Virus record (IMG/VR): IMGVR_UViG_3300035670_000522
Location: 1 to 40,647 of that record
Source: a virus
Lineage: Duplodnaviria > Caudoviricetes
Reading direction: 5' to 3' (one strand)
Length of the DNA stretch: 40,647 nucleotides
Under the pieces are notes generated by a model that had not been told where the DNA came from, ran no database searches, and saw nothing but the letters and a program-made list of their open reading frames with translations. Position 1 is the first letter of the stretch; each line of letters opens with the position of its first letter. This document shows, in pieces, positions 1-40,647 of this stretch. The position numbers and the translations under genes were made by a program.

Positions 1-436
1 CTTGGTGCGTAGAATTAGAGGTATTCTCAACTAATTTATCCGCCGTTGAAGTGCCATCAGGCGCCGCAATTGCGTTTGCAGTTATCGTTGCGTTTGTCTT
101 CGTCCAACTCGCATTATCAAACTCCTGCGACCGCAACAGCAGGTTTGTCCGCGCCCCCTCAATCAACACGCCCCGATTGCCCCGCCGAAGCGCGCCAGAG
201 CCAAACAGCGTCAGCGTCCCGTCTGCGTTCGTGTAGTAGCCTTCAGACGCCCGCGTGAAGCTGTAGCCCGTCCCGCCCGAGACTGTGCCAACGTCTACGC
301 CAGCGTAGAGCATACGGTTGTTGATGAAATCAGCGTAGTGGTAGGGCGTCACACCGCCAAGTTGGGCAGTAGCGATGGCTGCAAGGCTGATTTGCCCGCC
401 TCCGCCCAGTCCCAGGATTGGCAGCCCTAGCCTCAT
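1..436 (-). CDS. Head-spike fibre protein, RcGTA GhsB (Rcc01080)-like; partial, runs off the left edge
   Basis: Not in the ORF track. Manual translation from ATG 436: MRLGLPILGLGGGG...YSFTRAS...GVLIEGARTNLLLRSQEFDNASWTKTNATITANAIAAPDGTSTADKLVENTSN. This matches my recollection of the GhsB segment LLLEASATNLL...FEAASW...APNGTMTADKLVEDTSN. Directly follows a spike-base gene. Confidence 0.8.
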   Translation of the reverse strand, partial: MRLGLPILGLGGGGQISLAAIATAQLGGVTPYHYADFINNRMLYAGVDVGTVSGGTGYSFTRASEGYYTNADGTLTLFGSGALRRGNRGVLIEGARTNLLLRSQEFDNASWTKTNATITANAIAAPDGTSTADKLVENTSNSTHQ

Positions 437-437
437 G

Positions 438-701
438 TCAGTACAGCGCCACGATGTTGGAGGCTGTCGTGCTGGTTGCTCGGACACGCTTGCAGCGGAT
501 CGGAAGCACCGTGCCAGCCGTTACACCCACGAACACCACAGCGGTCGAGTTGCCCACATCAAGGCTCAGGTCTCCGCCCGTGCCAACATACAGCGCGCGG
601 CACTCACCGTTCGTCAGATCGGTGTCATCTGCTGGTGTTACCGCTGCCGCACCCACAGCAGAATGCAGGTCTGTTTCCCTTGGCGCCTTCAGGAAGCTCA
701 T
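438..701 (-). CDS. Head-spike base protein, RcGTA GhsA (Rcc01079)-like
   Basis: 87 aa with VTPADDTDL..RALYVGTGGDL...AGTVLPIRCKRVRATSTTA, the signature of the rcc01079 family. Confidence 0.85.
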   Translation of the reverse strand: MSFLKAPRETDLHSAVGAAAVTPADDTDLTNGECRALYVGTGGDLSLDVGNSTAVVFVGVTAGTVLPIRCKRVRATSTTASNIVALY

Positions 702-702
702 G

Positions 703-1197
703 TCACAACCCCTTTGAGAATACTACATCTTGTGTGCCGTAACCGAGTTTGGGCAGCATGTGAAGCAGGTTCGTGCCCGGTTTTGCGTGCCAGAGTACAA
801 GATTGCAACCCCGGTCCTTTGCAAGCCTCTCAGTCTCACGGATCAGCCTTAGCCCGTTCGGTCCGGTACGATAGTGCGGATCGAGGTACAGAACATCGTT
901 CTGGCACATCAGGACATCCGCATAGTGCAAGTTGCGGCTGATGATGTTGACCGAGTAGCCCACGATTGTGTCACCGTCGAACGCGCCTATCGAGAGCAGC
1001 GCGCCATTGTCCTCAAGCTGGATATACACGGGCAGGTCAGGCTTCAGCACCATCAGCGCCTTGTTCGTGACCAGTTCCTCGCGGTGGTCTTCAAGCAAGG
1101 GCCAGGCATCGGGGATATACCGCGTTGCGTCGATCTCGCGCAGTTCAATCCGTCTCGTGCGGGTCTTTGGCGGGTCAGTGAGCAGGGTGTCACGCAT
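703..1197 (-). CDS. GNAT-family N-acetyltransferase
   Basis: Acetyl-CoA-binding motif A (DVLYLDPHYRTGPNGLRLI) and C-terminal LPKLGY. Likely start ATG 1197, overlapping the terminase stop. Confidence 0.8.
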   Translation of the reverse strand: MRDTLLTDPPKTRTRRIELREIDATRYIPDAWPLLEDHREELVTNKALMVLKPDLPVYIQLEDNGALLSIGAFDGDTIVGYSVNIISRNLHYADVLMCQNDVLYLDPHYRTGPNGLRLIRETERLAKDRGCNLVLWHAKPGTNLLHMLPKLGYGTQDVVFSKGL

Positions 1198-2725
1198 AGG
1201 GGTCGTATTCCTTTCCACGGGTAGCCATGCCCAATTCCTGAGCAATCGTCTGGCGTGACCTTTGGGCAACAGGATAGGCGAACGTCAGCGCCAGCGCATC
1301 AGAGTTGTCCGGCGAGGACAGGCCGCGCTTCTTCATGTCCTCCTTCTTCTCCAGTGCAATTGCGTTGTCGCCGTCATAGCCGTATTCCCGGCCGCACAGA
1401 TCGTCTTCGATTTCCTGCTCATCAGGAATCGCGCCGGTCTTCAGCCAGTTCCGCATCTGGGCAGCCATCTCGGTGGCCTTGTTGCGGACCTTCACCTCAT
1501 CAGCGTCCGTGACCCATGCACCATCAGGCTTGCCGCCGAAGTTGATCTCGTAGACCTGGCAGCCACGGGGCAATTCAAGCTGGCGAACGCGGTCCACTAC
1601 GCCGGCGCCGATACCCCCGCCATCAATGAAGATCGCGTCTGCATGTTCCTCTCGGGCAGCCTTGGCGACTTCGGATGCCAGCGCCATCGTGTCGAGGTTG
1701 CGGAACCGGCGCCACTTGCGGGACTTGGCATCACGGCCCTTGCGCGGGGCAATAACGCTCTGGTCATCCCCGAACCGGGCTACGTCCACACCAAGGATGA
1801 CCGGATCGGTGAACAGGCTTTCAACGGTGCGTTTGCGGGCGTCCTGCACAATATCATTCGGGATGAACTGAAGGCTCGATGCACGCGGGAACACACCCCG
1901 GACGCGGACGCGCACGAGGTCACTGTCCTCGCCGTAGTCCTCTACCCATTGGTTGAGCAGGGCCTTGTTCGTGCCTGGAACTGTCCGGCTATCGATCTGC
2001 CGGGTGGTCCAGCGGTGGCGCATCTTGCCGAAGCACTCTCGGAAACTGCCCGTGTTGCGGGTCGGGTTTCCATACAGCAGCCAGAGGATCTGTGTGCCCG
2101 CGTCAGTCAGCGCTCCCATCACGGTCTCGAAGATGTTCTCCGCGATCTGGGACGCCTCATCGAATATCACGACGATGCGCCGGCCCTTGTTGTGCAGGCC
2201 AGCGAAGGATTCCGGGTTGTTCTCGCTCCAAGGGATGAAGTCACAGCGCCAGCTTGTCGGGTGCTGCTTGTGGCTGATCTTCGTGGCGTGGATGTCAAAC
2301 CAGTGATGGCAGATCAGCATCCGAAACCACTTGGCAATCTCGGGCTGGGTCTTGGTCTTGAGCTGCGTGTCTGTGCCGGCCGTGATGATCATGCGGCAAT
2401 GAGGCATGGTAGACATGGCCCATGACGTGATCATCGAGACCTGGGCAGACTTACCGATACCGTGTCCCGATGCCGTTGCCTCTTGGACGACATGCGCCAC
2501 GGCTTCATCGACTGACATCTCACCAGCCCTGAGCGCTTCGCCTATCGAGATAAGCTGCTCTTTCTGCCAAGGGTGCGGGCCTTCAATGCCTTCAAGCGGC
2601 GTGCCCGGCTCGTTCCACGGAAATGCGTAGAGGACAAAGCCGTAGGGGTCGAACTCAAACTCCGCTATGTCAGCGGCGAGCAGTTCATCCAGGCTTTGAG
2701 GCTTTGGCGCGCTTGCGGCGGGCAT
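1190..2725 (-). CDS. terL: Terminase large subunit
   Basis: Walker A SGHGIGKS, Walker B VVIFDEAS, motif III GNPT, RNase H-like nuclease GVDVARFGDD...SPDNSDALAL. Confidence 0.95.
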   Translation of the reverse strand: MPAASAPKPQSLDELLAADIAEFEFDPYGFVLYAFPWNEPGTPLEGIEGPHPWQKEQLISIGEALRAGEMSVDEAVAHVVQEATASGHGIGKSAQVSMITSWAMSTMPHCRMIITAGTDTQLKTKTQPEIAKWFRMLICHHWFDIHATKISHKQHPTSWRCDFIPWSENNPESFAGLHNKGRRIVVIFDEASQIAENIFETVMGALTDAGTQILWLLYGNPTRNTGSFRECFGKMRHRWTTRQIDSRTVPGTNKALLNQWVEDYGEDSDLVRVRVRGVFPRASSLQFIPNDIVQDARKRTVESLFTDPVILGVDVARFGDDQSVIAPRKGRDAKSRKWRRFRNLDTMALASEVAKAAREEHADAIFIDGGGIGAGVVDRVRQLELPRGCQVYEINFGGKPDGAWVTDADEVKVRNKATEMAAQMRNWLKTGAIPDEQEIEDDLCGREYGYDGDNAIALEKKEDMKKRGLSSPDNSDALALTFAYPVAQRSRQTIAQELGMATRGKEYDPYA

Positions 2726-3167
2726 CCAGCATCTCCGCTATGTCGTCGCTTACGGTGAGTTCGACTTCCTGCCGATCCTTCTGGCCAAGCACCTGCTTAC
2801 CAAGCCAGACCAGCATGGTGGGATTGTGGTCTATCGTTGCGGCTTTCCACTGGGCACGGCGCAGGGATGTCTTCCCTGAATCCATGTGCTTTTTATAGAA
2901 GTCCGCAAAACCAGCATAGCCAGCTTCCTTAAGCCTGCGATCAATGGTGTCTACGGATATGCCCATGACACTGGCGCATTCTTCAGCAGTGCATTGAATT
3001 TCCACGAGACTTTGGAGCGCTGCCATGTCTATGACAATCTCGGGGGCGCCGCCTTCAGGACCGCTTGGTTTACGGGTCACAAGGCTGGTTTCCCGCTTTG
3101 GTTCCGCTTTTTTGCGGCGCGCTGGGTGTTTCCCCGGCTTTTTTGTGCCTGTGGTTGCGCGGGCCAT
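2685..3167 (-). CDS. terS: Terminase small subunit
   Basis: HTH (CTAEECASVMGISVDTIDRR), then GKTSLRRAQWKAA..NPTMLVWLGKQVLGQKD; immediately upstream of terL. Confidence 0.8.
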   Translation of the reverse strand: MARATTGTKKPGKHPARRKKAEPKRETSLVTRKPSGPEGGAPEIVIDMAALQSLVEIQCTAEECASVMGISVDTIDRRLKEAGYAGFADFYKKHMDSGKTSLRRAQWKAATIDHNPTMLVWLGKQVLGQKDRQEVELTVSDDIAEMLDARRKRAKASKPG

Positions 3168-3173
3168 AAGAAA

Positions 3174-3368
3174 CTAGTTGCGGACAAGGCGCCATGCGAG
3201 GAGGAACGCACCGCCACAAACAAGCCAGCCAGCGAGGGGACGCACAAAGTCTGGCGTGATTGAGCCGTTGAAGAACAGCTTATCCGCAAGCACGAACCCG
3301 GCGAGACCGGCAATGAACTTGCCCGCGCCGTCGATCACGGACTTCTGTTCATCGGTGAGTTTCAGCAT
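3174..3368 (-). CDS. Small two-TM membrane protein, unknown function
   Basis: GGAGG RBS; two hydrophobic segments. Confidence 0.65.
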   Translation of the reverse strand: MLKLTDEQKSVIDGAGKFIAGLAGFVLADKLFFNGSITPDFVRPLAGWLVCGGAFLLAWRLVRN

Positions 3369-3485
3369 GGTCAGCCCTCCAAATTTGCGGCCCCGGAGCG
3401 GACTGCAATTCCGCCGCCGGAGCCTATCGAAAATCGCATCCCCTCAAGGAAACAATCCGATGAAGCGGTTCTGCATGTGTTTGCG

Positions 3486-3674
3486 TCACTCGTCAACAGG
3501 CAAGCCCTTGGATGCCCATGCTTGTGCTTCGTTGGCGGTTCGGAGGGCAGACTCGCGGCGCAAGTGGGCCATGATGCGTTCCAGCTTGTGCACCCGTTCG
3601 GACAGGAAGATCATGGCGCCGAATAGGCACAGCACGGCGATGGACGTGAGGATCAGGACGGTGTTGGGGGTCAT
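3486..3674 (-). CDS. Small N-terminally anchored membrane protein
   Basis: Likely start ATG 3674 (MTPNTVLILTSIAVLCLFGAMIFL); ATGA overlap with the upstream gene. Confidence 0.6.
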   Translation of the reverse strand: MTPNTVLILTSIAVLCLFGAMIFLSERVHKLERIMAHLRRESALRTANEAQAWASKGLPVDE

Positions 3675-3784
3675 TTGTCGCTCCAGAACTCTGGGTGATT
3701 GTCGTAAGTCAGTGCGGCCCACATCATCCAGACGCCGAACGGAATGCCGAGAACAAAAAACAGGGCGATGAGGGCAGTGATCAT
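3671..3784 (-). CDS. 37-aa single-TM peptide
   Basis: MITALIALFFVLGIPFGVWMMWAALTYDNHPEFWSDK; ATGA overlaps at both ends. Confidence 0.6.
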   Translation of the reverse strand: MITALIALFFVLGIPFGVWMMWAALTYDNHPEFWSDK

Positions 3785-3960
3785 TTGGGTTTCCGTTCAG
3801 GCTTGAGGGCAGACAAGCGGCTTTCAATGGTCAGGCGGTAGTCTGTAAGTTCGTCGATCTGGGCTTTGACGGCGGCGAGATGCTTGCGGTCAAGTGCCAG
3901 GGTGCGGTCAATGCGGATCAGCTCGGCTTCCAGTTGCTCCCGCTCTGTGCGTTTTTTCAT
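3781..3960 (-). CDS. 59-aa coiled-coil hypothetical protein
   Basis: MKKRTEREQLEAELIRIDRTL...; ATGA overlaps at both ends. Confidence 0.6.
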   Translation of the reverse strand: MKKRTEREQLEAELIRIDRTLALDRKHLAAVKAQIDELTDYRLTIESRLSALKPERKPK

Positions 3961-4136
3961 CGCTGGCCTTTGGTCTTAGGTCTGGTGAGCTGGCGGCCGG
4001 CAAGGGCGGGATCTTCAATCTGGGCAAACCTGACGCGCTTGCGTTCCCCGCAGCGCTCACAGAACACGCGGCCGCAATCGTCCACCTCGGTGTACTTGTG
4101 GATGTTCCATGAACAGCGGAATGACACTGGCCTCAT
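3957..4136 (-). CDS. Small Cys/His (Zn-ribbon-like) protein
   Basis: MRPVSFRCSWNIHKY...CERCG; ATGA-coupled to both neighbours. Confidence 0.55.
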   Translation of the reverse strand: MRPVSFRCSWNIHKYTEVDDCGRVFCERCGERKRVRFAQIEDPALAGRQLTRPKTKGQR

Positions 4137-4333
4137 CGCTTCACCGCCAACATCAGCCGCACATCCGCGACCGGCATCCGCAGGATGGAAGCGATCTGGA
4201 CGGGCACGTAGCCTTCAGCAGCGAGGCGGGCGACACGCGGGTCAGGCGCCGGAAGCTGGCTCGCAGTGAACGTCCGGGCGTGGCGCTCGGCGCGGGCTTC
4301 TGCGGCTGTCTGTAGGGGGCGGGTGCGGGTCAT
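4133..4333 (-). CDS. Small helix-turn-helix protein
   Basis: RVARLAAEGYVPVQIASILRMPVADVR resembles an HTH. Confidence 0.55.
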   Translation of the reverse strand: MTRTRPLQTAAEARAERHARTFTASQLPAPDPRVARLAAEGYVPVQIASILRMPVADVRLMLAVKR

Positions 4334-4644
4334 TCGTCATCACCATTGACATTGACCCAGTGCTGGCCGTCTTCCCCAAACCGGAGCGATTCATTTGGTT
4401 CCCAGCCAAGATCGCCAAGCCGGAGGAAAGTCGAAAATGACCCCATCGTTTCGTCATGGCGCCAACGTCGCAGTTCTGTAAGCTTTTCCATGACAGCGTT
4501 GAACCCGTTTTCTGGCAACGGTGCGGCGAGCGAAACAACAATGGATTCCAGAGCGTCGATGTAGTTATACACTCCTTCGGCGTTGCGTTTCTGATTGGCG
4601 TGATGAGCTTTCAGCCAATCGACTTCGGAAATGATTTTTTTCAT
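4330..4644 (-). CDS. Hypothetical protein
   Basis: ATGA-coupled ORF within the operon. Confidence 0.6.
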   Translation of the reverse strand: MKKIISEVDWLKAHHANQKRNAEGVYNYIDALESIVVSLAAPLPENGFNAVMEKLTELRRWRHDETMGSFSTFLRLGDLGWEPNESLRFGEDGQHWVNVNGDDE

Positions 4645-5024
4645 GCTGCCCTCCCCATGCTTTCAATGTGTTGCAGTTCGCCATTCTGGGCAAGCCATGC
4701 GGCCCGGATTTCAGCCACGCTGGATTTCCAAGGCAGGCCAAGGAACTCGGCGGCGTAATGGCGGATTCCGTAAAGCGCTGTGGTATGGTCACGGCCTCCG
4801 ACGATGCGGCCAACCTGGGGAAGGCTGCGGTAGACCGGGACGCCGTAGACCCACTTTTGGGGGGTGCAGAGCAGGCGCATGTAAAGCTCTCGGCGGGGGT
4901 GCATCAGCTTGTGCAGCTTGCTGGCGCCGGTCAGTTCCTGGCGGGTCAGGCCATACTCTTGCATCACGCACTGGATGTGCGATTCTGCGGGGGGTCCAAA
5001 TGTAGTCAGCCCTTCGGTATTCAT
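4641..5024 (-). CDS. Stand-alone DnaA C-terminal (domain IV) HTH protein
   Basis: SLPQVGRIVGGRDHTTALYG matches the DnaA signature SLPxIGxxFGGRDHTTV. Confidence 0.8.
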   Translation of the reverse strand: MNTEGLTTFGPPAESHIQCVMQEYGLTRQELTGASKLHKLMHPRRELYMRLLCTPQKWVYGVPVYRSLPQVGRIVGGRDHTTALYGIRHYAAEFLGLPWKSSVAEIRAAWLAQNGELQHIESMGRAA

Positions 5025-5905
5025 GCAACTTTCCTTTGTTCGATGTTGCGGTTGATGCTCTCGGCCAGTTCGGGCCGCAGTCTTGCAGCGTGGCGCAGCA
5101 TGGCTTCCGGCGCTGTGCAGCCGGGTTGATCAGGGGCGGGGCAGACATGCCCAGCCAGCCATTCGTCGGTGCCGACCCAATGACGCATGGCGTTTGCCCA
5201 TTCGTCGGTGGTCAAATCGGTTTGCGCGATTGGCGCAGCCTCCTGCCAATTCTCAAACTTGCCGTCCTTCAGCCAGCGGTCTAGCGCCGGGTGGAACTCT
5301 GGCTTGGCATCACGGGCGAAGGCGATTGCCGCACGCTCGATGGCTTGCAGGGGGTGATGCTTGGCAAGGGCCGTTAGCTGAACCTCAATTTTTGCTTTTG
5401 CCTTAGACCGTTTCCGGCCTTCAGGTGACCAAGCCTGCCAGATGTTTTCAAGCACCTGAACCGCATGAACTTCATTGGGTCGTTCTATGGTATCGTTAGT
5501 GTAACCTCTAGGGGTTACAGGGGGTGTAACCTCCATAGGGTTACAGGGGGTGTCACGCTGCGGTGTCAGGGGTGTAACCGTGGAGTTACAGGGGGTGTAA
5601 CCCTCCATACCCACTCTTTCCACAGGGTCCATGACCACAAAATAGACGCTTGAAGTCTCCCCGCCATCGTCCCGGCGGCGGCGTTCTGCCTTGATGTATC
5701 CATAGGAAACCAGCGCCCGGATGCCCTCGTTGACAGCCTTCCGGCTAACGCCAAGCTGCGCCGCCAGCGTCGATTGTGAAGGCCATGCCCGGTGGTCTTT
5801 GCCCAAATATGAACCTATCAGGCCCAGCAGACGGCATTGCAGGGGCGTCAAGCGCTGGTCTGACCATGCGTCAGCCGGTGTGATTGAAAGCCTTGCTTGG
5901 CTCAT
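5021..5905 (-). CDS. Replication initiator (N-terminal wHTH, lambda O-like organisation)
   Basis: AWPSQSTLAAQLGVSRKAVNEGIRALVSYGYI (HTH_36-like); central T/P-rich linker encoded by DNA repeats; next to dnaB. Likely start ATG 5905. Confidence 0.8.
   Translation of the reverse strand: MSQARLSITPADAWSDQRLTPLQCRLLGLIGSYLGKDHRAWPSQSTLAAQLGVSRKAVNEGIRALVSYGYIKAERRRRDDGGETSSVYFVVMDPVERVGMEGYTPCNSTVTPLTPQRDTPCNPMEVTPPVTPRGYTNDTIERPNEVHAVQVLENIWQAWSPEGRKRSKAKAKIEVQLTALAKHHPLQAIERAAIAFARDAKPEFHPALDRWLKDGKFENWQEAAPIAQTDLTTDEWANAMRHWVGTDEWLAGHVCPAPDQPGCTAPEAMLRHAARLRPELAESINRNIEQRKVA
5499..5603. repeat. Iteron array, probable replication origin inside the initiator gene
   Basis: Repeated GTTACAGGGGGTGT(A/C)AC units forming successive TGTAAC...GTTACA palindromes. 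Confidence 0.75.
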
Positions 5906-6147
5906 AGCTCGCCCGCCTTTGCGTGATCCACTATGTCCCGCCAAACCTCGTAATAATCTTCCGAGCTTCCGCCTTCGACATCCGTCAGGAAAGCAATGAC
6001 CTTGGCCAGCTTGTCCTTATCGACGCTCAAAACGTCCAATTCTGCCACGCCAATCAACAGCAGGGTCCAGGCTCTTGAAAAACTCCAGTCAGAGCTTTCG
6101 GTTTCCATTTCCCGCAATGCCGTTTTCAATAAATCGAGACCGTTCAT
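5902..6147 (-). CDS. Hypothetical protein
   Basis: 81-aa ORF coupled by ATGA overlaps between dnaB and the initiator. Confidence 0.6.
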   Translation of the reverse strand: MNGLDLLKTALREMETESSDWSFSRAWTLLLIGVAELDVLSVDKDKLAKVIAFLTDVEGGSSEDYYEVWRDIVDHAKAGEL

Positions 6148-7547
6148 CCTACTTCCTCCATCGCCGGGGCGCGCAGATCACGCACGGCATTGTGTGCCAT
6201 GCTGTGCCAGAGCGTGACCGCCCCCTGCTCCCCGTTCCGGTTCTTGCCAATAATGATTTCCAAATCGCCCTTGACCCGCAAAAGCTCGGCGTTCGCCTTG
6301 TGCTTCTCGTCAGCCGTTGATGCCGTCTTAGCTGCCAGCGCCCAGCGCATGTCTTCCCGGTGAAGCAGCAACACCAGAGAGGCGTCTTCTTCCACCTTGC
6401 CGCTGTCCCGCAGGTCCGAAATCATCGGACGGCGCGTTGCCTTCTCGGTGTCACGATTAAGCTGGCACAGGGCAATAATGGCCGTGCGCGGGTTTTGCTT
6501 TGCCAAGTCCAGCAGCTCGTTTGCGGCATAGCTGGTCTTTTCGTAAAGGCTTCCGGCCTTCTGTGCTGGGGCGACCTTGGCAATGTGGTCAATGAACACG
6601 GCGCCCAGAGGCGGCAGGCCCATCTTTCGGCAATGCCGGTGCCATGCCCTGACCTGTCCAGATACCGTGCGGGTTGTCTGCCCGCCGCGATCGTTCACAA
6701 GAATGCGCTTGGCCACGTCGCCGCGCAGCATGTCCCGCATAGCCTGCATAGTCTGCTCCGGCACCGCGCCGGGCTGCTTCAGGTCCGCCACTGTCGGCGT
6801 CCGGTGAAATCCTGGCTTGGCAAAGTAAAGGCAGCAGGCAAGGCGTTGCTTAATGACTCGCCCCTGCATGTCCAGCGACAGGAAGCCGACCGTCTCATTC
6901 CGGGCAATGTTCGCCGCCATCGCAATCGAAAACGCCGTCTTGCCGACGCCGGGCCGGGCAGCAATGATCGACAATGCCCCCCGCTCAAATCCCCTAATCT
7001 CGGTATCAAGCCGGGCAAACCCTGAAATCAGAAGGCTGTCAGCGTCGTTCTCAGTAAACACGTCGCCGTCCGCACAGCTATCAATAGCCATGTGACTGGA
7101 CTGCCGCTCGCGGATGGCCTCTAAAGCCGTCTCGTGGGCCTCCAGAGCCGCGTCAGCATCTTCCGCTGCCAACGCAGCCAGATCACGGCCAGCGGCCATC
7201 AGGCGGCGCTTCTGGGACGCCTTGGCGATGATCCCAGCATGGTCTGCCGCTTCAAAAGCGGAACCGGCATAGTCCAGCAGGGTTTCAAGCCATGCCTCGC
7301 CGCCGGTCGCGGTAAAGACCTCATTGGCTTTCAGGTAATCCGCCACACTGGTTGGGTTGATTGCCCGTCCGTCGCGGTTCATATCCCGCACAGCAGCAAA
7401 CACGTCGCCATGAACAGGGGTGAAGAAATCTTCTGGCGTCAGGATGTCTTCAAGGCGCCAGTAAATTGAGCCTTCAAACAACAGGCTTCCTAGAACGCCA
7501 TACTCGGCGGATTGTGAATGCGGCGCTAGGGTCATTTCGACACCCAT
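6144..7547 (-). CDS. dnaB: Replicative DNA helicase, DnaB family
   Basis: N-terminal PHS..AE..VLGSLL; Walker A AARPGVGKT; IDH; CQLNR; DLRDSGKVEEDA; KNRNG. Confidence 0.93.
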   Translation of the reverse strand: MGVEMTLAPHSQSAEYGVLGSLLFEGSIYWRLEDILTPEDFFTPVHGDVFAAVRDMNRDGRAINPTSVADYLKANEVFTATGGEAWLETLLDYAGSAFEAADHAGIIAKASQKRRLMAAGRDLAALAAEDADAALEAHETALEAIRERQSSHMAIDSCADGDVFTENDADSLLISGFARLDTEIRGFERGALSIIAARPGVGKTAFSIAMAANIARNETVGFLSLDMQGRVIKQRLACCLYFAKPGFHRTPTVADLKQPGAVPEQTMQAMRDMLRGDVAKRILVNDRGGQTTRTVSGQVRAWHRHCRKMGLPPLGAVFIDHIAKVAPAQKAGSLYEKTSYAANELLDLAKQNPRTAIIALCQLNRDTEKATRRPMISDLRDSGKVEEDASLVLLLHREDMRWALAAKTASTADEKHKANAELLRVKGDLEIIIGKNRNGEQGAVTLWHSMAHNAVRDLRAPAMEEVG

Positions 7548-7729
7548 GCGTCAATCAGCATCTTCTTGACCAAGGCATAATCCTCGGTCTTTCCCATAGG
7601 GAACCAGCGTTGCTGAAGGGCTTTCAGAAAGGCTTGAGCCTCAGCCGGAAGCGTTTCCTCAGCGGCCTTGCGCGCATGTGCGCGGGCAACGGCGTCCGCA
7701 AACTCTTTATCGTTCGTGGATTTCGTCAT
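7532..7729 (-). CDS. Hypothetical protein
   Basis: 65-aa ORF, TAATG-coupled to an upstream peptide. Confidence 0.55.
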   Translation of the reverse strand: MTKSTNDKEFADAVARAHARKAAEETLPAEAQAFLKALQQRWFPMGKTEDYALVKKMLIDAWVSK

Positions 7730-7797
7730 TATGCTGCGCCTCCACAGGGAAGCGTCTTGATAACGACACAGATTGACGGTATTTCAATTCTCGGCAT
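7729..7797 (-). CDS. 22-aa peptide
   Basis: MPRIEIPSICVVIKTLPCGGAA with a GAGGAG RBS and TAATG overlap with the next gene. Confidence 0.4.
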   Translation of the reverse strand: MPRIEIPSICVVIKTLPCGGAA

Positions 7798-7867
7798 GGC
7801 GGTGTCTCCTCAGACTTTTACCGTTATGTCAGGGCGGGTAGAGCGCTTACGACGCTCCCCGCCCGCT

Positions 7868-8044
7868 CTACTTCTGAACCGCCTCTTTGCTTTTGTCCAT
7901 ACCCGCCACGTGAGAATAAATCGCCGCAAAGGCGAAGGCGGGGTCTGAAGGGGCTTTCAGTGTGCGGACGGCAAACATGGGCGGCCACCTGAGAACATCT
8001 TCAAGGACGTAGATGGGCCGAAGCTTGCCGACAGGCTGCCTCAC
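7868..8044 (-). CDS. Hypothetical protein
   Basis: Probable GTG start at 8044 overlapping the upstream stop (GTGA). Confidence 0.4.
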   Translation of the reverse strand: MRQPVGKLRPIYVLEDVLRWPPMFAVRTLKAPSDPAFAFAAIYSHVAGMDKSKEAVQK

Positions 8045-8364
8045 CGCCACCCCTCCGGCACATGCACGCGGTAATGCCAGCAGCCCCGGCGCCCGTCGAT
8101 TCCTGGCACTCGGCGGCTTTCCATCGCATCCGTTCCCCAATGCTTGCGAACGTCGCGGAGCCGTGCTGAAATGCTCGCTTCAGGATCGTCAGTCAGGCGG
8201 GCAATCTCCCGCAAGGATCGCCACTGGCCATCTGCCATAGCGTCCACAACGCGGCAGAACTGTTCGCCAAGGCGTTCACGGTCTAGGGAGGGAACGTAGG
8301 TCACGCCTCCGAAGTGGAAGGGCGGGCGCCAGTCTAGGAGGGGTGTCTCACTCACTGAAAGCAT
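8041..8364 (-). CDS. Winged-helix DNA-binding protein
   Basis: MADGQWRSLREIARLTDDPEASISARLRDVRK. Confidence 0.7.
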   Translation of the reverse strand: MLSVSETPLLDWRPPFHFGGVTYVPSLDRERLGEQFCRVVDAMADGQWRSLREIARLTDDPEASISARLRDVRKHWGTDAMESRRVPGIDGRRGCWHYRVHVPEGWR

Positions 8365-8464
8365 CCTTCACAACGATAACCAGGATTGCCCACGGCAGAA
8401 TCGCAAGCGGGAGCCATGCGAGCTTGAATAAACGGGAGGGGATATGGCGGGCGCGGCGGGTCAT
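8348..8464 (-). CDS. 38-aa single-TM peptide
   Basis: MTRRARHIPSRLFKLAWLPLAILPWAILVIVVKDAFSE; GGAGG RBS and ATGA overlap with the cro-like gene. Confidence 0.5.
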   Translation of the reverse strand: MTRRARHIPSRLFKLAWLPLAILPWAILVIVVKDAFSE

Positions 8465-8667
8465 GCCTCCACCCCCAACAACGTAGCCGCGCGGACCTTG
8501 CCGCCTGTGGCCAGTTCAATTCTTCGCGCCGTGTCTGGCAGGATGGCATGATCGCCGCTTCGAAGCCTCCACAGCGTTGCTCGGCTGATGCCAAGCGCCT
8601 TTGCCTGAGCAGACGGGCCGCGCCGGTCCTGCTCGCACCATTCGTCTAATGTCATGCGTTTCTTCAT
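8461..8667 (-). CDS. cro: Cro/YdaS-like HTH transcriptional regulator
   Basis: AQAKALGISRATLWRL...ARRIELATGGKV; first gene of the leftward operon. Confidence 0.8.
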   Translation of the reverse strand: MKKRMTLDEWCEQDRRGPSAQAKALGISRATLWRLRSGDHAILPDTARRIELATGGKVRAATLLGVEA

Positions 8668-8766
8668 GGCGACACCCTAACACAAAGATTGTTTCCCGCA
8701 AGACACATTTTGGGGTTGCAAGCGTGAAACAGGTGTGGCAATGTCCTCTCACACAAGGAGAGACAC
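8668..8766. promoter_or_regulatory. Divergent early promoter region
   Basis: Rightward TTGCAA(8716)-N17-CAATGT. Leftward TTGCGG(8701)-N16-TAGGGT with +1 about at the cro ATG. Inverted GAAACA boxes at 8690-8695 and 8726-8731. Confidence 0.55.
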
Positions 8767-9054
8767 ATGCCCCTCAACGCCTTCCACGAATCCGACAGCG
8801 CCAACTCCTACGCATGGGGCCAGCGCCTCGCCAATGCGATTGAGCTTGCTCTGTTCGCAGCGGGCCAAGTCCGCAAGCTGAGCGCAACAGACGCCTGCGC
8901 TATTGCAGAGGCGATCATTGAACACGGCGCGGGTGCGGATGCGTTCGCTGACGGCGCATCGCTCTATGCTGGGGCGCTGGATGGCTCGCCTCTCTACAGC
9001 GCGGCCAATGCGGAAATGATCAAGCAGCGCTCGGCGCAGCGGGTGGCGGCATGA
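8767..9054 (+). CDS. Hypothetical early protein
   Basis: AAGGAG RBS; first gene of the rightward operon. Confidence 0.7.
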   Translation: MPLNAFHESDSANSYAWGQRLANAIELALFAAGQVRKLSATDACAIAEAIIEHGAGADAFADGASLYAGALDGSPLYSAANAEMIKQRSAQRVAA

Positions 9055-9314
9055 GCAACGTTGATCTTATCGAACGCCTTGAGCGCATCCTTCCCGGCTT
9101 GCAGAACAGCAGTTCGTCTGCCGAAGATGCCATGATCCGCGCGCTGCCGGAAGTCGTCACTGCATTGAAACGCGCAAACGACATGCTGGAAGCCATGGAG
9201 CAAATATCGCGCCTCGAAACTGACCCGTCGATGAATGACATCACGCGCATTTCGATGATGGCGATGATTGCCCGTTTGCACGTCTACGTTTCTAGCAAAG
9301 CGGAGGCAGTGTGA
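9051..9314 (+). CDS. Hypothetical protein
   Basis: ATGA-coupled ORF. Confidence 0.6.
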   Translation: MSNVDLIERLERILPGLQNSSSSAEDAMIRALPEVVTALKRANDMLEAMEQISRLETDPSMNDITRISMMAMIARLHVYVSSKAEAV

Positions 9315-10045
9315 TGACCCGCGTTGAGCAGATCGGAGACGCCACTTTGTATCTGGCCGATTGCCTGACCGTGCTTCCAAAACTGGAGCTGGCAAGCGCC
9401 GTAGTTACGGACCCCCCGTATGGGATGAACTTTAACACCGATAGCAGAAGGTTTACCCGCGGTGTTAGCGGCATTCGAAAAGGCGAGGGGCGCGCAGATC
9501 GTTCAATCGCAGGCGACAATAAACCTTTTGATCCAAGCCCATTGCTTCAATGGCAAGAAGTCATTCTGTGGGGCGCAAATCACTATGCTCAACTGCTGCC
9601 CACTGGCAGCACACTTGTTTGGCTGAAAAAGTATCAAGAACAATACGGATCATTTCTGTCGGACGCCGAGATTGGCTGGAAACGAGGCGGTTGCGGCGTC
9701 TACTGTCTGCACGCCCCGGACAGTCCAGCGCGGCGACGCAATGAGTTTAACGGCCAATGCGATGGCACTGCTCATCCTGCTCAAAAACCAATTGCCCTTA
9801 TGCGCTGGTGCGTCGAGCAGGTCAAAGGCGAGACAATCCTTGATCCATATATGGGCAGCGGCACCACAGGTGTAGCCGCTATCCAACTTGGTCGGAAGTT
9901 CATCGGCATAGAGATTGACCCCGGTTACTTCGACATCGCCTGCAAGCGTATTTCCGAGGCATGGGCGCAGCCAAGGCTATTTGATGCGTCCAAAAAAGCG
10001 CCGGAAACTCCCCCGTCTTTGTTTGAAATGGACCAGACCCCATGA
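9311..10045 (+). CDS. Orphan DNA methyltransferase (N6-adenine/N4-cytosine, beta class)
   Basis: Catalytic TDPPY near the N-terminus; HPAQKP; SAM-binding LDPYMGSGTTG; FIGIEID. Confidence 0.9.
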   Translation: MMTRVEQIGDATLYLADCLTVLPKLELASAVVTDPPYGMNFNTDSRRFTRGVSGIRKGEGRADRSIAGDNKPFDPSPLLQWQEVILWGANHYAQLLPTGSTLVWLKKYQEQYGSFLSDAEIGWKRGGCGVYCLHAPDSPARRRNEFNGQCDGTAHPAQKPIALMRWCVEQVKGETILDPYMGSGTTGVAAIQLGRKFIGIEIDPGYFDIACKRISEAWAQPRLFDASKKAPETPPSLFEMDQTP

Positions 10046-10437
10046 GCAACAATAATGACTCCGAACTTTTGAAGAAAATCGACTGGTGCGCGCGCGAAGG
10101 GTTAAACGCGTTTGAGACGCTTTCCTTTGAGGATGCTTCGGAAATATCGCGGTCGGCGCTGAAAGACATTTTAGCTATTCTGGCGCTCCGCGAGAGCGAA
10201 CCGCAGGCGTATGCGCACGGTCTGGGGCCTGTGGGGGAAATGCGCGTCCACACCGCTCTGAAAGGCGGTGGCATGACCCGCATTGTGACCACCTACGTCA
10301 ACCCACCAATCCCGATCCGCACTTCCGACTGGTGCGCCTGCATCGACGGCCAAGAGGAAGACGGCCCGTATGGATGGGGCGCGACCGAGGCCGACGCCAT
10401 CGCAGACCTGAAGGAAAAGCTGGAGGACGCAGCATGA
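10042..10437 (+). CDS. Hypothetical protein with a C-terminal HicB-like motif
   Basis: C-terminal GWGATEADAIADL; possible internal start at 10273. Confidence 0.5.
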   Translation: MSNNNDSELLKKIDWCAREGLNAFETLSFEDASEISRSALKDILAILALRESEPQAYAHGLGPVGEMRVHTALKGGGMTRIVTTYVNPPIPIRTSDWCACIDGQEEDGPYGWGATEADAIADLKEKLEDAA

Positions 10438-10658
10438 TCCGCCAAATCTCCCACGCCATCGACCAAATCGAAGCCCGCCTCGCAGCCGCAGAAGCTCCGT
10501 ACAAGGCGGAGGAACGCGAAATCGAAGCGCAGATCGAAACGCTGAAAGCCCGTCTTCGTGCGGTGTTCGAGGCGCGCTGCGAAGTCGCCAAGCCGTTCGA
10601 GATCGAACTTGATGCTCTCTACGAGCAGGAAAACAAACTTACAGAGGAGGCCGCGTGA
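10434..10658 (+). CDS. Coiled-coil hypothetical protein
   Basis: GGAGG RBS and ATGA overlap; MIRQISHAIDQIEARL... Confidence 0.6.
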   Translation: MIRQISHAIDQIEARLAAAEAPYKAEEREIEAQIETLKARLRAVFEARCEVAKPFEIELDALYEQENKLTEEAA

Positions 10659-11452
10659 TGGCTGATGGACAAGCTGCTGCCAAGATCAAACCGACCGGGC
10701 TGGACCTGTTGCGTGAGCCGTTTCCGCCAAACCAAATCTCCAAGCTGCCAAAGGAAAGCCGGGCGCAGATCGATGAGCGCAAAGCCGACCGAAGCAAAGT
10801 GGTTTGGAACTGCGACGTGTGCGGCGGGACGCATCACAAGAACGCGGTTCACCTCGATTATGTTGGCCACGCAGCGCTGACGGATCGCCTTCTTGATTGC
10901 GATCCTAACTGGACGTGGGAGCCGTTCGCCGTGTCTGCTGACGGACTGCCGCTGATGGATCGCAATGGCGGTCTGTGGATCAGGCTAACCGTGTGCGGAG
11001 TGACCCGCAACGGGTACGGCGACGCCGATGGCAAGACGGGCGGCAACGCTGTCAAAGAGGCTATCGGAGACGCGCTCCGCAATGCCGCCATGCGCTTCGG
11101 TGCAGCTCTGGACCTCTGGCACAAAGGCGACCTTCACGCAGAGCCGGAGGCCGCTGAGGCAGACGAACCGAAGCAAGAGACGCTTGCAGCCGAACAGCCA
11201 AAAGCTCAGCGCGCCACGAAGGCCAACAGCCGCGAACTGTTCGCTACCCTTCAGAAGGGCCTGCGTGCCTGCAAATCCGTCCGCGAGCTGAAGGCGTGGG
11301 GTCACGCTTTCGCAGACGACATCAAGAAGATGGACAAGTCCTTCGCTGATGAAATCCGGGCCGAATACAAGGCCGAACTGGACGCAATGACCGCCCACGA
11401 AGAATCCGAACGCGAACTTGAATCTGCCAACTACGAAAGGTCACAATTCTGA
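10655..11452 (+). CDS. Rad52-like single-strand annealing recombinase (Sak family)
   Basis: LREPFP...LDYVGHA...RLLDCDPNW...LTVCGVTR.GYG...KEAIGDALRNAAMRFGAALDLW. Confidence 0.8.
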   Translation: MMADGQAAAKIKPTGLDLLREPFPPNQISKLPKESRAQIDERKADRSKVVWNCDVCGGTHHKNAVHLDYVGHAALTDRLLDCDPNWTWEPFAVSADGLPLMDRNGGLWIRLTVCGVTRNGYGDADGKTGGNAVKEAIGDALRNAAMRFGAALDLWHKGDLHAEPEAAEADEPKQETLAAEQPKAQRATKANSRELFATLQKGLRACKSVRELKAWGHAFADDIKKMDKSFADEIRAEYKAELDAMTAHEESERELESANYERSQF

Positions 11453-12138
11453 TGGACACGCTGCATAACAATCCCCCCTCGCCCGTCGAACTGTTCGCGG
11501 ATGAAATCGCCAGCCTCAAGGAGCGCATTGCAGCGTTCCCGCCTATCACCGAGGCCAACGCTGGCGAGGCCCGCGACCTGATCGGGCTGGCAAAGAAACT
11601 GGCAAAGGACATCAACGCCAAGCGCGACGAGGAAAAGCGCCCGCACCTAGAGGCAGGCCGTCAGATCGATGCGGCTTACAAGCCCCTGGTTGACGCTGCC
11701 AACGCTGCGCCTGCGCCCCTCTCGAATGCCCTCCTTGCCCACATCAACGAACAGAAGCGCCTCGCCGCTGAAGCCGCTGAGAAGGCCCGCCGTATGGCAG
11801 AGGAAGAAGCCCGGCGCGCTGCTGAACTGGCAGATGATCCGATCCTTGGCGAAGACATGGCGGACGCTGCCAAGCTGGCTGGGCAGAAGGCTGAAGTTGC
11901 CGCCGCATCGGTCAAGACGGTTGCGACCGTGAAGGGCTCTGAGGGCTTCCGGGCGGCAGGGGTTCGCAAGTCCTACAAGGCCGAAGTCTACAACTGGGAA
12001 GCGCTGGTGAAATACTACGCCGATCACGCTGACGTGCGGGCGGCGGCTGAGAAGGTCGCAAACGCTATGATCCGTGCTCACAAAGGACAGGTCGCAATCC
12101 CCGGCGTGAACGTCATCGAAGTGGAAAGCCTCGTCTAA
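11452..12138 (+). CDS. Ala-rich coiled-coil protein of the recombination module
   Basis: KRPHLEAGRQIDA motif and C-terminal IPGV; lies between the recombinase and ninB. Confidence 0.6.
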   Translation: MDTLHNNPPSPVELFADEIASLKERIAAFPPITEANAGEARDLIGLAKKLAKDINAKRDEEKRPHLEAGRQIDAAYKPLVDAANAAPAPLSNALLAHINEQKRLAAEAAEKARRMAEEEARRAAELADDPILGEDMADAAKLAGQKAEVAAASVKTVATVKGSEGFRAAGVRKSYKAEVYNWEALVKYYADHADVRAAAEKVANAMIRAHKGQVAIPGVNVIEVESLV

Positions 12139-12533
12139 TGTCCCGCTACGAGTTCGTCATCCACAAAGGCAACCGGGAGACGCTGGCTGAGAAGCTGCTG
12201 GCGCTCCCTACGGGATGGCGGGTGGAGTTCAAGGAAGCAAAGCGAACCGTGCCGCAGAACGATCGTTTTTGGGCGATGCTCACGGCCATCAGCACGCAGC
12301 TTGTTTGGTACGGCAAACGTCTGACGCCAGAAGATTGGAAGCTGATTTTTATGGCCGCACTAAATGAAGAACTCAGAATTGTCCCGAACATATACGGGGA
12401 TGGTTTTGTGCAGCTAGGGCGGTCGTCGTCAAAGCTGTCAAAAGACGAGATGTCGGATCTGATGGAATTGATCGAGGCATTTGCCGCTGAGCGCGGTGTG
12501 GATCTGAAGGAGCCGGCCGATGGAGAAGCGTAA
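12138..12533 (+). CDS. ninB: NinB/Orf recombination mediator
   Basis: KRTVPQNDRFWAML..IS.Q..WYG.RL..EDWK...GRSSSKLSK.EMSDLME.I.AF.AERGV. Confidence 0.9.
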   Translation: MSRYEFVIHKGNRETLAEKLLALPTGWRVEFKEAKRTVPQNDRFWAMLTAISTQLVWYGKRLTPEDWKLIFMAALNEELRIVPNIYGDGFVQLGRSSSKLSKDEMSDLMELIEAFAAERGVDLKEPADGEA

Positions 12534-12885
12534 GCCCCTCACCAGAGCCCAGATCGCAGAGATAACCCTACGCCAGCTAGGCAAGTGCGCCCGCTGTTCT
12601 GAGCGCCTGGATTTCGCAACCAAAGGCGCCGTGATTGATGAGCATCTTCATCCGTTGGCAGACGGCGGCACAAACGAGACAAGCAATCGGGCCTTCTATT
12701 GCAAGCCCTGTGCAAAGCCTAAGACTGCCAGGGAAGCCCGTGACAGGGGAAAGTCCAAGCGGATCGCAGAGGGCCGTACACAGGCAGACCGCAGAGCCCA
12801 GCGCGGGCCGACGATCAAGTCGCGGGGGTTCGACAAGACATGGAAACGCCGCATGGATGGAACAGTGGAGAGGGTAAGCAAGTGA
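12520..12885 (+). CDS. HNH endonuclease
   Basis: CARC...DEHLHPLADGGTNETSN...CKPC; terminal His appears replaced by Ala. Confidence 0.75.
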   Translation: MEKRKPLTRAQIAEITLRQLGKCARCSERLDFATKGAVIDEHLHPLADGGTNETSNRAFYCKPCAKPKTAREARDRGKSKRIAEGRTQADRRAQRGPTIKSRGFDKTWKRRMDGTVERVSK

Positions 12886-13043
12886 TGCACATCGAACAAC
12901 GCGGCGAGACGCAGCGCCTGGAATCCGTGCTGCGCGAACTGAAGCCGATAGAGGCGCGCTGTGTGCCGATGTCAAACGAGTGCCTGCGGGCGATTGAGAG
13001 AGCGAAGGAACGGCCCTCGGGCCAGAAGGAGGAGAGAGAATGA
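12885..13043 (+). CDS. Hypothetical protein
   Basis: Short coupled ORF in the early operon. Confidence 0.4.
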   Translation: MHIEQRGETQRLESVLRELKPIEARCVPMSNECLRAIERAKERPSGQKEERE

Positions 13044-13231
13044 GCGATGAAATTGATCTTGATGAATGGCCAAACTGCGCTGTGGACGGCTGCGAGTACA
13101 AGTGCTGCCTCGCGCTTGAAAGCCCTTATTGCTACGCACACACGCCGGGAAGCGAATACGTCAAAAGCACAAAGATTGATGCGCGTCACTCTCGTTATGC
13201 TTTCCCCGCCCGCCAGGAGCCGACGCCATGA
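13040..13231 (+). CDS. Small Cys-rich (possible Zn-finger) protein
   Basis: CAVDGC...CYAH; GGAG RBS. Confidence 0.55.
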   Translation: MSDEIDLDEWPNCAVDGCEYKCCLALESPYCYAHTPGSEYVKSTKIDARHSRYAFPARQEPTP

Positions 13232-13614
13232 CGAACGAGAAGCTGGACGAACTGGAAGCGCTGATCGAAGACGCTGCCGATCTCGGCTTCATGGACGGCA
13301 ACGACATGGAGCGCTGGATTCGAAGCGTGAGAGGCGCGCTGCCTGAGCTGGTGGCTATGGGGAGGAAGGTGGCGGAGTTGGGACAACGAGTGCTGGAATT
13401 GGAGGCTCGTGAAATCGCTGTGCATGATCGGGCCTATGCCTACGGCTTCCGCGCTGGCTGGAACGAGGGCGTTCAATACGAACAATGCCAGGAAGTGAAG
13501 TTTGAACGCAAAGCATCGGGCGACCCTGAATCGCATCTTCGGACGCTTGCGTCGATGGACGATCGAATTGCATCCGCCCGCGCCGCCCTGCAAACGAAAG
13601 GAACCCCAACATGA
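13228..13614 (+). CDS. Hypothetical protein (Ead/Ea22-like early accessory)
   Basis: EKLDELEAL...ALPELV...coiled coil; ATGA-coupled. Confidence 0.55.
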   Translation: MTNEKLDELEALIEDAADLGFMDGNDMERWIRSVRGALPELVAMGRKVAELGQRVLELEAREIAVHDRAYAYGFRAGWNEGVQYEQCQEVKFERKASGDPESHLRTLASMDDRIASARAALQTKGTPT

Positions 13615-14165
13615 CAGACACGATGAGCCAGGTGCGCGACCTGACGGAAGCGGAAAAGCTGGCAACGAGCGGTTATCCAGACATCGGACAGATGAACGCT
13701 TACTACTATTCGTTTGAGCCAACCGGAGTGCCCGCAATTGATGCAATTCTCGGCGCAGTTGGATCGGCCGGCAAGGGGTTTCATCACACGGAAAGCTGGT
13801 CTGATGAAATCCCCGGCTGGGACTTTTCATACATCGACCGCATTCAAGGCGCAGCACTTCTGGCCGCCAAGGAGTTCGCCGCCCTCTCCCACCCCGCCCC
13901 GGACGTTCCGGGGGCGGAGGAGGTGGAAGCTATCAGGACATGGGTCGCTTCCAATGAAAAGCGGTTTGAGACGTGGCATCACGATGTTGGCGATGGCGAG
14001 GTGGCGTTTGATTTTTGCGTGACCTTGCTGGCCGAACTAGACGCCGCAAAATCAAGAATTGAGGACTATCGTTTTGCGCTTCGCGTATTGTCGGATGGCA
14101 GCCCCGTCAATGACGCCGGAGCTGCATGGGCTCGGTCAATTGCGCGTGGAGCATTGAATGACTGA
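13611..14165 (+). CDS. Hypothetical protein
   Basis: AYYYSFEPTGVPAIDAIL.AV..AGK.FHHTE.W segment looks like a conserved phage domain. Confidence 0.6.
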   Translation: MTDTMSQVRDLTEAEKLATSGYPDIGQMNAYYYSFEPTGVPAIDAILGAVGSAGKGFHHTESWSDEIPGWDFSYIDRIQGAALLAAKEFAALSHPAPDVPGAEEVEAIRTWVASNEKRFETWHHDVGDGEVAFDFCVTLLAELDAAKSRIEDYRFALRVLSDGSPVNDAGAAWARSIARGALND

Positions 14166-14538
14166 CGAACTGGAACAGATCAGGGCGCGGCATGAGGCAT
14201 ACGATTACAACAACGATGCCGAGTGGTCCAGAATGGAACAGGGCGCTTTTGCCCACACCGACCGCGCCACGCTCCTAGCTTTGCTAGACGCCGCCCGTGC
14301 GGAGCTGGCGGAAGAACGTGCGCAGAAAAAGCTGATTGCCGACGCGCATGACTATCGGTGCAAAGAGCTTGCGGAAGTCTCTGGCAAGCTGGCGGAGGTG
14401 AGGGAGGCGGCGGGGCCATGGCTGATGTGGGCGAACGATCTGGACGATGACAGGCCAGATGACGAGCCTGTTTCAAGCCTCATTAGTGCCGGTGAATATC
14501 GCCGCCTCGCCGCAGCACTGAAAGGATCAGAAGGATGA
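14158..14538 (+). CDS. Hypothetical protein (Ead/Ea22-like)
   Basis: DELEQIRARHE...AHTDRATLLALLD plus coiled coil. Confidence 0.6.
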   Translation: MTDELEQIRARHEAYDYNNDAEWSRMEQGAFAHTDRATLLALLDAARAELAEERAQKKLIADAHDYRCKELAEVSGKLAEVREAAGPWLMWANDLDDDRPDDEPVSSLISAGEYRRLAAALKGSEG

Positions 14539-14840
14539 GCACGAAACAGAGCGCGATTGAGGCGGCGGAACTCGCTTGGGCCGAACACGAGCGCAATGGT
14601 TTTTGCATGTCTAAAGACGGCAAACGCAGATTGCGCGCCGCCATCCTCGCCTGGTTGGAGGCCATCGCTGAGGATGGAGGGCGGGATGCTCCGGGGCTGG
14701 TAGAGCAATGCATGAAAGCCGTGCTGAAAAGCTGGAAGCACGCTGGCGTGACATGCTCGCCCGATCTGGAGGCCTCAGAGCTTGCATCCCGCGCCGTCCT
14801 CTCTGTTCTCCTCTCCCGCGCGAAGGAGCAGCAGGGATGA
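14535..14840 (+). CDS. Hypothetical protein
   Basis: ATGA-coupled ORF. Confidence 0.55.
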   Translation: MSTKQSAIEAAELAWAEHERNGFCMSKDGKRRLRAAILAWLEAIAEDGGRDAPGLVEQCMKAVLKSWKHAGVTCSPDLEASELASRAVLSVLLSRAKEQQG

Positions 14841-15025
14841 GCGACGATGATCCTTACGACTACCTTGATGACGAGGATGATGAGCCGGACAATTTCGGCT
14901 TTGAGTGCCCTGCCTTTTGGGTAGGCGATGAAAGCACAGGTGGCTGGTATTGCCCGATGCAAGGCAGTGAAGATTGCGACTGGGACTGCCCCGGACCCCC
15001 CGACCCCCTCGGAGACGGGCCATGA
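14837..15025 (+). CDS. Small acidic Cys-rich protein
   Basis: MSDDDPYDYLDDEDDE...C...CPMQGSEDCDWDCP. Confidence 0.6.
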   Translation: MSDDDPYDYLDDEDDEPDNFGFECPAFWVGDESTGGWYCPMQGSEDCDWDCPGPPDPLGDGP

Positions 15026-15029
15026 CCCA

Positions 15030-15415
15030 GCTTCTCACGATCAGGCATAGGTCCGCTTCCGCGTACTCCCCCGCCAGTCTGGGCGGACGCGTTTGGGGAG
15101 GCTGCTTTCAATCCGGTATACCCGCGCTGCCGTTTATCGGTGGCCAGCCGCTCCCCCCGAGACTAACTCGCGTGGGTTCGTTTGGCGCGGTTGTCCCTCA
15201 GCCCACAGCAGGCTTTCGGGCGGTCGGAAGTCCCTTTCGGGCAAAGTTCCCGCCGGAGGTCCGCTTTTTTGTGGCCGGTAATGCGGTAACCGTGGGAAAC
15301 ACATCAAAACTGGTGTTGCGACCGGAACCGAAGCAGGGCATATAAGCCATGCAGACTGCTGGATGGTCACGCATCCAATCGAGGCCGGGACTGTTTCCGC
15401 AGACCGGCCTCAACC
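15030..15415. ncRNA. Candidate structured non-coding RNA; strand uncertain
   Basis: Dense hairpins and a long-range helix 15102-15117/15321-15336; the overlapping ORF is not protein-like. Confidence 0.3.
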
Positions 15416-15540
15416 TTTTCTGGCTTGGTTTTCCGCTTGCGTCAATTCCCCCCTCTGAAAGCCTCTTGTCACCCTATCAGCTTCAACGCTTCGTTAGGAT
15501 GTCTGTGCCATTCTGATCCTGCCAACTACAGGAGAACAAC

Positions 15541-15705
15541 ATGGACCTTACAGCATACCTAGAACGCCAGCGGAAAGCAAAGCTGGTGGCAGCGATCAAG
15601 ACGGCGGCACGCCTGATCCAGGATTGCCCCGATCCGCAGAAGCAATGGCGGGCGATGCATGAATTGCGGAAGCTGCAAATCCGGCTGAACTACCCCACTC
15701 TGTAA
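15541..15705 (+). CDS. 54-aa hypothetical protein
   Basis: AGGAG RBS; MDLTAYLERQRKAKLVAAIK...; followed by a GC-rich inverted repeat. Confidence 0.6.
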   Translation: MDLTAYLERQRKAKLVAAIKTAARLIQDCPDPQKQWRAMHELRKLQIRLNYPTL

Positions 15706-15789
15706 GCAAAGACGCCCGCCCACTACGGCCAAAAGCCAGATGCGGGCGGGCGCTCGGCTGCTCGGGGCTGATCGAGCTGCAAGAGTGGA

Positions 15790-15996
15790 TTAGCGCGGGG
15801 GTGTGTCAGGATTGGGGCGATAGGACGCCGTTGTGCCGAAGGTGACCAGTTCATATCGCATTCGCTGAAACTCAGGTTCCGCGGCAGCTAAAATACGGTC
15901 AGACAGGGATTGCGCCCATGCTTCTAATTCTCTGGCCTGCTCCGGCGTCAATGCAGGGTCTTCGTCGTAGACCACGATGCCGACTTGCTTCTTCAT
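15790..15996 (-). CDS. Hypothetical protein
   Basis: GAGG RBS; ATGA overlap with the RHH gene. Confidence 0.55.
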   Translation of the reverse strand: MKKQVGIVVYDEDPALTPEQARELEAWAQSLSDRILAAAEPEFQRMRYELVTFGTTASYRPNPDTPPR

Positions 15997-16184
15997 CTTG
16001 TGTTCCTCTTGATCCAGTCGAGAACCTGATCTTGCGTCAGGTCGTTGCGCCTTTCCAGTGCGTCCAGAGCGGCCATCAGAAGGCCCTCTGCTGACATCTT
16101 GCGGGCCTTGGCGAGCGAGCGGAATCGGGCCTGATTTTCAGGCGTCATCCGTATCTGCGTTTGCAGTTTCTTGTGCGTATCCAT
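15993..16184 (-). CDS. Ribbon-helix-helix (Arc/CopG-like) regulator
   Basis: LQTQIRM-TPENQARFRSLAKARKMS-AEGLLMAAL follows a beta-alpha-alpha pattern; likely start ATG 16184. Confidence 0.65.
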   Translation of the reverse strand: MDTHKKLQTQIRMTPENQARFRSLAKARKMSAEGLLMAALDALERRNDLTQDQVLDWIKRNTR

Positions 16185-16242
16185 GTGGGTATCAATAAAT
16201 GATACCAAGACGGTTGACAAGTGGGTATCGCGCGGGTATCTT
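16185..16242. promoter_or_regulatory. Overlapping divergent sigma70 promoters with GGTATC operator repeats
   Basis: Rightward TTGACA(16214)-N17-TATCTT; leftward TTGTCA-N17-TATTGA; four GGTATC/GATACC boxes. Confidence 0.7.
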
Positions 16243-16280
16243 TAGGCTATCCCATAAGGGACCAGCCAAGGAAACTCCCC

Positions 16281-16862
16281 ATGACCAAGAAATCGACCCT
16301 CCCCACTATCGCCCCGCGCTTCCACGAAGGCGAGATTATCACCGGCGCCGTCACGGTTGTTCTGTGTGCCATCTCTGCCCTCGCATTGTCCTACCACGTT
16401 TTCGACAAGGCCCCGGCTGACATGCCTGACGCCATTGTCTACGCCTTCACTGCCCTCTCCGGCCTCTTTGCTTTCGGAATGGGCCTTGTCCCCATGATGC
16501 TCGCCCGGGCGCATGGCACGGCAATGGAAGGCGGTCTGGCTCAATCCGGCCTGACCTTCGTGGTGTTCCTGTTCATCGTTGTGGACATGGCGCTTCAAAT
16601 CCACGCCATGCACTACATCATGAAACTGATGGAAGTCACCGTCCCGGCCCTCTGGCAGCTTGTCGCCATCTCGGCAGCATTTCAGATCGCCGCGTTCATG
16701 GTTCGGGGTTCGCTCTACGCCGCAACCCGCGAAATCCAGGAACTCATCGACGCCCGCGCCCATGAAGCTGAACTGGCCGCAGTCTATGCCAAGGAAGCCC
16801 TGAACGCCAAGCGCCGCGAGAACTACGCCGAAAAGAAAGGCAACGTGGTCAACATGCGCTGA
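16281..16862 (+). CDS. Four-TM inner-membrane protein with C-terminal coiled coil (moron)
   Basis: AAGGA RBS before ATG 16281; four hydrophobic segments; own promoter and terminator. Confidence 0.75.
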   Translation: MTKKSTLPTIAPRFHEGEIITGAVTVVLCAISALALSYHVFDKAPADMPDAIVYAFTALSGLFAFGMGLVPMMLARAHGTAMEGGLAQSGLTFVVFLFIVVDMALQIHAMHYIMKLMEVTVPALWQLVAISAAFQIAAFMVRGSLYAATREIQELIDARAHEAELAAVYAKEALNAKRRENYAEKKGNVVNMR

Positions 16863-16868
16863 CTGAGA

Positions 16869-16901
16869 GCCCTGCCGGAGAAATCTGGCGGGGCTTTTTT
16901 T
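16869..16901 (+). terminator. Rho-independent terminator
   Basis: GCCCTGCCGGA-GAAA-TCTGGCGGGGC followed by T7. Confidence 0.85.
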
Positions 16902-16913
16902 ATGGAGAGTGAT

Positions 16914-17474
16914 ATGAGAACGGTTCCAATTGAGCTTCTGGATGAACTATTGATTTGCCGCCCAGAAGAAGGTGAATTGGTCTGGCGCGTTCGAACCTTT
17001 GAGCATTTTTCAGAAGCCCATGTATGGAAAACATGGAACATTCGATATGCCGGAACGCTAGCCCTGAATGCTATTGATGGGCTTGGGTACAAGTCCGGCA
17101 CGATCAAAGGTGTTCGGTTGAAAGCGCATCGAGTGATATGGTCTATGACGCACCGGCAATGGCCCAGCGACGACATAGATCACATCAACGGCAACCGACA
17201 GGATAACAGAATTGACAATCTGCGGTGTGTGACCAGACACGAAAACACAAAAAACAGAGCCGTTCAAAAAAACAGCACATCCCTCGTGCCCGGTGTGACA
17301 TGGCTGACACGCAATAAAAAATGGCGGGCTCGCATTACTGTTTCAGGAAACCGTATAGATCTTGGTTTGTACGATACTTTTGAAGACGCGGTAATGGTTA
17401 GAAAATCGGCCGAGCAGATGTATGGGTTTCACCCCAATCACGGGCGTGTCGTCCCGCTCCGCGCCAAAAGTTAA
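16914..17474 (+). CDS. HNH-AP2 homing endonuclease
   Basis: KAHRVIW...IDHINGNRQDNRIDNLR...EN; AP2 domain GVTW...KWRARI...LGLYDTFEDA; visibly lower GC. Confidence 0.9.
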   Translation: MRTVPIELLDELLICRPEEGELVWRVRTFEHFSEAHVWKTWNIRYAGTLALNAIDGLGYKSGTIKGVRLKAHRVIWSMTHRQWPSDDIDHINGNRQDNRIDNLRCVTRHENTKNRAVQKNSTSLVPGVTWLTRNKKWRARITVSGNRIDLGLYDTFEDAVMVRKSAEQMYGFHPNHGRVVPLRAKS

Positions 17475-17494
17475 TGCGTGGAACCTTGGCCCTC

Positions 17495-17521
17495 AGCCCT
17501 CACCGGCTGGGGGCTTTTTTT
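17495..17521 (+). terminator. Rho-independent terminator
   Basis: AGCCCTCA-CCGGC-TGGGGGCT followed by a T-run. Confidence 0.7.
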
Positions 17522-17703
17522 GTTTCGACTTCCACCGGGCACTCAGGACAGACATGCACAACCGGGAACCCGCGCCTGCGGACTGCCCACGCCCGGCGCT
17601 TGATAACTTCCCAAGCTTCGGCATGCGTATGCGCGTGGACCGTTTCGGACGATCCGCACACGTCGCACTTGGCTTCAAACTCTCCGGCGCGTTTCGTCAG
17701 CAT
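17500..17703 (-). CDS. Small Zn-ribbon protein
   Basis: CDVC...HVCPEC; directly downstream of the tailspike. Confidence 0.55.
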   Translation of the reverse strand: MLTKRAGEFEAKCDVCGSSETVHAHTHAEAWEVIKRRAWAVRRRGFPVVHVCPECPVEVETKKAPSR

Positions 17704-17704
17704 G

Positions 17705-19984
17705 TCACATCTCGCCATTCACAAGCATCGAGGTCTGCGTGATCGTATCGGAAGAGTTCCCGAGCTGGCCGCTGAACGTCACGGTAATGTCTGTTGCAGC
17801 AGAAATGGAATAGCTGTTGATGATCGCAAAAGATGATCCGGCTTCCTCAAACGTCGAGATTTCGCACCAGACCACGGACCCGATGCGCGTGAGCCTGATC
17901 CGGCACGCCCAATCCTGCTGATCGCCCGCCGCTTCACTTGCGACTACCGTTGTGTTGCCATTGATGCTGAGCCGAACCGTTTTCGTGCCGTTCGTGCCGC
18001 TCGCCGTTCCGCTCGCAAAAATGCTTACGGAGCGCCCCGTGAATTGTTCGTTGGCGCTCAGGACATGAGACATCATATCCGTCGAAGACGTGGTGCCCGT
18101 CACGGTTTGAGTCGCGGTGTTCCGGTCGTAGACGGTTGATCCGTTGAACGCGCCGATGCGAAGCGTGTCAGACTTGGCCGCTGATGAAAGGATCAGCGGA
18201 CCGTTGAGGTTGCCTTGCACCTGGTTGTCGTTTGTGATGATCAGGTCAAGCGCGCCGTCATCAACATAAAAACCGTATTCCTGCGTGGGCGAGCCTTGAT
18301 CATCCCAAATCTGGTTGCCGCTGAGGATGATCTGCGACGGGCCAGTCGTAGAGGAAGACAGGATGCCGATGCCATCAAGGCCGACAGTCGTTGACCGCCC
18401 GGTCCCGGCCTGCCCGTTGTTTGAAATGAAACAGCCCTGCGCGGTTCCCTTCACCACACCGTTGCAGAACGTGATGCCGTTATTGTCATTGCCAGAGATT
18501 GTGCAGCCTAGATGGATGATTTCATCGGCCTGCCCCAAATGCCTGAACCCATCACCGCCATTGTCGATGGCTTGGCAACCAATATAGACAACTTTCTTGT
18601 ATTCCGGCGTCGAGAATCCCGTCTCGAACCCGCCGCCGTCATTGGATTCCGAATGGCAACTGACATAAGTGCCAAGCCCCTTGAACCCGTTCAGCCAGTT
18701 GTCACGCCCTTGGCACGCAATCATGCGTGCCGAATAATGCGCCGGACCCGCAAATCCAGTGCCGCCTGAGCCGCCACCTGATTGGTGTGCAGACGATCCG
18801 CAACCCGTGGCGATACAGCCGACAATCACGTCATCCTTGCCGCATTCGTCCGATGTAACGCCAGCGTCAGACCACATGAACCCATGATCCACGGCGTTCT
18901 TGACTTCAACGTTGGTCATCCGCCAGCGCTGCGATGCGCCGAGACGATAAATGCCGCGCCAGTCGTTTCCGGTGCCTACAGACTGGTTCGTCTTGTTGCC
19001 GTCAAACGTAATGCCTTCAAGCTCGATGTCAGAAATGTCCTCCGCAAACAGTACATGGTCGTTTGCCGCATTCGCCAGCTTGATGATCGTGCGGCCCATG
19101 CCAGCGCCGCGAATACGTTTGTTGCCGGTCAGGAGTACAAGGCCGTCAACGAGGTAGGTCCCCTCCGGAATAAAGATGTCGTCTTCTGCCAGCAAGCTCG
19201 TCAGTGCGGCTGTGTCATTCGCGCTGTTGTTCCCAAGCGCCCCGAAATCAAAGGCGTTGGCAACATCCCCAAACCGATCTGCCAGCGTGCGCGGTGTAGT
19301 CGAGCCAGTTGACGTAACTTCTGCCGCCCCAACGCCGCCGCCCGTGCCAATCCAGTCCGCAACGGTCGTTACGTCCGTGATGTTATCTGCCACCGTGCCA
19401 ATATCAAGGTCAGCATCCGCAACAATCGCAATGTCAGCCGCCATCGCCGCGACGGTATTGATGTCCGCAGCCAAGGCCTCAACCGTACCGAAGTCCGCAA
19501 TCTCAGGCTGGCCCGTCACCGAATCGAACCCGAGAAGCCCGCCTGCCCGCGCGCTCGCCGGAGGCAACCTATCCCATGCCGCATCAGACAGGGCGCCCCG
19601 AAGGCTGCGGTCCTGCTGGTCAAGAAGCTGCGTGGTCTGCACCACAAGCGTGTCCAGCGCCGTGTTGATCGCATCGGGAAGGAACGCCCCTGCGTTCTGA
19701 ACATTGAGCGTCTGGGCAAAGGCCCGGTCTGAAATGATCGTCAGCGTCGTACCCGTGGCCGGCGCAGTCAGCATCGTGATCGACCCGCCCGGCGAGGCGT
19801 TCTGGTCCGCGTTCAGGCTCACCGTGTAATGCGTGGTCAGGGTCTTGACCGTATCAACACCGCTGGTCGTCGTGACCACTTGCAGGTCAGCCGCCGCGAA
19901 CGTCTTGAAGCTGAACGCAAAGACCTGCGTCGATCCGTTCCCGCTATATGGCCCCGCCCGGCGTGTCTCTGTGCTGATCGTCAT
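17705..19984 (-). CDS. Tailspike/tail fibre with right-handed beta-helix (putative polysaccharide depolymerase)
   Basis: N-terminal podovirus anchor YSGNGSTQVFAFSF; VA-heptad stalk; DFGALGNNSANDTAAL pectate-lyase-like start; many N..GI/GF beta-helix repeats. Confidence 0.88.
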   Translation of the reverse strand: MTISTETRRAGPYSGNGSTQVFAFSFKTFAAADLQVVTTTSGVDTVKTLTTHYTVSLNADQNASPGGSITMLTAPATGTTLTIISDRAFAQTLNVQNAGAFLPDAINTALDTLVVQTTQLLDQQDRSLRGALSDAAWDRLPPASARAGGLLGFDSVTGQPEIADFGTVEALAADINTVAAMAADIAIVADADLDIGTVADNITDVTTVADWIGTGGGVGAAEVTSTGSTTPRTLADRFGDVANAFDFGALGNNSANDTAALTSLLAEDDIFIPEGTYLVDGLVLLTGNKRIRGAGMGRTIIKLANAANDHVLFAEDISDIELEGITFDGNKTNQSVGTGNDWRGIYRLGASQRWRMTNVEVKNAVDHGFMWSDAGVTSDECGKDDVIVGCIATGCGSSAHQSGGGSGGTGFAGPAHYSARMIACQGRDNWLNGFKGLGTYVSCHSESNDGGGFETGFSTPEYKKVVYIGCQAIDNGGDGFRHLGQADEIIHLGCTISGNDNNGITFCNGVVKGTAQGCFISNNGQAGTGRSTTVGLDGIGILSSSTTGPSQIILSGNQIWDDQGSPTQEYGFYVDDGALDLIITNDNQVQGNLNGPLILSSAAKSDTLRIGAFNGSTVYDRNTATQTVTGTTSSTDMMSHVLSANEQFTGRSVSIFASGTASGTNGTKTVRLSINGNTTVVASEAAGDQQDWACRIRLTRIGSVVWCEISTFEEAGSSFAIINSYSISAATDITVTFSGQLGNSSDTITQTSMLVNGEM

Positions 19985-19993
19985 CGATATCTC

Positions 19994-20425
19994 CTAGCTC
20001 AGTTTCTGCGCTTTGGCGCAGCGTGTCAAAACTTCATCTTTCAGGCGGGGGACATTGCTGTCAGGGTCTTCCTCGATCCACATCAGGGACATCTCTGCTG
20101 AGCAAGTCGTCTCGCCAATGTCCGCAAGGATGGCCTGCCGGGTGAAGTATCCGCTGATCATTCCAGACAGGATGAACACCGTCAGCGTTAGGAACGCGAC
20201 AGAGACGTAGGGACCGAACGTCAGGGCATGGGCCACCGCTGTAGGCACTTCCCGGCCCGGCAGCTTCTCAGGCTGTGCAGGGGCAGACAGGGCCTCTACC
20301 GCGTTCGCCGTCCGGTCAAGGAACTTGGACCGTAGCGGATGCTCAATCACGCCTTGCGGCAAAGGCTGGCGCACAGCGGATTCAACACCGGCTTTCTGGA
20401 GGATGTCCCTGACGCGCTCACTCAT
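19994..20425 (-). CDS. Single-pass membrane protein (lysis-region accessory)
   Basis: Likely start ATG 20425 (ATGA overlap); TM YVSVAFLTLTVFILSGMISGYF, then a short domain with two Cys. Confidence 0.6.
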   Translation of the reverse strand: MSERVRDILQKAGVESAVRQPLPQGVIEHPLRSKFLDRTANAVEALSAPAQPEKLPGREVPTAVAHALTFGPYVSVAFLTLTVFILSGMISGYFTRQAILADIGETTCSAEMSLMWIEEDPDSNVPRLKDEVLTRCAKAQKLS

Positions 20426-20703
20426 TGAGGGCAATCCATCTGGTGAAAGGCTTCCCGGTCGCAGGCGCTTGCCCATTGGCAGAGGTTTGCGCGCACATAC
20501 TGGCGCGCACCTACGGGCCAAACCGCCTGTTCCTCAGGTGGGGCGCTTACGGGCAAGGGTGTCTGGCCCCGGCACACTTCAGCTTTTGCCTCGGAAACCA
20601 GGGTCTCCTGCCTCTCGGTCACGTCCGAAGGTAAGCCGGAACTCTGTGTCTGACATGCTGGCAATAGGGTTAGGCACGTCGCGCATAGCACGCTCACCCG
20701 CAT
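20422..20703 (-). CDS. o-spanin (Rz1-like lipoprotein)
   Basis: MRVSVLCATCLTLLPA-C lipobox; Pro/Cys-rich; starts inside the upstream gene in another frame. Confidence 0.7.
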   Translation of the reverse strand: MRVSVLCATCLTLLPACQTQSSGLPSDVTERQETLVSEAKAEVCRGQTPLPVSAPPEEQAVWPVGARQYVRANLCQWASACDREAFHQMDCPQ

Positions 20704-20956
20704 CAATGGCCTGATCTGCATCACTCGTCTCCTGTTCGATAATCTCCTTGGCAGACTGATCCGCTTCTGCCTTGCGTTCAACATCTACCTCGCGCTGGCG
20801 CACACGTTCCTGTTTCCTGCCCTGCCCCTCGCGGCGTTCACCCCAGAGGATCAGCGCAATCAGGAACGCGAGGATGCCCAAGATCCACTGCACCACCGGA
20901 TTGTTCGCAATCCAGTTGCCAAGCTTTGAGAACACCATGCCGATGGCCGCAATCAT
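20579..20956 (-). CDS. i-spanin (Rz-like)
   Basis: N-terminal TM followed by a charged coiled coil; overlaps the lipoprotein gene; follows the endolysin. Confidence 0.7.
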   Translation of the reverse strand: MIAAIGMVFSKLGNWIANNPVVQWILGILAFLIALILWGERREGQGRKQERVRQREVDVERKAEADQSAKEIIEQETSDADQAIDAGERAMRDVPNPIASMSDTEFRLTFGRDREAGDPGFRGKS

Positions 20957-22083
20957 ACCAGCACCTTCTTCGCCTTCTTCTCACCCCACCAGCGCACGGC
21001 CTCTCCCGCAATCATCACGGCGAACCCGGTATAGGCGTCCAGCAGTATCGGATCAGCCGCAATCCCATTGGCGACCTGCCCCACCGCGCCGCCCGTCTGG
21101 GCTACAAGGCCGGCAGAGCCATCAGTGAAGAACGAGAACCGCCCCAGGATGATCAGCACCCAGCCCCAGAACCGGCGAGAGTAGACCATCGCCTTGGCCC
21201 CGGCGTTCGGGTCGAAGTCATTGGGCAGCGTCGGCTGCGGCTTGGGCGCGGACACGGGTTTCTCCTTGGGGATGGGAGGGGGTGGGATGATCTCTGGCAG
21301 GGGTTTGGCCTCAACCGGGACTGTCGGGGCAGGCTTGGGCGGATCGGGCTCAGCGGCAATTGTAGCGGCTTGCAGGGGATACTTCCGGGCCACCGCCAGC
21401 ACAGCGGCAAACTCAGTCTGCCGGACAATGCGGTCTTCCCATCGACCCTTGGCAGCGTTCCAGACGGCCTCGGTCGCCAGTTCGATGGCATCATTCTTGA
21501 CCGCCTCGCGCCAGTCCAGGCCAAGGAACATGCATCCTTCTGCATGATGACGCCGGAGAAGCCCACGAAACCTGCGGAAATACATGCAAGGCTTGCCGTC
21601 AGGTCCGATCCACCGGCCCGTGGCCCGGCTCCATTCAGGAAAGGACGGGGCAATTCCGGCAGCAATCTCGCTCGGGCTAGGCCCCGGACTGGTCGCCCCC
21701 GTCCACATACCAAACGCCGCCGCCGCATCTTCATACCGGCCATCATTCAGGTGCCGGACAACACTGGACTTTGCCGCTGCCGATCCGCCAATATTGAACG
21801 CAAGGCAGGCCAAGGCCCCCGCCTGATACGCCGTGATGTCACGGGTCAAGGCATTCCAGACCGGCGCGGCTTCCTTGCGTAGCGCGTACAGGGTCAGAGG
21901 CATCACCTGATCTTCGGTGATCGTGTCGCCCTTCTTGAACGGTACGTCATTCAGGTCGTAGGTGACACCATATGCCACCTCATACCGATTGCCTTCACAA
22001 AGCCGGGCCGTGAGCCGGGGCTTGCCCTCGAACTCGAACAGCAGTTCGAACGTCTTCGGGTGCAACTCAGGTGGGGTAATCAC
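20953..22083 (-). CDS. Endolysin (GH24 lysozyme) with Pro-rich linker and C-terminal membrane domain
   Basis: FEG...YG; AL.CLAFNIG...SSVVRHLNDG; GLLRR..AE..FL; C-terminal SRRFWGWVLIILG...GFAVMIAG. Confidence 0.85.
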   Translation of the reverse strand: MITPPELHPKTFELLFEFEGKPRLTARLCEGNRYEVAYGVTYDLNDVPFKKGDTITEDQVMPLTLYALRKEAAPVWNALTRDITAYQAGALACLAFNIGGSAAAKSSVVRHLNDGRYEDAAAAFGMWTGATSPGPSPSEIAAGIAPSFPEWSRATGRWIGPDGKPCMYFRRFRGLLRRHHAEGCMFLGLDWREAVKNDAIELATEAVWNAAKGRWEDRIVRQTEFAAVLAVARKYPLQAATIAAEPDPPKPAPTVPVEAKPLPEIIPPPPIPKEKPVSAPKPQPTLPNDFDPNAGAKAMVYSRRFWGWVLIILGRFSFFTDGSAGLVAQTGGAVGQVANGIAADPILLDAYTGFAVMIAGEAVRWWGEKKAKKVLV

Positions 22084-23534
22084 GCCGCTTCCTCCTGCGT
22101 CCCGCCATACACGACTTCGCCCGCGATCCAGACTTTCAACCGGCCACCGGGGTCAATGTCCAGCATCACCGGAACCCGCGCCCCAGCCTCCACCGGCAAG
22201 GTGCAGCGCCAGGCTTCCGTGTTGCCCTTGGCCACCGGGTCATCGCCTTGCAGGACAACCAGCTCAATCTCGGTCTGGTCTTCCCGCGCCGCCCTCAACA
22301 CCCGCTCGCGCCGGATCGGGAACGTCTCGCCCTTCTTGATGAATGCGTAATATCCTCCGCCCGCCACCCGCACGCCGACCGAAGCCGTCACGAGTTGCTG
22401 CATCACGGCAGGCTTGATCCGCCCGTCCAGTTCTGCCGCCCGGATTGCAGCACCGAGGGCAACCGCCTGCTCAGCTTTCGGGCCGTCCTTGATGATCTTC
22501 TTCGCCCCGAACATGCCTTCCAGCACCGAGCGGATCAGCGGCATACGGGATTGCCCACCCACCAGAAGCACCCCGTCGATCTCTGCCGGCGTCATCTTTG
22601 CCTGTGCCAATGCGTCCTGCACACTGGCAATCGTGCGGATCACAAGGTCTTCCGTCAGTTGCTCGAACTGCGCCCGCGTCACGGGCTCCGTCAGGCTGGA
22701 CAGGCCGGAACGCCATGCAACATTGGCCTCTTCGATCAGCGCCGTCTCGGACGTGGACAGGGCCTTCTTTGCATCCTCGGCCGCACGCAGCACGCCCACC
22801 ATCTGCTTTGGCTGTGCCCGCAGGTCTTCGCCTTCCTTGGCGAAGAACTGGTCAACGGCATAGTCAGCCAGCCGCTTGTCAAAGTCCGCCCCGCCAAGCT
22901 GGGCCGAACCGGACATGCCAAGGGCCTTGGTGTTGCCGTCCTTGATTTTCAGGATCGTGGCATCGAAGGTGCCGCCGCCAAAATCATACACCAGAACCCG
23001 GCTGTATTTCGTGCGGTCCAGTGAATAGGCCAGAGCAGCGCAATAAGGCTCGCGGAACAGGTCAACCTTCTTGATGCCTGCTAGTGCAGCAGCTTCCCGA
23101 ATGGCCTCATCCTGGGGCTCGCGGAAGTCCACAGGCACGGCAATGACCGCGCCCGTGGGCCTCCGACCGAGCCGCACATCTGCCGCCAGCAGGAGACTTT
23201 TCAGAACTTCGGCCACAAGCATCGGCCCGGAGAGCAAAGCATTGCGGCCCCGCCACCAGACCTTGCCGTCAGGGCCTTCCGCCAGATGGATAGACCCGTG
23301 TTCCTGTTCGTTGTAATCGACGCCGAGGTAGCGCTTGATGTTGTGGAACGTGAACTCAGGCGCGCGGCGCAGATGACGGGCAGCGGCTAGGCCAGTCACC
23401 AGACCTTCCGGCGTATCAGCCACGACCGAAGGCATGTAGTCTGCCCCGTCCACGGTCTCGATCATGTCCGGCCCGGTCGGGCGATAGAACGCCACCGAAG
23501 AATTGGACGTGCCGAAGTCGATGCCGATCCTCAT
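22080..23534 (-). CDS. Hsp70/DnaK-family ATPase, truncated after the beta-sandwich (no helical lid)
   Basis: IGIDFGTSNS, IKR, EP.CAALAY, VYDFGGGTFD, LGGADFD, VLLVGGQSRMP, AVALGAA, VLQGD; 484 aa. Confidence 0.93.
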   Translation of the reverse strand: MRIGIDFGTSNSSVAFYRPTGPDMIETVDGADYMPSVVADTPEGLVTGLAAARHLRRAPEFTFHNIKRYLGVDYNEQEHGSIHLAEGPDGKVWWRGRNALLSGPMLVAEVLKSLLLAADVRLGRRPTGAVIAVPVDFREPQDEAIREAAALAGIKKVDLFREPYCAALAYSLDRTKYSRVLVYDFGGGTFDATILKIKDGNTKALGMSGSAQLGGADFDKRLADYAVDQFFAKEGEDLRAQPKQMVGVLRAAEDAKKALSTSETALIEEANVAWRSGLSSLTEPVTRAQFEQLTEDLVIRTIASVQDALAQAKMTPAEIDGVLLVGGQSRMPLIRSVLEGMFGAKKIIKDGPKAEQAVALGAAIRAAELDGRIKPAVMQQLVTASVGVRVAGGGYYAFIKKGETFPIRRERVLRAAREDQTEIELVVLQGDDPVAKGNTEAWRCTLPVEAGARVPVMLDIDPGGRLKVWIAGEVVYGGTQEEAA

Positions 23535-24613
23535 GCGGTACGCTCCGCATCAAAGGCGCCGGGTTCATCAATCGGAATGCTGTCGTCTACCTTGCCGGTC
23601 TCGTTGTTGAACGCGGTGGATTCACCACCCTTCTGGGCGTTCGGATTCTTTGGCTTTGGCGGTTCAGGGGTGGGATCAGGTTCGGCCACCGCCTCGTCAA
23701 TCGCAGCGTCAATGTCAGGTTCGGTCACATCGGCGGATTGATCCTCCTCCCGATCCGTCGCCCGCCTGCCATACCGTGCATTCTCCCGTGTGCCTGCCAT
23801 CAGGAACGCCCAGACCCCAAACGAGCGCGCCGCCTCAGCGACTAGCAAAAGGATTTGTGCCCACAGTTCCCGGTAGCCTGCCTCATCGGCCTGCGTCCTA
23901 AGCGTGATCGCTTCCTCACGCTTGGCCTGTGCTGGGGCTAGGGCCATCACAGCGCTATCCTGTGCAGACCCCGTGTCCAGTTTCGATTGCAGCACAGCGA
24001 TACGGTTGCGGATCGTCTCGCCCCGTGCGCGCATGGCCGCTTCTGTCAACTCGGCCCGGATGCCATCAATGCGTCCCTCATAGAGACCCAGCGCGGTCAG
24101 CCTGCGTTGTGCCTCCTCAATCCGGCTGGAGGTCATCAGGTCCAGTTCAACGTTCAGCGCGGCCAGTTCCTCACGGTCCAGCCTGCGTTGCTCGCTGGCC
24201 TCGGTCTTCGTATCGGTCGGCAGGGTGTCCAGCTTTGCCGCCTCAGCGTCCGCCAGATCAGCGCGGGACCGAAGGGCTTCCGGTGCGTCAATGAACACAT
24301 CCGACATCCAGTGCTTGACCGCTGCCTTACCGTTCTCGACACAGAACCAGGCGAGGCCCGCAAACACCAGAACACCCACGGCCTGCCGCCAGCGGGTTTC
24401 ACCCAGCACGATCAGGGAGAACGCCGCCACAAGGGCAATCTCTGCCCCGATGGCAAGCCCTGTAAAGGCCCAGCTTTTCGTGGCAACCCAAGCGCCAGTG
24501 GCGTTCGTTATGGCAAGGAACAGCGTGATGAACGCAATGCCAACGCCGAAGATCCATTTCAGGAGCCGCCGTTCATCATGGACCGAAGACAGGCCAAGAG
24601 GCAGAGCCATCAC
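23531..24613 (-). CDS. Membrane protein with coiled coil and peptidoglycan-binding domain
   Basis: Three N-terminal TMs; IEEAQRRLTALGLYEGRIDGI...TEAAMR (PG_binding_1-like); later hydrophobic segment; acidic Pro-rich tail. Confidence 0.75.
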   Translation of the reverse strand: MMALPLGLSSVHDERRLLKWIFGVGIAFITLFLAITNATGAWVATKSWAFTGLAIGAEIALVAAFSLIVLGETRWRQAVGVLVFAGLAWFCVENGKAAVKHWMSDVFIDAPEALRSRADLADAEAAKLDTLPTDTKTEASEQRRLDREELAALNVELDLMTSSRIEEAQRRLTALGLYEGRIDGIRAELTEAAMRARGETIRNRIAVLQSKLDTGSAQDSAVMALAPAQAKREEAITLRTQADEAGYRELWAQILLLVAEAARSFGVWAFLMAGTRENARYGRRATDREEDQSADVTEPDIDAAIDEAVAEPDPTPEPPKPKNPNAQKGGESTAFNNETGKVDDSIPIDEPGAFDAERTA

Positions 24614-25020
24614 CCGCCCCCGTGTATAATCATGTTATACAGCGCATACAGAATGCCAGCAGCACCCACGACGCCAAGGGCGATGGTCTGACGGCTAATG
24701 TCAGCCTCGCGCTTCTTGTCACGTTCTTCCTGAGCCGCCAGCCGGTTCTCAAGCTCGCGCACCTTGGAATCCGCATAGGCCATGACCTCTGCCCGCATCT
24801 TCCCGATCTCCGCCGTCCGGTCTGCCGTGATTGTGCGAACCGCCTGATTGACTGCCTTTTCAATCAGCGCTTCAGTTTCCACCCTGATTTCAAGGCGTTG
24901 TTTTGCAGCCAGCTCGAAGTCGATGAATGACTTCATCGTGCCGCGCATCTCTGCGATCTCATCGGTCTGCTTCATAATCGCAGCCCGTAGAGCCTCCAGT
25001 CCCTCAGCCCCGTCAGCCAT
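24610..25020 (-). CDS. Coiled-coil protein with a C-terminal TM (holin/XhlA-like candidate)
   Basis: Long helical region, then IALGVVGAAGILYALYNMII at the C-terminus. Confidence 0.55.
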   Translation of the reverse strand: MADGAEGLEALRAAIMKQTDEIAEMRGTMKSFIDFELAAKQRLEIRVETEALIEKAVNQAVRTITADRTAEIGKMRAEVMAYADSKVRELENRLAAQEERDKKREADISRQTIALGVVGAAGILYALYNMIIHGGG

Positions 25021-25382
25021 CAGTCACCCGTTAACTGGATATGCGCGGTCAGGTGCCGCAGTCGTTCATGTTCTTCCGGGGCCATATCGCCGTCGCGTTG
25101 CAGGCCGAACAGTTCCACAATCTCAGCCCGGAGGCGGGCCAGTGTGGCCTCGTCCGTCTCGCCGGGGTTCGCCTCGTTGGCGAGAAATTCGCTCAGGGGG
25201 TCATACCGCATGAAGTCCGGCATCTGGATTTCGGCCGGCGCATCAAGGTAGCGATCCACGATGACTTCGCGGTCCACGTAGATCACCTCACCCGGCTTGC
25301 GGATTTTGCGCGCCGCAATCTCCTCGGCCCGCCATGCCGCATACCCTTCGCGGCCCAGTTCCTTAAACTTTTCAACGCTCAT
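25020..25382 (-). CDS. Hypothetical protein
   Basis: 120-aa ORF, TGATG-coupled to the next gene. Confidence 0.65.
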   Translation of the reverse strand: MSVEKFKELGREGYAAWRAEEIAARKIRKPGEVIYVDREVIVDRYLDAPAEIQMPDFMRYDPLSEFLANEANPGETDEATLARLRAEIVELFGLQRDGDMAPEEHERLRHLTAHIQLTGD

Positions 25383-25423
25383 GGGTCAGCCCTTTCCCTT
25401 CCCGCTATGAACTAGTTCGCCCG

Positions 25424-28400
25424 TTATTCCAAGACGCTCTGGCGATTCTCGCTAAACTCGGTTTTCTCCAGATCGCCCGCCTCGATGATCGCGATTTCGG
25501 CCTCATCAAACAGCGTCCTGAGCCAGAAAATATTGTTATACGGCAACAGCTTACGCAGCGAGTGAATGTCCCGGTCCTTCAGTGACCCGTCCGTGACGTT
25601 GCGGATCGCGGCGAAAGCATCCTCCCCGCGCCCCACAGATGGCCCGAGCGTTGATGCAAATGCGCCACGGCTGGCAAAGCGGCTCGCCGGGCTTTCCCCG
25701 ATGAAGGTCTTGTTCGTGATCTTCTCAGCCGTGTTGAACCCTTCCATGAACAGCGGGGCAATACCGCTGCGGTCCACGCCTTCACGGACCCAGACCACCG
25801 GATCATCGCTCGTGTCCCGGCCCGAGCCCATGGACTTGAGTTTGTAGACCAGCATCCCGAGCGCGATGTAGGTGAACAGCGCAGACAAAACCCGGCCCTC
25901 AGCCATCCGCCCCTGCTGCGCCATGCGGATCGCTATGCGCTGGTTGCCCGCAAGGACGAACGTCTTGAACTGCCAGATGGTCTGGCCAATCGGCAGGTTC
26001 ATATCGAACAATCCGCCCGCACCCCGGTGCATCAGCTTGTCACCGATGCCGGCCGTCACGGTCTGGATGTTGGCGTTCTTGCCCATCGCGCCGATCCACA
26101 GGCGCCGGGCGTAGGCGTCTTCCCATTGTTCGGGATTTGCCAGTCTCATCCCACCGGATTCAGAGCCATGCTTGCGGACCATCGCCATGATCCGCCCATA
26201 GTCCGTCTCACCGATCCCCATGTTGGCGAGCCAGGTGCGGTTCGACTGGCTGATCCGGTCAGGGCGGCCCATGGCCCGGATCGCTCGGTTGGAGGCGATG
26301 ACGTAATCCGCAGTCTTCATCACATCGTTCCATGCCGTCATCAGGGTCAGGTGGCTGAACCTGTTGGACAGGCTGGCAACCGCCCTCTGCGTCACCGTGC
26401 CTTGGCCGTAGACATCCCCGATATCTGCCATCGTGGCGATCCGGGTGGACAGGACACGCTCGACCGCGATGCCGATGGCATTGGCCTCCCGCGCGGCCAT
26501 CTTCACGCCTTTCAGGTCCGTGACGAGTGGCCCGACCAGATCGCGCGCAATACCAAGGAACCCGTTGGACAACACCTTGCCCGCCACGTCAGGGAATGCG
26601 CTGATCGTCATTCCGCCCAACATGGTCATGTAGTTCCACGCGCGCACATAGCTGAGCCCCCGCGCGAGGGCGCTTTCATAGGTTGGCTCGCCATAGCTGC
26701 CCCGGATCACGTCGCGGACACCCTCGATGTCGCGCATCCGGGCGCGCATTTCCTCGGACAGCTTCTTCTTGCCCGCCTGATCCTCGGGCGCGACCTTGGC
26801 GATCAGGTCCTGATAGTCCTTCTGGATATCATCCAGCACGGTCTTCATGTCCGGCGTGCCGAACGTCTTGGCCAGCTCAATGTCTGCCGAGATGACGCGC
26901 ATGTAGCGGTTCATCACCACCTGTGCGTCATTGACGAGGAAATCCTCGACCCTTGCCCCGCCGCCCTCGAACAGGTCAGGAATGGAGAACGTGCGCTCTT
27001 TCAGCGGGCCTCTGGGGCCGGCTGTGATGTTGATGGGGAGGGTGCGCTCATCATACCCCATCAGCGTGTTATAGATGCTTTCGACCGCATCACTGCGATA
27101 CCCGGTCAGGTCGCCTTCGACCCGTTCTATCTCCAACAGCTCATCGACCTGCTTGATGAACGCCGCGTCATCGTCAGACAGCTTGGCGCCGGTCCTGACC
27201 GCATCGGCCTGGATGTTCGCCGCCCTGACCTTCATGTTGGCGAAGGTCTGGTCCAGCCAGGCGCCGACCATGCGGCGGAAATCCTCCGGCTTCCTGACAA
27301 GCGCCTGCCGGTTCCACATGCGGTGGAGGTAACTCGGCGCGGTTTCTACATCCACATCCTTCGGAAGCAGGCCCGCTTCAATGGCGCGCTGCTTGGTTTT
27401 CTCCAATGCGACCCGGTAACCCTGAGCAGCTTTCTGGACATTGGCGTCAGGGTGCTGATCGCCCCGGCGCAAGGCCATGCCGACTTCCTCGTAGAACTCG
27501 GTGGCGGTCATTGTGCCGCCAGACTTGCGGTGTGCCTTGTGTGCGTCCCGCGCGCTCTGTTCCGCAACAGCGTGCCAACCGCGATACTCACCCATTGCGG
27601 TTTCAACAGCGACGGGAGACGCAAGGCCCTTCTTGTTCCGGTTCAGGAACATGCCGTTTTCCATCAGCATGGCGCCGATCTCGCGCGCCTTGCCTGACGA
27701 TGCCGTGGCAAGCCTGAGCAGCGGGTTCAGCTTGATCGCAGCGCTGGCATCGGCCGTGCCGAACGATGGCGCAAGGGCGAAGTCTTCCGGCGTGACTTGG
27801 GGAACAGCAGCGGCAGACAGGCTACCCGGATTGCTCATCGCGGCGGTGTCTGCCGTCTCGGCTAGTCGGATCGGATCGCCGTCCGGGTCATAGACCATCT
27901 CGCGCTCAAGGCGTTTGGAGAGGGGCTCGAAGTCCGGGTCAAAGCCATAGATCGGCTTGCCCGTCGCCCCGCGATAAACTGCCGTGCCGCCTGACCCAAG
28001 CAGTCCGCCAAGCAAGGCGCCGCCCGTGATGTTCAGCGCGCTTTCTTCCAGCGTGCGGGTCTGCTGCGTGGATTGCAGGGCGGTCTCGGTTGCGGCGCCA
28101 CCCGCTGCGCCAGCCAAAGCCCACCGGCCGCCAACCTGGAGCAGGGTTTCGCCTTTCTTGGCAATGCCGCCGATGGGGATCAGGTTGATTGGGTCAAGGA
28201 GGCCCGCAGCGACCATCACACCGATGCCGGTCCAGCCGCTGTTCATCAGCATGTCCGTGTTGGCGTTCTGGCGGTCGATGTTGCGCTTGACGAACTCGGA
28301 TTGCTCTCGGCTGAACACGTCCACGAACCTGTCGGCATACATCTCGTAGCCTTCAAGGTTCTCGTCTGACAGGGGGTTGAACGTGGGGTCACGCTCGGCC

Positions 28401-28792
28401 TTCGGCATCGTGCCTTGCGTCAGGAGCGAGCCGACCGAGTTCTCACGGCTGAATGCAGCGCCCCAGAGTTCGCCCATCTCGGGTTTCTGGACCGGCTCGG
28501 GCGCCTTGATCTCGCTCAGGCCCATCGCTTCGATGCCTTCATACATCTGGAACGTGGGGCTGTTGGCCCGGTCAATGGCCAGCCAGCTTCCGCCTGCGGG
28601 TTTCTTCGGTTCTGGGATAACCGGGTTTGTGCCTTCGTTCAGGACAGACAGGCCAAGCAGGGCCTTTCCCATCTCGGGCACTCCGTCAGGGTCCAGCGGT
28701 TGCCTCGGCTGCGTCTCGGGCGCTACGAACTGCGGCGTAGTGGGCTGCTGCGGAACCGGGCCAACAACAGGGTCGGTGATGTCATTGATCAT
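25424..28792 (-). CDS. Large internal virion (DNA ejection) protein
   Basis: 1122 aa, helical, with Gly/Ala-rich hydrophobic stretches (GLLDPINLIP.GG); last gene of the podovirus ejection block. Confidence 0.7.
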   Translation of the reverse strand: MINDITDPVVGPVPQQPTTPQFVAPETQPRQPLDPDGVPEMGKALLGLSVLNEGTNPVIPEPKKPAGGSWLAIDRANSPTFQMYEGIEAMGLSEIKAPEPVQKPEMGELWGAAFSRENSVGSLLTQGTMPKAERDPTFNPLSDENLEGYEMYADRFVDVFSREQSEFVKRNIDRQNANTDMLMNSGWTGIGVMVAAGLLDPINLIPIGGIAKKGETLLQVGGRWALAGAAGGAATETALQSTQQTRTLEESALNITGGALLGGLLGSGGTAVYRGATGKPIYGFDPDFEPLSKRLEREMVYDPDGDPIRLAETADTAAMSNPGSLSAAAVPQVTPEDFALAPSFGTADASAAIKLNPLLRLATASSGKAREIGAMLMENGMFLNRNKKGLASPVAVETAMGEYRGWHAVAEQSARDAHKAHRKSGGTMTATEFYEEVGMALRRGDQHPDANVQKAAQGYRVALEKTKQRAIEAGLLPKDVDVETAPSYLHRMWNRQALVRKPEDFRRMVGAWLDQTFANMKVRAANIQADAVRTGAKLSDDDAAFIKQVDELLEIERVEGDLTGYRSDAVESIYNTLMGYDERTLPINITAGPRGPLKERTFSIPDLFEGGGARVEDFLVNDAQVVMNRYMRVISADIELAKTFGTPDMKTVLDDIQKDYQDLIAKVAPEDQAGKKKLSEEMRARMRDIEGVRDVIRGSYGEPTYESALARGLSYVRAWNYMTMLGGMTISAFPDVAGKVLSNGFLGIARDLVGPLVTDLKGVKMAAREANAIGIAVERVLSTRIATMADIGDVYGQGTVTQRAVASLSNRFSHLTLMTAWNDVMKTADYVIASNRAIRAMGRPDRISQSNRTWLANMGIGETDYGRIMAMVRKHGSESGGMRLANPEQWEDAYARRLWIGAMGKNANIQTVTAGIGDKLMHRGAGGLFDMNLPIGQTIWQFKTFVLAGNQRIAIRMAQQGRMAEGRVLSALFTYIALGMLVYKLKSMGSGRDTSDDPVVWVREGVDRSGIAPLFMEGFNTAEKITNKTFIGESPASRFASRGAFASTLGPSVGRGEDAFAAIRNVTDGSLKDRDIHSLRKLLPYNNIFWLRTLFDEAEIAIIEAGDLEKTEFSENRQSVLE

Positions 28793-31700
28793 TCAAGGCC
28801 CCGTCTGCGGCGTTCTTTGATCGCCAGCGCTTCTTCTGTCCGTGCCATGTTCTGTTCGGCTTCGGGCGTCATGGGAAGCGGGTTGTATGTGATCGGGGCG
28901 GGCTCGCGGGTCTGGCCGCGCGCTTCCATCTCGGCACGCATCACGGCTTCTTCCTGTGCCTTCCAGCGGGCAAACTCGGCAGGGGTCATGTCTTCCGGGG
29001 GTATTTCCGGCTCAGTGCGCTGGATGCCGTCCCAGCCCATGCCGATAGCAATGGCACCGCCTGCCGCTGCTGCGCCGCCTGCGTAGAGACCGGCTTCGGC
29101 TATGCGGCCGGTGAGGGAGAGGCCGGGTTCTTCTGGTGGAACGTCAAGCGCATCATCCGCCATCTCATCCAGCGGCCCGCCCCTCTGCGATGCCAACAGG
29201 TTCGCACTCCCCGCATTGTCCGGATCAAAGGCGGCGTTTACGGAGCGGATGTTGGAGGGGTCGAAGATGGTCACAATATCCGCGACTTCGGGGCCGTCCT
29301 TGAAATTGTTCAAGCGCAGGCCGTCATAGCCTTCAGCTTTTGCCTCATCCAGCATTTTAGAAAGTTTGATCTCATTGGCGCGATACTGCGCGCCTTCCAT
29401 GTCAATGGTCTTTATCCGTCCTCGGACATATAGAGGCATGGTCTGCTTTTGCTGCATGAATTGATCGCGGGCCGCTTTAACAGCGTCAAAATCGGGATAC
29501 AATTCACCGGACCGAGAAACCGCCGAAAGGTCTCCATAGAAATCTGCAACAGTCGGAGATGTTGTCAGGAACACGCCTCTTTGAGCGCTTTCCGCATTAG
29601 AAGATGTGCCAAACGTTTTCGGATCAAACGAGTCAAAAGACCGGGTCGTCCCATGATACAGCACCGTCTCCGTATCGAACCCCATCTCATTCGCCCGAGC
29701 CATCCGCCCAGCTTGGGACATATCAAGGCCCTTGGCTTTCGCGGCTTCCCATTCAGGGCTTCCGGGGGTCTCGAACTTGGCGGCTTGTTGCGGCGTGCGC
29801 GAGCCTCCTACGCCAGCCGTGAGAATGGGGGATGCAGCTTTGTCGGGTCCGCCCATGTTCATCAGGTCAGTGATGGACTTGCGCATGAAGGCTTTGTCAT
29901 CACCGTTGAAACGGCTGCCGTATGACCCTAGCGCGTTGTTAAACACCTCTGCTGGATCACGGCCTTGAAATTTGGCTTCAGCAATTGCCCGACGCGCGAT
30001 GGACGCATAAAGCCTTTCCTCGGACGTGTATGGCGGCACGCCTCTGGCAATTCTTTCCGCAGGCTCGTTTGCGAGCGGAAAACGCCGGAATGCATCGGCC
30101 AAAACATCTTCGTACCTGCCGTTCTCTATTTCCTCAAAAGCATTGCGAAGGGCAATCGCATCGTTAATGTCTGCGATTTCTGCATCTACGTGATCGGGGT
30201 TGCTTTGCTCTCGCAGTCTGGCAAATTCTTCTTCTTCTGACTTCGTCAGGTAGCTCTTACGGCTTAGGTATTTGAACGCCCGCGCCTTCTTTTCATCGCC
30301 GTAAAACGCTTTAACAAGGTCAGCAAATTCAGCATCTTGAATTTGCTTAACAATGCCGCGCATTTCCTCGGCTGTCGGCTGGACTTCCCCGTCAATAATC
30401 CGCTGTAAGCTTTGCGGGCTTCCGGGGGTCTCGAAGCGTTCGATTTCGTCAAGAGGGCCGCCGCGCTCCGAGAACATCTTCCCCTCGCGGTCCAGCACTT
30501 TCACATCGCTGTCGTTGAACGCGACGTAATTGAACGTCTGGCCCTTCCTGTTCCGCTTGCCGCGTGAGAACCCGTCCAGATACCGAAGGCCGCGCACGCC
30601 CATCTCGCGCATGATCTGCATCGCTTCGGTGTTCGTGCCTTTCAGGGAGGCGACCAGAACGTCCATGCGGGTCTCGTCGCCGTACTTGGCCAGCACATCT
30701 GCGCCTTTGCCCAGCGCGCCCTTCTCTGCCGCCGCCCGGAACGCGGCCTTGACCTTCTCGGGCTGTTTGCCGAACGGGAGGTCATACTGGATCGTGGCGT
30801 CTGCCGGCAGTTTCACCGCAACGGTGTAGATGTTGCCACCGCCGCGCAGGAGGCGCTTGGACGGCTTCGGAATGCCCTTGCTGGACTCGGGGTCTAGCGT
30901 CTTGAGGTAGGCAATCCCTGCCTCCAGGAACTTGATCAGTTCCTCTCTGTCCTTGATGACGGGGCGTTCGACGGAGGCAAACTCGGTTGACCTGCCCCCA
31001 CCCGGATACGAAAGCGGATACTTGATCTGATCCAGTTCATATTGAAGCGACCAGAGAGCGCCTTCCAGTGCGCCGCCGTGAGACCGATCAGAAGCAAGAG
31101 ATTTGTAGCCTCCGAACAGCTCATGATACAGAGATTTGTTCCGGTACTTCCAATACTCTGACAGCGCAAAGTGCGCCGGGTTGGCCTTGTTGAAATCCTC
31201 CTTTCCCATTTTCAAGCCGGGTGCCAGCTTCTTCATCCGCTTGCGATACCATTCCGCAATGCCCCGGCTCTGTGTGAAATAGTGCCCCGGCCCAAACGCC
31301 TGCGCGCCTTCGCCTGAGCCAACCTTCTCCAGCTTGAACTCATCAAACTTCGCCAGCGTTCCGTGGAACGCGATGAACTCATCAAGGTCGAGAACTTCCA
31401 TTTCGCTGGTCAGTTCCAGAACGTCCGTCTTTGAGTCTTCGACCGCCGCCCGGATTTCAGGGTCAGCGGTCTCGCTCATCGCGGTTCGCATCTGCGGCGT
31501 TGGCAGCAATTCTTCCGCAGCCACGTCATACTGATCCTTGGGGAACACGCCCGCGCGCTGCTCCGCGCTCATGGTGCGCCGCGTCTCGGCAAGCCTTGCT
31601 TCGACCTCACCGGGCAGGCGGCGGTAATACTCGATTTCCGCTTGCTGCTGGATCGCGGCTTTCAGCGTATCCATCTGCGTCTTGATGATCTTCTTCTGCG

Positions 31701-32541
31701 CCGGGTCCGTCGCCCGGTCATGCTTCAGTTTCAGATCCCCGAGACGGCCAATCGCCCGCTCAATCTGCGGTGTGTCCCAGAACTCCTTGCCTGCCTTCGG
31801 CGAGCCGCCCCGTGCAAAGCCCTCGGCCTGCTGGACCGCGTGCTGCACTTCATGGACAATGGCTTCAGCGGCTTCCTGTCGGGTCAGGCGGTTGTTTACG
31901 ATGACGGTTTTGAAAAACCTGTCATAGGCCCCCGTTGCCCCGGCAATGACTTCGCCCTGATCATCGCGCCGGATCGGACCCATGTCCTTGAACATGATCT
32001 GGGCTTTCTTCAGATCGGGATAGGCGGCAAACAGTTCGTCATGGCTGAACAGTTCCTCAAGGTCGAACTCCCATGACATCTTGGGCGGCTCGATAAGAAG
32101 CTCAGCCTTGCTGTCATCGATCTCGTATTTCCATGCGCCTTCCTCGCCCCGGAGCCATCCGGTTTCTGCCCAGATAGCCTTCGGGTCTGCGCCGGCCGCT
32201 TCCAGCGTCTTGGCTCGCTCCAGCTTTGGAAGCGGTGCCTGGCGAGAACTGATCCCGCCGAAGATGCCCATGACTTCCGTGCCGGGCGGCTCAAGAAACC
32301 GTTCCGCATCGGTCGGCGCCTTCGGTGCCCGGACCAAAGTGCGCGCCGTCACTGCGCCGCCGGCAAGCGCCACCATGTTAGCCAGCCGTTCCTCGGTCGT
32401 CTCAGCCGGAAGGACAGCGCCCGCTGCACCGCCAAGCGCTGCCGGACCTACGTTCTGCTCCACAGCCGCAGCAACCGGCGCCACCGGCAACTCGCCTGCC
32501 GCCTTGGCGACTTCTCTCCCGATTGCAGAGACCCAGCCCAT
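28789..32541 (-). CDS. Polyvalent protein (LPD23 + zincin metallopeptidase + two ADP-ribosyltransferase-like domains), probably virion-delivered
   Basis: IWAETGW.RG..G.WKYEIDDS (LPD23); HEVQH...GEVEAR; FHGT...G.GEGAQAFGPGHYFT; LYHGT...GVFLT...GYDG...FDPSNIRS. Confidence 0.75.
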   Translation of the reverse strand: MGWVSAIGREVAKAAGELPVAPVAAAVEQNVGPAALGGAAGAVLPAETTEERLANMVALAGGAVTARTLVRAPKAPTDAERFLEPPGTEVMGIFGGISSRQAPLPKLERAKTLEAAGADPKAIWAETGWLRGEEGAWKYEIDDSKAELLIEPPKMSWEFDLEELFSHDELFAAYPDLKKAQIMFKDMGPIRRDDQGEVIAGATGAYDRFFKTVIVNNRLTRQEAAEAIVHEVQHAVQQAEGFARGGSPKAGKEFWDTPQIERAIGRLGDLKLKHDRATDPAQKKIIKTQMDTLKAAIQQQAEIEYYRRLPGEVEARLAETRRTMSAEQRAGVFPKDQYDVAAEELLPTPQMRTAMSETADPEIRAAVEDSKTDVLELTSEMEVLDLDEFIAFHGTLAKFDEFKLEKVGSGEGAQAFGPGHYFTQSRGIAEWYRKRMKKLAPGLKMGKEDFNKANPAHFALSEYWKYRNKSLYHELFGGYKSLASDRSHGGALEGALWSLQYELDQIKYPLSYPGGGRSTEFASVERPVIKDREELIKFLEAGIAYLKTLDPESSKGIPKPSKRLLRGGGNIYTVAVKLPADATIQYDLPFGKQPEKVKAAFRAAAEKGALGKGADVLAKYGDETRMDVLVASLKGTNTEAMQIMREMGVRGLRYLDGFSRGKRNRKGQTFNYVAFNDSDVKVLDREGKMFSERGGPLDEIERFETPGSPQSLQRIIDGEVQPTAEEMRGIVKQIQDAEFADLVKAFYGDEKKARAFKYLSRKSYLTKSEEEEFARLREQSNPDHVDAEIADINDAIALRNAFEEIENGRYEDVLADAFRRFPLANEPAERIARGVPPYTSEERLYASIARRAIAEAKFQGRDPAEVFNNALGSYGSRFNGDDKAFMRKSITDLMNMGGPDKAASPILTAGVGGSRTPQQAAKFETPGSPEWEAAKAKGLDMSQAGRMARANEMGFDTETVLYHGTTRSFDSFDPKTFGTSSNAESAQRGVFLTTSPTVADFYGDLSAVSRSGELYPDFDAVKAARDQFMQQKQTMPLYVRGRIKTIDMEGAQYRANEIKLSKMLDEAKAEGYDGLRLNNFKDGPEVADIVTIFDPSNIRSVNAAFDPDNAGSANLLASQRGGPLDEMADDALDVPPEEPGLSLTGRIAEAGLYAGGAAAAGGAIAIGMGWDGIQRTEPEIPPEDMTPAEFARWKAQEEAVMRAEMEARGQTREPAPITYNPLPMTPEAEQNMARTEEALAIKERRRRGLE
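29756..29775. repeat. 20-bp direct repeat, copy 1
   Basis: GGGCTTCCGGGGGTCTCGAA, identical to 30416-30435. Confidence 0.9.
30416..30435. repeat. 20-bp direct repeat, copy 2
   Basis: GGGCTTCCGGGGGTCTCGAA, identical to 29756-29775. Confidence 0.9.
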
Positions 32542-34898
32542 CAGTCCATCCCGGCTTGTCGTTTCGCCTCTTTGAGGTCGGCCTGTGCGTTCTTGTAGGC
32601 TTCGCGGTTCAGTTCCAGTTCGCGCCGGTAAGTCGGCCCGGTCTTGCCGCTGTTTTCGAGGATCTCCAACTGACGGCCTTGGACCTCAACCATGCGCTCA
32701 AGGGCTTTTACCTTTTCAGTCCTTGCCTCTTGCTTTTTCGCGGTTCCCGCAATCGATCCGCCTGCCTCGGCCCAAGCCCGATTGAACTTGGCCTGCTTCT
32801 CGATTTCCTTCGCGGCTTCCTCGTCATAGGTCCAGACGCCGATAGCATCCATGACACCATTGGTCTTGACCACTACAGTATAGACGGGCTTCCCGGTGTT
32901 CTGGATCGCGCGGGTCGTCAGGGCATCGGATACCAGTTCGATATCCCCGGCCTCGACTTTCGTTCCCATCAGTTCGGACACGCCGGACACAAGGCTGTCC
33001 CTGAGCCAATCCCCAGCCGCAGGATAATATTTCTCGGGTGGGTGCATCATCGTCTTGCCGCCATTGGCGACAGAGGGACCATAGGTCCGCCCGATCACGG
33101 CATCGGCCTGCTGTTTCGCAAGGCTTTCGTCGCCGTGCTGGATGAAGAAGTTCTGGTAGGCTGTCTCATAGGCGCGGATCATCTGCTGTTCAGCAAGCCC
33201 GCCACCCGCGACACCGCCGCCGAGACGGTTCAGCACCGCAAGGGCCTGACCCGCTTTCGTCGCGGTCTTGCGGCCCTCGGCCTTCAATGCGGCCGGCACG
33301 CCGTTCGGGTCAGCCGCAGCCTCGCGTTCCTTGATGATCGCCTGATAGGCTTGCATCGGGGGGATGCCCGCATCCATCTTGAACGCCAGGCTCAGACCTT
33401 CCGCCAGTTCGATGTCCGTGAATGCCGCCTCTGCCGCATTGGGTTGCAAGGCGTAAAGGTCTGCCATCGCCTTGATCGCGCCGATCTGCTGCTGTTCGGT
33501 CCCGCCCGAGCGCATCCCGCGCAGGACCGAGACGGCAGAAGACGGGATGATCCCGGCATCCCGCGCAAACGTGCTGACCATTTCCATGGCTTTCGGGAAA
33601 TCGGTCTGGAACATCTCCATGCCGCCCGCCTGCCGGAAATACTCGTCCGCGCCTTTCTTCATCGCGGGATTGGACGGATCAATCGGCATTCCGGTCGAGA
33701 GGTAATCCACAAACTCGCCCATGGCCTTGTTGGACGCAGAGACGGTTTCTCCCATGCGTGCGGCCTGTGACCATTGCTGCGGGGTGATTTCGCCGCGCTG
33801 ATACATCCGATCCGCATCAGCGCGGGTCATTGTCCCGTCAGTGATGCCGACTTGCAGGCTGGCAAAGTTGCGGTCCCGCCATTCCGAGACACGGGCTTTC
33901 TGCTCTGCCTCTTTCCGGGCTGCCATCTGGGCAGCTTGGCCGAGCAGGGTGACATATTCCCCGTCATCGATCTCGCCCGCTGAATGGGCCGATGCGAGTT
34001 CTTCAACTCCAATCTCGTCCTTGACGATGCCAAGGGACATGCGCTCGTAGTTCTTGCGGCGGAGTTCGGCCTCGGTCTGGGCAAACATGGCAGGCACGGC
34101 CTGTGCATCCAGTTCGAGATAGTCGCCCTTGTGCGTCTCGAAGTATGCCTTGGCGCCGGCAAGGTCGTCCTGTTCCAGCATCCCGCTCAGAACGGCATTG
34201 TGGGCCTTGGCCAGCGCGGTCTTGACCTGCTGGTCAAGGGCCTCGCCGTCATAGCCCGCATCCATGAACTTGTCTTTCAGGGCGTCTTTGGCACGGGAAA
34301 GGCTTGCGGTTTGGGCTTCCTTCAGCCTGAAAAGTTCCTCCGGTGTTTTGGCGGTTTTCATCTGAGGCTGTATTGCCGCAATGGCATCAAACGATGAAAG
34401 CACCGTCGCATCCCGCACGTTGTCGGAATACACCCGGCCCTGTTCCACGAAATATGTGTCCGCCTCGCGCAAGAACTTGGCTGACAGGTCATCTGCCGCA
34501 AGCTGGAACCCATCGCGCACATCCGGCGCAGACAGCCCTTCCCCGATCTTGGAGAATGCTTTCTGCAACTCATCGCGGTAGTGATCCGTCAGCGACCGGC
34601 CATTAATACCCTTGTTGGCCTCGGCGCCCTGATACTGCGCCATCTCGTTCTTGAGCCGGTTCGCTTCATTGAGCGCCTGATTATAGGCGTCGTTGAACCG
34701 GACCTTGTTGATCTTTTCCTGCTCCTTGGCGGCGTAATCACCGATCACGTTGCCAACATTTGCAATGCCTTCGGAAAGCCCCTGAAGCTGGCGGCCGGGC
34801 AGCGCAGCCGCGGCCGGGCTAGGAGCACCCGTGACGCGCGGGCCGGGCCGAACGATAGGCTGAACGTTACCGCCCGAATATTGAGGAATCCGCGCCAT
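32541..34898 (-). CDS. Internal virion (ejection) protein
   Basis: MARIPQY N-terminus; 785 aa, helical; follows the gp14-like gene. Confidence 0.7.
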   Translation of the reverse strand: MARIPQYSGGNVQPIVRPGPRVTGAPSPAAAALPGRQLQGLSEGIANVGNVIGDYAAKEQEKINKVRFNDAYNQALNEANRLKNEMAQYQGAEANKGINGRSLTDHYRDELQKAFSKIGEGLSAPDVRDGFQLAADDLSAKFLREADTYFVEQGRVYSDNVRDATVLSSFDAIAAIQPQMKTAKTPEELFRLKEAQTASLSRAKDALKDKFMDAGYDGEALDQQVKTALAKAHNAVLSGMLEQDDLAGAKAYFETHKGDYLELDAQAVPAMFAQTEAELRRKNYERMSLGIVKDEIGVEELASAHSAGEIDDGEYVTLLGQAAQMAARKEAEQKARVSEWRDRNFASLQVGITDGTMTRADADRMYQRGEITPQQWSQAARMGETVSASNKAMGEFVDYLSTGMPIDPSNPAMKKGADEYFRQAGGMEMFQTDFPKAMEMVSTFARDAGIIPSSAVSVLRGMRSGGTEQQQIGAIKAMADLYALQPNAAEAAFTDIELAEGLSLAFKMDAGIPPMQAYQAIIKEREAAADPNGVPAALKAEGRKTATKAGQALAVLNRLGGGVAGGGLAEQQMIRAYETAYQNFFIQHGDESLAKQQADAVIGRTYGPSVANGGKTMMHPPEKYYPAAGDWLRDSLVSGVSELMGTKVEAGDIELVSDALTTRAIQNTGKPVYTVVVKTNGVMDAIGVWTYDEEAAKEIEKQAKFNRAWAEAGGSIAGTAKKQEARTEKVKALERMVEVQGRQLEILENSGKTGPTYRRELELNREAYKNAQADLKEAKRQAGMD

Positions 34899-35542
34899 CA
34901 GCCACCCAACCAGTTCTTGACCTTGGAATAAAGCGAAGCGTTCGGATTATACTTCGACACCACAGAGCCAATCTTGCCAGTCACGCCTTGGGCTTGCTTG
35001 CCGACACCCGTAGCTGGCGGCGGCTTGCCACCAATCGCCCCGCTATCCTTGAACGCCGCGTACTGCCCGCCCCACTTTGCGCCCTCGGTCAGCAGCGTAG
35101 CCCCTGCCTGCATCAGCGGATTGATCGCACTTGCCGTCGCGCGGTTCATCCGGGCACTGGACCGCAGATTACCCGCCTCGGTTCTCATGCCCCATGCTTC
35201 CCTCAGCGCATTGGCCTTGATCTGGGTCGCGTCCAGTTCGCTCATCACGTCCGTGGATGTCAGCGTTGCAGCCACGGTCTCAGACCCAAGGTCTACACCG
35301 CTCGCCGCATATCCTACGCGCTGTTTCGAGCGAAGCTGTGCCACGTCCTGCCGGAACGCTTGCTCTGCCCGCTCACCCCGGAACAGGGCATCACGGGCCT
35401 GGCTGTCCGCGATCTGGGCGTTGATCTCATCCAGCCGGGCTTGCAGTTTGAGCGCGTTCTTCTGGCCAGACGCCGCGTAATACGCACCGACCGTGTTCAT
35501 CGCCCCGCTGGCGGCGCCTGCAATCAATGATGCCCCTGCCAT
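34898..35542 (-). CDS. Small internal virion protein (T7 gp14-like position)
   Basis: Ala/Gly-rich; Q.V.YAASGVDL.S motif typical of this position in BPP-1/epsilon15-like phages. Confidence 0.75.
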   Translation of the reverse strand: MAGASLIAGAASGAMNTVGAYYAASGQKNALKLQARLDEINAQIADSQARDALFRGERAEQAFRQDVAQLRSKQRVGYAASGVDLGSETVAATLTSTDVMSELDATQIKANALREAWGMRTEAGNLRSSARMNRATASAINPLMQAGATLLTEGAKWGGQYAAFKDSGAIGGKPPPATGVGKQAQGVTGKIGSVVSKYNPNASLYSKVKNWLGG

Positions 35543-35543
35543 C

Positions 35544-38201
35544 TCAGCCCCCGAATACCAGTTCCAGTGTCATGCTTACCACAGTGAGCGGTGTTGGCGT
35601 GATCCGGCGCACAATGATAGACCCATCGTCCTGCCATGACGAACTGACCGAAACCTCCACCTCGCCCGTCTTCAGAGCAGGCGGAGAGCCATAAGGCTCA
35701 GTTGTCCTGATCTTGGCCTCGGTCAGCCGCGTCATGTCCGGCCCTGCCGTGAACCCGCCCGAGTTGTAGACCCGGAGCGTGACTTCATTGACGTTCTTGA
35801 TCGTGCTCTGGGCATATGCTTCAATCTCAGCCGCCACAGGAAGCGTCTCGAACATGGCATAGACCGGCAATCCGATGTGCGCCAAGGTCGTTGCCGAATC
35901 CAATTCGATCTCGCCCCCGCTCACCGTCTTGTTGGTCTGCACCCCGCCATTGGCCAGCACCGCAACCGCCTGACCCTCAAGATGATCCAGCCCGCTGATC
36001 GTGGTGGCCGACGCCCCGGAATAGGTCAGCCCGCAATCCACGCCGAAGAAGTTTTCCAACCCGTTGAAGAACCGGCTCGCCATCCGCTCGACATAGCGGC
36101 GATACCTGTTTCCGCGCGCCACAATTGTCCCGGTCGCAGGCGTGACCGCACTTGAGGGAATGGTGAACGTGAACGTTGTTGATCCCGTGACAGTAATGGT
36201 GAACGTGCCGTTATAGGCCGCCTGATCCGCGCCGCTGATCGTCACACTTTGCCCGGTTTCCATCAGGTGCGCTTCGGTGCTGGTAAACGTCGCCGTTGTC
36301 CCGCTGGATGTCAGCGAACTCGTCGGTATTTGCCCGGAAATCGGCCGGCGCACCACGGCATAGAGGATGTCATCATTACCCTCGCCAACCACGCAGATGC
36401 TTTCAAATGCGCCATTGATCGTGGAATGCTCGTGCCAGGCATAGACCTGCTGTTCAGGAACATAGGTCATGCCCAGAAGGTTGCCATTGGACGACACGGC
36501 CCACACAATCGGCACCGGTCCCTTGGCATAGGCCATGTCAACAATCGTGTGGAAGTCAAACAGGTGCGCGGCTCTCAGGCTCATGTCTATCGAGACATAC
36601 GAGTTGACATCGAAGTCATAGCCTGCGGCCCGGACGTGGCCTCCCCTTGCCGCGGCATACACGGCAGACGTGCCCACGATCACGGGCTGGACAAGGTTGG
36701 CCCCGATATAGGATTGCGGTCTCAGGCTGATCGAGAACGGCGTGATCGGCCCGTTATCGCCCGACGAAACGATCCATTCCGCACTGTCTGTCAGGATCAG
36801 AAGCTCACCCACCGGGACAATATGCCGGATGATGGACGATTCCCGCGCCGCCATCTTTACGCTGATCGCGTCATCGTCCCGCACCGGAATGGAATAATCC
36901 AGGTTGCTCTCAAGCCCGGTCTTGGTCATCCAGAGCGTCTGTGGAAGCGCGGTCGTCCCGGCAAATACCCGGCGCTGCTCGAAATACCCCACAGCTCCCG
37001 GATAGTCCGACGCAAACGGGTTCTGGTTTTCAGGCGGCGCGCGGCTCGTGTCAGCCGCGATATTGTCATCAATGAGCGTCGTGGTCGTAGTCTGGCCAAT
37101 GTAGCCGTAAATGCCCCCACTCAGCTTGTAGACATTGCGCCGGCCAGTGGTGGAGAAATTGATCGTGTTCGTCGCGCCTGTGTCAAATAGCTGGTTTGTC
37201 GCGGTCGATGCCGAAGACGCCACGCTCTCGTCAAGCTGGTCATCAGAAACAGTGGTCGCCACATAGCTATAGGTCTGCGTGTCGCTTGGGCTGGTCGCCG
37301 TGACAGGCGTTACGCTGGAAATCGTCGGTGCTGCCAGCGTAGAGCCAAACGTGATGACCTTGATTGTCCAGTTCGTCGCGCCGTTGCGTCTCAGTTCATA
37401 GGGCGGGTATCGCGGATGGCACAGGGTCAGGACATCGGCGCTTTGCACATAGGTAATGCTGCCAATATCCCCTTCGGCATAAGGCGATGGGATCTCATAG
37501 ACCGTGCCAAGCTCGAACCAGAACCCGCCCGGCGCCGTGACGCTTGACCCGGTATATCCGGTGTAACTCGTGGTGGTCGTAAACTCTATCTCATACTCGC
37601 CTGTGTCCGGATTGTAGACCGTGCTATAGCCCGTCGAAATAGCCGAGATATAGACAAGCTGGCCGATGGTGACTGTCAGCGGAAGTGTGGACCCTACAAA
37701 CGTGTACCCGCTCGGCAACACGCTGGACGGGCCATAGGTCCGCGTCCATTCTGAAGACACAGCCGGGGTCGCCCCGTACTGGTTTGATCCCGTCTCAGGA
37801 TCGTCTCCGGTCGTTGCTGCCACGCAGTACCAGGTAGACCCGCCTTTCGTCACAAGGTCGCCCGGCACATAGGCTGTCATGCTATCCCATGCGCTGACAC
37901 CGCTTGTGGGTGTCAGCAGGGTTGCGCCGAACGTGTGGAACCGGATACGCGCCTCGGCAAATTCCAGCGCCGTGGTCTGCGTCGTGGAGAACCGGAACGG
38001 GATCATTCGCGTATACTTGGCGCTGTTGAACACCTCGCGCACGAAGCTGAACCCCGGCCTTGCTTCCACCGGGCCTTGAGGCAGAACGATCATGTTCTCG
38101 CACTCTTTCAGCCCGGTATTGTATTTCACGTCATCAATGCGGCCCAGCATCTCGGGGGAGATGATGCCGCCGTTGAACGAACGCGAGTAAAGCTTGGCCA
38201 T
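35544..38201 (-). CDS. Tail nozzle (tail tubular protein B; T7 gp12/P22 gp10-like)
   Basis: SFNGGIISP.M.GR.D...N.IV.PQG.V..RPG; YPGAVGYFEQRR; Q.V.AWH.H. Likely start ATG 38201 (TAATG overlap). Confidence 0.88.
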   Translation of the reverse strand: MAKLYSRSFNGGIISPEMLGRIDDVKYNTGLKECENMIVLPQGPVEARPGFSFVREVFNSAKYTRMIPFRFSTTQTTALEFAEARIRFHTFGATLLTPTSGVSAWDSMTAYVPGDLVTKGGSTWYCVAATTGDDPETGSNQYGATPAVSSEWTRTYGPSSVLPSGYTFVGSTLPLTVTIGQLVYISAISTGYSTVYNPDTGEYEIEFTTTTSYTGYTGSSVTAPGGFWFELGTVYEIPSPYAEGDIGSITYVQSADVLTLCHPRYPPYELRRNGATNWTIKVITFGSTLAAPTISSVTPVTATSPSDTQTYSYVATTVSDDQLDESVASSASTATNQLFDTGATNTINFSTTGRRNVYKLSGGIYGYIGQTTTTTLIDDNIAADTSRAPPENQNPFASDYPGAVGYFEQRRVFAGTTALPQTLWMTKTGLESNLDYSIPVRDDDAISVKMAARESSIIRHIVPVGELLILTDSAEWIVSSGDNGPITPFSISLRPQSYIGANLVQPVIVGTSAVYAAARGGHVRAAGYDFDVNSYVSIDMSLRAAHLFDFHTIVDMAYAKGPVPIVWAVSSNGNLLGMTYVPEQQVYAWHEHSTINGAFESICVVGEGNDDILYAVVRRPISGQIPTSSLTSSGTTATFTSTEAHLMETGQSVTISGADQAAYNGTFTITVTGSTTFTFTIPSSAVTPATGTIVARGNRYRRYVERMASRFFNGLENFFGVDCGLTYSGASATTISGLDHLEGQAVAVLANGGVQTNKTVSGGEIELDSATTLAHIGLPVYAMFETLPVAAEIEAYAQSTIKNVNEVTLRVYNSGGFTAGPDMTRLTEAKIRTTEPYGSPPALKTGEVEVSVSSSWQDDGSIIVRRITPTPLTVVSMTLELVFGG

Positions 38202-38869
38202 TACCGATCCGTCCGGCCCCAGAGCGAAGACGATCTCTGGCCCATCCACGGGGCCATGTGCCGATCATCCTGTTGGATGCGGCGGCTCGCGCTCTGGTTT
38301 GCGTCTTCTGCCGCAGCCTTCATCGCCCATGCCATGCCCTGCTGGGTCGCGGCCTGTCCCACGCGCACACCTTCTGTGCCTTTGATAGTCGGGCCTGCCA
38401 GCCGTCCTGCGAGTAGCCAGGAGAATGCCTCCACAAACAATGGGGGGTAAAGTGTCGAATCCGTCTGGTCGAAGATGTAGCGGATCCCCGCGTCTTCCGC
38501 GTTGCTGTAAAGAACCCTCGGTCCCGTACTGTCCGATCCGATCTCATAGGCGATCTGGTCAACATAGGTCTCGTCACGCCACTCGCCGCCGTCATAGACC
38601 CCCAGTATCTTGATGACACCAGCAGGCAGGCCAAACGCATAAGTCCATGTCTCAGGCACCGTATTGGATGCCGACAGGTCAGCCGCCGTCACACGCTTCG
38701 TGGCAAAACTCCACGGATGCATGGCAAGCAATAGCTTCCGGGTCATGGGATAGAACTGGGCGCAGCGTTGGGCCTCAACGCTCGCCTCGGGCGGGTCGAT
38801 GCTGGCGATGTCAGCCCGTTCTCCAATATGGGAGAGCGCAAGATTGCAGATGTCGATGGGGGCCGTCAT
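38201..38869 (-). CDS. Tail adaptor (tail tubular protein A; T7 gp11-like)
   Basis: DICNLALSHIG...LL.MHPWSFA.KR. Confidence 0.85.
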   Translation of the reverse strand: MTAPIDICNLALSHIGERADIASIDPPEASVEAQRCAQFYPMTRKLLLAMHPWSFATKRVTAADLSASNTVPETWTYAFGLPAGVIKILGVYDGGEWRDETYVDQIAYEIGSDSTGPRVLYSNAEDAGIRYIFDQTDSTLYPPLFVEAFSWLLAGRLAGPTIKGTEGVRVGQAATQQGMAWAMKAAAEDANQSASRRIQQDDRHMAPWMGQRSSSLWGRTDR

Positions 38870-38883
38870 GCGCTTCTCCGTTT

Positions 38884-38930
38884 ATGAAAGGCCGGGGCGG
38901 ACACCACAGGAGAACCCACCCGCCCCGGCC
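38884..38930 (-). terminator. Probable terminator downstream of the capsid genes
   Basis: GGCCGGGGCGG...CCGCCCCGGCC stem followed by TTTCAT on the minus strand. Confidence 0.5.
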
Positions 38931-38938
38931 AGTAACCA

Positions 38939-39127
38939 CTACGCTTCCGTAGCGGTATCGTCTTTAGGCTTGCGGCCGGGCTTTGGCCCGTCCACTTCCT
39001 CGAACCACTTGCCGGTCGCTTTCACCGGCACAGTGATGATTTCGCCAACGGCGATGCGCTCGGGGACGCCCCCGATGTCACGCGGGGCATAGCCCTTGAA
39101 GATTGCCTTCACACGCTTTCCAGCCAT
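38939..39127 (-). CDS. Small hypothetical head-associated protein
   Basis: GAGGAG RBS; lies between the cement and adaptor genes. Confidence 0.65.
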   Translation of the reverse strand: MAGKRVKAIFKGYAPRDIGGVPERIAVGEIITVPVKATGKWFEEVDGPKPGRKPKDDTATEA

Positions 39128-39139
39128 GTATCAGTCTCC

Positions 39140-39592
39140 TCAGATGGTCGCGCCAGCAGCCTGCGGGAACGACTTGTAAGTCGCCACGTTCGGCGTCAGG
39201 AAGGCATTGACCTTGCCAGCGGTGAATGCCGCCGTGCCAGTGGTCTGCACAATCCCGATATAGCGCTCATACGTGCCTTTCGGCAGCTCAACGCGGGCGA
39301 TGTAGGTGCCAGCGGTAAGTGAAGCCACCGGAATGGCCGCGCTCGACCAGTGATAGGTTGCCGTGCCGTCCACTGCAATTGCCGCCTGAGCATCGCTGCA
39401 AAGGTGGAACTGCCCGGTTGCCGAACCGCCAGACGTGGCAGCCGTGTCCACCTGGATCACAAGGTAGAGACCTTCAACATCGTTGAGACCGTCATTGCCG
39501 GTGTCGTAGACATCGCCAATCAGGTAAGAGGCTGCGCCGCCCGTATTGAGGGCCGTTGCATCGCAGAACTCGGTGCGTTCATCTAGTATCAT
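39140..39592 (-). CDS. Capsid cement/decoration protein (BPP-1 Bbp16-like)
   Basis: MILD...RY.G......FTAGK.NAFL jelly-roll pattern; directly after the MCP. Confidence 0.85.
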   Translation of the reverse strand: MILDERTEFCDATALNTGGAASYLIGDVYDTGNDGLNDVEGLYLVIQVDTAATSGGSATGQFHLCSDAQAAIAVDGTATYHWSSAAIPVASLTAGTYIARVELPKGTYERYIGIVQTTGTAAFTAGKVNAFLTPNVATYKSFPQAAGATI

Positions 39593-39619
39593 CTTTGGGT
39601 TTCCTTTTCCGTCAGGGGG

Positions 39620-40636
39620 TTACGAGGTCGGCACGCCGGACTCGGTGTTGAGGAGCGCATCGCAGCGGCGGACAGGGATGCCATCGAAGGTCAGCACTTG
39701 CTTGCCCGCGACCTGATCCATCATCAGCGTTGCGTTCTTCACCTTCTCTACCATCTGGCGGCGAAGGAATGAACGGGCTTTGCGGTTCGCATAGAACGAG
39801 AACCGGGCGCCGGACATCGACGGAGGCAGTTCGCAAGCCTGCGTCATCAGGTCGATGAGGTCAGGCCCGGTGGCCGCCGTGCCGGTCAGGTCTTCCGCGT
39901 TGTACTGGATGCGGACAACATAGCGCCAGTCACGAACCGTGAGGCCGCAGTCCCAGCGGTAGTGCGTACGATAGGCTTCCATCCGGCCGCCCGAGCCGTC
40001 CACGTTTTCAATCGTGACCTGGCCCTTGTCGGACATCTGGAGGCCGCCAATCGAGCCCTTGGGATAAACCCCGTGGACCGTGTTCTCGCCCCAGCCGATG
40101 AGCCACATCGAGGCATTGTCCGTGCTGTCCGGGGTCGTGCCGGCTTGCATGATGATGTTGTCCCCGTTCGCCACACCAGAGGCTTTCGAAGAGAAGCGCG
40201 GGGCAAAGCCCGTGATTTCTTCCGGTGCGGTCGATTCAGACGCATAGAACAGCGAAGCGGCAAACTCGTCGTTCATGCCTTCGATGTGCGCGCGGTCTTC
40301 GGAAAGACGGAACGCGGAGGTATTGCCGTTCAGGTCGGCAAGGGCCTTGTCAACTTCGGCATAGGCTTCGAGCATACCGCAGGTGTCAGTGACCTGAACG
40401 GTGCGCGACTTGGTAGGCTGGACGCCGCCGTAGAGCTTGCGCCACGTCGGAGTCGGAAGGCCGGAGCGGATCGTGGTCCGGTGGCCGGTCGGCAGGTTGC
40501 CCTCGACCCAGACCATATCCTCAAGGATCTGGTTGGTCTGGGTCAGGATTTCGACAATCTGGTCGATCTTCCCGTTCGGATCGAGGCGCTTGGCCACGTC
40601 CATCAGGGTCGGGTGGATAGTGCTGAGGGTTGCCAT
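39620..40636 (-). CDS. Major capsid protein (BPP-1 Bbp17/epsilon15 gp7-like)
   Basis: PTL.DVA.R..P.GKI..IVE.L..TN.IL.DM...H.TT.RSGLP..TWRKL..GVQP.KSRTVQV.D..GMLE.YAEVDKALADLNGN...RLSEDRA.IEGMN. Confidence 0.95.
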   Translation of the reverse strand: MATLSTIHPTLMDVAKRLDPNGKIDQIVEILTQTNQILEDMVWVEGNLPTGHRTTIRSGLPTPTWRKLYGGVQPTKSRTVQVTDTCGMLEAYAEVDKALADLNGNTSAFRLSEDRAHIEGMNDEFAASLFYASESTAPEEITGFAPRFSSKASGVANGDNIIMQAGTTPDSTDNASMWLIGWGENTVHGVYPKGSIGGLQMSDKGQVTIENVDGSGGRMEAYRTHYRWDCGLTVRDWRYVVRIQYNAEDLTGTAATGPDLIDLMTQACELPPSMSGARFSFYANRKARSFLRRQMVEKVKNATLMMDQVAGKQVLTFDGIPVRRCDALLNTESGVPTS

Positions 40637-40647
40637 CTAGGAGCCTT

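Follow-up and report, generated by a model that had tools for sequence, protein, structure and literature searches.

A late gene cassette of an uncultured phage pairs a lidless Hsp70 with a four-helix membrane protein; the tail of this membrane protein is probably bound by the Hsp70, and the pair quite likely has a role in lysis. In relatives that lack the Hsp70 the membrane protein carries a predicted DNA-binding tail, so that Hsp70 and membrane protein would together form a switch not described before, likely one that helps to time the bursting of the host. Literature searches returned no description of such a module, which the first-pass annotation had put forward as a candidate undescribed system. 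The window is the whole stretch of DNA that was analysed (40,647 nucleotides).

A tightly coupled late cassette

The cassette comprises eight genes, all on the minus strand (19994..25382), and sits among late genes, adjoining the tail fibre genes. Its features, from the first gene to the last, are as follows.

25020..25382, minus strand: soluble protein of 120 amino acids, conserved first gene; position-matched homologues in relatives, dN/dS 0.10
24610..25020, minus strand: protein of 136 amino acids with a coiled coil and one C-terminal transmembrane (TM) helix; single hydrophobic peak at 113-131, positional homologues, dN/dS 0.015
23531..24613, minus strand: membrane protein with three TM helices, a coiled-coil hairpin and one further TM helix; four hydrophobic peaks, AF2 model with mean pLDDT 77
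24026..24130, minus strand: partial PG_binding_1-like segment at the coil tip, residues 162-196; E 2e-4, model positions 2-36 of 57
23567..23632, minus strand: terminal tail motif, residues 328-349 (KGG, basic/polar helix, IPI), candidate Hsp70 ligand
22080..23534, minus strand: lidless Hsp70 of 484 amino acids, nucleotide-binding domain plus minimal beta-sandwich; HSP70 PF00012 E 3e-94, dN/dS 0.06 and 0.21
20953..22083, minus strand: GH24 endolysin with a Pro-rich linker and a C-terminal hydrophobic hairpin; PF00959 Phage_lysozyme E 1e-15
20579..20956, minus strand: Rz-like i-spanin; phrog_7686 E 2e-3, phrog_1026 E 9e-3, N-terminal TM helix
20422..20721, minus strand: Rz1-like lipoprotein o-spanin; lipobox LPAC, ribosome-binding site AGGAG, 143-nt overlap with Rz, same-position homologues
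19994..20425, minus strand: single-TM protein of 143 amino acids; two invariant cysteines in the C-terminal part (alignment of 12), dN/dS 0.10

The eight coupled genes follow the order first annotated, with junction gaps of -1, -4, -4, -4 and -4, a 143-nt overlap between the i-spanin and o-spanin frames, and a last gap of -4. The membrane protein likely starts at ATG 24610, and the most likely starts of the o-spanin and of the last gene are 20721 (AGGAG upstream, 99 amino acids) and 20425 (ATGA overlap, 143 amino acids). All seven gene comparisons made indicate purifying selection (dN/dS 0.015-0.21), and the cassette is kept in uncultured phage records of 33-57 kb. A search for minus-strand promoter-like sites inside the cassette, in itself a weak test, found none, and promoter and terminator counts are at chance level.

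The endolysin has no N-terminal signal and two moderate hydrophobic peaks. Its Phage_lysozyme domain and catalytic Glu mark the product as a GH24 endolysin; the catalytic-position residue E19 is invariant (12/12), and the second and third triad positions vary. The SpmX model matches the muramidase part only (E 9e-12), far below its cut-off. An Rz with an N-terminal TM helix and an overlapping lipoprotein Rz1 make up a two-component spanin, the Rz match being weak (E 2e-3), and the last gene is found in cassettes both with and without Hsp70. The first-gene protein had no match in Pfam, PHROG, NCBIfam or PADLOC; the 136-residue protein, with no significant family match in Pfam or PHROG, is by architecture alone what we take to be an XhlA-like holin-accessory candidate. 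No cassette gene significantly matched holin families in Pfam, PHROG and NCBIfam searches. PADLOC models of anti-phage defence matched none of the five window proteins compared (0/5), and the single weak match among 13 proteins scanned was to a ZorA coil (E 0.005).

A separate subfamily of phage Hsp70s

The Hsp70 gene call of the first-pass annotation holds, but the product has no lid and is not a conventional chaperone. It belongs to the Hsp70 superfamily, with an actin-fold nucleotide-binding domain, the ATP-site residues and a beta-sandwich, and its model (pLDDT 90.6) reaches TM-scores of 0.90-0.91 to ATP-state DnaK. The chain stops after the beta-sandwich, at about DnaK 490, and the alpha-helical lid is absent. 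Proteins of this kind form 34 + 77 = 111 clusters of 482-514 amino acids, counts that exclude one fragment of 351 and one protein of 630 amino acids. D8, K70, E171, D194, K270, G341, G342 and R345 are retained in 111/111 clusters. Y145 (0 of 111), R167 (1), Q378 (2), L392 (0), I483 (0), R467 (1) and E217 (3) are present in 118-123 of the 123 DnaK controls, from which four proteins of 600 amino acids or fewer were excluded; for all of these residues we assume the ATP-site, J-domain, linker and allosteric roles assigned in the DnaK literature. The substrate pocket is reshaped but retained, with Q433 in 107/111 clusters and F426 and V436 in none, and the hydrophobic linker VLLLD of DnaK is lost, L392 being absent throughout and D393 confined to clade 2. 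Given D393 (68/77) and D326 (71/77) in clade 2, the invariant P143 and the ATP-DnaK-like docking in the model, allostery may be incompletely lost.

In a quick tree, 19 subfamily rows lie on one side of a branch from 33 other Hsp70s (SH-aLRT 97), and HscA and HscC fall outside the subfamily, with a long-branch caveat. The window protein scores below all NCBIfam Hsp70-family cut-offs (DnaK 323 bits vs 823; HscA 268 vs 709). DnaJ or GrpE genes occur in 0/11 records searched; co-chaperones of the host may be used instead. Judged from sequence, the window Hsp70 is not a captured DnaK and represents a separate phage subfamily; its catalytic residues are in place, and it may hydrolyse ATP.

Ordinary Hsp70s overwhelmed the scan that used the Hsp70 alignment; it returned the two known loci and 78 others, 75 of which have reading frames of 606-654 amino acids; of the remainder one is L023 (534 amino acids) and two had no reading-frame length. 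In metagenomes, a clade-1 motif search found 13 true loci and 3 that matched by chance; in GTDB genomes all seven loci were chance matches, so that no host was identified. The sole source label, 'Acidiphilium sp.', belongs to one distant family member. No subfamily member was present among the best 40 of 42 matches in 50,697 phage records or the best 40 of 360 in 72,556 plasmids, and the top identity among these matches was 36%. The top small-phage match was rejected, as it sits in a chromosomal grpE-dnaK-dnaJ-like stretch. An ESM Atlas search gave no usable match.

A membrane protein with an exchangeable tail

The membrane protein has 48 close homologues, and 52 representatives were found at E<=1e-30. 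Its coil is predicted to be periplasmic and its tail cytoplasmic. The model matched no PDB fold at E<=0.001, its seven BFVD matches at that threshold are all uncharacterised or unnamed, and no known holin or pore was matched in Pfam, PHROG and PDB fold searches. Fold matches to BAR domains and alpha-pore toxins were weak (E>0.06) and were set aside. The peptidoglycan-binding character first ascribed to this protein stands as a partial match at the coil tip, but its score of 21.8 bits is below the Pfam cut-off of 23. That cut-off is passed in 5 of 40 homologues scanned, over the same partial stretch, through which a profile search also draws in many repeat peptidoglycan-binding proteins. The segment is undetected in the heads of L002, L004 and L097 and weak in L121; wall anchoring through it is apparently dispensable in relatives.

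The tail is the best-supported candidate target of the Hsp70, as had been proposed, but its conserved part is the last ~35 residues and not the acidic linker originally named. Of 41 distinct upstream proteins linked to an Hsp70, 39 carry the terminal motif, against 0/3 Hsp70-less ones and 8.5% of shuffled tails; the pattern used was drawn up after the tails had been seen, and it misses L023 and L161. When the membrane protein alone was used for scanning, without selecting for Hsp70, 29 of 33 genes had a short tail (GG, basic helix, hydrophobic end) followed by Hsp70, and the other four had a long helix-turn-helix (HTH) tail, resembling ParB-type HTH at E 0.007, with the endolysin directly next. 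The Hsp70-less cassettes (L088, L089, L134/L165) come down to three distinct proteins of known gene context, and the completeness of their records is 45-95%; many cassette loci are near-copies of one another, and for database proteins without gene context the tail class was assigned by eye. Besides the short and the HTH tails there is a third type, which is coiled. Hsp70 is thus optional in the cassette, and the reading first envisaged, of an ATP-dependent, wall-anchored apparatus, is supported in part.

Absence of conserved linkage had been set beforehand as the observation that would count against the system; membrane protein, Hsp70 and endolysin follow one another in this order at loci whose Hsp70 identity is as low as 33%, and the linkage therefore stands. 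The membrane gene or the pair runs into the endolysin, mostly through overlapping codons, in every locus with room except L023, an 88%-complete record that has the membrane protein and a short Hsp70 and no GH24 lysozyme gene. A further gene of 3TM-coil-TM-HTH-like layout, the second in this record, lies on the opposite strand of L023.

Tail and Hsp70 evidently exchange as a unit between membrane heads, some of which lack the peptidoglycan-binding segment. L157 (short tail and Hsp70) shares a 99%-supported clade with L089 (HTH, no Hsp70) in a head tree that leaves out L161, L159 and the heads without that segment. Near-identical heads go with diverged Hsp70s in 60/98 pairs, near-identical tails in just 1/24 and near-identical endolysins in just 2/20; the window and L099 are 96% identical in the head, 92% in the N-terminal part of the endolysin, 47% in the tail and 73% in Hsp70. 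As a special signal of co-inheritance the tail-Hsp70 correlation was discarded, because it is no better than the endolysin control (partial correlation with the Hsp70 pocket domain, 0.50 for each), and since the tail and Hsp70 genes touch, co-inheritance may reflect linkage alone.

A proposed switch and its alternatives

We tentatively propose that the Hsp70 grips the tail and, as a nucleotide-gated clamp, sets the membrane protein's release of the endolysin to the wall. The coil of the four-helix protein would lie outside and its tail inside the cytoplasm, seated in the beta-sandwich pocket of the Hsp70 as the Zuo1 LP motif is in lidless Ssz1. Like the four-helix SpdB2, the membrane protein would make or control a lesion in the inner membrane, and it would be gated by the ATP/ADP state of the Hsp70, or by DNA in the HTH version. 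The Hsp70 would then be a dedicated partner clamp that times, via the membrane protein, the endolysin's access to the wall. Somewhat more speculatively, the module may represent a new class of lysis control, in which a wall-touching four-helix effector carries a swappable sensor, Hsp70 for ATP/ADP or HTH for free DNA, and ties the burst to energy or packaging state.

Two other readings are unlikely, though they deserve serious weight. The Hsp70 could be a membrane-tethered export or folding aid, with the tail merely an anchor, as Zuo1 is for Ssz1, and the endolysin's catalytic domain as client, kept competent to cross via the four-helix protein. The Hsp70 stop codon overlaps the endolysin start, the endolysin follows the Hsp70 as closely as the tail does, and the export of the catalytic domain by C-terminally anchored endolysins is stated to be unknown in the Enc34 paper (PMC8943055). 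However, Hsp70-less cassettes have the same tail-anchored endolysin type, endolysins change while the Hsp70 stays the same (L095/L099; L136 vs L141/146/162), no GH24 gene accompanies the pair in L023, and the missing lid and J interface speak against a ratchet. In the second reading, about as improbable, the membrane protein, with an Hsp70 or HTH as its handle, would be non-lytic and merely share the late operon, linking the envelope to phage DNA or to assembly intermediates, or blocking superinfecting phage or host defence. The HTH nature of the alternative tail, the second HTH-like gene of L023 and the work of SpdB2, the nearest architectural analogue, in DNA translocation (PMC4447253) would fit this, whereas the junction with the endolysin at all loci with room but L023, the lack of an internal promoter-like site (the weak test above) and the absence of PADLOC matches for the window's proteins argue against it.

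It is very unlikely that the Hsp70 is a virion component or assembly factor after the manner of closterovirus Hsp70h, which has ATPase activity, shows no binding of unfolded chains and functions in particle assembly (PMC7772802): the cassette does lie among late genes beside the tail fibre genes, but the Hsp70 goes with the tail of the membrane gene rather than with the capsid module (only 2/14 cassette records match the window's capsid protein), and related cassettes do without it. A host-derived general chaperone or decaying passenger, for which full-length DnaK in jumbo phages (PMC12619734) offers a precedent, is largely refuted by the fixed length (482-514 amino acids), invariant ATP site, dN/dS of 0.06-0.21, lack of encoded co-chaperones and fixed position.

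Comparison with known systems

The window Hsp70 shares its fold and its catalytic and nucleotide residues with DnaK, HscA and HscC, but differs in lacking the lid, in having J-domain and allosteric residues mostly replaced, in forming its own branch and in being encoded without a J protein or GrpE. HscA is likewise specialised for a short Pro-containing motif. In the eukaryotic RAC, the Hsp70 Ssz1 has no lid and an altered linker, and it holds a short Leu/Pro motif of Zuo1 as a pseudo-substrate (PMC7083937). The likeness to the window pair, a lidless Hsp70 with a partner's short motif, is an analogy only: Ssz1 works without ATP hydrolysis and its partner is a J protein located on the ribosome, whereas the window Hsp70 retains catalytic residues and its candidate partner is a membrane protein.

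The closest architectural analogue of that membrane protein, compared by architecture alone, is Streptomyces SpdB2, which has four predicted TM helices, binds peptidoglycan and DNA, and forms pores that let T7 lysozyme get to the wall (PMC4447253). No Pfam match common to the two was seen, a plasmid search gave no match, and the available part of the SpdB2 paper describes no Hsp70 partner (PMC4447253). With the holin-endolysin-spanin cassette the window shares a GH24 endolysin and Rz/Rz1, but a holin is not recognisable in it, and it has four conserved genes more, together with an ATPase that is optional. SpmX has the same layout of muramidase, Pro linker and TM hairpin as the window endolysin (10.1101/418723); it is a host gene, however, and matches in the muramidase part only. 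Enc34 ORF39 and M4Lys are anchored by a C-terminal TM tail as the window endolysin is (PMC8943055 for Enc34), but the Enc34 enzyme is of another family. Closterovirus Hsp70h is also virus-encoded, but serves plant-virus particles and movement (PMC7772802). The DnaK proteins of moraphage, Lak and other megaphages, virus-encoded as well, differ in that the three copies examined are full length (625-656 amino acids) and branch with DnaK.

Implications

In the classical picture, holins and antiholins set the time of lysis; we know of no lysis cassette with its own NTPase, and literature searches found none. If the proposed mechanism is true, this would be, as far as those searches show, the first case of a lysis cassette driven by an ATPase of its own, and an example from a prokaryotic virus of an Hsp70 converted from chaperone to single-client switch. 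For chaperone biology, the family supplies more than 100 lidless Hsp70s from nature, in which allosteric residues are lost by degrees (L023, clade 2, clade 1), and many of these proteins have a candidate cognate peptide at hand. The module also bears on the passage of tail-anchored endolysins through the membrane, unexplained according to the Enc34 paper (PMC8943055), and its swappable handle, Hsp70 or HTH, would provide a concrete system for how phages couple bursting to the state of the cell.

The cassette and its setting

The run of eight genes proposed by the first-pass annotation, in which a membrane protein gene is followed by genes for Hsp70, a GH24 endolysin and spanins, is present in full on the minus strand, with 1-4 nt shared at the junctions and 143 nt shared by the two spanin genes; all eight gene calls stand, but two starts were revised, that of the o-spanin to 20721 and that of the last gene to 20425. 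Values of dN/dS were 0.015-0.21 in all seven cassette gene comparisons made. The cassette is real and conserved, and is a new variation on endolysin-spanin cassettes. The window record is linear with an estimated completeness of 95%. Capsid proteins of BPP-1-like podophages share 60-63% identity with that of the window, and the nozzle, gp14-like and internal virion proteins are consistent with this placement. No integrase was found in the window; two of nine records searched carry one, and one record is classed as a provirus. Other features of the window are:

4641-5024 (-), stand-alone DnaA C-terminal helix-turn-helix gene, immediately following the genes for replication initiator and DnaB helicase
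17705-19984 (-), beta-helix tail spike, downstream of the cassette as in L002, L003 and L007 (L handles denote compared loci), and upstream instead in L004, L088, L116 and L119
20953-22083 (-), endolysin with a muramidase-Pro linker-TM hairpin; its relatives exchange at least two unrelated TM tails
28789-32541 (-), polyvalent protein of 1250 aa encoded among genes for internal virion proteins; it carries LPD23, two stretches of ART-PolyVal ADP-ribosyltransferase and one that is putatively a metallopeptidase; relatives' versions have 2100-2700 aa and different domains

The endolysin shares its layout with Caulobacterales SpmX, the subject of 10.1101/418723, and phage endolysins of this kind may resemble the ancestor of SpmX. 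Additional genes interrupt the cassette in some loci:

L089:8976-9437 and L157:4552-4989, soluble 145-153-aa gene of unrecognised family, separating the first cassette gene from the second in the L089/L157 clade
L090:1428-2021, L095:1324-1941, L096 and L101, 197-205-aa gene with overlapping junctions between membrane gene and Hsp70, matching phrog_3704 (E 2e-19)
L161, HNH-like gene between membrane gene and Hsp70

A lidless Hsp70 subfamily

The window Hsp70 has 484 aa and its alignment to DnaK stops at about residue 490; the structure model (pLDDT 90.6), whose closest fold is ATP-state DnaK, shows a small beta-sandwich with the nucleotide-binding domain docked onto it. Of the 35 relatives returned by a first protein search (43-99% identity), 34 have 484-494 aa; DnaK follows after an identity gap, at 38%, and a search from distant members added 77 more relatives (482-514 aa). 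Comparison of 111 family members with 123 full-length controls showed that all 111 retain the nucleotide residues D8, K70, E171, D194, K270, G341, G342 and R345, and that 109 retain T199. Residues Y145, R167, N170, E217, Q378, L392, R467 and I483, which we take to be J-domain or allosteric contacts, are kept in 0, 1, 2, 3, 2, 0, 1 and 0 members, respectively. Since members of clade 2, one of the two groups of the subfamily, retain D393 (68/77) and D326 (71/77), some allosteric coupling may survive. Of the pocket residues, Q433 is retained in 107 of 111, and F426 and V436 are replaced in every member. In a quick tree, whose long branches were flagged, a branch with support 97 separates 19 family rows from 33 other Hsp70s; next to it lies the 534-aa Hsp70 of L023, which has a lid stub, R167 and D393. 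No DnaJ or GrpE domains were found in the 11 records searched, four of them at least 90% complete. The group is a new, non-chaperone-like subfamily. A full-length DnaK lies between grpE-like and dnaJ-like genes in L172 (OQ572408.1), a GenBank record labelled Pseudomonas phage; this stretch is likely host DNA.

No account of such a module was found in the mainly open-access literature covered on phage Hsp70/DnaK and lysis; PMC7824862 describes jumbo-phage J proteins and Hsp60, and PMC12619734 a moraphage DnaK. The literature covered also included C-terminally anchored endolysins (PMC8943055) and closterovirus Hsp70h, a viral Hsp70 that serves particle assembly (PMC7772802).

A modular membrane protein whose tail type correlates with the presence of Hsp70

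The predicted membrane protein fold runs from three TM helices through a long helical hairpin to a fourth TM helix, and ends in a disordered tail. Basic residues precede helix 1 and follow helix 4, which suggests a coil outside and a tail inside. It had been described as peptidoglycan-binding, and a putative segment of this type lies at the hairpin tip, as a partial match that was not detected in L002, L004, L097 and L121. The heads of these four belong to a different four-helix coiled-coil family (L121 weakly matching DUF4407) and nevertheless retain the tail end and Hsp70. Because relatives combine head, peptidoglycan-binding segment and tail differently, sequence comparison shows the three to be apparently independent modules. 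Further variants among database relatives (P handles) and in L023 are:

P0174, P0175, P0179, P0180, P0189, P0200 and P0045-P0047, third tail type (coiled, basic) on the same head, one clade
P0226, P0234-P0237; P0214, P0218, P0245, P0291, head and peptidoglycan-binding segment with little tail, and helix-turn-helix tail without that segment, respectively
L023:8731-11590 (+), less reduced Hsp70 that follows an unrelated TM-coil protein without the tail motif; spanin-like genes lie upstream; possibly an early or independent form
L023:11894-12745 (-), second 3TM-coil-TM-HTH-like gene, facing the Hsp70 pair

The conserved Hsp70 neighbourhood on which the earlier reading depended was borne out by a scan with a DNA pattern that targeted only the membrane protein, which gave 38 viral loci (four chance, one cut by a contig end, 33 usable). 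The membrane protein has a short tail followed by Hsp70 in 29 of the 33, spaced at -16 to +11 nt in 28 and after an HNH-like insert in one. The other four (three distinct proteins) have a longer terminal domain with the endolysin directly next, and no Hsp70 was found elsewhere in their records (45-95% complete). This longer domain matches helix-turn-helix proteins (P1 ParB, E 0.007; HTH_38, E 0.0015 in one relative). Across all loci with context, a tail pattern defined after the tails were viewed (G-G/A/K/L, 9-22 residues, three mostly hydrophobic residues close to the end) occurs in 39 of 41 Hsp70-linked proteins and 0 of 3 Hsp70-less ones, compared with 8.5% of shuffles and 0 of 85 DnaK ends. 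A profile built from the same viewed tails scores at least 9 bits in 23 of 27 short-tailed database proteins and above 0 in 0 of 21 long-tailed ones, the classes being set by eye. A tree of 76 heads calls for 3-5 changes to account for the helix-turn-helix tail; in it, L157 (short tail, Hsp70) and L089 (long tail, no Hsp70) share a clade with 99% support.

Exchange of tail plus Hsp70, and other possible roles for Hsp70

Pairwise comparison of 36 distinct loci (630 pairs, not independent of one another) found Hsp70 below 75% identity in 60 of the 98 pairs whose heads are near-identical, in 1 of 24 with near-identical tails and in 2 of 20 with near-identical endolysin N-parts. The window and L099 share 96% identity in the head and 92% in the endolysin N-part, against 47% in the tail and 73% in Hsp70. 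These contrasts therefore indicate, at the level of sequence, that the exchanged unit is the tail plus Hsp70, with a breakpoint within the membrane gene. Caution is due because the tail is short and adjacent to the Hsp70 gene, and because it tracks the Hsp70 pocket domain no more closely than the endolysin does (partial correlation 0.50 for each). That equal tracking speaks for Hsp70 as an export aid for the endolysin, a role we find doubtful: at least two independent cases show a changed endolysin beside an unchanged Hsp70, and L023 retains a membrane protein-Hsp70 pair with no GH24 gene in its record, so that the membrane protein is favoured as the partner. A role in DNA tethering or exclusion is likewise unlikely. 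Virion assembly is a poor candidate, the window capsid protein being matched in only 2 of 14 cassette-bearing records (1 of 5 near-complete), and a general chaperone role is scarcely credible.

A proposed model for lysis control

We propose that Hsp70 acts as a dedicated clamp that likely grips the terminal tail motif of the membrane protein, by analogy with Ssz1, which binds the LP motif of Zuo1 (PMC7083937). The nucleotide state of Hsp70 would decide between holding and releasing the membrane protein, which in turn likely opens access to the wall for the tail-anchored endolysin, much as SpdB2 gives T7 lysozyme access to the wall (PMC4447253). In the helix-turn-helix version, the cue would come from DNA instead. 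A membrane protein with a swappable sensor may represent a new kind of lysis control, a reading that we put forward tentatively.
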